Shown here: piece by piece, positions 1 through 64,000 of the stretch | Layout of the letters: every line of letters starts with the position of its first letter | How positions within the stretch are numbered: position 1 is the stretch's first letter | Origin: Candidatus Micrarchaeota archaeon | GTDB taxonomy: Archaea; Micrarchaeota; Micrarchaeia; Micrarchaeales; CABMGC01 | Length of the DNA: 64,000 nucleotides | Direction of reading: 5' to 3' | Assembly: GCA_021850705.1 (NCBI GenBank) | Contig: JAJZKU010000001.1 | Location: 157 to 64,156 of the forward strand | Notes under the pieces: generated by a model | Told to the model about the DNA's origin: nothing | The model's input: the letters and a program-made list of their open reading frames with translations, nothing else | The model's database searches: none | Position numbers and translations under genes: made by a program

Positions 1-2
1 TG

Positions 3-923
3 TTGATAGCGTTCAGTTTTGCAGTTTTCATAGTAATAGCCGTACTTGCAGTATTGAATGAAGGGCTTAATGCCTTTGTTGGAAGCATATTGAGGATTGA
101 TTGGTGGTATTTCGGTGCTGCACTCCTTGCAGTATTTGCAAGTTATGCGATAAGGTTCCCAAAGTGGCAGATGTATCTCAACAAGCTCAAGGTGAGACTG
201 AATCTCAAGACAAGTTTCATGATATACATGTCAATGTATTCAATGGATATTACCCCTGGCAGATGGGGGAGAGCTGTGGTCGCATTCACGATAAACAGGA
301 TAACCGGAGCGAAGTTTGGAAGGACCTTCCCAGCTATAGTAGCAGATAACTTTACGGACTTTCTCGGTTTTGTCATCGTAGCAGCAGTGGCAGTTTTCTT
401 TGTCAATAAGTATGTTCTGCTTTCTGTTATTCTGATTGTACTGATGCTCCTACCCTTTGTATTCTTATACATGGAGAGGCCCTTCAAGTACCTTAAATCA
501 AAATTAGACAAGATAAAAAGGCTTGAAAGCTTCTTTTCCATAGGTCTTATGTATTTCAGGAGGAAGAGGATGCTTGACAGGAACGCCTATATATTTTCAC
601 TCATAGTCACGATACCTTCGGTAATACTGATAGGGCTTGCGCTGTATTTTGTGATACTTGGGTTCGGAGTGCACCTTAGTCCAGCATACCTGCCTACCAT
701 AATATTCGTTTACTGCTTCTCAACAATGCTGGGCATGGTTACAGGAGTTCCAGGAACATTGGGAGTTACCGATGCGGCGCTGCTCACGTATATGACTGCA
801 TTGCTCCCTATCGATTTCGGGCTTGTTGCAGGCATAACGATAATGTTCAGGATAGCGACCGTATGGTTTGTGGAGCTTCTTGGCTTCGGCAGCCTTATCC
901 CGACATTCAAGTACTGGAAGTAG
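3..923 (+). CDS. Polytopic membrane protein, UPF0104 / lysyl-PG-synthase-TM (flippase-like) family; the ORF touches the window edge, so the true start may lie upstream
   Basis: 306-aa ORF with ~8 hydrophobic helices and two family-like P-G-x-x-G loops (ITPGRWGRAV, TGVPGTLGVTDAAL). Confidence 0.45.
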   Translation: MIAFSFAVFIVIAVLAVLNEGLNAFVGSILRIDWWYFGAALLAVFASYAIRFPKWQMYLNKLKVRLNLKTSFMIYMSMYSMDITPGRWGRAVVAFTINRITGAKFGRTFPAIVADNFTDFLGFVIVAAVAVFFVNKYVLLSVILIVLMLLPFVFLYMERPFKYLKSKLDKIKRLESFFSIGLMYFRRKRMLDRNAYIFSLIVTIPSVILIGLALYFVILGFGVHLSPAYLPTIIFVYCFSTMLGMVTGVPGTLGVTDAALLTYMTALLPIDFGLVAGITIMFRIATVWFVELLGFGSLIPTFKYWK

Positions 924-1671
924 AGTGACTTTCTACCGCGCGCTTCTCTGCAAAACTCATCTCCGATGGGATTACGAGGCATGCGGATCTTATCTTTCCG
1001 TTTTTTGAAAGTTCTGCTATCTCCTTTAATGGAGCATACGCTATTCGCTCTTCCTTTCTGCCTATGTCTGCCATGAATACCGCTTTGGTATCTCGGCTCA
1101 CCGTACCTTTTCCCGCTTCCAGGAGTGTAGGTATGGCCTCTGAAGCGCCTATAGATACTCCCTTCTCCTCTGTGACATCAAATAGGACAAGGGTGTGCTG
1201 TTTGTTCTCAAGGTTCTTCTTTATCACATTTACGAAAGAAGTTGGTTTGTACTTTTCCGATACTCTGGGAATTGTTGCAGTTGGCCCGAACTTGTATATG
1301 TCAAGGCCGCTCTCCCCTATCGCAGCGGTGAATATCGATGATGCATGGATTATGGATACCTTTACCTCCTGGCTCTTTGCCTCTTCTATTATTATGTGAT
1401 GGGTGGTTGCAACAAGAGGATCTCCTGGAAAGAGTATTGCAATGGTGTCTTCCTTTGCCATTGAGACCGTGCTCTTTACATGGTCTTCCAGATCTGTTCT
1501 GCTTATCTTCTTGGGCTCTTTGCCTGCAAGCACAGCTATTTCATTTATGTACTCCTGAGTTATGCTAGCGGTGTAGCCTTCATATAGGATAGAATCAGCC
1601 TTCCTTAGAAGCTCTACTGCTTTTATCGGAAGGTCGCCGGAATCAAGGCCGAGGCCTATCAGATAGAGCAT
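907..1671 (-). CDS. dph5: Diphthine synthase (tetrapyrrole-methylase fold)
   Basis: 254 aa with N-terminal MLYLIGLGL and GDPLVATTH motifs typical of Dph5; length fits. Confidence 0.85.
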   Translation of the reverse strand: MLYLIGLGLDSGDLPIKAVELLRKADSILYEGYTASITQEYINEIAVLAGKEPKKISRTDLEDHVKSTVSMAKEDTIAILFPGDPLVATTHHIIIEEAKSQEVKVSIIHASSIFTAAIGESGLDIYKFGPTATIPRVSEKYKPTSFVNVIKKNLENKQHTLVLFDVTEEKGVSIGASEAIPTLLEAGKGTVSRDTKAVFMADIGRKEERIAYAPLKEIAELSKNGKIRSACLVIPSEMSFAEKRAVESHSTSST

Positions 1672-1692
1672 GCAATCAAACCGTTGTGAGAA

Positions 1693-2643
1693 TCAGCCGG
1701 ATATGCCGTTCGGAGTTATCTTTATGACAGCTTCTCCTTCAGGCATGCTTGGCGAGTCTACAAGCTTTACAATGCGCTTCTCCTCCTTTGACTTCCTCAT
1801 GTATAGCCTTGTAGTTGCCGCGTGAGCCACTATATTGCCACCTACAGGGGTCGTAGGGTCTCCGAATAGTATTCCTGGATTATCCATGACCTGATTTGTT
1901 ATATATACGGCAAGATCGTGGGTATCGGCTAGCTGCTGGAGCTTGTGGATGTGCTGGTTGAGCTTCTGCTGCCTCTCGCCCAATGAGCCTCTTCCCAGGT
2001 ATTCTGCCCTGAATAACGCCATGAGCGAGTCCACGACTATGAGCTTGATGTTCTTTTCCTTTATCAGTTTGTCTGCACGCTCTGCGGCAAGTACCTGCTG
2101 GTCCGAAGTGTGTGCGCGTACTACGAAGATGTTCTCGAGTGCTTTCTGAGGGTCCATGCCTGCATTCTTTGCAAGCGCCTCAATCCTCTCGGGCCTGAAG
2201 GTGCCTTCCGTGTCTATGAACAGGACGGTTCCGCCAAGGCCTCCTTCTGACACAGGAAGCTGGACATTTACCGATAGCTGGAAGCCTATCTGGGTCTTCC
2301 CTGCTGCAAACTTCCCGTATGCTTCGGTAATAGCATTTGTCTCCACCCCTCCGCCAAGCAGGTCGTTAAGGTCCTTGGAGCCCGTGGTTATCTTGCCAAG
2401 TATCTTTCTCTTATCGTAAATAGCGGAGCCCGTGTCATATTCAAGGGTGGTAGCCTGCTTTGCGGCTTCTATAGCCTTCTTCGCATTCTCAACGCTCAGG
2501 TTTACAAGGTCTGAAAGCTCATGCGGAGCGGCAGTAGCTATCTTCTCTATGCTATCATATCCGAGCTCCTTGAGCTTCTCCGAAATAGTAGGCCCTATGC
2601 CAGGAAGGTCACCAAGATCTTTTATGCCTTTTTCCTTTGCCAT
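1693..2643 (-). CDS. radA: DNA repair and recombination protein RadA
   Basis: 316 aa with N-terminal HhH (LPGIGPTISEKL), Walker A (GKFAAGKTQ) and IKLIVVDS Walker B-like strand. Confidence 0.95.
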   Translation of the reverse strand: MAKEKGIKDLGDLPGIGPTISEKLKELGYDSIEKIATAAPHELSDLVNLSVENAKKAIEAAKQATTLEYDTGSAIYDKRKILGKITTGSKDLNDLLGGGVETNAITEAYGKFAAGKTQIGFQLSVNVQLPVSEGGLGGTVLFIDTEGTFRPERIEALAKNAGMDPQKALENIFVVRAHTSDQQVLAAERADKLIKEKNIKLIVVDSLMALFRAEYLGRGSLGERQQKLNQHIHKLQQLADTHDLAVYITNQVMDNPGILFGDPTTPVGGNIVAHAATTRLYMRKSKEEKRIVKLVDSPSMPEGEAVIKITPNGISG

Positions 2644-2907
2644 ATAAACTCCCCAGATTTTGTAGATAAGAAGCGGTTTATTACCTTTTATAATACGGTA
2701 TAAACGTTTCCAATATTAAATAAGATACATTAATATATAATAAGGAGTGTGTAAAAAGAGAAAGATAATTGAATAGAGTAGGAAGAGGCCAGCAACGTTT
2801 TCACGCGCTGGCAAGGCGACCAGTTACTCCTCCTCTGATAAAGAACTCGTATTGTAAAGCTCGTTTTAAAGATTTAAAAATCTTTCTGAATAGTGGAATA
2901 GAGTATA

Positions 2908-3566
2908 TGGTGAACTTCCTTACCCTTGATGGGAAAGCTGCGCTTCTTGCAGTGCTTATAGGCATACTGATAGTGCTATTTGGAGGCGTTTACGGCCCGT
3001 TCTTCCTTGCAGTTATAGTACTCTTCCTTGCCTTTTCGGCCATTGTGACAAATGTTGGTATAGGTATAAAGAAGAGGATAAAGGTGTATGAGGCGAAGAG
3101 AGGCTGGAAGAATGTAGTCGCTAATGGGATAATACCACTCATCATAGTGATTATCTATTGGTACTTTGGCAGTAAGATGTTGGATCCGATGGTGCTTGTG
3201 GTAGTTTATATTGCAAGTGTGGCCGGAACAGCTGCTGACAAGTTCGCAAGTGAGCTTGGGGTTCTTGGAGAGACGCCAATATCAATAATCACCTTCAAAA
3301 AGGTCAAGAAAGGCGTGTCTGGAGGGGTTACCGCCTTTGGGACGGTTTCCAGCTTTGTTGGGGCTGCGCTCATAGGGTTCTCAGGCATGGCAGTAGGCCT
3401 TCCCCCTGTGTATGTGTTGATAATAGCGGTTTCAGGGCTGTTGGGCTCTGTGGTAGATTCTATAGCAGGCCATTTTGAGGAGAATGGGATTGGAAATAAG
3501 TATACCTCCAACATACTCTGCGCAATAGCAGCTGCGCTCATAGCCTATGCAATTATTGCTTTGTGA
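2908..3566 (+). CDS. DUF92/TMEM19-family integral membrane protein (start moved to the first ATG; the TTG-extended ORF from 2769 is rejected)
   Basis: Multi-TM ORF; MVNFLTLDGKAALLAVLIG start sits ~30-40 nt downstream of an AT-rich TATA-like palindrome. Confidence 0.5.
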
Positions 3567-4464
3567 AGGTAAGCCAGTGCGCGAATTCAGGATCCTTTCC
3601 TGAGACTATCTCTGTGAACCTGTCCTGTATCATCTTTGTAATGGGACCTGGCTTTCCGTTGCCTATCTTCATCTTGTCTACAGACACTATTGGGGTAATT
3701 TCGGCTGCGGTTCCTGAAAAGAAGAGTTCATCTGCTGTGAGAAGCTCCTCCCTGTGCACAAGCCTCTCTTCCACAGTTATGCCTATGCTTTCCGCTATCT
3801 TCATCACCGAATCTCTGGTTATACCCAGGAGTATGTCCGACTCTATTGAAGGTGTCAGCAGCTTGTTGTCTTCCACAAGGAAGATGTTCTCTCCCGGTCC
3901 TTCCGCCACCCATCCGTTTGTAGAAAGCATTATTGCCTCTTCTGCACCTGAGTTCTTTGCCTCTTTTGAAGCCATTACCGATGTTGCGTAGTTGCCGCTC
4001 AGCTTTGCCTGAGGAGGCAGTATCTGGGAGTTTATCCTGCGCATCGATGAGATCTTGCAGGTTATGCCCTTGTCCTTATCTCCGAAGTAGTTGCCGAAGG
4101 GCACGGCTATTATCGCAACGCTTATCTTCTTCCCTTCAGTGTCAAGCCCTATCTTAGGGTCATTGTAGAATCCGAACGGGCGTATGTAGCATGAGGCGAG
4201 CTTGTTCTTTTCCACTATCTCCAATATCGCCTTTTCCAGCTCCTTCTGGCTGCAGTTAAGCTGCATTCCTGCAATCTTTGCCGTTCTGATGAATCTTGCT
4301 GCGTGTTCCTTAAGCCTGAATACTGCAGGGCCTTTTGCAGTAGAGTATGCCCTTATGCCTTCGAATATCCCGCTCCCATACTGCAGTGAGTGCGTAGAGA
4401 TAGGCACAACCGCCTTTTCAGAATCTATGAATCTTCCATCCAACCATACGTAGCTTTTAGCCAT
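3553..4464 (-). CDS. ilvE: Branched-chain amino acid aminotransferase (class IV PLP fold)
   Basis: 303 aa with GSGIFEGIRAY, YIRP and GENIFLV motifs characteristic of IlvE. Confidence 0.85.
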   Translation of the reverse strand: MAKSYVWLDGRFIDSEKAVVPISTHSLQYGSGIFEGIRAYSTAKGPAVFRLKEHAARFIRTAKIAGMQLNCSQKELEKAILEIVEKNKLASCYIRPFGFYNDPKIGLDTEGKKISVAIIAVPFGNYFGDKDKGITCKISSMRRINSQILPPQAKLSGNYATSVMASKEAKNSGAEEAIMLSTNGWVAEGPGENIFLVEDNKLLTPSIESDILLGITRDSVMKIAESIGITVEERLVHREELLTADELFFSGTAAEITPIVSVDKMKIGNGKPGPITKMIQDRFTEIVSGKDPEFAHWLTFTKQ

Positions 4465-4623
4465 GTAATCAGTCTTATTACTGCTTTAAGTTTATTTAAA
4501 TATACGGATTACGCGGGTTTTTGCAGATTGTCAGATATTTTATATAGAATGGTGAGATAGACAACTGTCAAGATAAATAATTGTTTTTAAATATGAAAAA
4601 TAGCATACTATCTTTGTGATAAT

Positions 4624-4878
4624 ATGAACACCACGAGAGTAAGGAATTGGACAGAAAGTGATAAGCCGGAAATAAGTAAATCTGTAGCTAAACTTTATAG
4701 GGGCGGATATGTGGCAGGAGGAGCACTGGGAGGGATTATAGGAGCATATGTATCTGGCGGCCATGTGACTCTGGAGGGCTCCGTTGCCTTTTTGGCTGCT
4801 GCGGCGGCAGGTCTGGCGATTACAACAGCCGGAAAGAAAGAGCATCTTGATGAACTTAAGAATTCTAAAAGAGAGTAG
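4624..4878 (+). CDS. Small glycine-zipper membrane protein (hypothetical)
   Basis: 84 aa with GGYVAGGALGGIIGAYVSGG glycine zipper and an Ala-rich helix; followed by a T-run terminator. Confidence 0.35.
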   Translation: MNTTRVRNWTESDKPEISKSVAKLYRGGYVAGGALGGIIGAYVSGGHVTLEGSVAFLAAAAAGLAITTAGKKEHLDELKNSKRE

Positions 4879-4890
4879 AGAGATCTGCTC

Positions 4891-4904
4891 TTTTTTTTCT
4901 TTTT
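4891..4904 (+). terminator. Oligo-T archaeal terminator candidate
   Basis: TTTTTTTTCTTTTT begins 13 nt after the TAG stop at 4876-4878. Confidence 0.5.
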
Positions 4905-4910
4905 AATCCG

Positions 4911-4920
4911 TATTTAAATA
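4911..4920 (+). promoter_or_regulatory. TATA-box candidate for the flippase gene
   Basis: TATTTAAATA lies 33-42 nt upstream of the ATG at 4953; the same motif recurs upstream of other genes in the window. Confidence 0.45.
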
Positions 4921-4952
4921 TTTGTCCGCTTAGTCTGTATTGGTTATGATAA

Positions 4953-6533
4953 ATGGCTAAATCAGGTTCGGGTTTGGGTGCAAAGGCAGCTGGTACCATA
5001 TACCCGCTCTTTATCGGAAATGCGCTTGGTGTCTTGCTTGCAGCTTTCAAAATAATAATAGCTACAAGGCTGCTTGGAGCTGCGCTCTTCGGGGTTTACG
5101 TATTTATAGTCAGCTATTATACGCTCATCGGAAGCGTTACTGATTTTGGCATATCCTCTTATTTCAAGAAGTATGTTGCCGAATTAAATTACAAAAAAGA
5201 CGGGAAGAGCATGCAGGAGGTTCTTTCTGCAGGTTTTGTCTCTGTGGCTCTGGTCAGTCTGCTCCTTGCGCTGTTAGGTATCCTTCTAAGTGGTTATGTA
5301 GCATCGGTATTTGGTAGTGCAATAGGGGTGACACAGGCTCTGCTTGAACTTGGCTCGCTTATACTCTTCTCAGCCATAATGTATGGTGCTGTTGCTGGAA
5401 TACTCATAGGGCTGGGAAGGGGCAGGGACTTCTCAGTGGCATATCTGGCATACATGGCTTCGGATCTTACAATAACTGCCTATACACTGCTTAACGGCTA
5501 TGGAGTTGTGGGAATACTGCTTGGCACACTCATAGGAAGCATAATAGGGCTCATAGTGGCGCTCTTCTACATAAACAGGTATCTCTCGCAGTATATGGAT
5601 TTCTGCCCGTGGTATCCCAAAGTGCCGGATGTCAAAAAAGCACTTGCATTCTCTTATCCGCTTGCAATCTATAACTTTTTTACGAATAGCATGCAGAACT
5701 TCTCTGTCATTCTTCTTGGATTTTTTGTAAGCGAGACCGTGATAGGAAATTACGGGACTGCGCTGAAAGGGCTCTCGGTACTCCTTGTATTCTATGGTTC
5801 TGTAGTGGCTGTTATGCTGCCTACGTTTTCAGAAGCAGCTAAGAAGAGTGCAAAGAGAGCTTATAGCGAAGGCGTCTTCAATGCATCTGTACTCTATTCG
5901 GTCTTTGTCACATTTCCAATCCTTCTCTTCTTTGCCATATTCAGCAAATCCATGATATACATATTGATAGGGAGCAGCTATACGCTTGCGCCATTTTACC
6001 TGACATTAATCGCCATAGGAACGATTATGGGGCTGATAGGCTTCTTTTCCGGGTCCATGCTCATAGCACGAGGATTTACAAAGAAGATCCTGAAATATGG
6101 TGCACTCTCTTCTATACTGCAGTTTGCTTCTATGCTGCTTCTCGTACCTTATTTTGGAGTAGTAGGGGCAATAGCAGGCATATTCTTCATTGGGAGCGTT
6201 GCTAACAGCGTATTCTTCACCTTTGCAGTTTCGCGCATGCTTAGAATAAAGATCAATATCTCGAAGTTCTCAAGGCTAACTCTTGCAAACATAGGAGCTG
6301 CGATACTTATGCTGATCGCCCTGTTTGCAACACAGTCGATGGCAGTTGAGATAATAGCAGGATTGGCCATACTGGTAATAGCATATCCTGCACTTGTAGT
6401 AATTTCAAGAGCCATGGACAATGCAGAGATAGAATATTTCAAATCAAGCACCTCTTCGCTTGCGTTTGCAGGTCCTGTCATAGGAGCAGTATGCGATTAT
6501 ATGGCAGCAGTAGGTGAACGTGTAGGCAGTTGA
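4953..6533 (+). CDS. MOP/Wzx-type polysaccharide (oligosaccharide) flippase
   Basis: 526 aa with ~14 predicted TM helices and the general architecture of polysaccharide-biosynthesis flippases. Confidence 0.6.
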   Translation: MAKSGSGLGAKAAGTIYPLFIGNALGVLLAAFKIIIATRLLGAALFGVYVFIVSYYTLIGSVTDFGISSYFKKYVAELNYKKDGKSMQEVLSAGFVSVALVSLLLALLGILLSGYVASVFGSAIGVTQALLELGSLILFSAIMYGAVAGILIGLGRGRDFSVAYLAYMASDLTITAYTLLNGYGVVGILLGTLIGSIIGLIVALFYINRYLSQYMDFCPWYPKVPDVKKALAFSYPLAIYNFFTNSMQNFSVILLGFFVSETVIGNYGTALKGLSVLLVFYGSVVAVMLPTFSEAAKKSAKRAYSEGVFNASVLYSVFVTFPILLFFAIFSKSMIYILIGSSYTLAPFYLTLIAIGTIMGLIGFFSGSMLIARGFTKKILKYGALSSILQFASMLLLVPYFGVVGAIAGIFFIGSVANSVFFTFAVSRMLRIKINISKFSRLTLANIGAAILMLIALFATQSMAVEIIAGLAILVIAYPALVVISRAMDNAEIEYFKSSTSSLAFAGPVIGAVCDYMAAVGERVGS

Positions 6534-6607
6534 TGCGCCAGCCGGGATTTGAACCCGGGTTATTGCCTTGGGAAGGCAAAGTCCTGGCCAGGCTAGACTA
6601 CTGGCGC
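6534..6607 (-). tRNA. tRNA-Gly (anticodon CCC)
   Basis: Hand-folded cloverleaf: acceptor GCGCCAG/CTGGCGC, anticodon arm TTGCC-TTCCCAA-GGCAA, T-arm CCGGG-TTCAAAT-CCCGG; 74 nt, no encoded CCA. Confidence 0.9.
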
Positions 6608-7360
6608 CTATCTAATATAAGGCATTCCTTCTGAAGGTTTTGATGGATCATGCGTATCTATAGACTGCTCTATTTCCTTTATCACGCGTTCCGTCTCCTT
6701 CTTGAGTTTGTCCAGGTTTTCAAGCTCTATCTTCGTGCCTATTATATTCTCCATTACACGCAGGACGGCCCTGGCAGCGCTTGCGTCTATTTCAAGGAAG
6801 CCTGTCTCGCCCATAAGGCATGCCGAAGGTATGTCATACTTCTGTGCAAAAACAGGTATGAGCCCTGCGGATCCCCATATGGTACCGGTTATCTTACCGA
6901 ATATTACACCTTGCTTTTCCAGCTCCTTCCTCATGGTCTTGTCGTTTGAGACCGCAAAGACCTTCGGTGATTCAGTATATTTATTGGATGCGTTGTATCC
7001 GCCTATAGTATAGATACGCTTCCCGCCGAGTTTCTTGAAAAACTTGACTATCAGTTCATTAACCTCGTACTGCCCTTCTGAGGATGGAGATTGCGTGTCT
7101 CCAAGAAGTACCAGTATGTCCTTTCCTTTTATGTTTTTGTAATAGAATCTGTTGCTTACCGCCCTGAAGCCTCCGCTCTTGAGCATCAGGACCTGATGGA
7201 GAAAGTATGGAGAATAGAGAGTGGCGAATTTCTCGGCTTTTATTGACTTTCGTATATGCTCAGCTGCAAGATTGCCGACGTTTCCTATACCCGGAAGTCC
7301 TACTATCAGTATAGGATCCTTAAGCTTCTTTTTCTTGTAGTATATCTTGGTCTTGTCCAG
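6608..7360 (-). CDS. PAC2-family proteasome assembly chaperone; start codon uncertain (no ATG/GTG/TTG in the conserved-looking N-terminal extension)
   Basis: The frame stays open upstream of the ATG at 7186 back to 7372 and encodes DPILIVGLPGIGNVGNLAAEHI, the usual PAC2 N-terminus. Confidence 0.6.
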   Translation of the reverse strand: MDKTKIYYKKKKLKDPILIVGLPGIGNVGNLAAEHIRKSIKAEKFATLYSPYFLHQVLMLKSGGFRAVSNRFYYKNIKGKDILVLLGDTQSPSSEGQYEVNELIVKFFKKLGGKRIYTIGGYNASNKYTESPKVFAVSNDKTMRKELEKQGVIFGKITGTIWGSAGLIPVFAQKYDIPSACLMGETGFLEIDASAARAVLRVMENIIGTKIELENLDKLKKETERVIKEIEQSIDTHDPSKPSEGMPYIR

Positions 7361-7364
7361 GCAA

Positions 7365-8123
7365 TCACTTGTTCACTTTCTTAAAAGCATACTGAACGTC
7401 GGAAGAGTGCTTTTCCAGTATCGCTTCTGCACTCTTTATCCTCGCTTCTGCTTTCGTGTAATCGGAATCTGTTGATGTAAGGGAGTAATGCGGAGCTCCC
7501 AGATATCTGGTCTCATTTCCCTGAGCGGCTATCTCCTTCAGAAGCGTCTTTATCAGGATTATCCCTTTCTGGGGATTTGTCACGTTGAGTTCCAGATTGT
7601 AAGAAACAGTATATGTCTTTGGTTTTATGTTCTTGTTTGCGGCTTCGTAGAATGCTTCCTTGAAGGTATTGTCTCCGCACGCTGCGAGAGGATCCTTGCC
7701 TTCATAAGCAAGAGTTAGCAGTTCGTGGTATGTCATTATGTTCTGAGGTATCTTGCTTATTATTTCCTCTTTGGCATTCTCTTTCTTTGCAAGTTTTGCC
7801 GTGCTGTCGAATATTGCCTTTGCCCTTTTCTCCGCGCTGTAATCGTTTATCTTATCCTTCTTCTCCTTCTGTGTTACCTTTTTCAGTGAGATGTCCACAG
7901 CGTTCTTAGTAGGATCTATGAAGATTACCTTTGCTACGTCCTGCTGCCCCTCTCTTATGAATTCATGTATGTTCTTTATCCAGCCTGAAGAGACTTCAGA
8001 TATAGGAAGATAGGCGTCCACGCCGTACTCTTCAAGCTTGCAGTACGCACCGTGAGGGGTAACCTTTGTTATCTTTATTATTACGAACTCTCCCTGTATG
8101 GGAAGCTCTTTTTTTCTTAACAT
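7365..8123 (-). CDS. Translation initiation factor aIF2 alpha subunit
   Basis: 252 aa with N-terminal S1 domain (GEFVIIKITKVTPHGAYCKLEEY...ISEVSSGWIKNI) followed by a helical/alpha-beta C-terminus. Confidence 0.85.
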   Translation of the reverse strand: MLRKKELPIQGEFVIIKITKVTPHGAYCKLEEYGVDAYLPISEVSSGWIKNIHEFIREGQQDVAKVIFIDPTKNAVDISLKKVTQKEKKDKINDYSAEKRAKAIFDSTAKLAKKENAKEEIISKIPQNIMTYHELLTLAYEGKDPLAACGDNTFKEAFYEAANKNIKPKTYTVSYNLELNVTNPQKGIILIKTLLKEIAAQGNETRYLGAPHYSLTSTDSDYTKAEARIKSAEAILEKHSSDVQYAFKKVNK

Positions 8124-8127
8124 TTAA

Positions 8128-8409
8128 TCAGTGCTTTATTTCGATCTTCTTCTTTGTCCTCCTGCCGAATACCCTTTCTGTTGTCTTCTTGCATACAGTA
8201 CATTGTACCATTACCTTCTGTCTCTTGCCCAGTTTCTTGGGGTGTATCTTAGGCTCGACGCTGCCTACATAACCCTTAATTGCTCTGTTGTGCCTCCTTG
8301 TACCTAGGCTTAACCCTGACTGCGGCTTTTTGTTATACGGCTTCACAAGCTGTTTTGTATGCTTGCCGCAGAATTTGCAATACATATTCAATTCCTTATC
8401 TATTTTCAT
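8128..8409 (-). CDS. rpl44e: Ribosomal protein L44e (eL42)
   Basis: 93 aa, basic, with two CxxC pairs (CKFCGKH, CTVCKK) and KGYVG motif. Confidence 0.85.
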   Translation of the reverse strand: MKIDKELNMYCKFCGKHTKQLVKPYNKKPQSGLSLGTRRHNRAIKGYVGSVEPKIHPKKLGKRQKVMVQCTVCKKTTERVFGRRTKKKIEIKH

Positions 8410-8417
8410 AAAATCAC

Positions 8418-8864
8418 TTAACCTATTTTCTCTCCTATATTGTTTTCTATTATAAACATAATATCGTCATTGCTGTTTATATCTATTATCTCATTTTTGT
8501 TATACGGCCCTAGTTTCGTGCCTGTGTTTGTTATTATTTCTGGTACGTCCATGTTTATCTTGATTTTGGTAGAATTTTGGATTTTGCCTTTCTTGAGAAC
8601 CGCTCTTATTTTTGAGTATATTTCCTGCTCCTCATCTGCAACCTCGTTGCCTATCTGTTTATCATATGCAAGATACATTAATATTTTCTGTGTCCTTTTC
8701 TCTTTTAGGAAACCAAGCGTGTTTGAAATATTTGTTTTTTCAACCTCGTTTTTAGAGTTTTTGATCAAATCCTCGGCTTCTTTGTAAAAATCCTTATGCA
8801 TAGGGAGAAGTTTGCTCGTGTTTTTCTCTTTCTTATAAAAATCTATAAGGTCTAAATACTCCAT
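8418..8864 (-). CDS. GINS subunit (Gins51/Gins15-like)
   Basis: 148 aa; N-terminal pattern L..FYKKEK....L.P...DFY and a C-terminal small beta-domain; visibly AT-rich. Confidence 0.55.
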   Translation of the reverse strand: MEYLDLIDFYKKEKNTSKLLPMHKDFYKEAEDLIKNSKNEVEKTNISNTLGFLKEKRTQKILMYLAYDKQIGNEVADEEQEIYSKIRAVLKKGKIQNSTKIKINMDVPEIITNTGTKLGPYNKNEIIDINSNDDIMFIIENNIGEKIG

Positions 8865-8875
8865 TTTTACACAAC

Positions 8876-8987
8876 AGGGTTGAGTTCCACTAATATTTTA
8901 TTTTGCTCTGCAAATAAAAAATAAATACTAAAGCGTAATTTACTACTATATATTATATAAGTAAGCCGAATAGTGGAACTGTACCCT
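8876..8987. repeat. Interrupted 15-bp inverted repeat enclosing a 78-bp AT-rich core
   Basis: AGGGT-tg-AGTTCCACTA (8876-8892) is the reverse complement of TAGTGGAACT-gt-ACCCT (8971-8987). Confidence 0.7.
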
Positions 8988-8995
8988 CTACTGTA

Positions 8996-9070
8996 TAGCG
9001 AGAGGTGGATTTGAACCACCGATCTCCGGGTTATGAGCCCGGCGGGCACTCCAGTCTACCCTACCTCGCT
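8996..9070 (-). tRNA. Initiator tRNA-Met (anticodon CAT)
   Basis: 75-nt cloverleaf with A1:U72, three G:C pairs closing the anticodon stem (CCGGG-CTCATAA-CCCGG) and T-arm GGTGG-TTCAAAT-CCACC. Confidence 0.9.
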
Positions 9071-9103
9071 ACTGTGATATAAGAAGGACAAGATTACTTT
9101 ACC

Positions 9104-9883
9104 TTACTTACTTTTTAAACCTTTTATGAAAAGCTTGGCATTCTCCCTATCTACCATATCAAGCTTGCTTCCGCAATCCGAGCATTTAAAACCATATTCT
9201 ATAGCAGAATCGAAAGGCAGTATTAACATGTTGTTTTCATAGCATTTCTTGCATAAGAAGAAGTCATTGCAGTTATCTTGGAGAACAGCTTCCACAGCAA
9301 CAGGCGCATTCTTATGCGCATTTGCATACTCAGAAAGCTTTTCAGCATCTATCCTCCATGTAAAAATGAGCCAACCGCTATTGTCCTTAGTTACATCATA
9401 CTTGGTTATTCCGTGCCCGTTCATCATGTTTAGCGCCCTCCTCACCTCATTTATCTTCATCTCAAGCTTCTCCGCAATCTTCTCATCCGTCTGAGGCTTC
9501 TTATAAAGGGTCTTAACTATGTCTACAGACCTGTCCCCTACTGTATTTGTCAGGTGCACGGTGAAATTAGGGTCGGTAAAAACCTCCTCCACAACCTCCA
9601 TATCATGCTTTCTGTGCTCATGCTCCAAAGCTTCGGCCTCCTTCTCCCTGCGCTCCTTCAATGTCTCCTTAACCGCGACCTTAGGCACTACGCTGGCACT
9701 CTTATGAACGTTCTTAGTATTAACTGCTACTTTCTTTGCTGCATGCTGCACAGGGCGCTTATTTGGCTTAACTGCTGCCTTATGCGGCTTTATGTGTAAA
9801 TGGGCCTTATTCGACTTCTTTGCAGTAGGTTTCTGATGCTTATTCTTAGAACTCCTTCCTTTGTTTTTGTTTGGTTTTGGCAT
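9104..9883 (-). CDS. tfe: Transcription factor E alpha (TFE) with a ~100-aa lysine-rich N-terminal extension
   Basis: C-terminal wHTH plus Zn-ribbon (CKKC...CSDCG). Start set at MPKPNK because the TATA-like box at ~9925-9935 is too close to the 9919 ATG. Confidence 0.75.
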   Translation of the reverse strand: MPKPNKNKGRSSKNKHQKPTAKKSNKAHLHIKPHKAAVKPNKRPVQHAAKKVAVNTKNVHKSASVVPKVAVKETLKERREKEAEALEHEHRKHDMEVVEEVFTDPNFTVHLTNTVGDRSVDIVKTLYKKPQTDEKIAEKLEMKINEVRRALNMMNGHGITKYDVTKDNSGWLIFTWRIDAEKLSEYANAHKNAPVAVEAVLQDNCNDFFLCKKCYENNMLILPFDSAIEYGFKCSDCGSKLDMVDRENAKLFIKGLKSK

Positions 9884-10057
9884 GAGGATCACTTTGAGGG
9901 ACAAGACAATATTATGCACGTTCTTCTATTTAAACATATTGCTTCAACAAGCCCGAAGCGTTGTCGCCTACACTAAAATATGTCTTTCCTGATATTTAAA
10001 TACGATGGTTTTGTCTCTGGTATACATATGGTTCTGGCTAAGGAAAATAGCATAATA

Positions 10058-10132
10058 TGGGCCCGGAGGGATTTGAACCCTCGACTTGCTGGTTAAGAGC
10101 CAGCCACTCTGACCAAACTGAGTTACGGACCC
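10058..10132 (-). tRNA. tRNA-Lys (anticodon CTT)
   Basis: 75-nt cloverleaf: acceptor GGGTCCG/CGGGCCC, anticodon arm GCTGG-CTCTTAA-CCAGC, T-arm GAGGG-TTCAAAT-CCCTC. Confidence 0.9.
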
Positions 10133-11019
10133 GGTTGTTTTCTCTTCCTGGCTGCGCCAGCCATATTCATCATAATAAGGCTTGCAAGATGTGCTGTCAT
10201 ACCCCGAGAATCATACTTTGGGTTGAGCTCCATTACATCAAAGCCAAGATTTACGCTCTTTCCTATAGTAGAAGCAATATATAATATTTCCCTTGCTGCA
10301 AGTCCGCCTGGTACCGGAGTGCTTACTCCAGGAGCGAAAGCAGGGTCCACAGAGTCAAGGTCAATAGAGACATATACATTATCGGTTACCATGCTTCTTG
10401 CATACTTCGAAACAGCAACTATTCCCTCATCTATTATCTTGTCCATACCCACAAACTTTATGCCTGCTTTTTCAACCTCTGCCATCTCCTCATTCTCTAT
10501 GGCACGCGCTCCTATTATCAGGCTTGAGCCAGGCTCAACATTCTTCAAAGCAAGGACATCGTGTACTACCGAACCGTAATACCTTCCAGCAGAACCCACA
10601 CAATCAGGATGCGCATCTATATAGACAAAACTCCAAGAGTCAACGCATGAATCTATACCTCTGAGTATCTCATAAGTTATAGAATGATCCCCGCCTATGC
10701 ACCCTACCACTCTTTTATTCAAAACCTGCTTTCTTACAAATTCTTCAACTCTCGTCTTTTGGATATTGCCTGCATCATAACAGTTAAGTGGTCCTGAACC
10801 TAACCTGCTATACATTAATGATGAACTCTTCCCCCTCCTTACAGAATCAAACTTTACCGACGTTGCCCTTGCAGCCTCAGGGCCTCCCGAACTCCCCTTC
10901 CTGGGAGCTCTGGAACCTCTCTCACTTGCAACACCGAATATTACCGTATCTGAACTCTTTTCATCAGGAGAGGTACACCATGGAAAAACAAGTTTTCTGC
11001 CTTTTGCCAAAAATAACAC
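10123..11019 (-). CDS. speB: Agmatinase / ureohydrolase family
   Basis: GGDHSIT, DAHPD and SIDLDSVDPAFAPG metal-binding motifs; GTG start lies inside repeat copy A. Confidence 0.8.
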   Translation of the reverse strand: MLFLAKGRKLVFPWCTSPDEKSSDTVIFGVASERGSRAPRKGSSGGPEAARATSVKFDSVRRGKSSSLMYSRLGSGPLNCYDAGNIQKTRVEEFVRKQVLNKRVVGCIGGDHSITYEILRGIDSCVDSWSFVYIDAHPDCVGSAGRYYGSVVHDVLALKNVEPGSSLIIGARAIENEEMAEVEKAGIKFVGMDKIIDEGIVAVSKYARSMVTDNVYVSIDLDSVDPAFAPGVSTPVPGGLAAREILYIASTIGKSVNLGFDVMELNPKYDSRGMTAHLASLIMMNMAGAARKRKQPGP

Positions 11020-11164
11020 CTGCTACAAAATATGTATATTAAAGCATTATAAACACGCCATCTCCAGCTTCAAAACAGTTCAGAGAACGTCTTGATAGTC
11101 AATGTGCAATAGACATATGGATAAAAACGATTACTGTCAGCTACAGGTTTAACCTCTTGAAAAG
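11004..11164. repeat. Direct repeat copy A (speB/gyrB promoter-region duplication)
   Basis: Aligns with 12462-12611 by eye, including a 32-nt identical core AATGTGCAATAGACATATGGATAAAAACGATT (11101-11132 = 12548-12579). Confidence 0.85.
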
Positions 11165-11299
11165 TATATCTTAAATCATTGTAAAACAGTAGTTATGCCG
11201 AGGCTTTGTCGTTTTATTAACACTTCTGTCGTTTTATTCCTTTTTAAAACTCAGCCCAAAATTTTAATATAAAGTCATTCATTATTTTATCGTGATTGT

Positions 11300-11510
11300 A
11301 TGGCAACAAAAGCAAAACAAAGTGCAGAAACTGAGATAGTATCAGATGTGACAGCTATTTTGACACGTCTTGAGCGATCCCGGTAGATTATCTGGAAATG
11401 ATATAGAGAAACTTAAAGAGTCAATAAGAGAACTTTATGCAAAACAGATTATTGGTGAAGTGGAAATGGGTTTGTCGCTCAGAGAGCGTGCAAAACAACG
11501 CACAGATTAA
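11300..11510 (+). pseudogene. Small ORF disrupted by a +1 frameshift (hypothetical, helical)
   Basis: ATG at 11300 gives 28 aa then TAG at 11384-11386. The +1 frame continues GRLSGNDIEKLKESIRELYAKQIIGEVEMGLSLRERAKQRTD to 11510. Confidence 0.2.
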
Positions 11511-12001
11511 TTATTTTGCTTTAAATTTTTAAGCGCCTTGTATCTTTTATAGTATTTCTTAGGGTTATCTTTGCTATTTATAGAAGCCCATTTATAGATA
11601 GCGATGAGGTTTTTAAGACTTACAATTTTTAATTTACAATTACTAAACTTATAATACTTCGGATGGCTCAAATTTATACTCCAAAACTGATAAGAGTCCA
11701 CCTCTATTTTTAAATCATCCCTGAATATCTGTATTGTATGCCATTTAGTTGAATATTTGTATTTTATCTTTCTTTTCGATAATGCTTTATCTATCTTTTT
11801 GAGTGCATTTTCTGAAACAAGAAGATCTATGTCATTTACTCTTATATTGCTATTTTTTGTATATATGAAATAAACCAAACTACCATAAGCAATTGGTGTT
11901 ATCTTTAAATCCTTACATATGATTATTAACTCATTACAAAACGCTATAAGTCTTTTAAACTCCCCCTTATTCCTAGGATATACGGGTTCCAATTTAAACA
12001 C
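11507..12001 (-). CDS. Pol-beta-superfamily nucleotidyltransferase (Lnu/ANT-like size and motif)
   Basis: 164 aa; the G-S...D-x-D signature (YGSLVYFIYTKNSNIRVNDIDLLV) is the minimal NTase motif; strongly AT-rich relative to neighbours. Confidence 0.5.
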   Translation of the reverse strand: MFKLEPVYPRNKGEFKRLIAFCNELIIICKDLKITPIAYGSLVYFIYTKNSNIRVNDIDLLVSENALKKIDKALSKRKIKYKYSTKWHTIQIFRDDLKIEVDSYQFWSINLSHPKYYKFSNCKLKIVSLKNLIAIYKWASINSKDNPKKYYKRYKALKNLKQNN

Positions 12002-12006
12002 TCGTT

Positions 12007-12480
12007 TTAATTGATAAATTTAGCATCTATACCTAACTCGAAACTCTCTTGAATTAGAACATAGATATTATGGCAAAGAACCTTTAAAAGAACCTCGTTT
12101 AACTGTGCCGTTCTGTCCTTGCTTCTAACCAAATCTGTGAACTTCGACTTTATCATCCAAATTGTACTTTCTACATTACTCCTGTTATGGTAATGTGTTA
12201 GAAATTCCTCTCTGTTATAAGTAAAATATCTAAACATCCTCACCCGTGTATAGCTACCACTTGAATTACCAGCCGCATTACTTCTAAACGCTATAAATGG
12301 AGTGTCACCTATTGAACGGACAATGGTGTGGTTATCTCGCGAGCTATACGCTTTATCTGCGGAAGCCAGATCAAATTCTACCTTCCACCAATCGTCCACC
12401 TGCAATCTCAATATTGCAGTCGTTTCCGTGTTCTCCTGCTGAACTTCCATTCCAGGAACCCTTGCCAAAATAACACCCAC
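12007..12480 (-). mobile_element. N-terminally truncated DDE transposase (IS4/IS5 type) remnant
   Basis: Has ADKAYSS (second D region) and an exact Y-x2-R-x3-E-x6-K signature (YHNRSNVESTIWMIK) but lacks the first catalytic-D region. The 5' end is fused to repeat copy B. Confidence 0.6.
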
Positions 12481-12611
12481 TATAAGGCATGTATGAACGT
12501 GCCATCTCCAGCTTCAAAACAGCCTCCAGAGAACGCTTTTAATAGTTAATGTGCAATAGACATATGGATAAAAACGATTCTTAGTAACTACAGTTTTAAC
12601 CTCGGGAAAAC
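12462..12611. repeat. Direct repeat copy B (immediately upstream of gyrB)
   Basis: Partner of 11004-11164, same orientation, with a ~13-nt indel and scattered substitutions. Confidence 0.85.
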
Positions 12612-12631
12612 AATTTATAAATGCTGATAAA

Positions 12632-14536
12632 ATGGCTGACGAAACTTACGATGCTTCAAAGATTATTGTGCTTGAAGGAGCACAGGGCATACGCAAGAGA
12701 CCATCGATGTATATAGGGTCGACAGGTCCATCAGGAATAATACATCTGTTATACGAAGTTATGGATAATGCAGTAGACGAATCCTCTGCCGGATACTGTA
12801 AAAACATAAAAATAAAACTATACAAGCAAGATGGCGCAGACATAGCTGAGGTATCAGACGACGGAAGGGGGATACCTGTAGGGATAATGGAGAAGTACGG
12901 AAAGAGCGCCCTCGAAGTCATAATGACGACACTGCACAAAGGCGCAAAATTCGAGAATGACGTTTACAAGGTATCTGGTGGACTTCATGGTGTAGGACTC
13001 ACCGTAGTAAACGCCCTATCTGAATTCACAGAGGTCACGGTGAAAAGAAACGGCAACATATACAGGCAGACCTTTAGCAGAGGACTCCCAACATCAAAGC
13101 TTGAAGTCATAGGGGAGACCAAGGAGACAGGCACAACAGTAAAGTTCAAGCCAGACTCTGAGATATTCAGTGTAAACACATTTGACATAGCCCTGCTGAA
13201 TGAAAGGTCTCGATACATAAGCTACACCAACGTCGGCCTGCGTATCATAATAACGGATGAGCGCTTCGGAGACAAGGTAGAGGAGACCTACTACTCTGAA
13301 AACGGGATAATCGACTTTGTAGAGTATATAAACAGGGAAAGATCTCCTATAACCTCTGTAATATACGGCAAAACTACTGCAGATTCTACTACGTTGGAGT
13401 ATGCAATGCAGTACACCGAGTCATATGACGAGAAGATAGAGTCTTTTGTAAACAGCATAAAAATGAACGAAGGAGGGACGCACCTTTCAGGTTTCCACGC
13501 TGCATTGACAAGAGCCATAACCAATTACATAGACAAGAACAAGTCTCTCAACACTAAGGCGAAGATAACCGGAGACGATGCAAAAGAAGGCCTTACTGCA
13601 ATAGTGAGTATAAAGATGCAGAATCCGGAATTCGAGGGTCAGACAAAGGAGAAACTGGGAAACGTGAAGATGAAGACCCTTGTAGAGACCTTTGCATACC
13701 AGAACATCTCAAGGTATCTGGAAGAGCATCCTTCAGATGCCAAATCAATAATAAGGAAGATAACCGAGGCTGCAAACGCACGTGACGCTGCAAGGCGTGC
13801 CCGTGAACTTGAGAGAAAGAAGAGCATATTCTCAAGCGCTGTCCTTCCAGGCAAGTTATCGGACTGCATACTCAGCGACCCTGAAAAGACCGAGCTCTTC
13901 ATAGTGGAAGGGGAGAGCGCAGGAGGGTCGAGCAAGCAGGGAAGGGACAAGAACATACAGGCGATACTTCCTTTAAGGGGAAAGATACTCAATGTAGAGA
14001 AGGCAAGCTATGAAAAGATATTCGATAACAAGGAGATAAAAACCATGATTACTGCATTCGGCACAGGTATAAACGAGACATTTAATGCTGCAAACATACG
14101 ATACAAGAAGATAATAATAATGACCGACGCAGACGTTGACGGGAGCCACATAAGGACACTTCTGCTCACATTCTTTTACAGGTACATGCGCAAGATAATA
14201 GAACTCGGTTACGTATACGCTGCACAGCCCCCTCTATATAAAATTGGAAAAGGCAAGGACGAATACTACTGTTACAGCGACGAAGAACTCGCTGAGAAGC
14301 GCAAAGAGTACGGGGAGAATGTAGAGATTCAGAGGTACAAGGGACTCGGAGAGATGAACTACGAGCAGCTATGGGAAACAACAATGAACCCGAAGAACAG
14401 GAAGCTGAAGAAACTATCTATAGAAGACGGTCTTCATGCAGATGAACTTTTCACCATACTTATGGGTGCAGACGTGGCAAAGCGTAGAAGATACCTGCAG
14501 GAACATGCAAAGGAGGTAAAAACACTCGACATATAG
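12632..14536 (+). CDS. gyrB: DNA gyrase subunit B
   Basis: 634 aa with GHKL ATPase N-terminus (VLEGAQGIRKRPSMYIGST), Toprim EGESAGG and PLRGKILNVEKA. Confidence 0.97.
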   Translation: MADETYDASKIIVLEGAQGIRKRPSMYIGSTGPSGIIHLLYEVMDNAVDESSAGYCKNIKIKLYKQDGADIAEVSDDGRGIPVGIMEKYGKSALEVIMTTLHKGAKFENDVYKVSGGLHGVGLTVVNALSEFTEVTVKRNGNIYRQTFSRGLPTSKLEVIGETKETGTTVKFKPDSEIFSVNTFDIALLNERSRYISYTNVGLRIIITDERFGDKVEETYYSENGIIDFVEYINRERSPITSVIYGKTTADSTTLEYAMQYTESYDEKIESFVNSIKMNEGGTHLSGFHAALTRAITNYIDKNKSLNTKAKITGDDAKEGLTAIVSIKMQNPEFEGQTKEKLGNVKMKTLVETFAYQNISRYLEEHPSDAKSIIRKITEAANARDAARRARELERKKSIFSSAVLPGKLSDCILSDPEKTELFIVEGESAGGSSKQGRDKNIQAILPLRGKILNVEKASYEKIFDNKEIKTMITAFGTGINETFNAANIRYKKIIIMTDADVDGSHIRTLLLTFFYRYMRKIIELGYVYAAQPPLYKIGKGKDEYYCYSDEELAEKRKEYGENVEIQRYKGLGEMNYEQLWETTMNPKNRKLKKLSIEDGLHADELFTILMGADVAKRRRYLQEHAKEVKTLDI

Positions 14537-14543
14537 TGGGAAT

Positions 14544-16967
14544 ATGACTGAAGTACAAAATGTATTTTTAGAGGACGAGCTGCAAAGGAGCTACATAGAC
14601 TATGCCATGAGCGTAATCATAGGCAGAGCCATACCTGATGCCAGAGACGGACTCAAGCCTGTGCAAAGAAGAATACTATATACGATGTATGGGCAGAAGA
14701 ACTTCCACAACCTGCCTACAAAGAAGAGCGCGAGGATAACTGGAGACTGTATGGGAAGGTACCATCCACACGGAGACATGGCAATATACGACGCGCTTGC
14801 AAGGATGACACAGGATTTCTCAATGAGGTACATGCTAGCAGAAGGGCAGGGAAACTTCGGTTCCATAGACGGTGACCCTCCGGCAGCAATGAGATATACG
14901 GAGGTAAGGCTCACCAAGGTCTCGGAGGATCTGCTTGAAGATCTTGACAAGGAAACTGTTAATTTTGTACCTAATTTCGACAATACTGAAAAGGAACCTA
15001 CGATACTGCCTTCAAGGATACCAAACCTGCTTGTCAACGGTGCAACAGGGATAGCTGTTGGTGTGGCAACAAGCATACCTCCTCACAACCTGGGAGAGGT
15101 ATGTGAAGCCGTAATCTACCGCATAAAGAACAAGGAAAGCACTCCTGAAGACATTCTTAAGATAATAAAAGGTCCGGACTTCCCTACCGGAGGCATAGCG
15201 GTAATGTCCGCCAACGCACTCAACGGATACAAGTATGGCAGAGGCCAGATATCCGTAAAGGCAAAAGCAGAAATAGACGACGAACTCCACAAAATAATAA
15301 TCACTGAGATACCTTACAACCTTAACAAATCTTCTTTGATAGAGGGCATAGTAAACACGGTCAAGGACAAGAAAACCGAAGACATAAAGGATATAAGGGA
15401 TGAGACTGACAAGAGTGGCATACGCATTGTCATAGATCTGAAAAGCGGTGCATCAGGAGAATCCGTACTGAACACTCTATACAAGCACACTCAGCTTCAG
15501 ACAACAATGCCGATAATAAACCTTGCAGTAATAGATACCGCTCTAAAGAACCTCAATATAGTCGACATGCTTGACGCGTTTATCAACCACCGCCGGGAGG
15601 TGATACTAAGAAGGTCAAAGTACGAACGCGAAGTGGCTGCAAACAGGCTGCATATAGTAGAAGGTCTGCTCATAGCAATAACCAACATAGACGACGTAAT
15701 AAAGCTGATAAAAAGCAGCGACGAAGTCTCAGGCGCAAAGAAAAAGCTCATAAAAGATTACGCCCTATCCGAAAAGCAGGCAACAGCAATACTCGACATG
15801 AAACTGAGCAGGCTTACTCATCTGGAAAACAACTCCCTGGACAAGGAGAAGACCGAACTGCAGGGCAAGGTCAAGTACTACAACGAAGTAATAGAGAGCA
15901 GCGAAAAGGTAGACGGAATAATAATACAAGAGACGGAGAAAGCGATAAAGGATTACAGTGACAAAAGAAGGACGGAAATAATATACTCGGATGAATCAGC
16001 AGACATAACTGAGGAAGATATGATTACAGACGAAGAGATTACTGTGATAAGGACAAAGGCAGGATATGTCAAGAGGCTGAGCAAGGAGAACTACAGGGAG
16101 CAGGCACGCGGAGGAAAGGGTATAATATCGATAAACCTGAAAGACGGGGATTATGTCAATCAGATACTCCGCTGCAATAATAAGGACTTTATACTCTGCA
16201 TAACTAGCACAGGAAGGGCATACTGGCTAAAAGCATATAAAATACCTGAAACAGGGAGATATTCGGAAGGCAAGTCAATAGTAAATCTGATACACGCTGA
16301 AGAAGAGAAGATAGTCTCAATGATACCGATACGCAATTTTGAAGGGTCAACAATGGCTTTCATAACTGCGAGAGGAACTGCGAAGAGGATGAGTGCAAGG
16401 CTCTTTGCAAAGCCCAGGTCAAACGGCGTCAGGGCAATAACGCTGTCAGAAGGAGACGAGATTGTAGATTCAATATGCTACTCTGGCAAGAAATACCTGT
16501 TAATCTCTACAAAGAAAGGTAAGATAATCAAGTTTGAAGAGCAAAACATGAGAACCATAGGAAGGACAGGAATGGGCGTAAGAGGAATAAAGCTCAGGCA
16601 GGATGACAGGGTAACAAACATAATAGCGGCAAGCGAGTTCGGCAGCGTCTTCACAGTAACTGAGAAGGGATACGGAAAAATAACCGAGATAACAAAGTAC
16701 AGGACGCAGAACAGGGGAGGAAAGGGAATCATAAACCTCAAGGTTTCAGAAAAGACAGGCGACGTATCAAAGACACTCTACATGTCACATGAACAGCAGG
16801 CGATACTGATAAATTCAAAGGGAGTCAGCATAACGATACCAACATCATCAATCAGGATAACCGGAAGAGCTGCATCAGGGGTGAGGCTGATGAAGGCCGA
16901 ACAGGGAACGAAGATAATAGACTGTATAATACTTAACGAAGAGCAGCCAAAACCTGCAGAAGCCTAA
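14544..16967 (+). CDS. gyrA: DNA gyrase subunit A
   Basis: 807 aa with RAIPDARDGLKPVQRR and the active-site AAMRYTE region; C-terminal beta-pinwheel repeats. Confidence 0.97.
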   Translation: MTEVQNVFLEDELQRSYIDYAMSVIIGRAIPDARDGLKPVQRRILYTMYGQKNFHNLPTKKSARITGDCMGRYHPHGDMAIYDALARMTQDFSMRYMLAEGQGNFGSIDGDPPAAMRYTEVRLTKVSEDLLEDLDKETVNFVPNFDNTEKEPTILPSRIPNLLVNGATGIAVGVATSIPPHNLGEVCEAVIYRIKNKESTPEDILKIIKGPDFPTGGIAVMSANALNGYKYGRGQISVKAKAEIDDELHKIIITEIPYNLNKSSLIEGIVNTVKDKKTEDIKDIRDETDKSGIRIVIDLKSGASGESVLNTLYKHTQLQTTMPIINLAVIDTALKNLNIVDMLDAFINHRREVILRRSKYEREVAANRLHIVEGLLIAITNIDDVIKLIKSSDEVSGAKKKLIKDYALSEKQATAILDMKLSRLTHLENNSLDKEKTELQGKVKYYNEVIESSEKVDGIIIQETEKAIKDYSDKRRTEIIYSDESADITEEDMITDEEITVIRTKAGYVKRLSKENYREQARGGKGIISINLKDGDYVNQILRCNNKDFILCITSTGRAYWLKAYKIPETGRYSEGKSIVNLIHAEEEKIVSMIPIRNFEGSTMAFITARGTAKRMSARLFAKPRSNGVRAITLSEGDEIVDSICYSGKKYLLISTKKGKIIKFEEQNMRTIGRTGMGVRGIKLRQDDRVTNIIAASEFGSVFTVTEKGYGKITEITKYRTQNRGGKGIINLKVSEKTGDVSKTLYMSHEQQAILINSKGVSITIPTSSIRITGRAASGVRLMKAEQGTKIIDCIILNEEQPKPAEA

Positions 16968-19714
16968 CCGCTCCAGAACTTCCTGTTCTTTATGAATTTC
17001 TTCTGCTCCTCAAGCACATCTACAAAGAACTCCTTATACTCTCTTCTTAGCATCCGGAGCACTCTTGCAGCGGTATCAACTCCGATTCCATAAACTGACA
17101 ATGCGATAACCGCGCGGTTTCCATACTCTTTTATCAATCCAGCTTCCTTTACAATACTTGTGTAAATCTTTGCATCTCCCCTGTTTAATGGCCTTCCTTC
17201 TATACGTTTGTTTATAACGGCAACCTTCTCATCGTCATATATAACTACCATCGGGCTTCCGCACTTCTTGCACTTTATGCTCTTATCGCTATCAAAGTCC
17301 ATCTTCTCTTCAAAAGCATAGCCGCAGAAGCTGCAGAGCATCAGAAGGCTCTCTTTGGCAAGCTTCTCCTTAAGCCTCTCTACGGCATCCTCTTTGCCAA
17401 ATTCAGGGGAAAGAAGCTCAGAATAGCTGTATGCAGACTGTATTATCTCCCTGGTAAGCGGCGAACCTGTGGAGTACATAAACTCAATTTTTATTTCACC
17501 CTTCCTTAGTCCATGTGCAAACGCGTTGACAGATTCTAAATCGAAATAATTTTTTCCAAGCTCTCTTACCACTTCCTCCATCACTACCGAGCCGTCATAG
17601 AAGTTCATCACTCTGTCTATCGCTCCTCTTCCGGTCTTTGCTCCCTTGTCTATTATCCCAAAAAGAGTGGCAATCTTGACAAACCTGTACCTGAAAAGGT
17701 CAGAGCCGCGTATAAAATTAAGCGAATCAAGCCTTTCCATATGCGCTATCTCCAACATTGCCTTTTTGACATCGGGTTTCCTGAAATTAAGACCGAACTC
17801 CAGCACAATGGCGTAAGGAGTAGCCTTTGCTGTAACGCGCCCTCCTGACGAATATGAACAGACATACGAAAGCAGGCGTGCAAGCAGCTCGTTGCCAAGT
17901 TTTCCCAGGGCAACATACACTATCGCATAATCCTCTAATTCCTCTACTATGATCCTAGTGCCGCTGGGAACAAAGAAAGAGCGCTGCTTTTCTATAAATG
18001 TTTCAGCCCTGGTCTTTGCATGAGAATCAAAGAAAGCGGCATTCCTACCCAGTCCTTTTTCAATGAATCCGAATGCCTTTTCTGCAGTCTCTTTGGAGAC
18101 AGGTATATCCTCCCCTTCCCAGTCTGGAATAGTTGCTTCTACTCTCTCCCCAGGCTCAACAAATATCGTGCCCTCATCAATGCCAACTACTCTCCACGGC
18201 ATGCCCTTGCTTATGAAATATGACCCTTCATCTATGTTGGAATAGACAAACTTCTCATCAAGATAGGATATGATCCTGTTTGTGACCGCATTCTTCACTG
18301 GGAAACGTGATACTTCCGGTATGACGCTGATGTTCTTATAAAAATACCTCCTTGACCTCCTGCCTATGGATATCCTGCCATCTCTGATATTGATTATGCC
18401 TATGCTCTCGGCAAAGGCGATGATGCCTTGAAACTTTTCAATTTTCATCTTCCTGAAGCAGGCCGACCTGTTTATTATTCTGAATGCAGTCAAATGATCT
18501 ATCTCTCCATACTCAAGCGCCATGCCGCTAAGCTGGTTAACCAAAACATCATACGGATTCTCTTCTATACTGCTCTTCTCAAAACTGCCTGCAAGGGCAT
18601 TATCCAAGATGGCGGCGGCTTCAAGCGCCTCAAGATTCTCCGAGACTATTATGCTGCCTTTTGATACCCTGCCAACACTATGTCCTCCTCTTCCGATACG
18701 CTGTATAAGGCGGGTCGCCCTTCTTGGAGAACCGTACTGTATGACAAAATCGACCTTGCCTATATCAATTCCAAGCTCAAGCGAGCTCGTCGCCACTATC
18801 GCCTTGAACCTCCCCTCCTTGAATCCTGATTCGGTAGCTATTCTCTCCTCCTTCTCGATGGATCCATGATGCACGCTCAAAGGCCCAAACTCTATTTTCT
18901 TATCGAGATAAAGGAGCTTCCTGCCAAGCGCCTCAACCGCCTGCCTGGTATTTGCAAACACTATCGTTGCATCAGATTCCTTTATCAACGATGCAATGCG
19001 GTATATTCTCGCAGCAGCAGCCTCATCTATACTGAAGAACTCTTTTATCCCTTCAGAGTCCTTGGCCTTTTCAGGCATCTCTATCTTTATATCAAATGTC
19101 TTTTCAGTGTCAGATCCTATGACTACATACTTCCTTTCAGAAAATATGAACCTGCACGCCTCGTCAAGATTGCCTATGGTCGCACTTATGCCTATTCTCT
19201 GGAAGCCAGGCGCGAGCGCCTCAATCCTCTCCAAAGCAACGGAGAGCTGTGCCCCTCTCTTATTGTAGTATAACTCGTGAAGTTCATCTACCACAACCAC
19301 CTTGACATTCTTCAGAGAATCCCTGAGTCTTTTGGAAAGGAAGAGGTTCTGAAGGGTTTCAGGAGTAGTGACCAGTATCTTCGGAGGCTCTTCCGCCTGC
19401 TCTCTCCTCTCCTTCAAGGAGGTATCTCCGTGCCTGACCGCCATCGTTACTCCAGAAGCGCTTGATAGAGTCTCCAGTCTTTTCAGCAGGTCTCTGTTAA
19501 GTGATTTAAGAGGAGTTATATACAAGGTAAATATCCCGTTCTCATGTGTCTGCGCCATCTTCAGAATAGGGAGAAAGACCGCCTCAGTCTTCCCGCTTCC
19601 AGTAGGTGCAGCTATGATGCAGTTCTTTTTTCCTTCTATTTCCTCGAAAGACCTTTCCTGGATCTGGGTGAACGCACCATACTTATCCAGAAAAAGCGAG
19701 AATGGATCCATCAT
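16964..19714 (-). CDS. lhr: Lhr-type DExH-box ATP-dependent helicase with C-terminal Zn-ribbon
   Basis: 916 aa with APTGSGKTEA, DELH and HHGS motifs, plus CSFCG...CKKCG near the C-terminus. Confidence 0.8.
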   Translation of the reverse strand: MMDPFSLFLDKYGAFTQIQERSFEEIEGKKNCIIAAPTGSGKTEAVFLPILKMAQTHENGIFTLYITPLKSLNRDLLKRLETLSSASGVTMAVRHGDTSLKERREQAEEPPKILVTTPETLQNLFLSKRLRDSLKNVKVVVVDELHELYYNKRGAQLSVALERIEALAPGFQRIGISATIGNLDEACRFIFSERKYVVIGSDTEKTFDIKIEMPEKAKDSEGIKEFFSIDEAAAARIYRIASLIKESDATIVFANTRQAVEALGRKLLYLDKKIEFGPLSVHHGSIEKEERIATESGFKEGRFKAIVATSSLELGIDIGKVDFVIQYGSPRRATRLIQRIGRGGHSVGRVSKGSIIVSENLEALEAAAILDNALAGSFEKSSIEENPYDVLVNQLSGMALEYGEIDHLTAFRIINRSACFRKMKIEKFQGIIAFAESIGIINIRDGRISIGRRSRRYFYKNISVIPEVSRFPVKNAVTNRIISYLDEKFVYSNIDEGSYFISKGMPWRVVGIDEGTIFVEPGERVEATIPDWEGEDIPVSKETAEKAFGFIEKGLGRNAAFFDSHAKTRAETFIEKQRSFFVPSGTRIIVEELEDYAIVYVALGKLGNELLARLLSYVCSYSSGGRVTAKATPYAIVLEFGLNFRKPDVKKAMLEIAHMERLDSLNFIRGSDLFRYRFVKIATLFGIIDKGAKTGRGAIDRVMNFYDGSVVMEEVVRELGKNYFDLESVNAFAHGLRKGEIKIEFMYSTGSPLTREIIQSAYSYSELLSPEFGKEDAVERLKEKLAKESLLMLCSFCGYAFEEKMDFDSDKSIKCKKCGSPMVVIYDDEKVAVINKRIEGRPLNRGDAKIYTSIVKEAGLIKEYGNRAVIALSVYGIGVDTAARVLRMLRREYKEFFVDVLEEQKKFIKNRKFWSG

Positions 19715-19718
19715 AAGA

Positions 19719-21356
19719 TTAGACTACATATGCGCTTCCGTTCGCCTGGAGCCTTGTCCTGTTAAGGGTATAATTGAGCGTTAAGCCCAGGTACAGGTTG
19801 AATGGCACGCCGTATATCTTAGTTCCGTTGTAATACGTGCATCCCACGCTAAGATTTGCAGCTTGTTTAGTCTTCAGCGTGTAGTTTACCTTTGTGAAGA
19901 GCAGCGAAGGCGATTCTGCGAAACAGCTTCCCGCAGTCAACGAAACTGTGTTATTGAGATTGTTTATCACATTGAAATGTAGTGTGCTGTTTGAAAACGT
20001 TACGTCTGTGCAGTTGAATCCTTCTACAAAACCGCATTGACTCTGTATTCCTGGAAGGAAGACAAGGGACTTTGCACTGCTATTGTAAAATGATGCATGT
20101 ATCAGGCCTATGGCCTCTGGGACAGTTTCCAACAAATCCGATGTACTTGAAAGCGAATAGTCAGTATAATTGACTCCACCAACATATGCGCGTGTTGAAA
20201 CCAGAGAGTAATTCCCTATCTTGCCAGAGACAGGAAGATCATATGTCGAGCAGTAAGATGTATCTGATATGTTGTAAATTGCTCCATAACAAACGAGCAA
20301 TGGGTTGGTAAGGTTAGTCGATATCTGTATGTAATGTATGCTGTTGTTCATCTCCAGAAGCTCTCCATGGCTGAAAACATTACCGACGAAACCTGAATAG
20401 TTGCCTATTACAGTGGCGTTAGCTGCAAAAGAGTCATTCCTGAATTTTATGTTCTGCATTTCCGGAGTGTAATACGAAGCCGGAGCATGTTCCAATATTG
20501 AAGTGCAGTTTTCAGTGCCGTTTGTGCCTATCATCTTTATCCATCCGCCACTATACCAACTGCACATTGTCGATATGTTGCTGAGTTTTACGAAAGTAAC
20601 CTGCGTTCCGTTATAAGTAAAGTTATGATGTGCAAGATCTTTGTATCCGGCAGCATATACAAAAGCCGAGGGTTCAAGATAGCCTTTCAGCCATATTGAA
20701 GAGATTGCGTTATTTCCTGAATATGCTCCGTTAGAGTACGCCATCTCGTTTATGTAAGTGCCTGCAATGCTTGTAATCGGGTACAGGAATCCATTCAAAG
20801 CGCTGATGTTGGAAAAGACCATCGGGGAAGAAGAGAAGTTTGTGTAGAAGAAGGAATCTGTAACTACTCCTGAGCTTTTCAGATTTGCGTAAGAGCCTGA
20901 GACCAGTCCATTTCTTGCTATGTAAGAATACGGGGCAGGCGATTCGCTGTTGCTTACTACAAAGCTTGCATTTGCCTGTGCCTGGGCCCTGTCCGATATG
21001 TCAAAGACCCTTCCAGGGTCTGCAACGACAGAAACGTTGTACATGCCTGACTTTGCAGGAGTGTAATTGAAAGGTATGATCGCTGTCTTTCCTATAGGTA
21101 TATCAAGTTTGTATGTGTTCTTCAGGCTTCCATTCATGTAAAGCCCAAAATCAAGGTTGGATATGGAAGAACCTCCTGTATTAGTAACGACTATAGGCAT
21201 TACGACATTCTGGTAAGGGTAAATATTGGCGTCAAGCCTTGTCTTGTTGAAAGATACGGTTAACTGGTAAGATGCGGTGTAATAGAACCTGTAGTACAGA
21301 GCCCCAGCTGCAATTATCACGAAAATCGCAATCCATATGTATATCTCATTCTTCAT
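19719..21356 (-). CDS. N-terminally anchored, heavily N-glycosylatable surface protein with a CARDB-like first domain (S-layer/cell-surface candidate)
   Basis: One N-terminal TM helix and about 30 N-x-S/T sequons by manual count. VVMPIVVTNTGGSSISNL...YNVSVVADP resembles a CARDB domain. Confidence 0.5.
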   Translation of the reverse strand: MKNEIYIWIAIFVIIAAGALYYRFYYTASYQLTVSFNKTRLDANIYPYQNVVMPIVVTNTGGSSISNLDFGLYMNGSLKNTYKLDIPIGKTAIIPFNYTPAKSGMYNVSVVADPGRVFDISDRAQAQANASFVVSNSESPAPYSYIARNGLVSGSYANLKSSGVVTDSFFYTNFSSSPMVFSNISALNGFLYPITSIAGTYINEMAYSNGAYSGNNAISSIWLKGYLEPSAFVYAAGYKDLAHHNFTYNGTQVTFVKLSNISTMCSWYSGGWIKMIGTNGTENCTSILEHAPASYYTPEMQNIKFRNDSFAANATVIGNYSGFVGNVFSHGELLEMNNSIHYIQISTNLTNPLLVCYGAIYNISDTSYCSTYDLPVSGKIGNYSLVSTRAYVGGVNYTDYSLSSTSDLLETVPEAIGLIHASFYNSSAKSLVFLPGIQSQCGFVEGFNCTDVTFSNSTLHFNVINNLNNTVSLTAGSCFAESPSLLFTKVNYTLKTKQAANLSVGCTYYNGTKIYGVPFNLYLGLTLNYTLNRTRLQANGSAYVV

Positions 21357-21371
21357 AGAAAAAGCACCCTC

Positions 21372-21854
21372 TCAATTCTTGCTGCTTATCTCCTTTAACA
21401 CTTCTTTTATGTTGATGAATACATCTTTATAATAGCTCTCAAAAATATTGAAGTTCCATGGTTCATGGGCCATTCCAGGTGCGGAAGCACCCCTCTTAAA
21501 GTAAAAACGGCCATCAGAATTGTCTACAAGCCCCATCTTCTTCATGCGCAGGAGATGGTACCTGAGTGTCTTCTCGTTCATAGGCTCCCACCTGCTGCTT
21601 ATGTAATCAAGAAGGTCTGGTACCTTTGGATCCTGCTTCTTGTTAAACTGGAAGTTGAGCATAGCATCAAGTACCGCTACAGCAGATAGTCTGGACTCTC
21701 CAGGGTTTATTATGCCCAAAGAAAGGGCAAGCCATCTGAGTGCAGAGCGTTTTGTCTCAAGCACCTCCTTGGTAAGCCTCATCTTCCTCAGTGTAAGCTC
21801 CCCTTCTATCAAACTACTTTCATTAAGTTCCAAAGAATCTCCTGTTATAAACAA
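21372..21854 (-). CDS. Hypothetical protein, possible winged-helix DNA-binding domain
   Basis: 160 aa; LRYHLLRMKKMGLVDNSDGRFYF resembles a wHTH recognition helix plus wing. Confidence 0.3.
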   Translation of the reverse strand: MFITGDSLELNESSLIEGELTLRKMRLTKEVLETKRSALRWLALSLGIINPGESRLSAVAVLDAMLNFQFNKKQDPKVPDLLDYISSRWEPMNEKTLRYHLLRMKKMGLVDNSDGRFYFKRGASAPGMAHEPWNFNIFESYYKDVFINIKEVLKEISSKN

Positions 21855-21925
21855 TAAGGATTATAGATAATATCTTATATAATTTTGCTACGATTTAATA
21901 TTACTCATTTTAACAGGATGAAAAC

Positions 21926-22276
21926 ATGGAACCACAAAGCAACCAGCAAAAAGAGATAGAGAAGCTTGCAAAGGACTACCAGGTAGCACAGGAGCAGCTT
22001 CGCATGGTCACGCTGCAGCTAGAGCAGCTCAAGGCCCAGAAGGCAGAGCTTGACGGCGCAAAGGAGCAGCTAGAGAAGGCAACAGGAAAGACCTACTCCA
22101 CAATCGGAGGCATAATGGTAGAGACCGACAAGGCAAAGGCACTGGAAGACGTAAAGGACAGGTCGGAACTAACGCAGGCAAGGCTGCAGTCGATAAACAA
22201 GCAGTATACTGAGCTAAGGGCAAAGGAGAAGGACCTGAATGCCAAGATAGCAGACATATACAAGGGCAGCCAGTAA
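21926..22276 (+). CDS. pfdB: Prefoldin beta subunit
   Basis: 116 aa, two coiled-coil arms around a central beta hairpin (YSTIGGIMVETDK). Confidence 0.8.
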   Translation: MEPQSNQQKEIEKLAKDYQVAQEQLRMVTLQLEQLKAQKAELDGAKEQLEKATGKTYSTIGGIMVETDKAKALEDVKDRSELTQARLQSINKQYTELRAKEKDLNAKIADIYKGSQ

Positions 22277-22331
22277 TTCTTACACGGGTGAGCCGCTGAA
22301 GTACTATGACGTAATAAGAACGGAGCCTGAC

Positions 22332-22805
22332 ATGGAACTGCAAAAGAGACTCGGTTTCGCAAAGCTTCTGGTATGCGGCAAGGACATAGACCTAAAGGCA
22401 GCCGCGCACAACTACCAGCGCAAGACTATAGCTACGGGCCAGGACGAGGGCCTTCTTGCAAAGTCATTGAAGGACAGGAACACGGTAGGGGTACTCCCAA
22501 GCAGTGTGCCTTCAAAGAAGCTGATAGCTCTCATAGCAGAGAGCGGCAAAATTCTATTCGTCAACGTAAACACCATAATGAACGTAGATCCTAAGCAGCA
22601 GCAGAAGCTGATATACTTATACAGAAAAACAATGCACTACTGCAAGCAGTTCAAGGTAAACGTCTGTCCGATAACTCTGGCGGATTCAGGAATGGAGATG
22701 CTTTCTGCAAGGCAGCTCATGCTGCTCATAAAGTTCCTCGGCTTCAAGGGAGATGAGAAAAAAGCGCTAAGTGCGTTAGGTGGACTATATGGCAAAGATA
22801 ATTAA
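22332..22805 (+). CDS. RNase P protein component 3 (Rpp30-like), short form
   Basis: Position directly before Pop5 as in the archaeal exosome superoperon; weak TIM-barrel-like pattern; only 157 aa. Confidence 0.45.
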   Translation: MELQKRLGFAKLLVCGKDIDLKAAAHNYQRKTIATGQDEGLLAKSLKDRNTVGVLPSSVPSKKLIALIAESGKILFVNVNTIMNVDPKQQQKLIYLYRKTMHYCKQFKVNVCPITLADSGMEMLSARQLMLLIKFLGFKGDEKKALSALGGLYGKDN

Positions 22806-23112
22806 GAACAGGTATATACTGGCAGAGAGCTCAGCACAGATGGATTTCAACGACCCTGCAAACCAGCGCGCTCTTGAATCAGGCATAATGCATGCACTAG
22901 GAACACTTAATTACTCCTATTCGAATCCCAAGATGATGCTTGCAACAGAGAAGCAGTTCATACTCCGTATACAGAGAAATTCAGAGGACAGCACAATACT
23001 AGCATTATCATTCATAAAGAGCATAAACGGCAAGCCCACCGGCATCTATACTATAAAGACATCAGGAACAATGAAGTCACTGAAGGAACTGCTCATAAAA
23101 AACAACAAATGA
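22789..23112 (+). CDS. RNase P protein component 2 (Pop5-like)
   Basis: KNRYILAE start and C-terminal IKTSGTMKSL pattern typical of Pop5; conserved operon position. Confidence 0.6.
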   Translation: MAKIIKNRYILAESSAQMDFNDPANQRALESGIMHALGTLNYSYSNPKMMLATEKQFILRIQRNSEDSTILALSFIKSINGKPTGIYTIKTSGTMKSLKELLIKNNK

Positions 23113-23121
23113 GCAGAACAA

Positions 23122-23460
23122 CTACTCTTTTCTCATGCAGTTTAATTCTATCGCCTGGAAAAGTCTGCTTGCATAATCACTGCTAAGGACACCTCCTATA
23201 CATTTCTCCTGCTTCTCTCCGTTAGCATAAGCCTGTATCTTATATGCGGAAAGTCCATAATTCTCCCTCTCCTGACCATGCACTTCCTTGTATACTTTTA
23301 ACACCATGCCTGTTTCACTGTCTACTGCAGAATAGACGCTGAAAGGTCTGCCGCTACTTTCTGCCTTCCAACCATTCAAAGGAATCCTTTTTGCAATTTC
23401 AACATACTGCCTATCACTGACTGCCGTCTTCCCTTCCGTATGCGCCATGTCATATGCCAT
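23122..23460 (-). CDS. Hypothetical soluble protein
   Basis: ORF with no recognisable motif. Start moved to MAYDM because the TATA-like box (~23493-23508) is too close to the 23487 ATG. Confidence 0.3.
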   Translation of the reverse strand: MAYDMAHTEGKTAVSDRQYVEIAKRIPLNGWKAESSGRPFSVYSAVDSETGMVLKVYKEVHGQERENYGLSAYKIQAYANGEKQEKCIGGVLSSDYASRLFQAIELNCMRKE

Positions 23461-23613
23461 AAACTCACTTCTAAAACAAACGTTCATGCATGATATTTAA
23501 ACATAATGTTTCCAAGCCCGGGCAGATAGCTATGGTTCTATCCGGAGCACATTCTGCACAAACAACGAAGTTTTATTAATGCATTTATCTATCTTAAATC
23601 AAAAGCTGGTCTC

Positions 23614-23991
23614 ATGGCAGGATTAAACAAAGGCAACAGGCCTACTGGAATATCTGCACTTGCAATATTGGAACTTCTTGGAGGAGTACTTGCAATAATA
23701 TTAGGACTGTTCTTAGCAGGAGCAGGAAGCAGCATACTTGGAGGGTTGGGCCCCATATCGGGTATAGTGGCAATAATAAGCGGACTATTTGCAGTTGCAG
23801 TTGGATATGGCTTCTGGACAGGAGCAAAGTGGAGCTGGTGGCTTGCAGTAATACTGTACATATTCGGTATAATCTTTAGTCTAGCGAGCGTCGTAGTGGG
23901 TTCTGTATTCAGTATCGTAGGCCTAATTATCGATGCATTACTTTTATACTATCTCACAAGGCCTGGAGTAAAGTCATGGTTTAGCGTATAA
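23614..23991 (+). CDS. 4-TM membrane protein with a paralogous domain at 60756-61250
   Basis: 125 aa; the YGFWTGAKWSWWLAVILY...LLLYYLTRPGVKSWF motifs recur in the 403-aa protein. Confidence 0.5.
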   Translation: MAGLNKGNRPTGISALAILELLGGVLAIILGLFLAGAGSSILGGLGPISGIVAIISGLFAVAVGYGFWTGAKWSWWLAVILYIFGIIFSLASVVVGSVFSIVGLIIDALLLYYLTRPGVKSWFSV

Positions 23992-24005
23992 TTTGTTGAG
24001 ACACA

Positions 24006-24641
24006 ATGGACATAATCGGCTCTATAAAGAAAGCTTGGAATATTGCAATACATCCGTCCAAAGCAACCCCTATGAGCGTAAAGGACGCCTTAGTATTCTA
24101 TTATTCTTTTGCTATAATTCCTGTAATCATCACTGCCATACTGGCAGGCGTTTTCACAAACACCGGGTTATTCGGCGCAGTTATTGAACTCGCCACAATA
24201 CTACTATTGAGCCCTATAGCATTTTTTATAGAGACAGCCATAATCCACCTATTCGGCAAATTCCTATTCCGCAAATTCCAAAAGCCATACATGACAACAT
24301 TCACCGCAGTTGTGTTTGCTGCAATACCATCAACTCTATTTTCATGGTTACTATTAATCACATCAATTTCAGCGCCTGTTAACACGGTCGCAAACATAAT
24401 ATTTGACATATGGATTCTGATAATACTGACAATAGCCATAATGAAACTGCAGAAGACCTCAGGAGTCTTTGCAGTTCTCTCCTGGCTTATTCCATTAATA
24501 GTAATCTTAATAATAGTCACAATCATCGTAGCAGCCCTGCTGTCATTTGTCGCTACTTTACCTGGCGGTCTTGGAGCGCTGCAGAATGGCACGCTAAACA
24601 GCACATTAGTACACACGTTTAATGTAACTACTACGATATGA
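24006..24641 (+). CDS. Polytopic membrane protein, possibly Yip1-domain-like
   Basis: 211 aa with a short soluble N-terminus then 5 TM helices; family assignment is weak. Confidence 0.35.
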   Translation: MDIIGSIKKAWNIAIHPSKATPMSVKDALVFYYSFAIIPVIITAILAGVFTNTGLFGAVIELATILLLSPIAFFIETAIIHLFGKFLFRKFQKPYMTTFTAVVFAAIPSTLFSWLLLITSISAPVNTVANIIFDIWILIILTIAIMKLQKTSGVFAVLSWLIPLIVILIIVTIIVAALLSFVATLPGGLGALQNGTLNSTLVHTFNVTTTI

Positions 24642-24735
24642 AAACAAGAATAAATTGCAGTTTTCATATGTCGTCGCAGTAAAAAGGTTAATATAATTAT
24701 CTATAAGAATAAGAAATACTAATTTCAGTGGTTCT

Positions 24736-25095
24736 ATGAAAATCAATGAGCTTAAAGGAGGAGTGGGCAACGTAGAGATAGAGGCAACTGTAGTTGACAA
24801 ACAACCCACCAGAACCGTAGTTACAAAGTATGGAAAGCAGCTTACTGTATCAAGCGCTACCATAAAGGATGACACGGGAAGCATAACCCTATCATTATGG
24901 GAGAAGGATGCAGACGCAATAGACGTTGGAGACAAGATAAAGGTAACCAATGGCTACGTAAGCGAATACAAGGGCAATCCACAGCTCTCTGCAGGCAAGT
25001 ACGGAAAGATAGAAGTTATAGAAAAAGGAGAGGGCGGCGCATCAGGAAGCTCTGAACCTGAAGGGAATTTCGGCTCTGACTCTGAAGAGTTCTAA
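24736..25095 (+). CDS. Single OB-fold nucleic-acid-binding protein (SSB/RPA-like) with an acidic tail
   Basis: 119 aa; VEIEATVV...ATIKDDTGSITLSLWE...VTNGYVSEYKGNPQLS pattern; acidic C-terminus SDSEEF. Confidence 0.55.
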   Translation: MKINELKGGVGNVEIEATVVDKQPTRTVVTKYGKQLTVSSATIKDDTGSITLSLWEKDADAIDVGDKIKVTNGYVSEYKGNPQLSAGKYGKIEVIEKGEGGASGSSEPEGNFGSDSEEF

Positions 25096-25098
25096 ATT

Positions 25099-26349
25099 TT
25101 AGAACTCGAAATCTATGGTATCTCCTACTTTAGGAGTGTGAACTTTGAATCCTTCAAGTCTGAGGCTCTCTGCAGCGGCAGTCATATTCTCAACACTTCC
25201 ATGCACAAGGACTATTTCTTCAGGCGAGCACAGCTTCGCGTAATCGTGAAGATCTTTCTTACCCGCATGCGCTGAGAAATCATAAAAGCCAACCTCGTTC
25301 CTGACAGTGAACTTCTTTCCATCTATTATCAGGGGTTTGCCTTCCAACAGTTTGTGGCCATTCGTGCCCTCAACCTGGAAACCAGTAAGAAATATTTTGG
25401 AATTCCTGTTGAGCTGTGTTATATAATTAAGAACAGGCCCGCCTGTCAGCATTCCGGAAGTAGTGAGTATTATCCTGCCTCCTTTTACCGCATCTCTCCT
25501 GACATGCTGCATATCCACAACAGACACTTTGTTAACGCCTTCTGCAAGCAGTTTGCCGTTCTTCAGGAAGCGCTTATGTGCAAGTGCTATCTCAGTGGCT
25601 GCTCTCGCCATACCATCAAGATAGGTCCTCTCTGCCAATCCATGTTCTTCTAAAATCGCAAGTACCTCCTGGCTCCTTCCTACAGCAAACACAGGTACGA
25701 GAGCAGTGCCACCATTGTCTATAACGTCCTTTATATCCTCTATAAATGAAGATATCAGCTTCTCTCTTTCAGTATGCTCTCCGCCGCCATACGTCGATTC
25801 CATTATCAGTATGTCGCATTTTACAGGATCAGCCCCTTTCTGCAGGGTCTGCTCCTCAAGCTTGAAATCTCCCGTATACCCGAGAATCCTCCCGCTTCTT
25901 ATGTTCTCTATCGATGAGACTGCGCTTCCGCATATATGCCCTGCATCGCGCATTGTTATCACATAATCATCAAACTCATTCTCATATCCGTATTCGCAAG
26001 GAACATATTTGGACATCATCTCCCTGAATTCAGCTCTTGAATATGCCGGCTTATCGTGCTTCCTCTTCGCTATCTTAAGTGCGTCTTCAATCAGAAGCTC
26101 TACCAGTTCCATAGTGGGCTGGGTAGCAAATGTAGGTGGGCTTGCCTCTCTGTATATAGAAGGAAGGAAGCCGCTGTGGTCGAGATGCGCATGGCTGAGC
26201 ACGCACGCATCCACCCTCCCAATCTCTAATGGATATTCGGTGGCACTCTCCACCTTTACTCCGCAGTCAAGCAGTATGTTCTTCTTATCCTCAACAACAA
26301 ATGCTGACCTGCCAACCTCTCCGGCACCACCAAGAAAACGTATTCTCAA
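25099..26349 (-). CDS. Metallo-beta-lactamase/beta-CASP ribonuclease (aCPSF2-like)
   Basis: 416 aa with HAHLDHSG motif and downstream beta-CASP-like D/H motifs. Confidence 0.8.
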   Translation of the reverse strand: MRIRFLGGAGEVGRSAFVVEDKKNILLDCGVKVESATEYPLEIGRVDACVLSHAHLDHSGFLPSIYREASPPTFATQPTMELVELLIEDALKIAKRKHDKPAYSRAEFREMMSKYVPCEYGYENEFDDYVITMRDAGHICGSAVSSIENIRSGRILGYTGDFKLEEQTLQKGADPVKCDILIMESTYGGGEHTEREKLISSFIEDIKDVIDNGGTALVPVFAVGRSQEVLAILEEHGLAERTYLDGMARAATEIALAHKRFLKNGKLLAEGVNKVSVVDMQHVRRDAVKGGRIILTTSGMLTGGPVLNYITQLNRNSKIFLTGFQVEGTNGHKLLEGKPLIIDGKKFTVRNEVGFYDFSAHAGKKDLHDYAKLCSPEEIVLVHGSVENMTAAAESLRLEGFKVHTPKVGDTIDFEF

Positions 26350-26440
26350 ATAATCACGTTCAAAATAGAAGTTAATGACCCTATGTTTATCTTAATATAT
26401 TTAAGTGTTATTAAAGAATAGTATAGCGACTTGTGGTGAA

Positions 26441-27139
26441 ATGGCGGACGATATAACCTTCCTTGATATTGCATGCCTTATGAAAATATCAGACGATACG
26501 ACGTTGGAGAGATTCGGATCAGCGATAAACGCTAGCATATTTGATGCTTCTAATATAGCCGGTACGCTCAAACAGAAGGACATGATAGACTTTACTTCTA
26601 TATTCCCAGGACCAAATTCTATAGCAGTGACCGAAAAGGGAAAAGCCGTACTCTCGGAAGCTGAGCAGAGGGCTGCAACGCCGTTCGATAATCTTGACAA
26701 GAGCATTTTATCTCAGATATCCAGCGGGAAGAGCGTTCCAAAAGACATACAGAGTTCGATAAGCCTGAATTCAAGGGATTTGGCAATGCGCCTGTACAAA
26801 CTCAGCAAGCAGAGCTTCCTTACATACGAGTTGAAGAGCGGACAGGTAGAGATACTGCTCACAGAGCAGGGCTTCCTCAAAGCGGCTCCACAGCAGCCAC
26901 AGCCTATGCAACCTACGCAGAACATGCAGCCAAAGCCAAACAGCGTGCAAACCCAGATCCAGACTCCTTCATCTGAACAATCGGCTCAACAACAAGCTGA
27001 GCAACAACCACAACAACCTGCAGCTCCGCAGGAAATCCATTTTCAACCGAAGCCCATGAACAAGAAACTGATTGCAGGTATAATAGTAATATTGGTTATA
27101 ATACTTCTTGCATATCTATTAATGAAGAAGATAATATGA
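26441..27139 (+). CDS. Tail-anchored protein with a Q/P-rich low-complexity linker (hypothetical)
   Basis: Soluble N-terminal ~170 aa, then a PQQPQPMQPTQNMQP...QQQAEQQPQQP linker and a single C-terminal TM; the stop overlaps the acd start by 4 nt. Confidence 0.4.
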   Translation: MADDITFLDIACLMKISDDTTLERFGSAINASIFDASNIAGTLKQKDMIDFTSIFPGPNSIAVTEKGKAVLSEAEQRAATPFDNLDKSILSQISSGKSVPKDIQSSISLNSRDLAMRLYKLSKQSFLTYELKSGQVEILLTEQGFLKAAPQQPQPMQPTQNMQPKPNSVQTQIQTPSSEQSAQQQAEQQPQQPAAPQEIHFQPKPMNKKLIAGIIVILVIILLAYLLMKKII

Positions 27140-27750
27140 CTCTATCTGATTATTTTGAAGGGGAGAAACTTCTGAAGAAGTACGGTATAAACAGCATAAA
27201 GAGCTGGTATGTCGATTCTGCAGAAGAAGCAATATCCAAGGCAAATGGAAATTCTATAGTCATGAAAGTAATAACCGAGAAGGCGCTCCACAAATCAAAG
27301 AGCGGCCTGGTAGTTCTGGACCTTAAGACTGACAAGGAGATAAGGACAGCGTTCAACTCTCTATCTGCAAAAGCCGTTAAGCTCAAGCCATACAAAATAA
27401 TAGTGCAGGAGATGTCAAAAGGCGGAGTTGAAGTGATAATAGGTGGCAAGACAGATCCTCAATTTGGAAAGGTCATACTTCTTGGTTTGGGGGGAATCTA
27501 CGTAGAAGCCTTCAAGGACTTCGCAATACGCGTCTGCCCTATAAACAAAAATGATGCATCAAGCATGATAGACAATCTGAAATCTGAGAACGTGATAACA
27601 TATGGCTCAGAGAACAGAAAGATGCTCGAAGGCCTTCTGTTAAAAGTGTCAGACATGCTGACACATACGGACCTCAAGGAGCTTGACCTTAACCCGGTCA
27701 TACTAAGGAAGGATGACTACGATGTAGTCGATATAAGGATATTGAAATAA
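27136..27750 (+). CDS. acdB: ADP-forming acetyl-CoA synthetase, beta (ATP-grasp) subunit
   Basis: 204 aa ATP-grasp-like protein located directly upstream of the alpha subunit. Confidence 0.7.
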   Translation: MTLSDYFEGEKLLKKYGINSIKSWYVDSAEEAISKANGNSIVMKVITEKALHKSKSGLVVLDLKTDKEIRTAFNSLSAKAVKLKPYKIIVQEMSKGGVEVIIGGKTDPQFGKVILLGLGGIYVEAFKDFAIRVCPINKNDASSMIDNLKSENVITYGSENRKMLEGLLLKVSDMLTHTDLKELDLNPVILRKDDYDVVDIRILK

Positions 27751-27758
27751 GTGTTCAA

Positions 27759-29138
27759 ATGGCAGTCGACCTCAAATATATGCTGAACCCGAAATCAGTG
27801 GCCATAATAGGCGCTTCAAAGAATCCCGAGAAGGTAGGGCATATAATACTCCAGAATTACATAAACTCCGGATATTCGGGAAAACTCTTCGCGGTGAACA
27901 AGGATGCAGAGTCTATTCTAGGAGTCAAAGCATATGTCCATGTCGGCGAGATAAAGGAAAAACTTGACCTTGCAGTAATCGCAATACCTGCTCCTTTCGT
28001 GCCTGCGGTTCTTGAGGAGTGCGGGAAGGCAGGGGTGAAGAGCACAATTGTCGTGACAGCGGGATTCGAGGAGATAGGGCAAAAGGAGCTGCAGGAGCAG
28101 ATAGTCAGCATATCCGAAAAGTACAAGATGCCGATGCTGGGTCCAAACTGCCTCGGAGTGATAGACACAAGGGCAAGGACAGATACGCTCTTCCTGCCAA
28201 CATACAAGCTCAGCAAACCGGGAGTCGGCTACGTCAGCTTCATATCGCAGAGCGGAGCTGTAGGAAGCACCATACTCGATCTAATAGCGGGAGAAGGCTT
28301 CGGCCTTTCAAAATTCATATCATACGGAAATGCAGCATACGTTGACGAATCGGATATACTGGAATATCTGATGAACGATGACGACACAAAAGTAATCATA
28401 ATGTATATAGAAGGGATAAAGAACGGCAAGAAGTTCATAGAGGTCGCAAAGAAGGTGACAAAGAAAAAGCCGGTAGTAGTCCTGAAAGGAGGGAGAACAT
28501 CCGTAGGGCAGCAGGCGACTCTCTCGCATACTGCATCTCTTGCCGGCGATTATCAGGTTTACGAAGGTGTATTCAAGCAGTTCGGCTTCACGATTGCAAA
28601 CGATCTCAATGAGCTTCTGTATTACGCAAAGGTTCTCGTATCAGAACCCGCACCTGCTGGTAACCGAGTCGGAATCATAACAAACGGGGGAGGTGCAGGA
28701 GTAATCACAACAGACGCGGTAGGATTCACAAAGACGCTTAAGCTTGCAGAGCTTGGCAAAAAGAGCCAGGAGATACTCAGAAAGAAAATGCCTCCGCTGG
28801 TAAATATAAGGATACCTTTGGATCTGGCAGGAGATGCAGGAGGGGACAGATACGAAACGGCGGTCTCCGTACTTAAGGACGATGAAAACGTAGACATGAT
28901 AATAGTCATTGCCCTATTCCAGACACCTGGTGCAGATTCAAGTGTCGTCGCAAAACTGGTACACTTCAAGGCAGATATCCCTAAGCCTATGATAGTAATA
29001 AGCATAGGTGCAGAGTACACTCAGGTTCACAATAAGATGATGGAAGAATCGGGACTTCCTGTTTATGATTCTCCTCTCGCAGCAGTCAACTCTCTGGCAG
29101 AACTCTTCAAATACTACTCGTACAAGAACCAGAAGTGA
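27759..29138 (+). CDS. acdA: ADP-forming acetyl-CoA synthetase, alpha subunit (CoA-binding plus ligase-CoA domains)
   Basis: 459 aa with SVAIIGASKNPEKVG CoA-binding N-terminus and GPNCLG, SQSGA motifs. Confidence 0.85.
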   Translation: MAVDLKYMLNPKSVAIIGASKNPEKVGHIILQNYINSGYSGKLFAVNKDAESILGVKAYVHVGEIKEKLDLAVIAIPAPFVPAVLEECGKAGVKSTIVVTAGFEEIGQKELQEQIVSISEKYKMPMLGPNCLGVIDTRARTDTLFLPTYKLSKPGVGYVSFISQSGAVGSTILDLIAGEGFGLSKFISYGNAAYVDESDILEYLMNDDDTKVIIMYIEGIKNGKKFIEVAKKVTKKKPVVVLKGGRTSVGQQATLSHTASLAGDYQVYEGVFKQFGFTIANDLNELLYYAKVLVSEPAPAGNRVGIITNGGGAGVITTDAVGFTKTLKLAELGKKSQEILRKKMPPLVNIRIPLDLAGDAGGDRYETAVSVLKDDENVDMIIVIALFQTPGADSSVVAKLVHFKADIPKPMIVISIGAEYTQVHNKMMEESGLPVYDSPLAAVNSLAELFKYYSYKNQK

Positions 29139-29143
29139 ACGGG

Positions 29144-30337
29144 CTATCCAAGAAGTTCGTCCATGGCCTTTGCAATTACCTTTTCCTTTTTATCTCCCGA
29201 GCTCAGCAGTTCAAAGAGCTCTGCAGGCCCTATGCCGAGATCATAGCCATTCTTCTTCAGCTCAGCCATCAGTATACCTATTCCAAGATCCTTTACAGAC
29301 ACGTTACTTATGTCAGAGAATATCTCCGATCGCTTTTCATCATCAGATACCTCGTCAAAGCCCTTCTTGGATATCTCAATAACAGCATCATTCTTGAATT
29401 TCTTGGCTATTTCCTGCATATCTATTCCAAGCCTCTTGACCGTTTTGCTATTCCCGTTTATCTCTATCCTTATTATGCATCCCTGCCCGTTCTTTGAAAC
29501 CGCATTGCCTATCCTTTCCTCCATTTCCCTTAACAAAGTTCCCTCTTTTACAGAATCAGCGTCGATCTTAAGCGATTCAAAGCTTCTGGAATTTATACGC
29601 ACGAATTCATACTCCTTTGTACGTGTATCATAGACAAAGAAGCCCTTTTTCTCTGTCTCTCCGTCCTTCAGCTGTGTAAGCACAGTACTGCCCGGTATCA
29701 AGAACTGCTTACCGTGGACTGTCGATTCAAACCTGCTGTGTATGTGCCCGTTGACATAAAGGTCAAAGCCCTTGGGCAGTTCCTCCATTCGCAGGAAAGA
29801 GTCGTTAAACGGAAGCAGCTCATATAGGGACTGATGGAACATCAGTATGTTGAAAGCGCCATCGATCCTCTTGTCTGCATATTCCTTCAACGCTTCTCCG
29901 AAGCGTTCTTCTACTACGCCTGCAATTCCTGTAACCGCTACCTGTTCGCCATCCTTCTCGATTACTGCAACCCCCATTCCTATGTCTGCAAGCAGCGATG
30001 TGAGATTCAGCAGGTCAACAGGGTCCTCGGTATCACTCGTCCTCCTCTCATGAGTTCCTGGAATTGCGAGTATTGGTTTGTCCGTGTATATCTTTCCAAG
30101 CCCTTCAAATCCTACTATCCTTGCACCGAATTCCTTTTCACGCAGCTCCTTGAATATGCCTATCGCTTCGGCAATCACATCAGGTTTAGGGAACCGCGTA
30201 TCAAATATGTCGCCAGGTATAATTATGGCATCTGCTCTTTCAGCAGCCATCGTCAAGGCTTCCTTTGCCTGGTTATAAGCATCCTTCCTGAAACGCTCAT
30301 ATCCTATGTGCAGATCAGATACGATCGCTATCTTCAT
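29144..30337 (-). CDS. mre11: Mre11/SbcD-family metallophosphoesterase nuclease
   Basis: Phosphoesterase motifs DLHIG, GDIFD, GTHE, MFHQ and GHIH in order; 397 aa. Confidence 0.75.
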   Translation of the reverse strand: MKIAIVSDLHIGYERFRKDAYNQAKEALTMAAERADAIIIPGDIFDTRFPKPDVIAEAIGIFKELREKEFGARIVGFEGLGKIYTDKPILAIPGTHERRTSDTEDPVDLLNLTSLLADIGMGVAVIEKDGEQVAVTGIAGVVEERFGEALKEYADKRIDGAFNILMFHQSLYELLPFNDSFLRMEELPKGFDLYVNGHIHSRFESTVHGKQFLIPGSTVLTQLKDGETEKKGFFVYDTRTKEYEFVRINSRSFESLKIDADSVKEGTLLREMEERIGNAVSKNGQGCIIRIEINGNSKTVKRLGIDMQEIAKKFKNDAVIEISKKGFDEVSDDEKRSEIFSDISNVSVKDLGIGILMAELKKNGYDLGIGPAELFELLSSGDKKEKVIAKAMDELLG

Positions 30338-31539
30338 ACACTCTCCTCCATGTCTGTGGTAAGTGTCTTCTCTATTGTATCCTTCATGCGCTCTGGGGAG
30401 TAAGCCAGCTTAATCAGCTTCGTATGCCCCCTTATCCCCTTGCCTGATTCATAAGCCGATATCAGCCCCTGCATCTCAAGGTCGAATATGTACTTCCTGT
30501 ACCATCTTGAGCTCTTAGGGCCCTTGTTTAGGCTCTTTGCTATCGCCGAGTATTTGTTGTAAATGTCCCCGCTGAAAAGATAGGTGTCACTGTCGCCGCT
30601 AAGCCTCTTATACTTGCTTCCCTGTATGGAGAGCATAGCTATCGCGTATATTATGAGGCGCTGGTGCTCCGGCAGCGTATTGACAAGCTCGTATACAAGC
30701 TCCTCTTCAGCGGCTTCGGAAGCCCTGTTAACATCATTAATCGTTATGACTCCGTCTCCTCTTTCATCAGCAAGCTCGCCTGCCTTTGAAAGAACCTTCA
30801 ACGCAAGTCTCGCATCGCCACTGTCCTTTGCAGATATTGCGGCAGCAAGATTTATCGCTGCCTGGTCTATAACCCCTTTCTTAAAGCCCTTCTCAGCCCT
30901 CTCCTTCAATATCAGCGAGAGCTCATTCGAGTTGTAAGGGGGAAAGACCAGCTCATTTTCATAAAGGGTTGACAGGCTTCTCGGATCCAAATCCTCCTTG
31001 AAGGATATCTTGTTAGAAACACCGACAATCATTATTCCTCCTGATTTTATGTCGCTGTTCGCCCTTGTGAGCGTGTAGATAAGATCGTCAAGATCCTTGA
31101 CGACATCTATCTCATCAAGTACTACTATCAGTATCTTTGCATCTTCTTCTACCCAATTTATTATCCTCTCATAAATATCCACAAGGCCGTATCCGCGCTT
31201 TGCATATACAGGAAGGTAATCGCTCGTTATCTTGTAAAGTACCCTGTATCTTGAGTTGTATATCCTGCAGTTTATGTATGACACGCGCGCTTTTGTAGGC
31301 AGGTCCTTTATCTTATCCACAACATGCTTGACACACGAGGTCTTTCCAGTACCTGTCTTGCCATAAACGAAGAGGTTCCTTCCTCTTTCTCCCCTGAGAG
31401 ACGGGGTCATGTACTTCACAATGTTCTCAATCTGCTTCTCCCTGAAAGGCAGGTTATCAGGCATGAAATGTGGTGAAAGAACCTCACGGTTAGCGAATAC
31501 TGCCGAATCCTTGAACAGATCAGAGAACGGTTCCTTCAT
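30334..31539 (-). CDS. cdc6: Orc1/Cdc6 replication initiator
   Basis: 401 aa AAA+ protein (GKTGTGKT Walker A, VVLDEID Walker B) with a C-terminal winged helix. Confidence 0.92.
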   Translation of the reverse strand: MKEPFSDLFKDSAVFANREVLSPHFMPDNLPFREKQIENIVKYMTPSLRGERGRNLFVYGKTGTGKTSCVKHVVDKIKDLPTKARVSYINCRIYNSRYRVLYKITSDYLPVYAKRGYGLVDIYERIINWVEEDAKILIVVLDEIDVVKDLDDLIYTLTRANSDIKSGGIMIVGVSNKISFKEDLDPRSLSTLYENELVFPPYNSNELSLILKERAEKGFKKGVIDQAAINLAAAISAKDSGDARLALKVLSKAGELADERGDGVITINDVNRASEAAEEELVYELVNTLPEHQRLIIYAIAMLSIQGSKYKRLSGDSDTYLFSGDIYNKYSAIAKSLNKGPKSSRWYRKYIFDLEMQGLISAYESGKGIRGHTKLIKLAYSPERMKDTIEKTLTTDMEESV

Positions 31540-32354
31540 TTTTCCACCAGCCCTGCCTTCCTGATTATGCCTTCAAATTCATTTCTGATATTATCATCCT
31601 TAAGTACGGGGATAATTCCCGAATCGCTCATCTCCCCGAATATCTTATTAGAAGCTACCCTCCCTACCAGTTCGCATCCAAGCTCCCTTGCAACCTCCTC
31701 CCCTCCATCTCCACTGCCGTCTGACATGGTCTCAACAACTCCAAGAAGCGCCACTCCCAGCCTTTTAGCCATCATCCCGGATCTTATGGTATTTACCGCG
31801 GAGATGTGCCTTGGAGTAGTGACAAGAACAAAGCCGTCAAGGGACAAAAGCTGTATTATTGAGAGCGGAGCGTCACTGGTACCAGGCGGCAGGTCTATTA
31901 TAAGGTAATCCAGAGGTCCCCAGTCCGTATTGTCAAGGAACTCGCGTATCATCTTTGCAACTAGCGGTCCCCTCCATATTATCGGTTTCTTGGCGTCATC
32001 AACGAACATTGCAGTAGATACTACCTTTACCCCATCCTTAACCGCAGGTTTCAGCGGGTATTCATCTGAAAACGTACCCTCTATGCCAAGGAACATAAGT
32101 GCGTTCGGGCAGTCTATATCTGCATCTATGAGCCCTACTTTATATCCCATTCTGCTCAGTGTAAAAGCAGTATTAACCGCTACTGTGGTCTTTCCCACAC
32201 CTCCCTTCGCACTATAAATGCCTATCTTGTGCTTTATGTTCGAAAGTTTCTGGTTTATATTCTTCTTATCCTCTATCACTCTGAGTATGGAAGAGTGCAT
32301 CATGTTTGTTCCAGCTCCAGAAACCTGTTCAGTGTCGGCCATAAATTTCCCCAA
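31536..32354 (-). CDS. Mrp/NBP35-family P-loop ATPase (Fe-S cluster carrier type)
   Basis: SAKGGVGKTT deviant Walker A and IIWRGPLVAKMI...WGPLDYLIIDLPPGTSD signature. Confidence 0.85.
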   Translation of the reverse strand: MGKFMADTEQVSGAGTNMMHSSILRVIEDKKNINQKLSNIKHKIGIYSAKGGVGKTTVAVNTAFTLSRMGYKVGLIDADIDCPNALMFLGIEGTFSDEYPLKPAVKDGVKVVSTAMFVDDAKKPIIWRGPLVAKMIREFLDNTDWGPLDYLIIDLPPGTSDAPLSIIQLLSLDGFVLVTTPRHISAVNTIRSGMMAKRLGVALLGVVETMSDGSGDGGEEVARELGCELVGRVASNKIFGEMSDSGIIPVLKDDNIRNEFEGIIRKAGLVEK

Positions 32355-32576
32355 GAATTAAATCACGAATATATATGAGCATATAATATATAAATTAACT
32401 CAAAACCAACTGAAAACAAGTGCCATAAACATATAGCTGGCGTCCATGCGCCTTTTAAAAACAATTTCTGCGTCTGCCGCAATCAAAAGGTATTTAAGGG
32501 TAAACCCCTATTTATGTTTGCTATTTTATACTAAAATTGCTAATTATATATGCAAAGTGTATATGTGGTGTAATAT

Positions 32577-33275
32577 ATGTACCCAAACGTGCAAGCTTAT
32601 GACCGAGGAGTGATGTTCAATCCAGACGGAAGGCTGTTCCAGGTAGAGTATGCCAAGGAAGCAGTAAGAAAGGGCGCTACCTCAATAGGGATAGTCGGCA
32701 AGGACAGCGTAGTTCTTGTAGCGCATAAGAACATAAACGACCCTCTTGCAGTGGCAAGCACTATTCAGAAGGTATTTCGAATAGACTCCCAGATATGCGC
32801 AACATATAGCGGGATGGTATCAGACGGTCTGCATATAATAGATACTGCAAGATCAAACACGCAGAATCACCGCATGCTTTTCGACGAGATAAAATCGATA
32901 GAATCTCTCTCAAAGAACATATCTGCTTATATGATGCAGGCAACCCAATACGGAGGAATGAGGCCTTATGCGGTCTCCCTTCTCGTAGGCGGGATAGACG
33001 ATTATGGCCCAAGGCTCTTTGAAATAGAGCCTGGAGCTTCATTCCTCGGATACAGGGCAGACGCGATAGGTTCAGGCAAGAAGGTCGCGATGGAGATGCT
33101 GGTCAAGGAGTACGAGGACAACATGGTGCTAGAAAAAGCGCTGGAGCTTGGAGTAAAGGTAATAAAAAAGGTGAGCGAAACGAAGCTCAATGAGGACAAT
33201 CTGGATATAGGATACGTGACTATAAAGGATGGCTTCACCTTGCTCTCAAAGGAAAAAATAAAAGAATATATATGA
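32577..33275 (+). CDS. psmA: Proteasome alpha subunit
   Basis: [24 protein letters not shown]-terminal signature; 232 aa. Confidence 0.93.
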
Positions 33276-33285
33276 CAGTGACGGC

Positions 33286-33969
33286 ATGTCTAAAACAGTA
33301 ATAGCCAAATACTCCCATTCTGGGGAGAACTTCGAAATCTTTGTCGATTCGGATAAGGCCTACAATTTCATAACGGGCAAACTTACGGATCCGATAGCTG
33401 TGCTTGACTCTGAAGAGATTTTCGCTGATGCCAACAAAGGAGAGAGACAGAGCCAGGATAAGATAAAGAAGATATTCAACACAACGGAACTGCCAAAAGT
33501 AGTAGAATTCATACTTAAGCACGGAAACGTGCCTATAACGACAGAGCAGAGGAACAAGCTTCTTGAAGAAAAGAAGAAACAGATAATAAACATAATAGCA
33601 AGAAACTCTATAGATCCAAGGACAAAGGCTCCGCATCCTCCCCAGAGGATAGAGTCTGCAATGCAGGAAGCCAGAATAAACATAGATCCGTTCAAGGGAG
33701 CAAACGAGCAGGTAGACGACGTAGTCAAGAAATTGTCCATGAAGCTGCCTATAAAGTTTGCAACAATGAAGATAGAAGTTGTAATTCCTGCTGAATATAC
33801 GAACAGGTGCTACGGAACATTGAAGCAGTATGGACTCAAATCAGAGGAATGGCAGTCAAACGGCTCCCTCAAGTGCATACTTGAATTTCCTGCAGGTCTG
33901 CAGGGAGAGTTCTTCGAGAAGATAAATAACGCAACAAAAGGAAATGTCACAACAAAGAATCTTGAATAA
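33286..33969 (+). CDS. SBDS-family ribosome maturation protein
   Basis: 227 aa with [18 protein letters not shown]-domain start; conserved position in the exosome superoperon. Confidence 0.85.
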
Positions 33970-33978
33970 AGTGAAAAC

Positions 33979-34578
33979 ATGCAAAGAATAGTAATACCAG
34001 GAGAAAAGATCAGCGACACATCAGTCAGAATGCATAATACGCTGATACACAATGGAAAGACTTACTCTACTATAGTCGGACTTTACAGCGAGGAAAAGAG
34101 CACGCTGATACCTCTGGAAGGTCTATGGAATCCTGCATACGGAGACACTGTGGTAGGAGTCATAGAAGAGGACAGGCTGAATACGTATAACGTTAACCTG
34201 AACTCCCCTTACAAAGGACTTCTCATATCGAAGTTCGTGCAGGAGCAATTAAACAAAGGGGACGTTGTAGAAGCTTCAGTAAAGGAGCTCGACAAGACCC
34301 AAACTGTTGTATTGATGCGCCCAAGGAAGCTCTCAGGGGGCAAGATATTCTCAATAACGCCATCAAAGGTACCGAGAGTACTTGGAAAGGGAAACAACAT
34401 GCTAAAGGAGCTGTCAACAAGCACAAAATCCAGTATAATCGTAGGCCACAACGGCGTCGTATGGATAAAGGGAGGCAACATGCAGCTTGCAATGGACGCT
34501 ATACTCAGAATACAGGAAGAGGCTCACACAACAGGCCTCACGGACAGAATAAAAGAGATGTTATCAAAAGGTAATTAG
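33979..34578 (+). CDS. rrp4: Exosome complex RNA-binding protein Rrp4 (S1 + KH)
   Basis: VIPGEKI start, an S1-like core, KH-like GKGNNMLKEL; precedes rrp41/rrp42. Confidence 0.8.
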   Translation: MQRIVIPGEKISDTSVRMHNTLIHNGKTYSTIVGLYSEEKSTLIPLEGLWNPAYGDTVVGVIEEDRLNTYNVNLNSPYKGLLISKFVQEQLNKGDVVEASVKELDKTQTVVLMRPRKLSGGKIFSITPSKVPRVLGKGNNMLKELSTSTKSSIIVGHNGVVWIKGGNMQLAMDAILRIQEEAHTTGLTDRIKEMLSKGN

Positions 34579-34579
34579 A

Positions 34580-35323
34580 ATGTCAGGAGGAGGAGAAAAA
34601 CCAGAATTGATCATAAACGGGAAGAGGCTCGACGGCAGGGGAGCTACGGACCTCCGCAGCTTAAAGATAGAACCAAATGTAATAAAGAACGCGGCAGGTT
34701 CTGCTTATGTCGAATGGGGAAACAACAAGATCATAGCCGCAGTGCATGGTCCAAAGGAGGCGCTTCCAAAGCATACCTCTGATCCTGAAAAGGCCGTGAT
34801 AAAGTGCAGATACATGATGGCTCCGTTCTCTTCATTGGAAGGGCACGGAAGAACAGGTCCCAACCGACGTTCGATAGAGATATCAAAAGTCACAAAGGAG
34901 GTATTCGAAAACGTCGTCATGCTTGAGCTGTTTCCAGGTACGGAAATAGACATATATGTGGAGGTTCTGCAAGGAGACGGAGGAACGCGTGCTGCAGGGA
35001 TAACAGCTGCAGCTGTTGCAATGGCCCTTTCAGGGATACCGATGACAGATGTTCCGTATGGCGTATCGGCAGGCAAGATAGGTGAAACGGTTGTCCTTGA
35101 TCTGAATATGATAGAGGATAACTACTCGGATGCCGACATGCCGGTAGCGGTCAAGCCGCTTACAAACGAGGTTCTCCTGCTTCAGATGGACGGTTCCCTG
35201 ACAAAGGAGCAGTTCAAGGAAGGCATGGAGATGATACTAGAGGCAGGCAAGAAGATACATGAGATACAGGCGGCTGCCATAAAGAAACCTTACCAGGAAA
35301 TAATAGAGAGATACGAGAAATGA
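34580..35323 (+). CDS. rrp41: Exosome complex exonuclease Rrp41 (RNase PH fold)
   Basis: RLDGRGATDLR...AAGSAYVEWGNNKIIAAVHGP signature. Confidence 0.9.
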   Translation: MSGGGEKPELIINGKRLDGRGATDLRSLKIEPNVIKNAAGSAYVEWGNNKIIAAVHGPKEALPKHTSDPEKAVIKCRYMMAPFSSLEGHGRTGPNRRSIEISKVTKEVFENVVMLELFPGTEIDIYVEVLQGDGGTRAAGITAAAVAMALSGIPMTDVPYGVSAGKIGETVVLDLNMIEDNYSDADMPVAVKPLTNEVLLLQMDGSLTKEQFKEGMEMILEAGKKIHEIQAAAIKKPYQEIIERYEK

Positions 35324-35327
35324 TTTT

Positions 35328-36113
35328 ATGTACATACCATCAGCAACAAAGGAGTTCATATCCGATTTGATAGCAAGCAACAAGCGAGAATTCGGAAGGA
35401 CTCTGAACGAATACAGAAATATAAAAATAGAAAAGAATGTGATAGAGCATGCAGAAGGATCTGCACAGGTTACTATTGGCAATACAAAGGTATTGGCAGG
35501 AGTAAAGATAACTGTCGGAGAACCGATGCACGATAAGCCAAACGAGGGCAATCTGATAACATCTGCAGAATTACTGCCAATGGCATCTTCGGATTACGAA
35601 ATGGGTCCGCCATCTCCTGATGCGATAGAGATAGCAAGAGTGATAGACCGCGGCATAAGAGCCGCAGGAATAATAGACACGGCTGCTCTTTTCATAGAGG
35701 AAGGGAAGGTCTGGGATGTCTTTGTTGACATATATGTGCTTAATTACGACGGCAATCTCTTCGATGCAGGCACGATGGCTGCAACAGTTGCGCTATTAAG
35801 CGCAAGAATGCCAAAGCTTGAAGGGGAGAAGGTAATAAGCGAAGGAATAAAAGACAAGCTCAAGACAAATGGTATAATAACCTCATGCACCTTCGCAAAG
35901 GCAGCAGGAAAGGTATTTATAGATCCGGACGCGAATGAAGAGACATTCATGGACGCAAGGATTACCATGGCAACTGACGGAAAGGAGCTGCGGGCGATGC
36001 AGAAAGGGCTCAGAGGAAGCTTCACATTGCAGGAGCTCAACAACGCAGTATCTATGGCATTTGAGAAGTACAATGATCTTAAGGCATTAATGGAAAAAGC
36101 ACTGGGTGAATGA
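35328..36113 (+). CDS. rrp42: Exosome complex subunit Rrp42 (RNase PH fold)
   Basis: 261 aa with EGSAQVTIGNTKVLAGVK pattern; operon position. Confidence 0.88.
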   Translation: MYIPSATKEFISDLIASNKREFGRTLNEYRNIKIEKNVIEHAEGSAQVTIGNTKVLAGVKITVGEPMHDKPNEGNLITSAELLPMASSDYEMGPPSPDAIEIARVIDRGIRAAGIIDTAALFIEEGKVWDVFVDIYVLNYDGNLFDAGTMAATVALLSARMPKLEGEKVISEGIKDKLKTNGIITSCTFAKAAGKVFIDPDANEETFMDARITMATDGKELRAMQKGLRGSFTLQELNNAVSMAFEKYNDLKALMEKALGE

Positions 36114-36366
36114 TATGTCAAACAGCAGTATACGATACGGAGTAGTATTGAGAAAGAGAAAGGCGTCTGTTCAGGCAGACAAGAGCGCAAGGTACGCTTG
36201 CGAGGTCTGCGGAAGGACTGCAGTAAAGAGGCAGGGAAACGCAATATGGAAGTGCAGGCACTGCAACGCAGTATTTGCAGGTGGAGCTTACACTCTCAAG
36301 ACACCTTCCGGAGAGAATGCGATACATATTCTGCAGAGGATAAAATCCGGTGCGATAAATGGTTGA
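36106..36366 (+). CDS. rpl37ae: Ribosomal protein L37Ae (eL43)
   Basis: RYG..LRKR and Zn-ribbon CEVCG...CRHCN. Confidence 0.9.
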   Translation: MNDMSNSSIRYGVVLRKRKASVQADKSARYACEVCGRTAVKRQGNAIWKCRHCNAVFAGGAYTLKTPSGENAIHILQRIKSGAING

Positions 36367-36724
36367 GATAACTTACTCGCCGCTAAAGTCCCTTGTCGTC
36401 CACGACATACTTGAGATAGACAAGGAGAGCATAATGCGCAGCAGGGTTACTCCTGCAGGCACGATGCCTCTTTACTGGTGCGACGGCTTCCTGTACAGTT
36501 TCTCATCGCTTCCGATGTCCGATGAAGTAGTCAAGGATTACCTGAATGGCAGAATACACTGGGCAGAGGTCCAGTTTGCAAGGCTTGACAAGTTTGAGCC
36601 CGTACTCATGCTAAACGAAGAAGAATACAAGGCAGAAATGAAGATAAGGGTCATGGACACAAGCATCTCCCAGCTGCACAAGGAGTTTGTCAAATGGCTG
36701 AAATCGGTGACAAAGAAAAAGTGA
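36359..36724 (+). CDS. Hypothetical protein occupying the superoperon slot between L37Ae and RpoP
   Basis: 121-aa ORF overlapping the L37Ae stop by 8 nt; no motif recognised and it does not look like the Brix protein usually found here. Confidence 0.35.
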   Translation: MVEITYSPLKSLVVHDILEIDKESIMRSRVTPAGTMPLYWCDGFLYSFSSLPMSDEVVKDYLNGRIHWAEVQFARLDKFEPVLMLNEEEYKAEMKIRVMDTSISQLHKEFVKWLKSVTKKK

Positions 36725-36729
36725 TATTT

Positions 36730-36861
36730 ATGGCATATATATGCATGCATTGCGGAAAAGAGGTAAAGTCGATAGACAAGTTTGTAAGGTGCCCATACTG
36801 CGGATACAGGGTACTTGCAAAGAAGAGGTCAACGATAGTAAGAGAGGTCTCTACGGATTAG
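36730..36861 (+). CDS. rpoP: RNA polymerase subunit P (Rpo12)
   Basis: 43-aa ORF absent from the supplied track: MAYICMHCGKEVKSIDKFVRCPYCGYRVLAKKRSTIVREVSTD, with a CxxC...CxxC Zn-ribbon. Confidence 0.8.
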   Translation: MAYICMHCGKEVKSIDKFVRCPYCGYRVLAKKRSTIVREVSTD

Positions 36862-37106
36862 GATTTCTCCCTTTCCCCTACTATAACCAGCTCTGCGACC
36901 TTCTTTACCCTCTTGTACTCTATGCTGTTCTTAAGGAAGTCGGAGCGCAAGTCGCTGCTCTTGGTGAGCTTGCTCATCTCGCTTAGCAGCAGGTGCGTAA
37001 CAGTAGCGTTGTCAAGATCTACTACAACCTCTTTTATAGTGCCCAACATATTCCCTGAATTGGAGAGCACTCCCTTTCCATAAAGTTCAGAAATCATAAT
37101 GCCCAT
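36858..37106 (-). CDS. PRC-barrel domain protein
   Basis: 82 aa; SELYGKGVLSNSGNMLGTIKEVVVDLDNATVTHLLL resembles a PRC barrel. Confidence 0.5.
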   Translation of the reverse strand: MGIMISELYGKGVLSNSGNMLGTIKEVVVDLDNATVTHLLLSEMSKLTKSSDLRSDFLKNSIEYKRVKKVAELVIVGEREKS

Positions 37107-37110
37107 TAAA

Positions 37111-37635
37111 TCATCTTATTCTGCTAATCTTCTTGGATGCAAAAATTCTTATTATATACTCCTGCAGTGTGCTTACGAAAGCCTCCTCATTCTCAGAGAA
37201 TTCCTTAAGGTCCTTTTCATCGAAAAGTTCCTTCTTGTTTACAACCAGGCTCTTCAGATAAGTGTCTGTCATCGAGTAAAATCTCTTGCTGCATCCCCTG
37301 CATATATATGAAGGCACTACCGGCACTGTATTTATGACGGAAGGATGCATGAGGTCAAGTTCCCTTACCAGTATTCCGCTGCAGGAAGTGCAAACAGCAT
37401 CGATATCCATACCTTTATACTCCCCGGAATCAGCTATCTCCATATTCATTGTCAGGCTCACATAAAACGGATCATCCGGCTTCATATAGACCTGCTTCTC
37501 GACAAGTCCTCTCTCATTCAATTCCGTTATCAGCATGCCATTCTGCGTGTTCTCTATAAGGCAGCATAGCCTCTTGCCATCATTGCTATAGAAATCGCTC
37601 CTCAGTCTTGTATCCCTGCTCCTGAAAAACTTCAT
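37111..37635 (-). CDS. Hypothetical Zn-ribbon protein
   Basis: 174 aa with CTSC...CRGC cysteine pairs; shares 1 nt with the upstream histone stop codon. Confidence 0.35.
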   Translation of the reverse strand: MKFFRSRDTRLRSDFYSNDGKRLCCLIENTQNGMLITELNERGLVEKQVYMKPDDPFYVSLTMNMEIADSGEYKGMDIDAVCTSCSGILVRELDLMHPSVINTVPVVPSYICRGCSKRFYSMTDTYLKSLVVNKKELFDEKDLKEFSENEEAFVSTLQEYIIRIFASKKISRIR

Positions 37636-37847
37636 CAGCTTCCCTTCTTTATAATATAATCTTCAATGTCCTCCTTGGTTATCTTTGCCCTCTTCGAACG
37701 TTTTGCATTCTGCACTGCAAAGGCGGATATTTTCTCAGCTTCCTTTTCAAGTATTGCAGCTATCTTATCAGCTCCGCTATCGGTTATCCTTGTCTTGAAA
37801 TGGCTTTTCACAAGCTCCTTTATAGCCTTCCTCGATAGTCTTGCCAT
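37635..37847 (-). CDS. Archaeal histone-fold protein
   Basis: 70 aa that aligns by eye with the HMf-type pattern (AIKELVK...RITDSGADKIAAILE...AVQNAKRSKRAKITKEDIE). Confidence 0.75.
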   Translation of the reverse strand: MARLSRKAIKELVKSHFKTRITDSGADKIAAILEKEAEKISAFAVQNAKRSKRAKITKEDIEDYIIKKGS

Positions 37848-37851
37848 TTAA

Positions 37852-37897
37852 TCAGCACTCAAGATCGTCATCACCATTCAGACCTTCAGCTCATCAT
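37852..37897 (-). ncRNA. Candidate C/D-box sRNA in the histone 5' leader
   Basis: Minus strand reads AUGAUGA-9nt-CUGA-AUG-GUGAUGA-12nt-CUGA, i.e. C, D', C' and D boxes in the correct order; the D box ends 4 nt before the histone ATG. Confidence 0.55.
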
Positions 37898-37918
37898 CCG
37901 TTCTATATGATATGTAAA

Positions 37919-37928
37919 AGTATATAAT
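37919..37928 (-). promoter_or_regulatory. TATA-box candidate driving the sRNA/histone transcript
   Basis: Minus-strand TTATATAC lies ~27 nt upstream of the C box. Confidence 0.4.
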
Positions 37929-37987
37929 TGCAAAAGGTAAAAATCCGAATGTTTATAATTATTCTCCGCTATTTATCATTGCTATTC

Positions 37988-38317
37988 ATGGTGATATATA
38001 TGATAGAAGATCTAGATGGCAAGAAGTTTGAAGAAAAGGTAATGCGCTCAACCAAACCTGTAATCATAGACATATGGGCAACATGGTGCGGTCCATGCAG
38101 GATATTCTCTCCTGTGATAGAAGAGGTATCAAAAGAGTTCGAGAGCAAAGCTACGTTCTACAAGCTTGACGCTGACCAGAACCAGGACATCGTGCAAAAG
38201 TACGACATAATGGGAATACCTACAGTGCTCCTCTTCGAGAAGGGTGTAGTGAAGGCAATGTCAGTAGGTGCACTTCCTAAGGAAGCATTCAGGAAGTGGG
38301 TAGTCAATAACCTGTAA
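37988..38317 (+). CDS. trx: Thioredoxin
   Basis: WATWCGPCR active site. Start trimmed to the ATG ~30 nt downstream of TTTATAAT, giving ~109 aa. Confidence 0.85.
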   Translation: MVIYMIEDLDGKKFEEKVMRSTKPVIIDIWATWCGPCRIFSPVIEEVSKEFESKATFYKLDADQNQDIVQKYDIMGIPTVLLFEKGVVKAMSVGALPKEAFRKWVVNNL

Positions 38318-38321
38318 CTCA

Positions 38322-39611
38322 ATGGTATATATGCCGTTAGAAATTCCGAGAGGGACAAGAGATTACGGACCAAAGGAGAGCATACGCCTAAAGGACGTGA
38401 TATCCAGAACAGAGCAGACCTTCAGGAGATTCGGCTTTTATCCAATAATAACTCCTGCGATAGAAAAGATAGAGGTACTAAATTCGAAGATATACGGCAG
38501 TGACGCTAACAACGAGATCTACCTTCTTGACGGCAAAGAAGCAGGGCTAAGGTATGATCTCACTGTGCCTACTGCCAGATACGTGGCGATGAACAAAGGT
38601 ACGGCTCTGCCATTCAAAAGGTACATGATAGCAGAAGCGTGGAGGAGAGACGAACCGCAGTATATGCGCAGCAGGGAGTTCATACAGGCAGATATAGACG
38701 TGATAGGCAGTTCTGAAATATCCGCTGAAGCCGAGGTAATAGCCGCAAGCGCAACAGCTCTGGAGAATCTAGGGATAACCGACTACACAATAATGCTCAA
38801 CCATCGAGTTATCCTGTCTGCAATCATGGATACGTTCGCTATCCCAAAGGACAAGCAGATACAGACAATGCGCATACTTGACAAACTTGCAAAGATAAGT
38901 TCTGAAGAAATACTGAAGCAGATGACCGAACTTGGGATAAGCAATGACATATCCGAGCAGATGCTGAATTTCATAAAAGTTGAAGAAGGTACGGAGCAGA
39001 AGCTTACAAGGATAGAAGCGAACATAACATCTGCAAAAGCGCCAATTGCAGATATGCGGGAGCTGATATCGCTTCTTGACACATACAAGATAAAAGGGAA
39101 GATAGTAGTCGATCTGTCAATAATACGCGGAATAGACTATTACACCGGAATGGTATGGGAGATAACCGCTGCTGCAGCCGGCAAGAAGACCCTTGCCATA
39201 GGCTCCGGAGGAAGGTACGATGGACTTATAGAAAAATACTCAAACATACATACTCCTGCTGTCGGTTCATCAATAGGCATAAGCAGAGTAGTTGAATTTC
39301 TGAAAGCCAAATCCGGTGCAAATACCTACGCTGACGTATACGTTGCGTATCTAGGAAAGGAAGCGATGAAGTATGCGATAGAGGTCGCAAACATATTCCG
39401 GGAATCAGGAATCAACGCCGACCTGAACATGACTCCAAGGAATATAAGCAAGCAGCTTGAGTATGTAAACTCGCTTGAGATAAAGTATGTATGCATAATA
39501 GGCCCATCCGAGGTGCAGACAGGATTAATAATGCTTAAGAATATGTTCAAGGGAGAAGAAGTGCAGATAAGCCCTGAAGACGCTGTAACTAAGATAAAAG
39601 CGGGTATGTAA
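38322..39611 (+). CDS. hisS: Histidyl-tRNA synthetase
   Basis: PRGTRDY start, class II motifs and a C-terminal anticodon-binding domain; 429 aa. Confidence 0.92.
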   Translation: MVYMPLEIPRGTRDYGPKESIRLKDVISRTEQTFRRFGFYPIITPAIEKIEVLNSKIYGSDANNEIYLLDGKEAGLRYDLTVPTARYVAMNKGTALPFKRYMIAEAWRRDEPQYMRSREFIQADIDVIGSSEISAEAEVIAASATALENLGITDYTIMLNHRVILSAIMDTFAIPKDKQIQTMRILDKLAKISSEEILKQMTELGISNDISEQMLNFIKVEEGTEQKLTRIEANITSAKAPIADMRELISLLDTYKIKGKIVVDLSIIRGIDYYTGMVWEITAAAAGKKTLAIGSGGRYDGLIEKYSNIHTPAVGSSIGISRVVEFLKAKSGANTYADVYVAYLGKEAMKYAIEVANIFRESGINADLNMTPRNISKQLEYVNSLEIKYVCIIGPSEVQTGLIMLKNMFKGEEVQISPEDAVTKIKAGM

Positions 39612-39612
39612 C

Positions 39613-40116
39613 ATGGCAAAATCAGAGATGGAAGAGATAACAAGAAAAGCGATAGAGAACGGAGGCATACTCGCAAAGGCATATTTCGATATGCACAGTG
39701 AAAAGCCTGACGATTTACAACCGCTCATGACGGATCTGATAAGCAACAGGCTGCTCAAGTTTCCCGGCGTGATCTACTGCGCCGGAGAGATAGACGAGCC
39801 TCTCAAGGTAGATGAACTATATGCAACAAACGCAGTCGTAACAATACTTGTAAAGGATCTCTGGACCCTGTTGAACATCTCCTTCAATTTCGCCCCTGCC
39901 GGCATGGAGATCATAAAGCCTGAAAAGGAGTACTACCTGAAGCACAACGACCTGCAGGCTATAATGATAAACATCGCCCAGATATCTGCCCAGTTCTCTG
40001 AGTATATACTCGGTAATGTCCTATCCAAGGAGGATTACGAAAAAGTAAAGAAGGACATAGCAAGAAGAGAGGAACTCGGGAAGAAGCTTATCGGAGAGAA
40101 CAAAAAGACAGACTAA
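39613..40116 (+). CDS. Hypothetical protein
   Basis: 167-aa ORF abutting the hisS stop; no motif recognised. Confidence 0.3.
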   Translation: MAKSEMEEITRKAIENGGILAKAYFDMHSEKPDDLQPLMTDLISNRLLKFPGVIYCAGEIDEPLKVDELYATNAVVTILVKDLWTLLNISFNFAPAGMEIIKPEKEYYLKHNDLQAIMINIAQISAQFSEYILGNVLSKEDYEKVKKDIARREELGKKLIGENKKTD

Positions 40117-41234
40117 ACAAGTCCTCTCAAAAAGAATCTCTTTATCAGCAGAGAGGGCAGATCCATATCCCCATATTTGGATATGAACGAGTCCATTCCT
40201 AGAAAATTCATCACGCTTATCATCCTACCAACTGTCCTGCTTTCCAACGAGGAATAAATCCTGTTTATAGAAGTATGCAGTCTAAGATCGCTTCCATATC
40301 TTTTCCTGAACATCTTTTCATATTCAGACAGGCTCTTGCCATTTGAGATATTATCATGTATAGCCTGCGCGGCCATTATTGCAGCTGCAGACCCGTATAC
40401 AATGCCTCCTCCGGTAGTTCCCTTGACCTGTCCTGCTGCATCACCTACAAGCAGAACTCTCTTATCAGGGTCAACTATCCTTTTACGCATCCGGAGAGGT
40501 ATCATACTTGCTCCGTTATCAATCATCTTCGCACTCCCAACCATCTCTTTTACCTCCTTCATCGCTATGAATCTCTCGATAGCCTTTTTGGAATTTGCCT
40601 TTCCTGAATCTACCCCAACTCCCACTTCAAGCAGATCCTTGGCATTCGGGCACATCCACGCGAAAAGTCCCGGAAATGCTCGTTTATCGAAAAACAGATC
40701 AACAGATCCGGGGTCATCTATATCGACGTTGAACTCAGCCTTATACGTCAGTACATATCTCTCAACAGGGCCCATTCCAAAATGCGTTGCAACGTTTGAT
40801 ACCGCTCCATCAGCACCCACTATTATGGAGTCCTTATGCAGCCTGTCCATCATCTGACCTGTAATCCTGCGCCCCTTCGTTATCTTTGCACCAGCATGTT
40901 CCGCTTCATACTCGCATATGTCCGAAAGTCTCTTCCTGTCAAGTACCTTGGCAACAGGTTCCCTGGCATTTATGTGCATAATCCTTCCGCCTGCATGTAT
41001 TCTTGCTCCTCTAAGCGTGTTGGTGACCGCACTCTCATAGGCTATGCCTGACATCTTCAATCCATTTATCGATATTATCCCAGATGCCCTTACCGGAACT
41101 CCAAGCTCCTTCTTCTGATCATATATGACTGTGCCTATGCCTCTTGACGCCAGCTCCCTGCCAGCTACCAATCCTGCCGTACCTGCACCTATTATGGAGA
41201 CCTTACTGTGCATATAAATTCCTAAATATAACAT
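40113..41234 (-). CDS. Geranylgeranyl reductase family FAD-dependent oxidoreductase (start possibly at MHSKVSIIGAG, 41213)
   Basis: IIGAGTAGLVAGRELA dinucleotide-binding motif and LVGDAAG motif. Confidence 0.8.
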   Translation of the reverse strand: MLYLGIYMHSKVSIIGAGTAGLVAGRELASRGIGTVIYDQKKELGVPVRASGIISINGLKMSGIAYESAVTNTLRGARIHAGGRIMHINAREPVAKVLDRKRLSDICEYEAEHAGAKITKGRRITGQMMDRLHKDSIIVGADGAVSNVATHFGMGPVERYVLTYKAEFNVDIDDPGSVDLFFDKRAFPGLFAWMCPNAKDLLEVGVGVDSGKANSKKAIERFIAMKEVKEMVGSAKMIDNGASMIPLRMRKRIVDPDKRVLLVGDAAGQVKGTTGGGIVYGSAAAIMAAQAIHDNISNGKSLSEYEKMFRKRYGSDLRLHTSINRIYSSLESRTVGRMISVMNFLGMDSFISKYGDMDLPSLLIKRFFLRGLV

Positions 41235-41324
41235 ACCCTTTTATTAATGCAACTAATCTATCTTTATTGTAAATTTCTATAGGACATTTACCTTTAATAA
41301 TGCAAATTATCAAAGAATGGTCAT

Positions 41325-44300
41325 ATGCTATTGATAGAAGCTCTTTTAATAGGAATAATAAGCGTCATAGTGCCAGGATTCCTTCTTGCACTGGCGCTTC
41401 TTCATAAGACCAAGATGAACAAGGTCTTCATATTCATGATAGGCATAGCCTTTGGTCTGATATTTCCTCCTGTAATGATATGGCTGGAGTCATATTTAAT
41501 CCCTATATCTCCCATATTCGCCTTCTCTGCCGGACTTTACGATGCAAATGTCGTAATACTTACGATAATAGGATTTGTCCTCTCAGTCAGGGAAGGTGCC
41601 ATTGACCTGCCTGCCTTGCAGTCCATGCTTGGTGTTGCAAGAACCGCAAAACACAAGCACAGTACAACTGTCAAAGAGGAGATTGCGCAGGATTACAAGA
41701 GCAGACTTCAGAACCTAAGGGAGCGCGCTGCTACTAATAGCGCAATACTAAAGGTCATAAAGGCACACGAGAAGGATGAAGAGTATCTCTTCCACAGGCA
41801 TTCTGAAGAGCTGGCATCATTAAAGGATATCGGCCCTGAAGAAAGGAAGAACATAGAGGAGAGGCATGCAAAGGAAGAGAGGAGGCTTTACGAGGAGCAT
41901 GAAACCGAAGAGATGGAGCTGATAGGAGAAAAGCAAAAGGGCTCTGAGAAAAGCGCAGCAATGAACTATGTATATCTGGGACTTGTCATCTTCATGCTCA
42001 TCACATTCCTTACCAGAATAGCAAACATCGCGGTCTCACCTACATATTTCGAGTTTGATCCTTACTACGACATGATAAGCACCGAGTACATACTTGTACA
42101 CGGATACCAGCTGCTATATGACAACGCTGCATGGCCAGGACATCTTAACGTTTCAATACACAGAATACAGCCGCTTATCCCTTATCTCGAAGCTTACTGG
42201 TACTCGATATCCAATACTGCAAGTGCATCTGCGCACTACGTTAACACAAGCCTGCTAAGCATTGTAAGCAGCTATTATCCACCCATAACTGCAGCACTTC
42301 TGGTATTCTCTGTTTTCATCTTCCTCTATTATGAATATGGGAAGGTGCCGGCACTTCTAGGTGCAGGGCTTGCCACCTTCATGCCTGCGTTAATAACAAC
42401 CTTCATAGCAGGCGAGCAGCTCCTAGAACCATGGGGAATATTCGCAATGTTCTTCTTCTATGCGACATACCTGCTTGCAGTAAACAATCCTAAGGAGTAC
42501 AGATACACCATACTTGCAGGCCTTGCTTTTGCATCAAACTTCTTCGGAGCCCACTACTACACGGTAACTACCGGAGTTCTTGGAATATACATACTGCTGC
42601 AGGGAGTGATAAACGTACTGAAGAACAAGGACAATATGGATTTCTACAAGATGAACATACTGCTAATAATAATCATAGCGATAACCTACACTATATACGG
42701 GGCATACAGCGCAACTCTTACTGCAAGGACACCGAGCATCCTCGGAGTACCTACTGTAGTTTCATTGCCACTAGTAGCATTGATATTCGTAGCGATACTT
42801 GAGTACCTTCCAAAGCTTCTTGAGAGTAAGAAGTACCTTAAAAAAGTCGACATGTACACCTATCTGGGTCTTCTTGCCGTTCTTGCCATAATCGCAATAA
42901 TCGCAATAGAGTTTACTCCCATAGGTACTCCATTCCAGAAGTACATAGCACTCAGCGTACACTTCACAACACCTTCTATCCCGCTCTTCATGACCGTACA
43001 AGAGTATGCGCCTACAGGCTTCAACTATGATTTCGGAGCAGCAGGCTTTGGAATAATCGGAGCCAGCATAGGCGGCATATCGATCCTGATATGGGGAGTG
43101 CTTCTTGTATTCACAGCATTGATGCTATACGCTATAATAAAAAGGGATTCCAGATCCAGTGTACTAACGCTGGCAATGGTGTGGCCTCTTGCTATAGCTG
43201 GCATGTCAGAGGTCAAGTATCTGCCCCACTTCGGAGTAGGGTACATAATAGCTATAGGTGCGATAATCGGGGAGATAATGATAATATACCCGCAGTACCG
43301 CAAGCTGCACTACACAAACCCGGTGCTGATAGCAGCACTGATAATCTTCCTTGTCGAGTTTGCACAGGTCGCTCCGGCTTTCGGCGCATTCTTCAGTCCA
43401 AACTGCACCACAATAAACAATCAGGGCAACTCTATAGCAGCGGACATGTACTGCAACCAGGTTCCAGGATATTGGATAAACGCCACCAACTGGATGCAGA
43501 AGAATGTCGGGCCTTATGCACCAAGAATACTTGCATGGTGGGACTACGGAGACTGGATAAACTGGTTCGGAAACAGCAACGCAGTCCTCAGAGGAGACAA
43601 CGCTGTAGCAAAGCTTGATTACGCAACGGCTGCACAGTATGTGCTCGGTCCGAAGGACGGCTACAATACAACAGAGCTAAGGAACTTCATGAATGGCAAC
43701 CAGTCAGGATACATACTGATGGACAATGAACTTGTGCCAAAATGGGGCGCGCTTGACTTTTTGGCATGCATAGATACGAACCAGACCACAATGCAGTATG
43801 CAGAGAGCCAGGGAGCCGCTCAGGGACAGCCGTACCTTCTAGGTTCATCTCCGTGCGAGCTTGCCCACGATCCTGCTTTCATATACATAGACATAAGTCA
43901 GAGTGTAAGCAACTACTGCCAGTATGGAAATTCAACATCAGTGGCACTTAAGGGTTTCCTAGTAGTAGGAAACAACCCTCTGAATAAGACATACTGCGTG
44001 CCGGTAAGCTTCCTGGAAAGCTCCAACACCACCTCTTATGTGTACACCTCCAACGGAATAAAGACAAACATGATGCTCGCAGCGCAGCCTATTCTCTACG
44101 GAGGAGCCGCCAACATCAGCGGGCAGACCTTCATAAGCTTCATGGTCCTCATGGTGCCTAACGGTCCTAACAAAACAATAACCGATGCGCCATCCCTGTT
44201 CTACGATTCAAACTACTATAAAGGATTCTTCCTGGGACATCTCAACGGATTCACTCTGGTATACCCTTCAAACTTCACTGGCGGCGTCAATTACATAAAC

Positions 44301-44408
44301 TCCACAAACGAGATAATGATATACAAACTGAATAACTTCACCGGATCGTTGCCTAACGTGACTCCGAAGGCATCATGGATACACAACAACCTTACCATGC
44401 CTGGATAA
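41325..44408 (+). CDS. aglB: Oligosaccharyltransferase AglB (STT3 family) with an extra ~212-aa N-terminal module
   Basis: WWDYGDW catalytic motif; EFDPYYD in the first external loop of the canonical core, which begins near MNYVYLG (41961). Confidence 0.88.
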   Translation: MLLIEALLIGIISVIVPGFLLALALLHKTKMNKVFIFMIGIAFGLIFPPVMIWLESYLIPISPIFAFSAGLYDANVVILTIIGFVLSVREGAIDLPALQSMLGVARTAKHKHSTTVKEEIAQDYKSRLQNLRERAATNSAILKVIKAHEKDEEYLFHRHSEELASLKDIGPEERKNIEERHAKEERRLYEEHETEEMELIGEKQKGSEKSAAMNYVYLGLVIFMLITFLTRIANIAVSPTYFEFDPYYDMISTEYILVHGYQLLYDNAAWPGHLNVSIHRIQPLIPYLEAYWYSISNTASASAHYVNTSLLSIVSSYYPPITAALLVFSVFIFLYYEYGKVPALLGAGLATFMPALITTFIAGEQLLEPWGIFAMFFFYATYLLAVNNPKEYRYTILAGLAFASNFFGAHYYTVTTGVLGIYILLQGVINVLKNKDNMDFYKMNILLIIIIAITYTIYGAYSATLTARTPSILGVPTVVSLPLVALIFVAILEYLPKLLESKKYLKKVDMYTYLGLLAVLAIIAIIAIEFTPIGTPFQKYIALSVHFTTPSIPLFMTVQEYAPTGFNYDFGAAGFGIIGASIGGISILIWGVLLVFTALMLYAIIKRDSRSSVLTLAMVWPLAIAGMSEVKYLPHFGVGYIIAIGAIIGEIMIIYPQYRKLHYTNPVLIAALIIFLVEFAQVAPAFGAFFSPNCTTINNQGNSIAADMYCNQVPGYWINATNWMQKNVGPYAPRILAWWDYGDWINWFGNSNAVLRGDNAVAKLDYATAAQYVLGPKDGYNTTELRNFMNGNQSGYILMDNELVPKWGALDFLACIDTNQTTMQYAESQGAAQGQPYLLGSSPCELAHDPAFIYIDISQSVSNYCQYGNSTSVALKGFLVVGNNPLNKTYCVPVSFLESSNTTSYVYTSNGIKTNMMLAAQPILYGGAANISGQTFISFMVLMVPNGPNKTITDAPSLFYDSNYYKGFFLGHLNGFTLVYPSNFTGGVNYINSTNEIMIYKLNNFTGSLPNVTPKASWIHNNLTMPG

Positions 44409-44421
44409 TCACGGTTTTCAA

Positions 44422-45564
44422 ATGAAATTATTGATAATACAGCCTTACCTGAACCTCAAGGGGGGAGCGGAGAGGGTAATCCTGGAAATAGCAAGGCACT
44501 ACAATGCCACTATCTACACTACTGAATACGATAAGAGTGCGACCTTCGAAGGCTTCAAGGATGTAGACATAAAGATAGTAGGGAAGGACGTGCCTCTCGC
44601 AGACAGACTTCCTTATAAGGCTTCCCAAGGACTGAGATACGGTTACAATTTCTATCATATGAAAATAACCGAAGACTATGACGTCGCAAACCCTCATATC
44701 TCCCCGAGCGAGTGGATAAGACACAAGAACGAACGCGTGCTATGGTACTGCCACACTCCCCCAAGAGAGGTATATGACCTTTATTCTGTAAGAATGATGC
44801 AAAGGTCATACAAGGAGAAGATGCTCTATGCTGCAATTACAGGAGCGTACAAGGTAATAGCCAAGAACATAGTGAAGAACATAGAAGAGGTCGCGGCCAA
44901 CAGTCAGATAACAAGGCAGAGGATCAAGAAGTACTATTCAAAGGAATCAACAGTGATAAATCCAGGAGTGGATTACGAGAAATTCAAGGATAATGGGGAC
45001 GGAAGATACTTTCTGTATCCATCAAGGTTTGTGATAAACAAAAGGCAGGAATATGTGATAAACGCATTCAAGAAATACGTGAAGGAAACAAAGAGCAAAC
45101 ACTCGCTTGTTCTTGCAGGCACGCTGTCAAAGGATCCGGAGCATATAAAGTATATGCAGCGCCTGAAGACTCTTGCAGGAAGCTCAAACATCAAGTTCAT
45201 AACTAATCCAGGAGACAAAAAGCTGATAAGCCTCTACTCGAAGAGCACCGCGGTATTATTTGCAGCTATAAACGAGGATTTCGGGATAGTGCCGCTGGAA
45301 GGGATGGCCAGCTCAAAGCCTGTGATATCCGCGAATGAAGGCGGACCTACGGAGACGATAATAAACGGAAAGACAGGTTTCCTTGTAAATTCCTATTCAG
45401 AGATGGCCGAGAGAATAAAACAGGTAGCTGAGAATCCATCACTTGCAAAGAAGATGGGCAAGGCAGGCAGGACAAGGGTCATAAAGTACTACTCGTGGCA
45501 GTCATTCTTCGATTCATTCGACAAGCTTGCGCAGAAGGTGGCAAAGGGCAAGAGCTCAAAATAA
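44422..45564 (+). CDS. GT4-family glycosyltransferase
   Basis: EDFGIVPLEGMASSKPVISANEGGPTETIINGKTGFLV (E-x7-E region). Confidence 0.8.
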   Translation: MKLLIIQPYLNLKGGAERVILEIARHYNATIYTTEYDKSATFEGFKDVDIKIVGKDVPLADRLPYKASQGLRYGYNFYHMKITEDYDVANPHISPSEWIRHKNERVLWYCHTPPREVYDLYSVRMMQRSYKEKMLYAAITGAYKVIAKNIVKNIEEVAANSQITRQRIKKYYSKESTVINPGVDYEKFKDNGDGRYFLYPSRFVINKRQEYVINAFKKYVKETKSKHSLVLAGTLSKDPEHIKYMQRLKTLAGSSNIKFITNPGDKKLISLYSKSTAVLFAAINEDFGIVPLEGMASSKPVISANEGGPTETIINGKTGFLVNSYSEMAERIKQVAENPSLAKKMGKAGRTRVIKYYSWQSFFDSFDKLAQKVAKGKSSK

Positions 45565-45694
45565 CCTCTCTCATCAGAGAAAACTATAAAAATCTTAAGC
45601 AGCATATAATAATGTACTTATTCCCTAATCAGCTATCGCTGTTTAGGGTTTTTCAGAAAGAAGTCTACTTATATTATAAAATAAAGGTGAAAAC

Positions 45695-47350
45695 ATGGCT
45701 GAAAATCAATTAGGCGGACAGCAGTACCTCGTACTGCCTGAAGGAGCAAACAGGCTTCTTGGAAAGGAAGCTCAGAGAACCAACATAGCCGTAGGTTACG
45801 CTGTAGCAAGCATAGTGAAGACTACTCTAGGTCCAAAGGGAATGGACAAGATGCTTGTAAGCGAACTCGGGGACATAGTAATAACGAATGACGGAGCTAC
45901 CATTCTCGAAGAGATGAATGTCGAGCACCCTATAGCAAAGATACTTGTGGAAGTGGCAAAGACGCAGGACAAGGAAGTGGGAGACGGCACGACAACCGCA
46001 GTCATACTGGCAGGAGAACTGCTGAAGAACGCAGGCAATCTTCTTGATCAGGGAGTGCCACCTGCTGCAATAATAAGAGGATACGGGATGGCAGCCTCAA
46101 AAGCCCGCGAGATACTGACATCTATATCGAGCAACGTAACGATAAACGACCAGAAGCAGCTTGAGAAGATAGCAAACATATCAATAGGCTCAAAGAACAT
46201 AGGCGACGATCAGACAATGAAGCACCTGACAGACATAGCGATAAAGGCAGTGAAGCAGGTAGCGACGAAGGAAGGGGACAAGGTAAAGATAGACAAGGAC
46301 TTCATAAAGCTGGAGAAGAAGGAAGGAGGCAGCATAATAGACACAGAGCTGATAAACGGCGTATTAATAGACAAGGAGATAGCCCATCCTGGAATGCCAA
46401 AGAGCGTAAAGAACGCAAACATAGCAATCCTCGATGTAGCTCTAGAGATAGAGAAGACAGAGACAGAAGCAAAGATAGAGATTACATCTCCAGAGCAGAT
46501 GCAGGCCTTCCTTGCACAGGAAGAGAAGATGCTCAAGGAAATGGTCGACAAGATCGCCAAGTCAAAGGCAAACGTGGTCTTTGTCCAGAAGGGCATTGAC
46601 GATGTAGCACAGCACTACCTGTCAAAGGCAGGCATAATGGCAGTGAGGCGCGTGAAGAAGTCGGACATGGAGAAGATATCAAAGGCTACAGGCGCAAGGC
46701 TTGTAACAAGCCTCGATGACCTCAGCTCTGAAGACCTGGGACACGCAGGCGATGTAGAGGAGAGGAAGGTAGGAGGAGAGCAGATGGTCTTCGTGGAGAA
46801 GTGCAAGGATCCTAAGAGCGTAACCATATTCATAAGAGGCTCGACAAAGCAGACTGCTGACGAAGTTGAGAGATCAATAGTAGATGTGATGGGCGCAATA
46901 ACAAGCGCGATAGAGGTAGGCAAGTATGTCACAGGCGGAGGCAGCGCAGAGATAGAGATGGCGATGCAGCTAAGGGAGATGGCAACAGACGTAGGAGGCA
47001 GAGAGCAGCTCGCGATACAGGCTTTTGCAGACGCTACCGAAGTCATACCGAAGGCACTCGCTGACAGTGCAGGCATGGATGCGATAGAGACTCTGGTGCA
47101 GCTGAGAAGCAAGCACAAGGGCAAGAGCGGCAGGAGCTATGGAGTCGACATATTCTCGAACAAGATAAGCGACATGGATCAGCTTGGCGTTATAGAGCCT
47201 ACAAAGGTTAAGTACCAGGCAGTGGCAAGCGCTACCGAGGCAACCGTCTCCATACTAAGGATAGACGACATGATAAGCTCCAAGGGCTCAAGGCCTGCAG
47301 GAGGCCAGGGAGGCATGCCTCCAGGCGCAGGAGGATACGGTGAGGACTAA
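45695..47350 (+). CDS. ths: Thermosome subunit (group II chaperonin)
   Basis: [18 protein letters not shown] and VGDGTTT motifs; GGM-like C-terminal tail; GGTGA Shine-Dalgarno-like sequence 6 nt upstream. Confidence 0.97.
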
Positions 47351-47364
47351 CCCTCACCGGGAGC

Positions 47365-47949
47365 GTGCTTCAGATGCCTAAGAAAATCTTGATGACCGGA
47401 ACGCCAGGGGCAGGAAAGAGCACCATATTATCCTTATTCAAGAAGAAGGAGAAAAACACCTCCATAACGAACCTCGGCACTGTAATGATGGAAGTGGCAA
47501 AGGAGCAGCGTAAGAACATAAAGGACAGGGACAAGCTAAGGTACATGGACGACCATGACATAACCGAGGTAAGGGAGGAGGCGCTCTCCAGGATAATGTC
47601 CCATAGCAGGAATGCTATAATAGACACTCACTCCTCTGTAAAGCAGGGGAGGAGGTATGTGCCTGGTTTTTCAATGAAGGAGCTCGGCCATATGGATGTA
47701 GATGCTATTATATATGTGGACGCATCATCAGATGATATAATAAAGAGGCGCATGGCCGACAGCACACGGAAAAGAGAGATAGAGGGCCCTTCGGAGATTG
47801 ATGAGCAGAGGAGCATAAACCTCGCCATAATCTCAACCATAGCCCTACATTTAAATATTCCAATATACATATTATATAACAGAGACGGAATGGCCAAAGA
47901 CGTTGCAGATCAGGTAAGAACAATAACAAAGGAGATATTCGGCGAATAG
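47365..47949 (+). CDS. adkA: Archaeal-type adenylate kinase
   Basis: GTPGAGKST P-loop; conserved adk-DUF106-L34e-cmk-L14e neighbourhood. Confidence 0.8.
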   Translation: MLQMPKKILMTGTPGAGKSTILSLFKKKEKNTSITNLGTVMMEVAKEQRKNIKDRDKLRYMDDHDITEVREEALSRIMSHSRNAIIDTHSSVKQGRRYVPGFSMKELGHMDVDAIIYVDASSDDIIKRRMADSTRKREIEGPSEIDEQRSINLAIISTIALHLNIPIYILYNRDGMAKDVADQVRTITKEIFGE

Positions 47950-47950
47950 A

Positions 47951-48439
47951 ATGAGCGTAGTAATATACATCGTGCTGATAGGAATCGCATATGCCATAGG
48001 GGCTATAATGATCCAGAGGAAGCTTGCAGATCCTCTTAAATCCATAGAGACGCAGCTGCTGATGCAGGAAAAGCTCAAGGAGATAAAGACTCTTGCAACT
48101 ACTGACAAGGAAGCATACAACCAGAAGCAGCAGGAGGTTTCAAAGATGATGATGGACAACATGAAGAAGCAGTTCAAGCCTATGATAGTCACATTCCCGC
48201 TCTTTCTAGGTGTATTCTACCTGCTGATGCCATACCTATTCAGCGGCTTCGGATCAACTACGCCTGCAATCACACTACTATCGATGCCATTAACATACTC
48301 GCAGTTCTTCATACTCCTGATCTTCATAATAGGAATGATAGTCTCGCTCTCATTATCGAGCAGGGACAAGAAGATAGTCAGGAGGAGAATGGCAGAGAGT
48401 AACGGGCAAAACAATAATAATGTTAACTACTCCCAATAA
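47951..48439 (+). CDS. DUF106 / EMC3-Oxa1-like membrane insertase homologue
   Basis: TM1, then a basic coiled-coil (QEKLKEIK...QQEVSKMMMDNMKKQFKP), then 2 TM; canonical position after adk. Confidence 0.6.
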   Translation: MSVVIYIVLIGIAYAIGAIMIQRKLADPLKSIETQLLMQEKLKEIKTLATTDKEAYNQKQQEVSKMMMDNMKKQFKPMIVTFPLFLGVFYLLMPYLFSGFGSTTPAITLLSMPLTYSQFFILLIFIIGMIVSLSLSSRDKKIVRRRMAESNGQNNNNVNYSQ

Positions 48440-48471
48440 AGTACAAAATATGAATACTCAGAAGTGATACT

Positions 48472-48798
48472 ATGCCAAAACCAATGCACAGATCAAGAAG
48501 CTTCAGGCGCCTGGACAGGGTAACCCCAAAGAACAGGCACGTAATACACTACAAAAGGAAGGAAGGCTCTTTTCCTCATTGTGCAATATGCAAGAATGAG
48601 CTGAACGGCATACCAAGGGCCACGCAGGGCAAGAGCAAGAGCGCAAAGACAAACGCAAGGCTCTTCGGAGGCGTGCTATGCTCGAAATGCTCAAGCAACG
48701 TGATAAAGCTCGCAAGCAGGATAGAGAACGGAGAGATGAAGATAAACGATATAGGGATGCGCGAGAAGAACTACGTCCTGCAGATGATATCGCACTGA
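48472..48798 (+). CDS. rpl34e: Ribosomal protein L34e (eL34)
   Basis: RSRSFRRLDRVTPKNRHVIHYKRK and C..C...C..C pattern. Confidence 0.85.
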   Translation: MPKPMHRSRSFRRLDRVTPKNRHVIHYKRKEGSFPHCAICKNELNGIPRATQGKSKSAKTNARLFGGVLCSKCSSNVIKLASRIENGEMKINDIGMREKNYVLQMISH

Positions 48799-48814
48799 AC
48801 CATCAGCGGATATT

Positions 48815-49375
48815 ATGGAAGCAATTATACTATCAGGGGAGCCTGCGGCAGGCAAGACTACAGTTGCAAGGCTACTTGCGGACAAGCTAAACCTGAAGAT
48901 GATTGGCGGAGGAGACATACTCAAGGAGCTTGCAGCCAAGCACGGCTACAAACCTTCAGGCGCAGAGTGGTGGGATACTGAAGACGGGATAAGATTCCTC
49001 AAGGAGAGGGAGAAAGACCCGGAATTCGACATAGAAGCGGACAGGATAATGAAGGAGAAGGTAGAAAAGGGCAACATCATACTAACAAGCTACACCGCTC
49101 CATGGATATCCAAAAAGGGCTTCAAGGTATGGCTGCACTGCAGCGCCTCAAAAAGGGCCAAGCGCATGTCAAAAAGGGATCATTCGTCAATGGAGGAGAG
49201 CGAGAACGCTGTGATAGTCAGGGACAAGGAGAACTATGCGCTTTACAAAGAGCTCTATAATATAGAATTCGGAAAGGATCTGAGCCCGTTCAACATGATA
49301 ATAGACACAGAGGACAGGAGCCCTGAGGCTATAGCGGAAATGATACTGAAAGAGTACAACAAAGCAAACAAATAA
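48815..49375 (+). CDS. cmk: Archaeal-type cytidylate kinase
   Basis: ILSGEPAAGKTTVARLLADKL P-loop; conserved position. Confidence 0.8.
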   Translation: MEAIILSGEPAAGKTTVARLLADKLNLKMIGGGDILKELAAKHGYKPSGAEWWDTEDGIRFLKEREKDPEFDIEADRIMKEKVEKGNIILTSYTAPWISKKGFKVWLHCSASKRAKRMSKRDHSSMEESENAVIVRDKENYALYKELYNIEFGKDLSPFNMIIDTEDRSPEAIAEMILKEYNKANK

Positions 49376-49425
49376 AAGAGTTAACTGGCATAAAAAAGTG
49401 CTCGTTTTAAGCTTAAGTGATATAT

Positions 49426-49683
49426 ATGGCACTAATTGAAGAAGGCAGAATATGCATAAAGAAGTTCGGAAGAGATGCAGGCAGCAAGGCCGCAATAACA
49501 AAGGTAGTAGACGACAAATTCGTAATGGTAGTAACCTCGATAAGGCCTAAGGAGAGGAAGTGCAATGTTGCACATCTTGAATACCTTCCTGAGAAGATAG
49601 ACACGAAGAACAAGGCGCAGCTTGCAAAGAGCCTTGACATAGAAGAGTCAAAGCTTAAAGAGGAGTCAAAGCCTAAAAAATAA
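49426..49683 (+). CDS. rpl14e: Ribosomal protein L14e (eL14)
   Basis: KOW-like IEEGRICIKKFGRDAGSKAAI. Confidence 0.8.
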   Translation: MALIEEGRICIKKFGRDAGSKAAITKVVDDKFVMVVTSIRPKERKCNVAHLEYLPEKIDTKNKAQLAKSLDIEESKLKEESKPKK

Positions 49684-49768
49684 GGTCTTTTACAAACCTT
49701 AGGCACAAGGCTGCAAAAGGTATAAAAGAAGCTTCGGCTAATCCATACTGCTAATCATAGGGGAGAGT

Positions 49769-51274
49769 ATGGCTGAGGTCGTAACAGAGCTTGCAAAGAG
49801 ACTAAACGGGATAGCTATAATCAGCTCTGACCTCGAAGCTACCGACCTCAATGGCACAGATATAGAATCGGTGACTGCACATATAGTCAGCTTCTTCAAG
49901 GACGCAAAAGGTCCGAGGATTCTCAACAAACAGGTTCTAGACCAGATAATGCAGAGCCATGTTCCCGAAGCTATCGTCAGGGAACAGGTAATACAAAGAC
50001 CTCGGATAACGCCTATTACACAGCACAACTTCTCAATACGAAACCTTGAAGTAAAGAAGACAGGAGCAAAAGCATCTGATTTTGCAGAATATTTCAACAA
50101 CAGGCTGGACAGGCTGAAGACAATGATACTCGAAGGCAGGAATGTTAAGTTCACCGAGGTTCTCAAGAACATAGAGTCCATAAAACAACTAATGAATGGC
50201 AGAGAGCTAGGGATAATAGGGATGGTATATGATAAGATTACCACAAAGAATGGTCATATACTGGTAACCATAGAGGATTCTACAGGCACAGCAAAGGTTC
50301 TCTTCCTCAAGCCTTCAAAAGAGAGTTCAAAGGAGCAGATGCGCCTCTTTGCAGATGCGGAAAAGCTTCTTGTCGATGAAGTTGTTGGGATACGAGGAAG
50401 AATATCAAATCCTTTCATAATGGCAAACACTATGATAAGGCCTGACATACCGATAAAACAGAGGAAGCGCACCGAAGAGGACATGGCAATAGCTTTTATG
50501 TCCGATGTACATGCTGGATCAAAGCTCTTCATGGAAAAGCAGTTCAGGAGCTTCATAAAGTGGATAAACCTATCTGCAAACTACAAGCAGGATCTTGCGG
50601 AGAAGGTAAAGTACATAGTCGTAGGAGGCGATCTTGTAGACGGCATAGGTGTCTATCCCAACCAGGAAACCGAACTTAACATAGAGAGCATATACAGGCA
50701 GTATAACTTCCTGTTCGAGCTTTTTGCCGAGATCCCTGAGAACATAGAGATATTTATGCTTCCCGGGAACCATGACGCTATGCAGAGAGCAGAACCACAG
50801 CCTCCTCTTGCAGAAGAGTTCCTGAAGGAGATGAAGTTCAAGAATATACACATGATGTCAAGTCCAGGCTATGTCACGCTTGACGGGATAAAGATACTCT
50901 CATACCACGGAACCTCTCTCGATTCTGTCATTCACGGAATAAAGGGACTGAGCTACTCAAAGCCTGAAGATGCAATGCTAGAAGTACTTAAGCGCAGGCA
51001 CCTCTCTCCAGTATACGGTCACAATCCAATCGTTCCTTCATCTACCGACCAGATGATAATGGACCAGGTGCCCGACATACTGCACATGGGACACCTTCAT
51101 AAGAATGGAAACACGGACTACCACGGTACCCTGATAGTCAACAGCGGGACATGGCAGGCAAGGACGTCGTACCAGATAAAGCTGGGGCATATGCCCACCC
51201 CTGCGGTTCTCCCTATATACAACACGAAGACCATGGAGCTCTTCAATGTGGATTTCAATCTGATAAATGATTAG
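49769..51274 (+). CDS. DNA polymerase II (PolD) small subunit DP1
   Basis: OB domain plus calcineurin-like phosphoesterase motifs (SDVHAGS, GGDLVDG, LPGNHD, GHLH). Confidence 0.93.
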   Translation: MAEVVTELAKRLNGIAIISSDLEATDLNGTDIESVTAHIVSFFKDAKGPRILNKQVLDQIMQSHVPEAIVREQVIQRPRITPITQHNFSIRNLEVKKTGAKASDFAEYFNNRLDRLKTMILEGRNVKFTEVLKNIESIKQLMNGRELGIIGMVYDKITTKNGHILVTIEDSTGTAKVLFLKPSKESSKEQMRLFADAEKLLVDEVVGIRGRISNPFIMANTMIRPDIPIKQRKRTEEDMAIAFMSDVHAGSKLFMEKQFRSFIKWINLSANYKQDLAEKVKYIVVGGDLVDGIGVYPNQETELNIESIYRQYNFLFELFAEIPENIEIFMLPGNHDAMQRAEPQPPLAEEFLKEMKFKNIHMMSSPGYVTLDGIKILSYHGTSLDSVIHGIKGLSYSKPEDAMLEVLKRRHLSPVYGHNPIVPSSTDQMIMDQVPDILHMGHLHKNGNTDYHGTLIVNSGTWQARTSYQIKLGHMPTPAVLPIYNTKTMELFNVDFNLIND

Positions 51275-54200
51275 CATGGACATAGACTCTTATTTCAATA
51301 AAATCCAGGAAGAATTCAACACAGCTTATGCTGTTGCTTCAGAGGCACGCTCCAAAGGATACGATCCCAAGCCATACGTGGAGATAAGACCTGCTCCGGA
51401 CCTTGCAAGCAGGGTGGAGGGACTGATAAACGTTGAAGGGCTATCGGACATAATACGGGCTGTGGAAAAAGGGCAGTCAAGGAACAAGCTTGCATTTGAC
51501 GTGGCAAAAGAGATATGCACAAACGAACGCTTCTCAAATCGCGAGGAGCTTAAGAGGATAGAGCTTGCAGTGAGAGTAGGGGTAGCAGTGCTGACAGAGG
51601 GCATTCTTGTCGCACCTACCGAAGGGATAAGCAGCTTTGCAAAGTATAAGAACAGGGATGGCACTGATTACCTATGCATCTGCTATGCCGGCCCTATAAG
51701 AGGCGCAGGCGGAACATCTGCGGCACTCTCCGTAGCACTTGCTGACCACTGCAGAAGAATATTCAACATAAGCGACTACAAACCCACTGAGGATGAGATA
51801 GAGCGATATATGGAAGAGATAGAGCTCTACCATGACAGGATAGCAAGGCTCCAGTACAAGCCTCCTGAACAGGACGTCAGAGAGATACTGAGGAACTGCC
51901 CGGTCTGCATAGACGGCATGCCTCCAGGCATTCTAGAAGTGGGAGTACATGCAAACATGAAAAGAACCCTGTCAAACGGCAAGGAAGTTCCGATAACAAA
52001 CAAAGTAAGGGGTGGAGTTCCTCTGGTCGTGTGCGAAGGAATAGCCCAGAAGGCAAAGAAAATGCTAAAAGAGACAAAGTCCGTAGGGCTGAACTGGGAT
52101 TGGCTAAACAACATAATAAAAGTAGAGGTAAAGAAGACAGAGCCAAAGGATTCAAAAGCAGTATTTCTCGAGGAAATAGTGGCCGGCCGTCCAATACTCG
52201 CGTATCCTGGCATGACGGGTGGATTCAGGCTAAGGTACGGCAGGTCAAGATTCACAGGCATAGCAGCAAAAGGAGTCAGCCCTGCAACCATGATAATACT
52301 AAAGAGTTTCATCGCTACCGGGACTCAGATGAAAGTAGAATTCCCAGGAAAGGGCTGCGTAGCCGCTCCTGTAGACTCTATAGAAGGCCCATTCGTAACT
52401 CTAAAGGATGGCACAGCACTCAGGATAAACGATGCGGAGACTGCAGAGAGACTCAAGGGTCAGATAAATGAGATAATAAATGTAGGAGACATTCTTGTCA
52501 CATATGGCGACTTCAAGAAATCAAATACGCAGCTAAAAACTCCTAGCTATACAGAGGAGCTGTGGGAGTTGGAGCTAAGGGAAAAGCAACCAGATATCAA
52601 GGTTGACCATGCTTCTATTACTTTCGAAGAGGCAAGGTCCATTTCTGCCAGGCATTCCATACCTATCCACCCCAAGTTCCTGTTCGAATTCCAGTCCATA
52701 TCTGCACAAGAGTTGGACTATCTGAGGGAGTATATAAGGAACAACAAAGCAGAGGATCTTGAGACTAATAAAAAGATAAAATCAGACAACAAAGCAAAGA
52801 GGATACTCGAGCTGCTTAATGTATCACATACTATAAATGGAGACCATCTGGTAACTGAAAAGGGATTATGGGATGCGCTTCTTGCCTCTATAAACGTCGA
52901 TAAAGAAGGATCGGCGAGTCCTGAAACCGATACGTTAGAATACGTAAACAAGTTAAGCGAATTCAAGATACCTAGAAGGTCGACCTTTGTAGGTGCAAGG
53001 ATAGGGCGACCAGAGAAGGCAAAAGAGAGATTGATGAAACCAGCGCCAAATATCCTCTTCCCGCTTGGATCATACGGTGGCAGGGACAGGAACATCTCCA
53101 GCGCATATTCAAATGACATGAAGAAATTCAAGCACCAGATGTCAGTGGAAATAGCGAGATACCGGTGCAGCAGCTGCAAGAGGATAATAGATACTCCGTA
53201 CTGCTATGACTGTTCAAGGCATGCGTACGTGGAGAAGATATGCCCCATATGTTCCTCTACGGTAGAAGACATTTGTCCAAGATGCGAGGTTCACGGTGTC
53301 GGATATTACCCGAGGGAGATAGACCTTACCAAACTTGTGACCAACGCTATGGCAAAGCTGGGGATAAATAAGATGCCGAAGGTGCTTAAGGGAATAAAAG
53401 GCATGGTGAATGCAAACAAGTACACCGAGCCTATGGAAAAAGGAATCTTAAGGGCATTTCACAATATCTACATATTCAAGGACGGCACGTCAAGGTTTGA
53501 CGCTACAGACATGCCGATAACTCACTTCTATCCTGTTGAGCTTGGAATAACTGTCGAGACAGCGAGGCAGCTGGGCTATACAAAGGATTATCTGGGCAAC
53601 GAGCTTATCGAAGATACGCAGCTGGTAGAGATGATGCACCAGGATGTGATACTAAACAGGAGAGGGGCAGACTATCTTCTCAAGACTGCAAGATTCGTCG
53701 ATGAACTGCTTGAAAGATTCTACGGACTAAAGCCGTTCTATAACGCCACTACCATAAACGACCTGGTAGGCAAACTGGTCATAACACTTTCACCCCACAC
53801 ATCGTGCGGAGTAACAAACAGGATAATCGGATTCACAGACGCAAATGTCGGTTTTGCTCACCCATATGTCATATGCGCAAGAAGGAGGAACTGCGACGGA
53901 GACGAAGATTCCACAATGCTTCTCCTAGACGCACTGATAAACTTCTCAAGAGAGTACCATCCAAGCAGCACTGGCGGCACCATGGACATCCCGATAATTC
54001 TTACCGTAAATGTAAAGCCTGAGGAAGTGGATGACGAAGTGCACGCAATGGAGTGTGTCGCAAGCTACCCTCTCGAATTCTACAGGAAGGCATACGAGAG
54101 AGTCTCCCCTTCAGAAGCAAAGTTGGAGATAGTGGAGAACAGGCTCGGATCCAAGAGCATATATTCGAATATAATGTTTACACACCATACTTCATACGCT

Positions 54201-54662
54201 GCCGTAAACGTTTCACCGAAGCGTTCAAGCTATACTCAGTTCAAGACTATGGGAGAGAAGCTGGATGCAGAGTTCAACCTTATGGACATGATACATGCTG
54301 TTGACAAGAAAAATGCTGCGCGGAAGGTAATAACAGGGCACTTCATACCTGACCTTATAGGCAATCTCCATTCGTTCTCAAGGCAGATCTTCAGATGCTC
54401 ATCGTGCAACACAAAGTACAGGCGCATCCCATTGTCTGGAAAATGCACGAAAGACGGCGGCAAGCTCCTTCTTACAATATCAAAAGGAGGTATTGAAAAA
54501 TATCTGGAGATGGCGATAAATCTTGCAGACAAGTATGATCTTGACGATTACATAAAGCAGAGGCTTTACCTTACAAAGGAGGAGATAAACAGCATATTCT
54601 CAAGCGAAGAACCAGTAAAGGAAGGCACGGAAGGCCAGTTCAACCTTCTTAGCTATGTCTAA
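51267..54662 (+). CDS. DNA polymerase II (PolD) large subunit DP2
   Basis: 1131 aa with RIGRPEKAKERLMKPAPN and multiple Cys4 clusters; overlaps the DP1 stop; the size argues against an intein. Confidence 0.95.
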   Translation: MISMDIDSYFNKIQEEFNTAYAVASEARSKGYDPKPYVEIRPAPDLASRVEGLINVEGLSDIIRAVEKGQSRNKLAFDVAKEICTNERFSNREELKRIELAVRVGVAVLTEGILVAPTEGISSFAKYKNRDGTDYLCICYAGPIRGAGGTSAALSVALADHCRRIFNISDYKPTEDEIERYMEEIELYHDRIARLQYKPPEQDVREILRNCPVCIDGMPPGILEVGVHANMKRTLSNGKEVPITNKVRGGVPLVVCEGIAQKAKKMLKETKSVGLNWDWLNNIIKVEVKKTEPKDSKAVFLEEIVAGRPILAYPGMTGGFRLRYGRSRFTGIAAKGVSPATMIILKSFIATGTQMKVEFPGKGCVAAPVDSIEGPFVTLKDGTALRINDAETAERLKGQINEIINVGDILVTYGDFKKSNTQLKTPSYTEELWELELREKQPDIKVDHASITFEEARSISARHSIPIHPKFLFEFQSISAQELDYLREYIRNNKAEDLETNKKIKSDNKAKRILELLNVSHTINGDHLVTEKGLWDALLASINVDKEGSASPETDTLEYVNKLSEFKIPRRSTFVGARIGRPEKAKERLMKPAPNILFPLGSYGGRDRNISSAYSNDMKKFKHQMSVEIARYRCSSCKRIIDTPYCYDCSRHAYVEKICPICSSTVEDICPRCEVHGVGYYPREIDLTKLVTNAMAKLGINKMPKVLKGIKGMVNANKYTEPMEKGILRAFHNIYIFKDGTSRFDATDMPITHFYPVELGITVETARQLGYTKDYLGNELIEDTQLVEMMHQDVILNRRGADYLLKTARFVDELLERFYGLKPFYNATTINDLVGKLVITLSPHTSCGVTNRIIGFTDANVGFAHPYVICARRRNCDGDEDSTMLLLDALINFSREYHPSSTGGTMDIPIILTVNVKPEEVDDEVHAMECVASYPLEFYRKAYERVSPSEAKLEIVENRLGSKSIYSNIMFTHHTSYAAVNVSPKRSSYTQFKTMGEKLDAEFNLMDMIHAVDKKNAARKVITGHFIPDLIGNLHSFSRQIFRCSSCNTKYRRIPLSGKCTKDGGKLLLTISKGGIEKYLEMAINLADKYDLDDYIKQRLYLTKEEINSIFSSEEPVKEGTEGQFNLLSYV

Positions 54663-54664
54663 TA

Positions 54665-55948
54665 CTATTCCAGCATCTGCTTCTTACTCTTGTCTGTATC
54701 AATTCCTAATTTAACCACTCCCTTATGTATGACTATCGATTTCACATTATATGACCACTCTGCCGTCTGCCAATCCGTAAGTTTGCTTGTCTCCATAGGA
54801 ATTAATTTTCCGTTATCACTTTCATACAATCCAAGATTGCCACTGAGTTTCTGCGCATATACAAACTCTCCATTTGCAAATCCGTCAATAGTAAGCCCCG
54901 CATCATAAATTTTGCTAAATCCAATCTTGGCACCTACTACTGTTCCTCTAGCGTGATACGTTACCCTGTCAAAAACTGCCTCTTCTTTCCAATCAACCAC
55001 GCCATCTTTTTCTATAGGTGCATAACCAAAACTTATTTCCACTTCATGCGGGCTTTTAACCGCTGTTCTAATATCAAGTGCAAGGTGTACCGCTTCTGTT
55101 GGCATATCTATATGTTTAGTGTAGTGATAAGTGTCATTTCCATTCATATCCGTAACAGTCTTCCCTTTGCCCTTTATGTTATCGATCACATCTACAGGCT
55201 TTTCCTCCTCCTTAGCAAGATCTCTCGATCGCCAAGGAAGTATGGAATCAGTATTCAATACCTGTCGGCGCCTAATTTCCTCTTTTGCAATACGTACCGT
55301 CCCGTGGTATATCTCAGAAGTAATCTCTACTTTCCCTTTATCAGAGCTGAACACGTCCTGTAACCACAGCACCTCCCCATGAACAGAGGAATCTGTTTTA
55401 TTTTTGGTCAGTATGCCTAAGTTAACGTTAAGCTGAACTGACCACGAATCTTTCACTCCGTACAAACGCCCATCTGTTTTTTTGTAAGAATTGCCATCAA
55501 TTTTATTGATATTCACTTTAGCTACTACTCTATCCGTAAGTAAACCACTGGTAGCAGCTTCACCTACAGCTTGGTGTTTTCTATTCATTTCCGGAAGTAT
55601 TGCCTTTTCAACTAAGATTTCCTGCTGTTCATTAATAAGTTCTCGACTTAGTGGCATAATATAATTATTGATGGCCACTCCGCTAAAAATTATCACTGCA
55701 GAACTAATACCTACTAACGTATTATAAACTCTGTCAGAAGTCCTGCCAACTTTATCTATAAATTCTTTAGCCCCTGGGCTATTGGGTTGTTTATGTGTGC
55801 CGTTATCCTGTCCGTATGCATCCTTTACACGTTCAGAAACGTGACCTACATGCTCTTTGAACTCTTCCGCAGAGCCTATGCTCTTCTTATCATCTTTCGT
55901 ACCGGCCCCAGTCCTGTTCCTGTGTTTTATCATCCTGCCACTAAACAA
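54665..55948 (-). CDS. Membrane-anchored thermopsin-like (peptidase A5-like) protein
   Basis: SVQLNVNLGIL...GEVLWLQDVF resembles the thermopsin LQFNIVL...YAYWLQDV core from memory; N-terminal basic region plus one TM. Confidence 0.4.
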   Translation of the reverse strand: MFSGRMIKHRNRTGAGTKDDKKSIGSAEEFKEHVGHVSERVKDAYGQDNGTHKQPNSPGAKEFIDKVGRTSDRVYNTLVGISSAVIIFSGVAINNYIMPLSRELINEQQEILVEKAILPEMNRKHQAVGEAATSGLLTDRVVAKVNINKIDGNSYKKTDGRLYGVKDSWSVQLNVNLGILTKNKTDSSVHGEVLWLQDVFSSDKGKVEITSEIYHGTVRIAKEEIRRRQVLNTDSILPWRSRDLAKEEEKPVDVIDNIKGKGKTVTDMNGNDTYHYTKHIDMPTEAVHLALDIRTAVKSPHEVEISFGYAPIEKDGVVDWKEEAVFDRVTYHARGTVVGAKIGFSKIYDAGLTIDGFANGEFVYAQKLSGNLGLYESDNGKLIPMETSKLTDWQTAEWSYNVKSIVIHKGVVKLGIDTDKSKKQMLE

Positions 55949-55984
55949 CTATGGCTGATTATGATATTAAAAGATTTGCAGAGT

Positions 55985-57304
55985 CTAAGCGGATAAAGAA
56001 ACCTTCCTTATAGCTTCTTCAAGTATGTCCAGGCCATTCTCCAATACCTTCTTGTCAATCTCAAGCTGAGGGATTATCCTTATAGAGCATTCTCCTGCAG
56101 GCAGGAGGACGAGTCCATGTTCAAATGCTTCCTTTATTATCCTGTTTCTCTCTTCGGTTCCAGGAGTCTTGCTCTTCTTGTCCTTGACAATCTCAATGCC
56201 GATCATCATCCCGATGCCTCTCACATCTCCAACTATCTCATACTTATCCTTCATTGCATCGAGGCGTTTCATCATTATTCTTGATCTTTCCTTTATTCCT
56301 GATTCTATCCTGTGCATATTCTTTCTCACATAACCAAGAAGGGCATCTGCACCTGCAGTTACAGTTGCATTGCCGCCGAAAGTATTCGCGTGCATACCCT
56401 GCTTCAGATCTCCAAGCGAGCTTTTTGTTACTGTAACTCCCATTGGCAGTCCTGCGCCTATGCTCTTTGCAAAGGTGTAGATATCTGCTTTAACGCCAAA
56501 GTTGTCCATGGCAAGGAACTTTCCAGTGCGCATATATCCTGCCTGTACCTCATCGTCAATAAGGAGCATTCCGTTATCATCTGCAATCTCTCGCAATCCC
56601 TTTATGAACTCCTTTGGAGGTACTACATAACCTCCCTCTCCCTGTACTGGCTCTACAAATATCGCGGCAGTCTCTTCAGGAGGTATCTCCTTTGCAAGAG
56701 GATACTTCTTAATGTAATCAAGGCATGCCATTCCGCATGAAGGGTATTCCTGCTTGAAAGGGCATCTGTAGCAATAAGCATAAGGTGCATGCACTACCGG
56801 GCCAAATGGACCAGAACCTTCACGTTGAACGGTTTTAGACGCTGTCATTGATAATGAACCGTATGTCCTGCCATGAAATCCTCCGTAAAATGCAAGGACA
56901 TACTTCCTTTTAGTGAATATCCTGGAGAATTTAAGCGCAGCTTCATTTGCTTCTGTTCCAGAATTGGAGAAGAAGACCCTGCCAAAGCCCTTTGGGAACA
57001 TCTTCAACAGGTTTTCCGCAAAGTTAACAGGACCTTCTGCATAATAATCTGTAAATGCATTATGCATAAGAAGCTCCATCTGCTTTCTTATCGCATCCCT
57101 TACCTCCTTTTTGGAATTGCCGCCGAAATTATATACTGATATGAATGTGGAGAAATCGATGAACCGGTTTCCAGAAATATCATAGATATAATCTCCGCTT
57201 GCTCTCTGTACAACAAGCGGAAAGTCCTCCTTTGTAGTAGTAATCATAAACTTTTTATCGCGCTCTATAGCACGTTTTATCCTACTATCAACCTTGAAAC
57301 CCAT
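55985..57304 (-). CDS. Class III PLP aminotransferase (acetylornithine/4-aminobutyrate type)
   Basis: GGFHGRT, LLIDDEVQAGYMRTGK and TFAKSIGAG (PLP lysine) motifs. Confidence 0.85.
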   Translation of the reverse strand: MGFKVDSRIKRAIERDKKFMITTTKEDFPLVVQRASGDYIYDISGNRFIDFSTFISVYNFGGNSKKEVRDAIRKQMELLMHNAFTDYYAEGPVNFAENLLKMFPKGFGRVFFSNSGTEANEAALKFSRIFTKRKYVLAFYGGFHGRTYGSLSMTASKTVQREGSGPFGPVVHAPYAYCYRCPFKQEYPSCGMACLDYIKKYPLAKEIPPEETAAIFVEPVQGEGGYVVPPKEFIKGLREIADDNGMLLIDDEVQAGYMRTGKFLAMDNFGVKADIYTFAKSIGAGLPMGVTVTKSSLGDLKQGMHANTFGGNATVTAGADALLGYVRKNMHRIESGIKERSRIMMKRLDAMKDKYEIVGDVRGIGMMIGIEIVKDKKSKTPGTEERNRIIKEAFEHGLVLLPAGECSIRIIPQLEIDKKVLENGLDILEEAIRKVSLSA

Positions 57305-57353
57305 GCTCTCACTAAGAATTAGGGCAAAAGAATTAATAAAGACTTGATAAAAG

Positions 57354-57623
57354 CTACTCCTTTATGCCTTCAAGCATGCTGAGTATATTCCATACTACCG
57401 TCCTTGCATAAGGCGGCAGGTTTATGTCATTGCTTATCTCGTCTACCTTGTATGTTGCGGTTCCGGCTCTTACTGAATACGCGTTGTTTTCCTGTTCAAG
57501 AGCGGCTTTGGCTTCACTAAGTGAGTTCTTAACATTTCTCGGAACGCTGTTATCATTGAGCAACGAGTCTATCTGTTGCTTGATTTGCGCAATCATCTCG
57601 TCAAATTCCTTATTATTTCCCAT
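57354..57623 (-). CDS. UPF0147-family small protein
   Basis: 89 aa with VPRNVK...SNDINLPPYARTVVWNILSMLE pattern. Confidence 0.65.
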   Translation of the reverse strand: MGNNKEFDEMIAQIKQQIDSLLNDNSVPRNVKNSLSEAKAALEQENNAYSVRAGTATYKVDEISNDINLPPYARTVVWNILSMLEGIKE

Positions 57624-57639
57624 AAGATCACTTTATGTA

Positions 57640-57728
57640 CGGGCCCGGCGGGACTTTCAGAAGGTCTTTTGAACCCGCGACCCTCAGATTAGAAGTCTGT
57701 CGCTCTGTCCAAGCTGAGCTACGGGCCC
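57640..57728 (-). tRNA. tRNA-Arg (anticodon TCT) with a 14-nt intron at 59/60 (intron = 57654-57667)
   Basis: 89 nt; removing AGACCTTCTGAAAG restores a 75-nt cloverleaf with T-arm GCGGG-TTCAAAT-CCCGC; a bulge-helix-bulge motif is present. Confidence 0.85.
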
Positions 57729-57735
57729 ATAAGTG

Positions 57736-58497
57736 TCAAATATAAAAAAACCTCTTCAGGTTCCCAGTTACCATAGAAGCCACATCATAAAAGCCAATGC
57801 CTTTCATTTTGGATATGAGTTCCAAGGTTTCCTTCACATCAGAAGGTTTCTGTCCGGCAACCGGGGAATCCGTCTCAACTACTATATTACCTATGTCAAG
57901 ATGCTTTATAATCTTTTTCCTGTTCGAGGTAAGCCTTGGTGGTATCGATATCAGGTGGCCCATGCCTGCCAGTTTCTGCGCCTCCTCAAGAGTACCATCA
58001 AAGAAGTGCATCATAAAACGCACCCCAGAAGACTCCTTCACAATATCTATGACATGCTTCATCATCCCACGCGAATGCACTACTACAGGTATCTCAAGTC
58101 CCTCAGCGATTTTAATCTGCTTTCTAAAGATATCCTTCTGCAGTCCAAGGTCATACTTATCAAGATACTTCACATCAAGTCCAACCTCTCCTATCCCTAT
58201 TATCTTAGGGTTTGCCCTTATCTGCATCTCGATATCATCTATCCTGTCAGCATCTTCTATAGCAGAAGGATCTATGCCTATTGTAGCAAATACGCCATCA
58301 TAATTGGTCATCTCAACCGCTCCCATGTTGCCTTCCACTGTACCTCCAGCCGTTATGATTATCCCAACTCCTTCTTCACGCGCCATCTCAATCGTCTCCA
58401 AAGGATGTTTGAAGAGTTCAAGATGGCAGTGTGCATCAGACATCTCTGCAATTTCTAGAAGATTTTCCTTTACCATCTCTTTGGAAAGTTGAGCCAT
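57736..58497 (-). CDS. tatD: TatD-family metal-dependent hydrolase
   Basis: DAHCHL start motif and subsequent H/E/D metal ligands of the TIM-barrel hydrolase. Confidence 0.85.
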   Translation of the reverse strand: MAQLSKEMVKENLLEIAEMSDAHCHLELFKHPLETIEMAREEGVGIIITAGGTVEGNMGAVEMTNYDGVFATIGIDPSAIEDADRIDDIEMQIRANPKIIGIGEVGLDVKYLDKYDLGLQKDIFRKQIKIAEGLEIPVVVHSRGMMKHVIDIVKESSGVRFMMHFFDGTLEEAQKLAGMGHLISIPPRLTSNRKKIIKHLDIGNIVVETDSPVAGQKPSDVKETLELISKMKGIGFYDVASMVTGNLKRFFYI

Positions 58498-58553
58498 TAA
58501 TACTACCTATTCTATAATTTTATGATTCAAACAGCAGACATGTCGTATACTTT

Positions 58554-58835
58554 CTACAAAGCTACATTCAAAACAACGGACACAAGATATAACGCAACAA
58601 TTATGACATAAACGAATATCAAAGCGTACAGTACCTTTGCAGACATTGGGGAGTTGCTGTGCAAACGTTCTCCGATTGCAGGATTTCCGGCGTTCCATCT
58701 AGTTGCTTCATTGGTGTTCATTGCAGCAAAGTCTTCAGCTATTGTAACTTCCTTTAGCTTTCTAAAACGCTTCTTATCCTTCATCTCATCTTTCATTAAC
58801 TTTTCAACCTTATCTATCTCGCTCTTTTTACTCAT
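58554..58835 (-). CDS. Small tail-anchored protein (hypothetical)
   Basis: 93 aa with a charged N-terminus and a single C-terminal TM (VLYALIFVYVIIVALYLVSVVL). Confidence 0.3.
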   Translation of the reverse strand: MSKKSEIDKVEKLMKDEMKDKKRFRKLKEVTIAEDFAAMNTNEATRWNAGNPAIGERLHSNSPMSAKVLYALIFVYVIIVALYLVSVVLNVAL

Positions 58836-58972
58836 AAAATAACCTTAATACCTAATAACGCCAGCTCTACTTAAATATTTGCATAACATAAATACAAGGT
58901 TACAAGAGAAAAATACCGATATATTATAAAATATGCACTGAAAGTAAATACTACATACTGTAGTTGTTAATC

Positions 58973-60022
58973 ATGGCAGTAAGAAAGCAAGACACTCAAA
59001 AAACGCTGACATCTTACAAGCGTACAATGCGAACGCTAAAGATAATCTCATCGGTTTCTTTGGCAGTAGCGATTATAGCAATAGCGATAGCGATGTTTGC
59101 TCTTGTAGAAGTAAGCCAGCACCCTGTGGCTCTTTCAAACCACACAACAAACACTACTACTAATGCAACTACGTTCGGATCCAGACTTGTAAACATAGAC
59201 CAGCCGCTTAACTCCAGCTCGCTCAGTGTAATAAACGATGCTCCAAACGCTTACTTCGAAAAGGCAGGCGAGATGTACCTTAACGGCTCTATAAAGAATC
59301 CTATAGGCTATCTGGTAGGTTCGTTGAAGGTAAACACAGTTAACGGCATTATAATCAATGGTAAGCCTTCTGTCATATACTTAGGATCAATAACCTGCGT
59401 GTTCTGCGGAGAGAACAGATGGGCAATGGCCCTTGCATTGTCAAGGTTCGGCACATTCAACCAACTTTATAAAGGATACAGCTCCCTCGGAGACAGCGAT
59501 GTGCCTACTCTGTACTGGAACAAGGACAACTACAATACTCCTGGGCTTAACCTGACTAACCATTACACCAGTCCTTACATAAACTTCATCACTCTTGAAG
59601 ACGAATACCCAATAACAGGAGGATTTGCTCTTCAGCCGATGTCCGTGATAGGGGGAGAGGTAAACAGTTCTAACAACCAGAGCGATATCGCAGCTTTCAA
59701 TCTGATAAACAAACTAAACAACTTCAACGGAACTCCATACACTATATGGGGCAACTATCAATTAGATGGTGCAGACGGCGTAGATTTTGGCAACACCACT
59801 ACAATCGTCGGAGGCTATCCTGAACTTACCTTCATGACTCATGCACAGATTCTCAACTCTCTAAACTCGCCTAACGACCAGTTTGCATGGTCAGAGTACG
59901 CTGCAGCAGACTTTTACACAGCGGAGATGTGCCTGACGTTAAACAATTCAACTCAGATCAGTGCATGCGGGCTTCCTGCAATAAGCAAGATAGAACAGCA
60001 GATACAGAAGGGCTCATTCTGA
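58973..60022 (+). CDS. DUF929-like extracytoplasmic thioredoxin-fold protein with a signal anchor
   Basis: N-terminal TM, an N/T-rich linker, then KPSVIYLGSITCVFCGENRWAMALALSRFGTF (beta-strand-CxxC-helix). Confidence 0.55.
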   Translation: MAVRKQDTQKTLTSYKRTMRTLKIISSVSLAVAIIAIAIAMFALVEVSQHPVALSNHTTNTTTNATTFGSRLVNIDQPLNSSSLSVINDAPNAYFEKAGEMYLNGSIKNPIGYLVGSLKVNTVNGIIINGKPSVIYLGSITCVFCGENRWAMALALSRFGTFNQLYKGYSSLGDSDVPTLYWNKDNYNTPGLNLTNHYTSPYINFITLEDEYPITGGFALQPMSVIGGEVNSSNNQSDIAAFNLINKLNNFNGTPYTIWGNYQLDGADGVDFGNTTTIVGGYPELTFMTHAQILNSLNSPNDQFAWSEYAAADFYTAEMCLTLNNSTQISACGLPAISKIEQQIQKGSF

Positions 60023-60040
60023 TCTTAACCGGTAATAAAA

Positions 60041-60559
60041 ATGGCAAAGAATACCAAAAGCGCTAAAAAATCCCACAAAAGGCCCAAGAAAAGCGCGATG
60101 AGCAGGGCCAAGAAACTAGTAACCATAGTTACAAAACCAATATACCTTGCTGTACTTATAGTCGCAGCAATAATTTACTATTATGTTTTCTACTATCTGA
60201 TAACAAGTAGCAATTATGGCCTGTTCCTTCTGACAGTTCCAATATATCTACTATATACATTGGTGATAACGTCTGCTCTACTTCTAACAATAGCTGTATC
60301 ATCTATCCATGGGGGAATAAAGTATGGGCGGGCAATCACGGGCAGTGTATCAGGCTCAATAATCCTGCTTGCAGGAGGCACAATAGCCAGCTGCGCGTGT
60401 ACTGTCCCAATATTCGTATCGCTATTATACATAGTCGGCGCAACCGTTGCGGATGTCACTCTGATAAACTTCTACATAAGCACATACCAGCTATATCTAT
60501 TCAGTGCGCTTATTCTGGCCAACATAGCACTCATATATCATTATCTTGGAAGACTCTGA
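60041..60559 (+). CDS. Polytopic membrane protein with an intramembrane C-x-C motif
   Basis: 172 aa with a basic N-terminus and ~5-6 TM; its only cysteines are in GGTIASCACTVPIF. Confidence 0.4.
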   Translation: MAKNTKSAKKSHKRPKKSAMSRAKKLVTIVTKPIYLAVLIVAAIIYYYVFYYLITSSNYGLFLLTVPIYLLYTLVITSALLLTIAVSSIHGGIKYGRAITGSVSGSIILLAGGTIASCACTVPIFVSLLYIVGATVADVTLINFYISTYQLYLFSALILANIALIYHYLGRL

Positions 60560-60574
60560 AAAACCCATTCGGTC

Positions 60575-60680
60575 TTTCCCAAGCAAAATTAATCCAGCTA
60601 TACATTTTTCTTCAAGCCTGAATCCAGCTGTTCCAATAAGCTACCATAAACCAGATACTGGGATGACGTTGCTTGGGAAA
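60575..60680. repeat. Perfect 12-bp inverted repeat enclosing 82 nt
   Basis: TTTCCCAAGCAA (60575-60586) is the reverse complement of TTGCTTGGGAAA (60669-60680); AATCCAGCT occurs twice inside. Confidence 0.7.
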
Positions 60681-60755
60681 CTCCTATAATGTGCCATCAC
60701 AAGCGCAAACTTTAAAAGCAATCACATATAACTTATTGAACGTGTAGTGTTTACA

Positions 60756-61958
60756 ATGCCGGACGATTCTACTTATCTGTATCCTCCAACTGCAGCACCC
60801 ACACAGCAGAATGACTCTGCCAACACATCTGTAGAAAGGCCTCTTGGAGTCACGCTTCTTGCCATATTATACGGTTTAGCTGGGGCGGCAGCATTTTTGG
60901 CATTTGTGTTTATAGGAATAGGAGTTTTTCTTAGCGTATTCACTGGTAACTACATAGGTATCAACGGGCAAGCTAACATTTTAACAGAGATAATAGCGTT
61001 CATAATCATACTCTTGGTTTTTCTGATAGCTGTTGTATTGCCATTTTATGTCTCTTACGGGTTCTGGTACGGGATAAAAACGGCATGGTGGATTGCAATA
61101 ATATTTACAGGTTTAGCCACTTTATTATCATTATTATCCCTTATATTACTAAATTTAACTGCCATAGTGTCTATCATAGTAGGAGTTCTGATAATTTATT
61201 ATCTAAATAATGAAGGTGTAACGGCATTTTTCGACTCGTATAACAAACCTCTTCCTCCAGAATTAATTAAGAAAAAGACATTCTTAATCGCTGTAGTGAT
61301 TGTAATACTCGTAATTGTAGGTTTAATCACATACCTCTCTTTTAACACAAACAATTCCACAGGAAGCAACGGTATTCCTGTAGGGGGAACCATAGGTTCA
61401 GGAATCCCGAACAATAACAGCGTTCAGCCTATTACAACCACCACGCCTGTGTATAAATATGAAATTACGCCAGGTCAGGTCTATGAAATACTCGGCAGGA
61501 ATTACACAATCTCATCTGCCTATGAAGACTTGAATGCCTCTACACTCGAATATTACGGGACAAACACGACAACCGGTGCTTTAATTAACACCTCAGTTAA
61601 AGATTACGGATACGGTTCAGTAACAATATCCGGAACAAACTCCTCCATAACTGTTAACTGGTACAAACTCGCCAATGTTTCAGCTGCAAAACAATACATT
61701 AAATATCCCAATCTACATGGTTCATTAAACAGTACAGGGATTGGAACCGGCAGATACGGGAATGCCAGCTATGCATATTATCCTAGTAACTACAGTAATA
61801 TGTGCGGATGCTATACTAACTATAATATAACATCTTACTTAGTTTCATATGACGGCTCATATGCAATAGCAATTATACCTGCTATGGCCAACGGGCTACC
61901 TTTAAACGAAGCACAAACTCTTCTAGAAACTCAACTCCAAGACCTGGGCCTATCCTAG
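60756..61958 (+). CDS. Membrane protein: N-terminal 4-TM domain (paralog of 23614-23991), a fifth TM, and an N/T/S-rich extracellular domain
   Basis: YGFWYGIKTAWWIAIIF...LIIYYLNNEGVTAFF matches the 125-aa protein; the C-terminal half carries many N-x-S/T sequons. Confidence 0.45.
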   Translation: MPDDSTYLYPPTAAPTQQNDSANTSVERPLGVTLLAILYGLAGAAAFLAFVFIGIGVFLSVFTGNYIGINGQANILTEIIAFIIILLVFLIAVVLPFYVSYGFWYGIKTAWWIAIIFTGLATLLSLLSLILLNLTAIVSIIVGVLIIYYLNNEGVTAFFDSYNKPLPPELIKKKTFLIAVVIVILVIVGLITYLSFNTNNSTGSNGIPVGGTIGSGIPNNNSVQPITTTTPVYKYEITPGQVYEILGRNYTISSAYEDLNASTLEYYGTNTTTGALINTSVKDYGYGSVTISGTNSSITVNWYKLANVSAAKQYIKYPNLHGSLNSTGIGTGRYGNASYAYYPSNYSNMCGCYTNYNITSYLVSYDGSYAIAIIPAMANGLPLNEAQTLLETQLQDLGLS

Positions 61959-62014
61959 CAAAAGCAACCTTTTTATATGTGAAAAAACTACCAAATGATA
62001 AGACGGCGAGTACT

Positions 62015-62941
62015 ATGGAGTTAAAAAACAAAGAGATAATAGTGACTGGAGGAGCTGGCTTCATCGGAAGCAATCTTGTTTCAGAACTTGCAAAGGATAA
62101 CAGCGTAACTGTTATAGACAATATGCATACCGGCACAGAAGCAAACCTCGCAGAAGACATAAGGAACAATAATGTGCGATTGCTAAAGATAGATTCAAAG
62201 GACATAAGCAAGGCAAACGTCGATCCTGACTACATATTCCATCTGGGAATGTACTCCTCAACACCTATGTACAAAGAAGATAACAACAGGGTACACGAAG
62301 TAGTTGAAGGAGCCGTAAAGGTATTCAAATACTCGATAGAAAAGAATGCAAAGACAGTATTCATATCCTCATCATCACTGTATAATGGCTTGCAGATGCC
62401 TTATTCAGAGGATCTGATGCCAAAGGTGACCGATTTTTACACGGAAGCTAGATACTATGTGGAAAGGCTGGCAGAACTTTACACCAATCTTTACAATCTT
62501 GACGCTACGGGGATAAGGCTGTTCTCTGTATATGGAAAAAGGGAGGAGAACAAGAAGCAGTATGCAAACCTTGTGACCCAGTTCATATGGGCGCTAAGGG
62601 ACAACCAGCCTGCAGTGATATACGGAGATGGAAGCCAGACAAGGGACTTTACAAACGCATCTGATGTAGTAAGGGCCGCAATACTGGCATCCTCATACAA
62701 AGGCTATGACATATTCAACGTAGGAACAGGAAAAAGCTATTCTCTGAATGATACTGTGAAGAAAATAAACGAGCTATCAGGAAAGGAGCTTAAGGTGCAG
62801 TATGTTCCGAACAAGATAAGCAACTATGTTACACACACTCTTGCAGACACTAGGAAATCAAAGGAGAAGCTGGGCTTCGAAGCAAAAATAAACCTGAATG
62901 ATGGCATCACGGAGCTCCTAAACCATTACGGCATTAACTGA
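62015..62941 (+). CDS. NAD-dependent sugar epimerase/dehydratase (SDR family)
   Basis: VTGGAGFIGSNLV Rossmann motif; length and pattern of UDP-sugar 4-epimerase-like enzymes. Confidence 0.85.
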   Translation: MELKNKEIIVTGGAGFIGSNLVSELAKDNSVTVIDNMHTGTEANLAEDIRNNNVRLLKIDSKDISKANVDPDYIFHLGMYSSTPMYKEDNNRVHEVVEGAVKVFKYSIEKNAKTVFISSSSLYNGLQMPYSEDLMPKVTDFYTEARYYVERLAELYTNLYNLDATGIRLFSVYGKREENKKQYANLVTQFIWALRDNQPAVIYGDGSQTRDFTNASDVVRAAILASSYKGYDIFNVGTGKSYSLNDTVKKINELSGKELKVQYVPNKISNYVTHTLADTRKSKEKLGFEAKINLNDGITELLNHYGIN

Positions 62942-62992
62942 TTTCCGAACACAAGAAAAGGAATATAAGCTTAATCTTGCCTATAGCCACAT

Positions 62993-63469
62993 ATGGCTAA
63001 ACTCTTTCCTCTAGGTACTGGGATAAGCAGGATGCGAGGAATCCTAAAGATAATAAAGGAGAATGACGACAAGATGGATCTCGCCAGACTTGCAGAGGAA
63101 TCCGAGATTGATATAGACTCTCTACTGCCTCTTATAGAGGTATGCGAGATGCTTGGATTTACCCATACTAAGGATTCCAAGATAAAACTTACCAAGGAAG
63201 GGGAGGAGCTAAACCTAAGAAACATGACCAAAATACTGCGGAACAAACTCAAAGCTATAGATCCGTTCAAAAGTGCAGTAGAACTGCTATCCAAAGGTGA
63301 ACTTACCTCAGACGAATTGTTTGAATCCATGGAATCGATGGGGCTTGTATTCCACGGTGAGAAAGCGATAAATAACGCGATGCTAAAAGGTCTTTTTGTC
63401 GACTGGGCTCTTAGGACAAAATTAATGAGATATGATCCTGAAAAGGATGTATGGTCTCTGCCTAGATAA
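62993..63469 (+). CDS. Stand-alone AAA-associated domain protein (the C-terminal domain of NitT/TauT-type ABC ATPases)
   Basis: LPLGTGISRMRGILKII...DLARLAEESEIDIDSLLPLIEVCEMLGF pattern; convergent with an ABC ATPase. Confidence 0.5.
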   Translation: MAKLFPLGTGISRMRGILKIIKENDDKMDLARLAEESEIDIDSLLPLIEVCEMLGFTHTKDSKIKLTKEGEELNLRNMTKILRNKLKAIDPFKSAVELLSKGELTSDELFESMESMGLVFHGEKAINNAMLKGLFVDWALRTKLMRYDPEKDVWSLPR

Positions 63470-63471
63470 CC

Positions 63472-64000
63472 TTAATCTGTCAGATCTGCGTATATGTCAC
63501 TCTCGGCTTTGCTGAACCATGCAGCTTTTCTATCCCTGGGCCTGCTATGCCTTATCTGCTCTATTCTTTTCAAGTGAGAAGGTTTTTTGGAAAGTACGAT
63601 TGCTCTATCTGAAAGCTCCACTGCCTCTTCAACATTATGGGTTACCATTATTATCGATTTTACAGAGATATCATTGCTCTTGAGCATATACACTATATCT
63701 GATCGCAGGTTTTCTGCGGTCAGTTCGTCAAGCGAACTGAAAGGTTCATCCATAAGCAGCAGATTAGGTTCAGAAGCTATTGCCCGTGCAATACCTACTC
63801 TCTGTTTCATGCCTCCGCTCAGGGAATTTGGATACTGCATACCAAGGCCTTCCAGCCCGAGTTTGTTCATAAGCCCTATTGCTATGCTATTTTTTTTATC
63901 TTCATCAAAATCCGTAAGAGATAAGCCAATCTTTATATTCTCAAGGTTTGTTAACCAAGGCATCAGTGCAAAATCCTGAAACACAAAGCCAATCCCGCGG
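63472..64000 (-). CDS. ABC transporter ATP-binding protein (NitT/TauT-like), N-terminus outside the window
   Basis: GIGFVFQDFALMPW Q-loop, LSGGMKQRVGIARA signature and LLLMDEPFSSLD Walker B; the frame is open to the window edge. Confidence 0.85.
   Translation of the reverse strand, partial: RGIGFVFQDFALMPWLTNLENIKIGLSLTDFDEDKKNSIAIGLMNKLGLEGLGMQYPNSLSGGMKQRVGIARAIASEPNLLLMDEPFSSLDELTAENLRSDIVYMLKSNDISVKSIIMVTHNVEEAVELSDRAIVLSKKPSHLKRIEQIRHSRPRDRKAAWFSKAESDIYADLTD

Follow-up and report, generated by a model that had tools for sequence, protein, structure and literature searches.

Between the divergently transcribed genes speB and gyrB of a tiny, acid-mine archaeon of the Micrarchaeota (DPANN) lies ~1.27 kb of AT-rich DNA, flanked on each side by the speB–gyrB intergenic region (copies A and B). 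How did the insert and the repeats come about, and do the copied promoters serve the DNA between them? We addressed these questions in a window of 64,000 nucleotides, that is, the whole stretch of DNA that was analyzed; features are collected in Table 1. An earlier note had regarded the insert as foreign. Consistent with this, positions 11001–12000 have the lowest G+C of all kilobases in the window (0.31; the others 0.36–0.49), and the insert holds a remnant of an IS5-family transposase. The product of speB matches PF00491 over its full length (E = 9e-54, profile positions 2–278 of 280) and hence belongs to the arginase/agmatinase family, its specificity for agmatine being putative. Its orthologues in relatives (78–91% amino acid identity) also adjoin gyrB. 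The GyrB protein is 98–99% identical to those of Micrarchaeota MAGs.

Copies A (~11004–11190) and B (~12462–12637) are same-orientation repeats of ~180 bp and 79% identity (35 substitutions in 169 aligned columns); B also lacks 13 nt, and there are small indels. BLAST aligned the two copies at 83.6% identity over 128 nt (E = 4e-31). A 22-nt block and a 32-nt core are identical in both copies, and each occurs exactly twice in the window, where none would be expected by chance. The earlier note had described these repeats with their exact core and indel, but had ended them at 11164 and 12611 (from 11004 and 12462, respectively). The right edge needs correction: homology continues for ~25 nt, and the repeated stretch reaches from speB codon ~5 as far as the start codon of gyrB. 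This extension is supported because a second allele (L058), 2.8% diverged and of the same structure on an 83.7-kb contig, is more native-like there. The note had also placed a start codon in each copy. Copy A does hold the speB start, whereas the GTG of copy B that was thought to be fused to the transposase remnant (12476–12474, the homologue of the speB GTG) does not share the reading frame of the remnant ORF. In frame are the ORF's own GTG at 12480 and a TTG GCA (~12468–12463) homologous to the speB TTG start; copy B carries the homologue of the first ~5 speB codons.

Table 1. Features of the speB–gyrB locus, in coordinates of the window.
Feature	Position	Strand	Remarks
speB, agmatinase/arginase-family ureohydrolase	10123..11019	-	start GTG 11019 or TTG 11010
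Copy A, outer native half	11004..11056		first ~5 speB codons and putative speB-proximal promoter
22-nt block, A = B	11057..11078 (= 12501..12522)		switch from 'A native' to 'B native' falls here
Copy A, inner half, apparently redundant and decaying	11079..11190		contains intact 32-nt block (11101..11132)
Element end, terminal array	11186..11238	-	AATAAAACGACAG twice at 20-nt spacing and a degenerate third, ending ...ACAAAGCC
Small split ORF	11303..11510 (11303..11386 and 11370..11510)	+	stop and frameshift; no family match
orf164, putative small stand-alone nucleotidyltransferase, 164 aa	11507..12001	-	G+C 27–29%
IS5-family DDE transposase remnant	12007..12366	-	C-terminal 118 residues
Filler	12367..12461	-	within the open remnant-ORF frame; no transposase homology
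Copy B, inner half, apparently redundant and decaying	12462..12500		copy of speB start region
Copy B, 22-nt block and outer native half	12501..12631		gyrB upstream region; contains 32-nt block (12548..12579)
gyrB, DNA gyrase subunit B	12632..14536	+	Pfam HATPase_c, DNA_gyraseB, Toprim, DNA_gyraseB_C; followed by gyrA

The insert is a dead, 5'-truncated IS5-family element with a passenger gene. The N-terminal half of the transposase is gone, as is the first catalytic D; the remnant covers positions 71–200 of 200 in PF01609 and 156–287 of 289 in NF033579 (58.9 bits against a cut-off of 140). By both models the DDE catalytic domain is incomplete, so that this is a remnant and not a functional member of the family. 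Its descent is nevertheless clear: there are 190 homologues, and residues 40–157 are 57–68% identical to full-length proteins, which measure 245–275 aa or longer. At 62%, the identity of these residues to the homologues equals that among the homologues themselves. The filler upstream shows 15% identity to the homologues, compared with 39% among them, and it evolves neutrally (pN/pS = 1.36 over codons 1–38 of the remnant ORF). The idea that the filler continues the speB copy in decayed form was rejected, given a single weak 22-nt match to speB codons ~39–46 (P = 0.04, uncorrected). The small plus-strand ORF is split in both alleles. No other copy of the element was found within the window.

A DDE transposase (PF01609, NF033579) in an intergenic region with flanking direct repeats of the target recalls an IS5-family insertion with target-site duplication. 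Target duplications of IS5 elements typically measure a few base pairs. The repeats here are far too long, as the earlier note had argued, and far too diverged; moreover, the element is truncated at its 5' side and has one genuine end, whereas a classical target-site duplication gives short, initially identical repeats next to both terminal inverted repeats of an intact element.

In seven related genomes or contigs (L011–L015, L056 and L057), speB lies directly beside gyrB with one intergenic region between them, an arrangement that the earlier note had predicted for relatives. No relative was found to carry the insert genes without the repeats, which would have spoken for an ancestral arrangement. 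Two of the seven empty-site sequences share samples with insert-bearing contigs, hence filled and empty alleles coexist. The locus is therefore a strain-polymorphic insertion of a dead element between speB and gyrB, with the whole intergenic region on both sides. One contig (L010) shows 100% identity to the window over 10411–12681 but departs from it by ~7% in both flanks; for the empty-site contig L057, identity is 99.2% on the gyrB side and 90.5% on the speB side. These patterns indicate recombination between strains, with tracts that end in or beside the locus.

We then compared each half of the two copies with L012, the closest empty-site genome, and with the second allele, L058. In the outer half of copy A, A agreed with the single-copy L012 at 26 of the 26 sites that differ from B, and B at none. 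The polarity is reversed in the inner half of copy A, where B agreed with L012 and A deviated at 31 sites, the opposite being true of one. The outer half of copy B is a nearly exact match to the single-copy regions of L012, L056 and L057, and carries the invariant AACGCTTTTAATAGTTAATGTGCAATA and a conserved CTTAGTAACTACAGTTTTAACCTCGG; the element upstream of gyrB is invariant in six lineages and conserved as far out as L016. The 22-nt block, in which the switch occurs, is variable among relatives and deleted in L014 and L015. Between alleles, 0/53 sites differ in the outer half of copy A, 7/63 at 11133–11195, 3/39 in the inner half of copy B, 1/22 in its 22-nt block and 2/109 at 12523–12631. 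Inner halves thus differ at 8–11% of sites and outer halves at 0–2%; the inner halves are the fastest-diverging part of the locus, and their decay is ongoing.

Changes in the inner halves strike positions that are invariant in all relatives. In copy A, the invariant GCTTTTAATAGTT has become G-TCTTGATAGTC, CTTAGTAAC has become ACTGTCAGC, and the gyrB ATG reads ACA; the invariant TTTTAATA box is destroyed in both alleles. The conserved TATA-like box of speB, TTTATAAT on the minus strand, is retained in the outer half of copy A (11053–11046); in copy B, the 13-nt deletion and substitutions remove the corresponding region and alter its spacing in both alleles, so that these lesions are old. Invariant columns deviate as often as variable ones (Fisher p = 0.5–1.0), which rejects selected silencing, that is, preferential mutation of the inner halves at functional positions. 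Derivation of the inner halves from the functional intergenic region of another sampled lineage was likewise rejected, as almost all deviant states are unique. An Rfam search of the conserved intergenic blocks returned no known RNA, with one sub-threshold chance match within the insert. Given that copy B lacks the speB TATA-like box and copy A lacks the TTTTAATA box and the gyrB ATG, we read the inner halves as relics that probably evolve without constraint and offer no working promoters to the insert.

On balance, we think it somewhat probable that these relics stem from a duplication that accompanied the element's arrival and took place in situ, on a single ancestral chromosome. The entire intergenic region would have been copied at a staggered break with fill-in or through a template switch; we invoke duplication of the whole region because only such an event leaves both genes intact. 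Each gene would have kept its adjoining native half, so that both promoters survived the insertion, and the inner halves, being redundant, would have decayed without constraint. The module may then have passed between strains via homologous recombination in the flanking genes, and now coexists with empty alleles. The empty sites, the clean polarity, the unconstrained and ongoing decay of the inner halves, the old lesions, the conserved gyrB element, the dead state of the insert, the reality of the structure in reads and the recombination between strains all argue for this scenario. So does the finding that a long flanking duplication is not a family trait, since the full-length relative L054 is without one.

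Other observations sit less well with an in situ duplication, which is the least certain step of the scenario. No junction microhomology or other direct trace of a staggered break or template switch was found. The inner halves differ from the native sequence by ~25–30%, more than the ~0.17 substitutions per site that the window's branch has had available since it parted from L012, which suggests either an old polymorphism shuffled by recombination or inner halves that were already diverged on arrival. The identity of the 22-nt and 32-nt blocks misfits uniform decay (permutation P = 2e-4), and calls for short gene-conversion tracts or a recombination event; constraint on these blocks was not supported, as L058 shows 5 changes in 108 nt of the same blocks. 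Also awkward are the 157-codon remnant ORF, still open at a chance of ~1–15% depending on the decay assumed, and the promoter assignments, which were drawn from sequence and conservation.

A possible but unlikely alternative is that the element was imported from outside by a Campbell-type event. In this case, a circular DNA with the element and a diverged copy of the intergenic region would have integrated by a single crossover in the 22-nt block, giving hybrid repeats with native outer halves and donor inner halves. The locus does resemble the integration of suicide or integrative plasmids, in that the homologous repeats are bracketing and hybrid with their switch in a stretch of identity. 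The position of that switch exactly inside a perfectly identical block, the non-random identical blocks, an inner-half divergence beyond what the host branch allows since the L012 split, a transposase remnant without excess decay and the demonstrably frequent homologous recombination at the locus would all fit. However, scans of metagenome, viral, genome and protein databases found no donor. Neither the 22-nt block nor a degenerate pattern of the conserved promoter element retrieved anything from Metagenome_contigs, a collection without the window's own lineage, and the 32-nt core, an A-right-specific pattern and orf164 retrieved nothing from Viral_contigs; no circular or extrachromosomal form was found either. 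The 'donor' halves are dead copies of the host region: the putative donor copy is without elements that are invariant in every lineage, and its changes are indifferent to constraint. Since such a copy was already dead, import merely moves the origin of the duplication back to a similar earlier structure. Furthermore, the 32-nt block must have been identical in a donor otherwise ~30% diverged. The ORFs of the insert (transposase remnant, nucleotidyltransferase and split small ORF) include no integrase, recombinase or replication gene, which speaks against import and equally against a site-specific integrative element. The repeats do have the identical core and host-derived outer arms of attL/attR sites; this pattern is not specific, since homologous recombination and in situ duplication predict it as well.

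We consider it rather doubtful that the locus was built in two steps. Either an older tandem duplication of the intergenic region later received the IS at its junction, or the IS inserted at the gyrB start and a compensatory duplication restored the native gyrB promoter and removed the 5' portion of the transposase gene. Speaking for such a history, the inner halves look older than the insert (8–11% compared with 3–4% neutral divergence between alleles), the element's intact end meets copy A precisely where this copy stops, at the gyrB start codon, and the truncated transposase end abuts copy B. Yet no relative has the tandem duplication without the element, an insertion exactly at the duplication junction would be a coincidence of ~1 in 10, and the compensatory version requires an intermediate in which gyrB is severed from its start and promoter, a state that was probably lethal.

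The duplication would be a product of the element and not an accident if the mechanism of the element itself, in insertion or repair, copies long stretches of target. We regard it as improbable that IS5-like passenger elements with 20-nt-spaced 12-mer arrays (those of the window, L052, L053, L054 and L055) form such an undescribed kind of archaeal transposon. Imperfect direct repeats of ~57–185 bp surround three truncated copies (window, L052 and L053). These elements recall passenger-carrying IS (transporter IS, tIS), in which the element also contains unrelated passenger genes behind the transposase gene, and the passengers indeed differ by copy: orf164 in the window, orf82 in L052 and L053, and orf255 in L054. 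Unlike in tIS, the end beyond the passenger is an array of 20-nt-spaced 12-13-mers, two or three in number, that closes with ACAAAGC. The same array architecture lies beyond the passenger genes of L052, L053 and L054; in L052 and L053 similar arrays occur on both sides in direct orientation, and L055 carries a comparable array facing the other way. We know of no described IS5 end with such arrays, and the full-length relatives showed no convincing terminal inverted repeats.

The earlier note, whose interpretation is partly supported overall, had further proposed that the transposase remnant may now be driven by a copied speB promoter and start. We find it very improbable that the repeated promoters serve to capture or express genes, whether with the speB copy driving the remnant or the gyrB copy driving the insert. 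The remnant ORF does begin in copy B and is open in both alleles, and a TTTAACCTC-like element persists in copy A, directed towards the small plus-strand ORF. Against this, the boxes are gone from the inner copies in both alleles, the GTG homologue is out of frame, the first 38 codons of the ORF are neutral and the inner halves diverge faster than the rest of the locus. Nothing suggested a dedicated cassette-capture system.

Finally, a collapsed or chimeric join of two strains is effectively refuted: although the data are metagenome-derived, several contigs end near the repeats and L010 could itself be chimeric, the filled arrangement recurs in at least ten independent assemblies and two diverged alleles, with an identical structure in ENA (MEGAHIT k141), JGI and Logan assemblies from at least eight samples, which excludes the mis-assembly that the earlier note had named as a possible refutation. 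The Logan contigs (k = 31) of the window strain (L004, L005 and L051) stop next to the 32-nt core, at the first k-mer specific to one copy, exactly where a true 32-nt repeat predicts a break.

The locus is a tidy but fairly ordinary genome rearrangement that leaves current understanding in place; a literature search found nothing directly relevant. It shows a gene-dense, reduced archaeal genome tolerating foreign DNA inside a shared divergent promoter region, since the whole region is duplicated and both essential neighbors keep their native upstream sequence. The two copies amount to a natural dissection, in which retention in copy A points to what speB needs and retention in copy B to what gyrB needs. 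They thereby nominate candidate promoter elements in uncultured Micrarchaeota, namely the speB TATA-like box and AACGCTTTTAATAGTTAATGTGCAATA upstream of gyrB. Coexisting filled and empty alleles, together with the tract ends, provide a marker for homologous recombination and for the spread of accessory genes in DPANN populations.

As for the passenger gene, orf164 is predicted to encode a nucleotidyltransferase with the ANT(2'')/LnuA/TM1012/MenT fold. PADLOC, NCBIfam and a PDB sequence search returned nothing and lent no support to a defence system or another named family, and no antitoxin-like partner was recognized next to the gene; the fold search alone was informative. The AlphaFold model (pLDDT 90) matched TM1012, LnuA, ANT(2'')-Ia and MenT1 in Foldseek (E = 3e-6 to 1e-3, TM-score 0.55–0.69). 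These small enzymes resemble Orf164 in size, predicted fold and the invariant G-S ... D-x-D, at 8–17% sequence identity and with no family model above threshold. Both the pol-beta-type fold and the G-[SG] ... D-x-[DE] active-site motif are present, the latter as GS...NDIDLL, with GS and DID invariant in the alignment. Only four homologues were found in 5.8 billion proteins, and pN/pS between the two alleles is 0.37.

Copies A and B are repeats of the speB–gyrB intergenic region of a host whose GyrB shares 98-99% identity with Candidatus Micrarchaeota MAG proteins and whose neighboring genes are archaeal (aIF2-alpha, L44e, GINS, TFE). The copies differ at 35 of 169 aligned columns, in addition to a 13-nt deletion in copy B and a few 1-2-nt indels (BLAST, E = 4e-31). 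Two blocks of 22 and 32 nt are identical between them and occur exactly twice each in the window, where none is expected by chance, and the lowest G+C of the window (0.31) falls in kilobase 11001-12000. The alignment, exact blocks, BLAST match and G+C minimum confirm the earlier note's same-orientation repeats bracketing an AT-rich insert. Their extent was also as described, except at the right end, where homology continues for another ~25 nt and reaches the gyrB start codon.

Features of the speB–gyrB locus and of related arrays (window positions unless another contig is named)
Feature	Position	Strand	Remark
speB	10123-11019	minus	arginase family, PF00491
Copy A	11004 to about 11190		same orientation as copy B; between speB and gyrB
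speB TATA-like box	11053-11046	minus	TTTATAAT; 27 nt from GTG
22-nt block	11057-11078 = 12501-12522
32-nt block	11101-11132 = 12548-12579
Terminal array	11238 to about 11186	minus	AATAAAACGACAG repeated at 20-nt spacing; end ACAAAGCC
Small ORF	11303-11510	plus	opposite strand; converges on orf164; the two alleles share the stop that splits it
orf164	12001-11507	minus	27-29% G+C
Transposase remnant	12366-12007	minus	C-terminal 118 residues of an IS5-family DDE transposase
Filler	12461-12367	minus	~95 nt
Copy B	12462 to about 12637		same orientation as copy A; between speB and gyrB
gyrB upstream element	12531-12558		non-coding; ~75-100 nt upstream of gyrB
gyrB	12632-14536	plus	then gyrA
Arrays, L052	245-290, 385-440, 1037-1098, 1183-1240
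Arrays, L053	54-112, 645-709
Array, L054	3095-3150
Array, L055	2478-2520

The mis-assembly that the earlier note had wanted checked is excluded. ENA, JGI and Logan assemblies of several samples contain the identical arrangement. In the Logan assemblies (k=31), contigs of the window's strain break exactly at the k-mer next to the 32-nt core that first distinguishes the copies (L004 and L005 start at window position 12550, L051 stops at 11130), as expected from a true 32-nt repeat. A second insert-bearing allele (L058, L059 and L060), 97.2% identical overall, repeats this arrangement on an 83.7-kb contig; its blocks are no longer identical, and k=31 assembly passes through uninterrupted.

Comparison with relatives recovered the direct speB-gyrB junction that the same note had proposed to look for: in seven genomes or contigs, speB adjoins gyrB across a single intergenic region of ~170-177 bp, with no trace of the insert. 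These are L011, L012 and L013 (gyrB nucleotide identity to the window 89-92%), L014 and L015 (about 84%), and L056 and L057, which come from the same two samples as insert-bearing contigs (ERZ27237454 and ERZ27237460, respectively), so that empty and filled alleles coexist. In more distant relatives (L017, L019, L020 and L033), the gene preceding gyrB is a different one. The direct junction is the common state in the clade, and the insert is a polymorphism.

We compared both copies with L012, the nearest empty-site genome. Left of the 22-nt block, copy A agreed with L012 at 26/26 A/B differences; right of it, copy B agreed at 31/32. This switch of sides identifies the outer, gene-proximal halves as native and the inner halves, facing the insert, as deviant. 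Nearly all deviant states are unique, and they fall as often on positions invariant in all relatives as on variable ones (Fisher p = 0.5-1.0), a pattern that points to evolution without constraint. A working region taken from another lineage does not fit unique changes that ignore invariant positions, and selected silencing does not fit invariant and variable positions changed equally often. Between the two alleles, 7/63 and 3/39 positions differ in the inner halves, against 0/53 (A-left) and 2/109 (B, 12523-12631) in the outer halves, 3.7% in non-coding insert, 1.6% in orf164 and 2.8% in the transposase remnant. This partitioned divergence shows that inner-half decay is still continuing, and the main lesions are common to both alleles.

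Those lesions include upstream elements. In both alleles, copy B has lost the conserved speB box through the 13-nt deletion and substitutions, and in copy A the invariant GCTTTTAATAGTT has become G-TCTTGATAGTC, CTTAGTAAC has become ACTGTCAGC, and the gyrB ATG has become ACA. The gyrB upstream element, AACGCTTTTAATA[GA]TTAA..TGCAATA, has the same position in L011-L016 and is essentially invariant across lineages with saturated synonymous sites; for the stretch up to TGCAAT, conservation extends out to L016 (84% GyrB identity). The element has no Rfam match and resembles a BRE/TATA promoter followed by a conserved ~60-nt leader, or a regulator site. Judged by sequence and conservation, the speB and gyrB boxes are putative archaeal BRE/TATA elements. 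The proposal that the remnant is driven from a copy of the speB promoter and start is not supported: copy B lacks the box, the homologue of the speB GTG is out of frame with the remnant ORF, and the first 38 codons of that ORF evolve neutrally. In frame with it are the ORF's own GTG at 12480 and the TTG GCA that corresponds to the TTG start of speB.

There are two copies of the entire divergent control region, with conserved gene-proximal halves and decaying distal halves. The insertion would have been tolerable because the duplication let speB and gyrB each keep all of its native upstream sequence; the inner halves are presumably relics.

Within the insert, the filler has no homology to anything and evolves neutrally (pN/pS = 1.36). 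We noted that 12435-12456 matches 10882-10903 (speB codons about 39-46) at 17/22 positions (P = 0.04, uncorrected), perhaps because the duplicated segment originally extended further into speB. The remnant covers positions 71-200 of 200 in its Pfam profile and 156-287 of 289 in NF033579, where full-length homologues have at least 245-275 aa and contig L055 reveals an additional N-terminal region; what remains is 62% similar to homologues, the level among the homologues themselves. The passenger gene orf164 has only four homologues among 5.8 billion proteins, which adjoin a P-loop kinase or GNAT acetyltransferase. Its predicted structure (pLDDT 90) matches the small nucleotidyltransferases TM1012, LnuA, ANT(2'')-Ia and MenT1. 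The small ORF has no family match; one possibility is that it is a partner of the predicted nucleotidyltransferase.

The locus recombines frequently. In contig L010, window positions 10411-12681 (part of speB, both repeats, insert and gyrB start) are matched with 100% identity, but the sequence on either side diverges by ~7% and agrees with the second allele (compared over 9996-14146; speB variant P0147 versus P0145). Either a recombination tract carried the module from one strain to another, or the contig is chimeric. L057, an empty allele, shares 99.2% identity with the window towards gyrB but only 90.5% towards speB, placing a recombination breakpoint in or beside the intergenic region. Between the window and L058 (6623-14511), synonymous divergence spans about a four-fold range across neighboring genes (GINS 0.036, TFE 0.052, aIF2-alpha 0.105, gyrB 0.12, speB 0.157), which indicates a mosaic, recombining population.

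The event is of a known kind, a mobile-element insertion with flanking segmental duplication, for which population data from an uncultured DPANN archaeon here provide good documentation. The earlier note rightly placed the repeats beyond normal IS target-site duplication: length, identity and a missing element end all speak against the classical form. A site-specific integrative element is excluded, as the insert encodes no integrase gene.

We lean towards an origin of the duplication in situ, together with the insertion, by a staggered break with fill-in (a long target duplication) or by template switching; flanking homologous recombination would later have spread the module. Several observations complicate simple duplication and decay. 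The identical blocks are longer than uniform decay permits (P = 2e-4) and are unconstrained, since they carry 5 changes in L058; explaining them takes short gene-conversion tracts or a recombination event. Divergence of the inner halves from native sequence is ~25-30%, and the four-fold-site p-distance to L012 is 0.27 (~0.17 substitutions per site per branch); either the polymorphism predates the L012 split and was reshuffled by recombination, or the inner halves arrived pre-diverged. The 157-codon remnant ORF is still open, with a simulated chance of 1-15% across the levels of decay assumed. Import by a single crossover, from a circle with a diverged copy, is unlikely: the locus resembles Campbell-type integration in topology, but the "donor" copy would itself be a dead copy of the same region, merely shifting the origin back, and pattern searches of metagenome and viral contig collections (the metagenome one lacking the window's lineage) found no donor. 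Two-step routes, through an earlier tandem or a compensatory duplication, seem quite improbable.

Recurrence of the terminal array beyond passenger genes in L052, L053 and L054, with a motif variant particular to each, marks it as the true end of an IS5-like element with passenger genes. The window copy is 5'-truncated and immobile, and no further copy lies in the window. It is like passenger-carrying insertion sequences, differing by the unusual array at its end. The array-bearing family is the most novel side observation: IS5-like elements of Micrarchaeota and relatives have variable passenger genes after the transposase gene and end in two to three copies of an element-specific 12-13-mer at 19-20-nt spacing, with ACAAAGC after the last copy. 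The transposase is full-length in L054. L055 has a similar array in opposite orientation, and at 100-270 its transposase N-terminal part (W..YN...GRPKL.MRDMVF) extends upstream of the annotated start across an in-frame TAG, reflecting either a pseudogene or some read-through form. Direct-orientation arrays on both sides of the truncated copy in L052 and L053 suggest nested or tandem insertions.

Follow-up and report, generated by a model that had tools for sequence, protein, structure and literature searches.

The locus studied here raises a question with three parts: whether the leader of a small histone-fold gene of a Micrarchaeon, on the minus strand of the window (i.e., the whole stretch of 64,000 nucleotides that was analysed), carries a true C/D-box sRNA; if it does, which RNA it would direct methylation to; and whether its position just before the histone start codon means that both are made as one transcript. 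The assembly is a 24-contig MAG, 79% complete and without assembled rRNA, in which the window corresponds to contig C5, and the DNA stretch itself is present in 20 listed sequencing runs, all of them DNA metagenomes (acid mine drainage, tailings). The genome encodes fibrillarin (PF01269, 257 bits), Nop5 (PF01798, 178 bits), and two L7Ae-family genes (PF01248, 86 and 69 bits).

Four boxes in front of a histone-fold gene

As read from the sequence, the C/D-type element in the histone-gene leader spans 37897-37852 on the minus strand (Table 1). A preliminary description, made from the letters alone, had listed four boxes, their order, and spacers of 12 and 9 nt, and all of these were found on the minus strand as written. 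The TATA box that it placed upstream is also present roughly where claimed, but 22-23 nt from box C and not about 25, and the string that it gave (TTATATAC) occupies 37927-37920, against 37928-37921 for the octamer of Table 1. The terminal box C (RUGAUGA) and box D (CUGA), a K-turn-competent pair, are both present and are kept in 29/29 related loci with the full region, and the internal D' and C' boxes are joined by a short loop (CUGA-AUG-GUGAUGA, 37881-37868). The C'-D spacer has 12 nt and the C-D' spacer 9 nt (8-12 nt in relatives), against an archaeal norm of about 12 nt; inter-box spacing shorter than 12 nt reportedly lowers RNP activity (Tran et al. 2005). Apart from possible G-U pairs, there is no terminal stem in the sRNA, and the RNA fold of the leader together with the ORF start is not of unusual stability (z = -0.98).

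Table 1. Features of the histone-gene leader and of the two genes behind it, in window coordinates.
Feature	Position	Strand	Basis and remarks
TATA-like promoter octamer ATTATATA	37921..37928	-	Sequence; 3' end 22-23 nt before box C
Box C, AUGAUGA	37891..37897	-	Sequence; RUGAUGA in 29/29 related loci
D' spacer GCUGAAGGU, 9 nt	37882..37890	-	Sequence; probably structural, non-guide
Box D', CUGA	37878..37881	-	Sequence and related loci
D'-C' loop AUG, 3 nt, K-loop geometry	37875..37877	-	Sequence; linker of 3 nt in 15/29 related loci
Box C', GUGAUGA	37868..37874	-	Sequence and related loci
D guide CGAUCUUGAGUG, 12 nt	37856..37867	-	Positions 2-11 from box D complementary to tRNA-Leu(CAA) nt 31-40
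Box D, CUGA	37852..37855	-	Sequence and related loci
UUAA spacer, 4 nt, from box D to start codon	37848..37851	-	Sequence; no Shine-Dalgarno site, TATA box or T-run
Histone-fold protein gene, 70 aa, ATG at 37847	37635..37847	-	ORF; read as mRNA body of the same transcript
174-aa ORF, ATG overlapping the histone stop codon (UGAUG, 37633-37637)	37111..37635	-	ORF; no Pfam family; probably same operon

The boxes are short, and RUGAUGA and CUGA are common words, so that four of them could in principle fall into this arrangement by chance in an AT-rich intergenic region. However, the strict C/D'/C'/D pattern was found at 2 sites in the 647-kb assembly, with 0.0 expected per genome, and the relaxed pattern at 3 sites, with 0.07 expected, both expectations being taken from 30 first-order Markov shuffles of the genome. 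With Rfam in E-value mode over all 64 kb, the element was the sole C/D-like match (sR28 model, 31.3 bits, E 2.6e-4), and when a region of 401 nt was searched alone, about 18 archaeal C/D models all matched 37850-37901. Together with the persistence of the element across an order, and of its guide across the archaeal domain, these numbers leave a chance arrangement with a negligible probability, and this reading is excluded.

The sR28 score lies under the gathering score of 39, and at gathering thresholds Rfam returned tRNAs only from the whole window, without any C/D family being reached. A gathering-level Rfam search of the copies of the same guide in Thermococcus, DHVE2, Nitrosopumilus, and Thermoplasmatales also found nothing. 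Rfam C/D models are guide-specific.

The arrangement had been presented as the only C/D-like one found, which is true for the window, and two further candidates lie on other contigs of the genome. One of these is a complete C/D sRNA (G000:C17:30200-30246, plus strand), located 5 nt after tRNA-Gln(UUG) (30123-30195); its two guides pair perfectly with the 23S of the same genus, over 10 and 9 bp, with 19 nt between the two sites, and the RNA has the appearance of a classical double guide that is probably transcribed as a dicistron with the tRNA. The third candidate (G000:C8:5890-5836, minus strand) is C/D-like, but its C' box is a variant one (AUGACGA) and 9 nt link D' to C'; by the criteria used, its guides have no rRNA or tRNA target among the same-genus rRNAs and the genome's own tRNAs, and its D' guide has an 8-nt complementarity to the 16S 3' end (GAUCACCU).

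The D guide and the wobble base of tRNA-Leu(CAA)

The assembly contains no 16S or 23S; rRNA targets were sought in three genomes of the same genus, and the six guides of the three candidate sRNAs were scanned uniformly against those rRNAs and the 31 tRNAs of the genome itself. Both spacers of the histone-leader element had been proposed as guides, and the outcome was different for each of them. The D guide gave a unique perfect match, tRNA-Leu(CAA), with the N+5 nucleotide at C34; for the D' spacer, there was no rRNA or tRNA complement above chance.

In the first case, positions 2-11 of the guide, counted from box D, form 10/10 Watson-Crick pairs with nt 31-40 of tRNA-Leu(CAA) (ACUCAAGAUC), positions 1 and 12 remain unpaired, and position 5 pairs with C34, the wobble base, as given by the N+5 rule. 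This is the single D-guide match among the 31 tRNAs and the same-genus rRNAs, with about 0.007 chance 10-mer matches expected in some 7 kb of rRNA and tRNA, and the target gene, which is not annotated (G000:C17:18631-18535, minus strand), is also the best complement in the genome outside the sRNA gene. As a positive control, the same scan recovered the two perfect 23S sites, 19 nt apart, of the C17 sRNA. Ribosomal RNA was rejected as the target of the D guide, there being no site with two or fewer non-Watson-Crick positions in the 16S or 23S of the three same-genus genomes. For the guide to pair with the tRNA, the two uppermost base pairs of the anticodon stem have to open, in a mesophilic acidophile.

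The T-loop of the target tRNA carries an insert (about 13 nt), for which reason ARAGORN misses the gene; with 11-16 nt removed there, the program calls it as tRNA-Leu(CAA). BLAST matches across the insert region, with at least 85% identity, occur in genomes from each of the order's two main families (L050-L079). Elsewhere in the genome, ARAGORN calls a 95-nt "tRNA-Stop(tta)" at G000:C1:13-107 (minus strand), which looks like a mis-registered intron-containing tRNA and not a suppressor.

The conservation within the order follows the same boundaries as the pairing. Guide positions 2-11 are identical in 28/29 loci, while position 1 may be G, A, or U and any base is seen at position 12. On the side of the tRNA, the segment ACUCAAGAUC does not vary among 30 relatives. 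The C-terminal domains of Nop5 limit the guide-substrate duplex to 10 nt, with 9-10 bp working best at lower temperature and 8 bp being inactive (PMC7229835), and the invariant guide block is exactly this 10-nt maximum. There is no consistent pattern of covariation between guide position 12 and tRNA position 41, and none is expected because position 12 is outside the 10-bp duplex. Altogether, the element is very probably a working guide for Cm34 of tRNA-Leu, as judged from its pairing and conservation. One genome of the order (G013, locus L019) has a U for G at guide position 5, the partner of C34, with its tRNA-Leu(CAA) unchanged, and the guide of this genome may be decaying or retargeted.

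The D' half behaves in another manner. Across the order, its spacer varies both in sequence and in length (8-12 nt, mode 9), and against the same-genus 23S it reaches only a 7/8 match with one mismatch, which is chance level. No complement with one mismatch or fewer that is better than chance was found in the same-genus 16S and 23S, the own tRNAs, and the RNA of the operon, the last having no complement at all within one mismatch. Given the duplex-length limits described above (8 bp being inactive; PMC7229835), so short a spacer is argued to be non-guiding, and these 9 nt are probably the structural half of the RNA. tRNA-directed sRNAs typically carry one working guide and one orphan (PMC7994747; PMC7668247).

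The pairing with the histone-fold gene and its transcription

Lack of conservation of the boxes in related genomes had been named in the preliminary description as grounds for refutation, and the opposite was found, given that boxes and guide are kept in 37/41 genomes of the order. The exact guide occurs once per genome in 35/41 genomes, always within about 35 nt upstream of a histone-fold gene and on the same strand, and when G013, whose copy has one mismatch, and G031, whose C' box is a variant, are counted as well, the sRNA-histone pair is present in 37/41. The full box set stands upstream of the orthologous histone-fold gene in 29/30 loci from 40 relatives, and the thirtieth locus is truncated by the end of its contig, with the guide still present. 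One locus (L144) carries the same sRNA and the same 62-nt upstream sequence as L022, the locus of a same-family genome (G007). Across the order, 1-14 nt separate box D from the start codon, with a mode of 4 nt (16/28).

The identity of the neighbouring gene is better seen from its orthologues than from the 70-aa ORF itself, which scores 18.7 bits against Pfam CBFD_NFYB_HMF, under the cut-off of 21.4. PF00808 is matched by 27/31 orthologues, and a profile of the 31 matches HMfA, HMfB, and HmvA at E ~1e-10.

Beyond the order, the guide is kept but its neighbour is not. In a phylum-wide sample, the guide was found in 23/25 and 38/45 genomes of the two main families of the order and in 25/80 genomes of other families. 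With about 1.5 kb examined on each side, a histone-fold ORF accompanied it at 0/22 loci from other families, against 8/8 same-family loci. Outside the MAGs labelled as Micrarchaeota or Marsarchaeota, no histone-fold ORF was found near the guide in about 50 loci, with up to 8 kb examined per locus. Sister families also retain D' guides of 11-13 nt. From this pattern, the origin of the sRNA-histone fusion is placed within this order, alongside the loss of a conserved D' guide.

Several observations were made on these other D' guides. In sister Micrarchaeota families, the tRNA-Leu guide and a conserved D' guide of 11-13 nt are found in one sRNA; in family f4 (L200-L203), this D' guide is UCGAGGUAUU-like, close to the 23S guide of the C17 sRNA, and in much of family f9 (L204, L206-L208, L210-L211, L217), it is GCAAUACCUC-like. 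In two genomes (G077 and G099), the D-guide block is present in two copies, separated by 45 and 155 nt, and guides appear to be shuffled between sRNAs. The free-standing copies of Nitrosopumilaceae (L082, L090, L123, etc.) have a conserved D' guide CCUAUCCCU and a 6-bp terminal stem, and those of Thermoplasmata (L083, L117, L135, etc.) have a conserved D' guide ACGAACCCUUU that looks complementary to the tRNA T-arm.

This distribution also bears on a different role for the element, namely, that it would work mainly in cis, as an L7Ae-binding K-turn operator of histone translation, and not in trans as a methylation guide. K-turns in archaeal 5' UTRs do bind L7Ae and repress translation (PMC5539422), and box D is here only 4 nt from the start codon. 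Nevertheless, an operator of this kind needs the box sequences only, yet the 10 guide nucleotides complementary to the tRNA are invariant while positions 1 and 12 drift, and the guide stands free, without a histone gene nearby, in many archaeal phyla as well as in sister Micrarchaeota families. We therefore regard a mainly cis-acting operator as very unlikely, although the element may have a regulatory side effect on the histone gene.

With respect to transcription, about 23/29 related loci have a TATA-like octamer whose end lies 19-25 nt ahead of box C, and, from the usual archaeal distance between TATA box and start, transcription would begin here at about 37899-37896, at box C or 1-2 nt before it. 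There is no T5 run before 37629, where the first one comes after the histone stop codon, and the gap between box D and the ATG has no TATA box and, in this genus, no Shine-Dalgarno site. The TATA box thus stands about 22 nt ahead of box C, a second promoter would not fit in, and T-runs are absent; on these grounds, the co-transcription of the sRNA with the histone-fold gene seems fairly probable, and the earlier suggestion that the sRNA would be "cut from, or compete with" the histone mRNA leader is consistent with this anatomy.

It might be argued instead that sRNA and histone gene are separate transcription units, the histone mRNA being leaderless, or nearly so, from a promoter inside the sRNA, and their adjacency the result of tight packing. 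Leaderless mRNAs are common in archaea, and a 4-nt gap would suit them; the genomes are very compact; and one related locus (L128) has a gap of 56 nt that contains a TATATA string. Yet to start transcription at the ATG, a promoter would need to overlie the C' box (~37873), which is not TATA-like here, neither the D'-C' linker nor the spacer is conserved as a promoter element across the 29 loci, and no T-run terminator separates box D from the ORF. Moreover, the linkage is kept in 37/41 genomes even though the surroundings diverge to 36-59% protein identity, which is hard to explain by packing alone. We consider two separate units improbable, and a single transcript remains the preferred reading.

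In the leader, the sole match to the end of the same-genus 16S (...GAUCACCUCA) is the C' box (GGUGAU), which was discarded as a Shine-Dalgarno site for being too distant from the AUG (27 nt). The 3' end of the same-genus 16S (L037-L039) reads ...CUGCGGAUAGAUCACCUCAAU, without the usual terminal CCUCCU, and hence has an atypical anti-Shine-Dalgarno sequence. Downstream, the 174-aa ORF (37635-37111, minus strand) has paired Cys motifs and is followed by a PRC-barrel ORF of 82 aa (37106-36858), and these two ORFs and the histone-fold gene are probably one operon behind the sRNA leader.

Proposed mechanism and known systems

Taking these lines together, we consider it likely that the element is the Micrarchaeota version of a pan-archaeal sR47-type C/D sRNA, which would form the leader of the histone mRNA and guide Cm34 of tRNA-Leu(CAA). 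According to this proposal, the sRNA of this order would have no transcription unit of its own and, transcribed from the TATA promoter, would make up the entire 5' leader of the histone-fold mRNA. L7Ae, Nop5, and fibrillarin would assemble on the C/D and C'/D' motifs; guide positions 2-11 would pair with nt 31-40 of tRNA-Leu(CAA), and fibrillarin would 2'-O-methylate C34 to Cm34, with the D' half serving as structure and not guiding. The mature sRNA, of about 50 nt, would be the portion shielded by the bound proteins, the mRNA part being either cleaved off or left to decay. Expression, co-transcription, processing, and Cm34 in this organism are thus predictions drawn from its DNA.

The fusion might also have a function in itself, beyond the sRNA riding on the histone promoter. 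Every histone-fold mRNA would then start out with a complete site for C/D RNP assembly, 4 nt ahead of its start codon. The L7Ae/Nop5/fibrillarin RNP assembled on the leader could block translation, or it could trigger cleavage after box D and so release a near-leaderless, translatable mRNA together with one guide RNA. We hold this only tentatively and think it rather unlikely; that the pair is retained throughout the order, and that a gap of 4 nt is preferred, would agree with it but does not demonstrate it. If true, the supply of a chromatin protein would be tied stoichiometrically to the tRNA and rRNA modification machinery in an ultrasmall archaeon.

Independently of such a function, the element adds a probable functional RNA gene, so far unannotated, to the genomes of Micrarchaeota, and it predicts Cm34 in the tRNA-Leu(CAA) of barely culturable organisms. 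As a guide RNA that would be permanently joined to an mRNA (in one order, in about 90% of its genomes), it is also an unusually clean example from nature, which could be used for studying the release of archaeal C/D sRNAs from mRNAs and whether a leader RNP controls translation.

The wider distribution was approached by scanning one genome per prokaryotic species for the C'-guide-D block, with at least 120 matches. Among those listed are Micrarchaeota, Nitrosopumilaceae, Thermoplasmata, Thermococcus, Bathyarchaeia, Heimdall-, Njord-, Had-, and Marsarchaeota, and other archaea, and among the 80 loci listed the one bacterial match, on a Streptococcus contig without box C upstream, is taken as chance. 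The sR47-type guide is in this way among the most widely kept archaeal C/D sRNAs, though missed by the Rfam library that was searched, even in Thermococcus.

The closest known system is sR47 of P. abyssi, in which the sequence before box D directs a reconstituted RNP to methylate tRNA-Leu(CAA) at C34 in vitro, with substrate oligonucleotides that contain ACUCAAGAUC (PMC3413156). In Pyrococcus, sRNAs target position 34 of four tRNAs, of which this is one (PMC7994747). Both RNAs have the same layout (C, spacer, D', short loop, C', 12-nt guide, D), the guide core GAUCUUGAGU, the target segment ACUCAAGAUC, and the selected C34 are all identical, and in both of them only the D guide has a target; Thermococcus loci even have an identical C'-guide-D block. 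In contrast, the D' spacer is unrelated here, with 9 nt against 11 nt in the Thermococcus copies, and neither this spacer nor the flanks are related between lineages. The host is a mesophilic acid-mine Micrarchaeon and not a hyperthermophile, and the RNA is the leader of a histone-fold gene instead of being free-standing. What is common to both amounts to about 20 informative bases, with a guide that is fixed by its target, so that the likeness fits descent or convergence alike.

A second comparison is with the archaeal C/D sRNAs that abut ORFs, whose co-transcription with them is an established pattern (Tripp et al. 2017, as cited in PMC7994747; also PMC6009581). The element resembles those described in PMC7994747 and in category 1 of Lui et al. 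2018 (PMC6009581) in that it has the same sense as the ORF, lies fewer than 25 nt ahead of it, and has no independent unit, and the release or rescue from the mRNA that is presumed for them (PMC7994747; PMC6009581) is the same route proposed here. In Pyrobaculum, however, most guides that overlap the 5' end of an ORF are orphans, and their context is fluid, whereas here there is a clear conserved target, and the pair is kept in 37/41 genomes.

Lastly, the K-turn in the 5' UTR of l7ae of Sulfolobus acidocaldarius, through which L7Ae acts on translation by way of its own mRNA leader, similarly places an L7Ae-recognised motif beside a translation start (PMC5539422), but it is a bare K-turn with a Shine-Dalgarno sequence and no guide, whereas the element here is a full two-motif guide RNA. 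In summary, the RNA class, the guide-target pair, and ORF-abutting sRNA genes were already known, and what is new here is the Micrarchaeota member and its stable, order-wide pairing with a histone-fold gene.

Follow-up and report, generated by a model that had tools for sequence, protein, structure and literature searches.

A tRNA-Arg(UCU) gene of Micrarchaeota with a very probable 14-nt bulge-helix-bulge intron in its T-loop and a predicted epsilon2-type splicing endonuclease in the same genome

The closest described counterparts of the locus reported here come from ARMAN-2 (Ca. Micrarchaeum acidiphilum), in which introns at position 59/60 interrupt both tRNA-Cys(GCA), where the intron has 13 nt and a relaxed hBH motif, and tRNA-Pro(GGG) (Fujishima et al. 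2011, PMC3239211). The relaxed 13-nt intron of pre-tRNA-Cys is cleaved in vitro by the epsilon2 splicing endonuclease (EndA) of ARMAN-2 (PMC3239211; Hirata et al. 2012, PMC3488258), and epsilon2 enzymes of both ARMAN-1 and ARMAN-2, together with a Mancarchaeum homolog, were reported in 2018 (PMC5829648). Lys161, in an ARMAN-specific loop that spans G158-H165 (GTYKVSEH), confers broad specificity on the ARMAN-2 enzyme, the catalytic triad of which is Tyr236/His251/Lys282 (PMC3488258), and the specificity loop has been explained again in a structure paper of 2025 (PMC12397907). Non-canonical tRNA introns are also attributed to Thermoproteales and other archaea with an (alpha-beta)2 EndA in the passage of PMC4033280 that cites Sugahara et al. 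(2008). The biology considered here has therefore been in print since 2011, and what is new is another tRNA, Arg-UCU, in another species. The finding leaves current understanding unchanged; for an uncultured species, it confirms that disrupted tRNA genes and an epsilon2 endonuclease go together, as published.

The locus is very probably a functional Micrarchaeota (DPANN) tRNA-Arg(UCU) gene with a 14-nt archaeal bulge-helix-bulge (BHB) intron at 59/60. It resembles pre-tRNA-Cys(GCA) of ARMAN-2, a member of the same phylum, in the 59/60 site, in intron length (14 versus 13 nt), in the use of the T-stem as outer helix, in having little or no inner helix and in the epsilon2-type enzyme of its host. 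It differs from that precursor in the identity of the tRNA and in the species, and whereas the ARMAN-2 substrate is of the hBH/BHL form without h', a 2-bp h' can be drawn in our sequence and its first pair covaries across relatives. Cleavage of the ARMAN-2 precursor has been demonstrated in vitro, whereas that of the tRNA-Arg precursor is predicted. With pre-tRNA-Pro(GGG) of ARMAN-2 (PMC3239211) the locus shares a 59/60 intron in a Micrarchaeota tRNA and the 3-4-3 geometry, but that precursor carries two T-loop introns (53/54 and 59/60) of the strict hBHBh' form, whereas the present gene has one intron with a minimal inner helix; it is the longer orthologs of our tRNA-Arg, with introns of 18-27 nt, that resemble this strict form. 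As in Thermoproteales, to the extent that the citing article describes them, a short BHB or relaxed-BHB intron outside the anticodon loop is correlated with a broad-specificity endonuclease, but those organisms belong to another superphylum and combine an (alpha-beta)2 enzyme with a CSL loop, in contrast to epsilon2 with an ASL loop here. The topology is identical to that of the canonical archaeal 37/38 intron, the predicted cuts follow the second nucleotide in both 3-nt bulges, and since loop positions 54-60 map one-for-one onto 32-38, site 59/60 is the structural equivalent of 37/38; the difference is that the motif is on the T-arm and not on the anticodon arm.

The gene occupies 57640..57728 on the minus strand of the window (by which we mean the whole stretch of 64,000 nt that was analysed) and has 89 nt including the intron and no encoded CCA. 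Read from 57728 to 57640 it is GGGCCCG TA GCTC AGCTTGGACA GAGC G ACAGA CTTCTAA TCTGA GGGTC GCGGG TTCAAA (AGACCTTCTGAAAG) T CCCGC CGGGCCC G, with the intron in parentheses. Exon 1 (61 nt, 57668..57728, minus strand) reaches from the acceptor 5' strand to T-loop position 59 and is nearly invariant in 18 aligned orthologs; the 14-nt intron AGACCTTCTGAAAG (57654..57667, minus strand) lies between T-loop positions 59 and 60; and exon 2 (14 nt, 57640..57653, minus strand) consists of T60, the T-stem 3' strand, the acceptor 3' strand and the discriminator G. The anticodon TCT (57691..57693, minus strand) reads AGA/AGG and is also the one that ARAGORN reports on the spliced form. The first-pass annotation of this DNA had called an 89-nt minus-strand tRNA-Arg(UCU) gene, which both the sequence and that ARAGORN call bear out, and had described all arms as canonical except for the T-loop, which does not hold for pair 27-43, an A.A mismatch (window positions 57684 and 57700, minus strand; columns 29 and 45 of alignment A1) that in the relatives of the same alignment is G.A or G.U and never Watson-Crick. 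Directly around the tRNA, on the same minus strand, are a TatD-family gene (57736..58497; Pfam TatD_DNase, 4.6e-48) that ends a few nucleotides upstream and a UPF0147 gene (57354..57623; Pfam UPF0147, 7.7e-25) that starts 16 nt downstream. The host needs this tRNA, in that AGA (31.6%) and AGG (48.2%) together make up 80% of the arginine codons in the longer ORFs of the window.

Standard tRNA finders do not see the gene. ARAGORN run on the window does not report it, the 89-nt form submitted alone also gives nothing, and the Rfam tRNA model returns a partial match to 57728-57670 only, at 33.1 bits, misaligned and with the T-arm skipped. Finders that allow introns only in the anticodon loop miss the gene because the motif is built on the T-arm. 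By contrast, deletion of the 14 nt leaves a 75-nt sequence that ARAGORN identifies as tRNA-Arg(tct) and whose centroid fold is the cloverleaf, with the predicted spliced junction ...GGGTTCAAA joined to TCCCGCC. It had been claimed at the outset that cutting both bulges behind their second nucleotide would yield TTCAAAT, the T-loop of the three other tRNAs of the window, and this was correct: alignments give TTCAAAT as the T-loop of its tRNA-Lys, tRNA-Gly and tRNA-Met. When both strands of the window were scanned in full for a structure made up of a T-stem strand of 5 bp, TTCRAN, 8-130 nt of insert, the complementary T-stem strand and an acceptor that matches at 7/7 positions, no second such site besides 57728-57640 was found, which speaks against a chance occurrence. 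There are no further partial tRNA matches in the window at E<=1. Because ARAGORN and Rfam in its default alignment drop the gene, genomes of this lineage appear to lack a tRNA for AGA/AGG, and conclusions on genome completeness or codon reassignment could be misled by the dropped tRNA-Arg(UCU).

The same rejection by ARAGORN and Rfam is what speaks for a pseudogene, that is, for a tRNA-Arg inactivated by a 14-nt insertion whose decoding role has been taken over by another copy. We regard this as highly improbable. AGR triplets dominate the arginine codons of the window at the 80% given above, and ARMAN-type genomes have only about 43-45 tRNA genes (PMC3239211). Moreover, the exons are nearly invariant over at least 18 orthologs while the insert varies in sequence and length, the insert always keeps the BHB geometry, and four species whose flanks are 85-93% identical share exactly the same gene. 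The functional, intron-containing gene remains the reading that we carry forward.

Within the precursor, the exon strand TTCA (T54-A57, 57670..57673) of the putative central BHB helix is complementary to TGAA at intron nt 9-12 (57656..57659), both on the minus strand, as are all elements of the motif. The 5' bulge is formed by A58, A59 and intron A1 (57667..57669), with the 5' splice site after A59, a placement that we make by analogy with 36-37 plus intron at the canonical site; the 3' bulge is formed by A, G and T60 (57653..57655), with the 3' splice site predicted before T60, and appears as an unpaired 3-nt bulge in the RNAalifold consensus. The outer helix h is the T-stem, whose 5' strand GCGGG (57674..57678) is 100% paired with the 3' strand CCCGC (57648..57652) by the pair counts of the alignment, with one compensatory change (A-U) and two G-U pairs among relatives. 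The inner helix h' is minimal, a GA/TC helix of 2 bp around a CCT loop (57660..57666). The pairings proposed in the first-pass annotation, namely the TTCA(54-57)/TGAA helix, the bulges AAA and AGT and a possible GA/TC helix, are all present. Its further description of the BHB as clean is right as to the complete geometry and too generous as to the inner helix: set against the strict motif, h is a 5-bp T-stem, but h' amounts to one G-C and one A-U pair around a 3-nt loop, and RNAfold draws no h'. When the isolated T-arm with its intron is folded, an AGA/UCU hairpin at -9.2 kcal/mol is better by 1.1 kcal/mol than the BHB fold at -8.1 kcal/mol; the BHB is not the minimum-energy fold, and the 2-bp inner helix never forms in RNAfold of the isolated sequence. 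Since single-sequence thermodynamics gives it no support, the case for the BHB rests on comparison. With its full 3-4-3 geometry and minimal h', the motif is borderline between strict and relaxed and lies near the hBH/BHL class, so that near-relaxed describes it better than clean.

The comparison draws on scans of metagenomes and of genomes, the latter with one genome per GTDB species and a pattern of the Arg(UCU) anticodon arm, GGGTTCRAA, 8-30 nt and TCCC. Chance matches in the genome scan, mostly bacterial and haloarchaeal and consisting of an intron-less tRNA with a downstream TCCC, were removed by acceptor complementarity. The two scans together yielded at least 20 distinct inserts of 14-27 nt exactly at 59/60 of orthologous genes. 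At most Micrarchaeota loci the tRNA is directly upstream of UPF0147, and at most of these it also directly follows a TatD-family gene, and it is because of these same neighbours that we treat the loci as orthologous. The intron is polymorphic across the clade, since versions of tRNA-Arg(UCU) without it occur in related lineages: there are at least 10 such orthologs (L134, L136, L140, L141, L149, L151, L155, L157, L160 and L161 from metagenomes and L073 from a genome). In L073, a Micrarchaeota sequence, AGACCTTCTGAAAG is missing and the junction reads GGGTTCAAATCCCGC, exactly as predicted for the spliced product, with an Rfam tRNA score of 72.5 bits; in other relatives at least 19 different sequences of 14-27 nt replace it. 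The L073 junction and the series of at least 20 inserts at one site substantiate the original claim of a 14-nt T-loop intron at 59/60.

An alignment of 18 sequences shows exons that are nearly invariant and an insert whose sequence is wholly changed from one ortholog to the next. What the inserts have in common is a layout of one nucleotide, a variable inner part, TGAA or TGAG (GGAG once) and two nucleotides. Among the matches listed, 19 of 20 inserts have TGAA/TGAG and the remaining one has GGAG, and since the layout is common to all variants, the 4-bp helix with T54-A57 is complete in 19 of the 20. All 17 aligned intron variants keep the 3-4-3 BHB geometry, the central 4-bp helix is paired in 98.5% of their cells, and the structure as named is paired in 93.5% of the cells of the 18-sequence alignment. 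The covariation score of 0.108 compares with 0.055 for shuffled alignments (0/500 as high) and with at most 0.036 for slid partners. The exon strand of the central helix is fixed by tRNA function, so that two-sided covariation is not possible there; the first inner pair (columns 63-82), which adjoins the 5' bulge, forms in 17/17 variants, with A-U in seven, U-A in seven and G-C in three. RNAalifold, left unguided, returned a cloverleaf in which the 4-bp helix prolongs the T-stem and 3 nt bulge out on the 3' side. The inner helix has 4-7 bp in introns of 18-27 nt, which gives these the strict hBHBh' form, and 1-2 bp in introns of 14-15 nt, that of the window included.

These data bear on whether the tRNA might work as it stands, unspliced and with an expanded T-loop of 21 nt, to which we assign only a very slight probability. 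Among orthologs the insert has anything from 0 to 27 nt, and in a gene from Nanohaloarchaea it has 121 nt; with a length so variable it is not a constrained structural element of the mature tRNA. The part of it that is conserved corresponds exactly to the recognition geometry of the endonuclease, and the host encodes an enzyme of the type known to cut such motifs, as set out below. Hence we favor removal of the insert by splicing, and the series of at least 20 intron variants at one orthologous site could serve for defining the minimal substrate.

The insert is also reproduced across assemblies. Contigs that bear the TatD-family gene were recovered from six separate assemblies (five ENA, one JGI); four of them hold the complete, unchanged 89 nt and the other two match up to their end at T60. 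Three further species carry the identical 89-nt gene, L071 with 90-93% nucleotide identity in the flanks, L057 with 85-89% and L088 with 85%, and a metagenome sequence (L143) has the intron of the window with one extra T in the loop (AGACCTTTCTGAAAG). A spurious 14-nt insertion made by an assembly or sequencing error could find some encouragement in the fact that a related contig (L005) is a palindromic chimera and that two contigs break inside the tRNA. Such an error, whose probability is close to nil, is refuted by the independent assemblies: the complete gene stands in four separately assembled ENA/JGI contigs and runs to T60 in two more, the same 89 nt are found in three GTDB species representatives, and the variant in L143, from another metagenome, differs by a 1-nt indel.

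As to the contigs themselves, L004 and L006, which stem from separate ENA assemblies, have the same terminal base, ...CTGAAAGT, which is T60 of the tRNA-Arg(UCU), and the palindromic chimera in L005 (1340-1810) has its hinge just downstream of the tRNA. The common break of L004 and L006 could reflect variation between strains or the integration of an element at the 3' end of the tRNA; att-like repeats in the form of duplicated tRNA segments were looked for in the window and none were found.

Among the matches listed from the genome scan, all inserts within the T-loop come from Candidatus Micrarchaeota, Micrarchaeia or Micrarchaeaceae, with the exception of one longer insert in Nanohaloarchaea. 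In the NCBI taxonomy the phylum Micrarchaeota is now Microcaldota, in the DPANN kingdom Nanobdellati. The suggestion in the first-pass annotation that the intron marks a lineage of ultrasmall acidophilic archaea agrees with the closest genomes, which share the identical tRNA at 85-93% nucleotide identity and are labelled Candidatus Micrarchaeota. The exception, L112, is a tRNA-Arg(UCU) on the plus strand at about 6936-7140 of a Nanohaloarchaea MAG (JAUVES010000004.1), with a 121-nt insert at 59/60 that ends in TGAAAA|T and with one U.U mismatch in its T-stem. That another DPANN phylum has an insert at this site too could mean that the intron originated before these DPANN phyla diverged. As a tentative reading, to which we give well under even chances, the 59/60 intron may be ancient at this Micrarchaeota locus and vertically inherited, having repeatedly shrunk to about 14 nt while keeping only the recognition geometry and having sometimes been lost. 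If this were true, the locus would be a natural series for the reduction of BHB introns and for the minimal epsilon2 substrate.

The splicing endonuclease of the host was located just outside the window. In two other Micrarchaeota species RadA, TP_methylase and EndA stand in a row, and for this reason EndA was sought beside RadA (1693-2643) and TP_methylase (907-1671) of the window. It was not found in the window, where the minus strand of 1-906 has stops in all frames; a position inside the window was ruled out, and the gene lies beyond the left edge. A truncated LPG_synthase_TM gene (3-923, plus strand) is inserted on the opposite strand between TP_methylase and EndA. A search with the window's own TP_methylase protein led to a contig, L165, that is 100.000% identical to window positions 1-11671 and extends 9 kb further. 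It encodes an EndA of 384 aa at 11842-12996 (plus strand of L165), which corresponds to 171-1325 nt beyond the left edge of the window. Another candidate for the host enzyme, P0110, was rejected, as identity between its contigs and the window is no more than about 70% and it belongs to a different, co-occurring species.

The best PDB match of the L165 protein is the epsilon2 EndA of ARMAN-2 (4fz2_A), with residues 10-384 aligned to 12-387 in one stretch (495.6 bits, E = 8e-148), and Pfam assigns the domains tRNA_int_endo_N and tRNA_int_endo. Its specificity loop GSYKASER aligns with GTYKVSEH of ARMAN-2 and keeps the lysine, and its triad motifs FRVY, WTHSKH and SVRKTF align with FRIY, WIHSKH and SVRKTF. 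Judged by these alignments, the host encodes a three-unit EndA of the epsilon2 type, with alphaN, alpha and betaC in one polypeptide. It is like the ARMAN-2 enzyme (PDB 4FZ2 / 9W2K) in the three units, the ASL lysine and the Tyr/His/Lys motifs, and unlike it in sequence, being 57% identical to the ARMAN-2-like representative P0001; its dimerisation and activity are predictions. Enzymes of this type are common in public data of the Micrarchaeota type: a search with fragments of the ARMAN-2 EndA gave 1,404 homologs at E<=1e-10, the 120 of them that were listed are 368-406 aa long, with 97-100% of the three-unit query covered, and the named sources among these 120 are mostly Micrarchaeota, Micrarchaeia and Micrarchaeaceae, with a few Marsarchaeota or Nitrososphaerota. 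The first-pass annotation had predicted from the intron a broad-specificity endonuclease in the host and pointed to the architecture of EndA, which on L165 proves to be of the epsilon2 type. A strict BHB at a non-canonical site does not by itself require a broad-specificity enzyme (PMC3488258), and predicting the enzyme from the intron relies on a correlation, which in this genome happens to be borne out.

Based on the motif, its conservation and the predicted endonuclease, we put forward a hypothetical path from the precursor to the mature tRNA. The gene would be expressed as a pre-tRNA-Arg(UCU) whose T-arm mimics an anticodon arm that holds a canonical 37/38 intron, with its T-stem as the outer helix. 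T54-A57 and TGAA of the intron would form the 4-bp central helix, flanked by the 3-nt bulges A58-A59-A and A-G-U60, and the minimal 2-bp helix would close the loop of the intron. We propose that the three-unit epsilon2 enzyme of the host, acting as a homodimer, cleaves both bulges behind their second nucleotide, which would free the 14-nt intron and leave exon 1 with 61 nt and exon 2 with 14 nt. An RNA ligase would join the exons and thereby re-create TTCAAAT as the T-loop; addition of CCA would follow, a post-transcriptional step that we assume because the gene encodes none.

Other RNA features of the window deserve mention. A likely archaeal C/D-box sRNA lies at 37850-37901 on the minus strand, with GGATGATGA as box C, a 9-nt guide, CTGA as D', GTGATGA as C', a 12-nt guide and CTGA as D; its Rfam matches are all below threshold, the best being sR28 with 31.3 bits against a gathering score of 39. 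The tRNA-Met of the window (8995-9071, minus strand) carries A1-U72, and its anticodon stem has three G-C pairs at the base, a pattern that we take to be that of an archaeal initiator tRNA. Beyond the window, a co-occurring Micrarchaeota species has on contig L129 (15238-16524) a large subunit of ribonucleotide reductase with an intein (Intein_splicing and LAGLIDADG; 1126 aa), and on L128 (15559-16846), from another assembly, a large subunit of ribonucleotide reductase is called at 760 aa.
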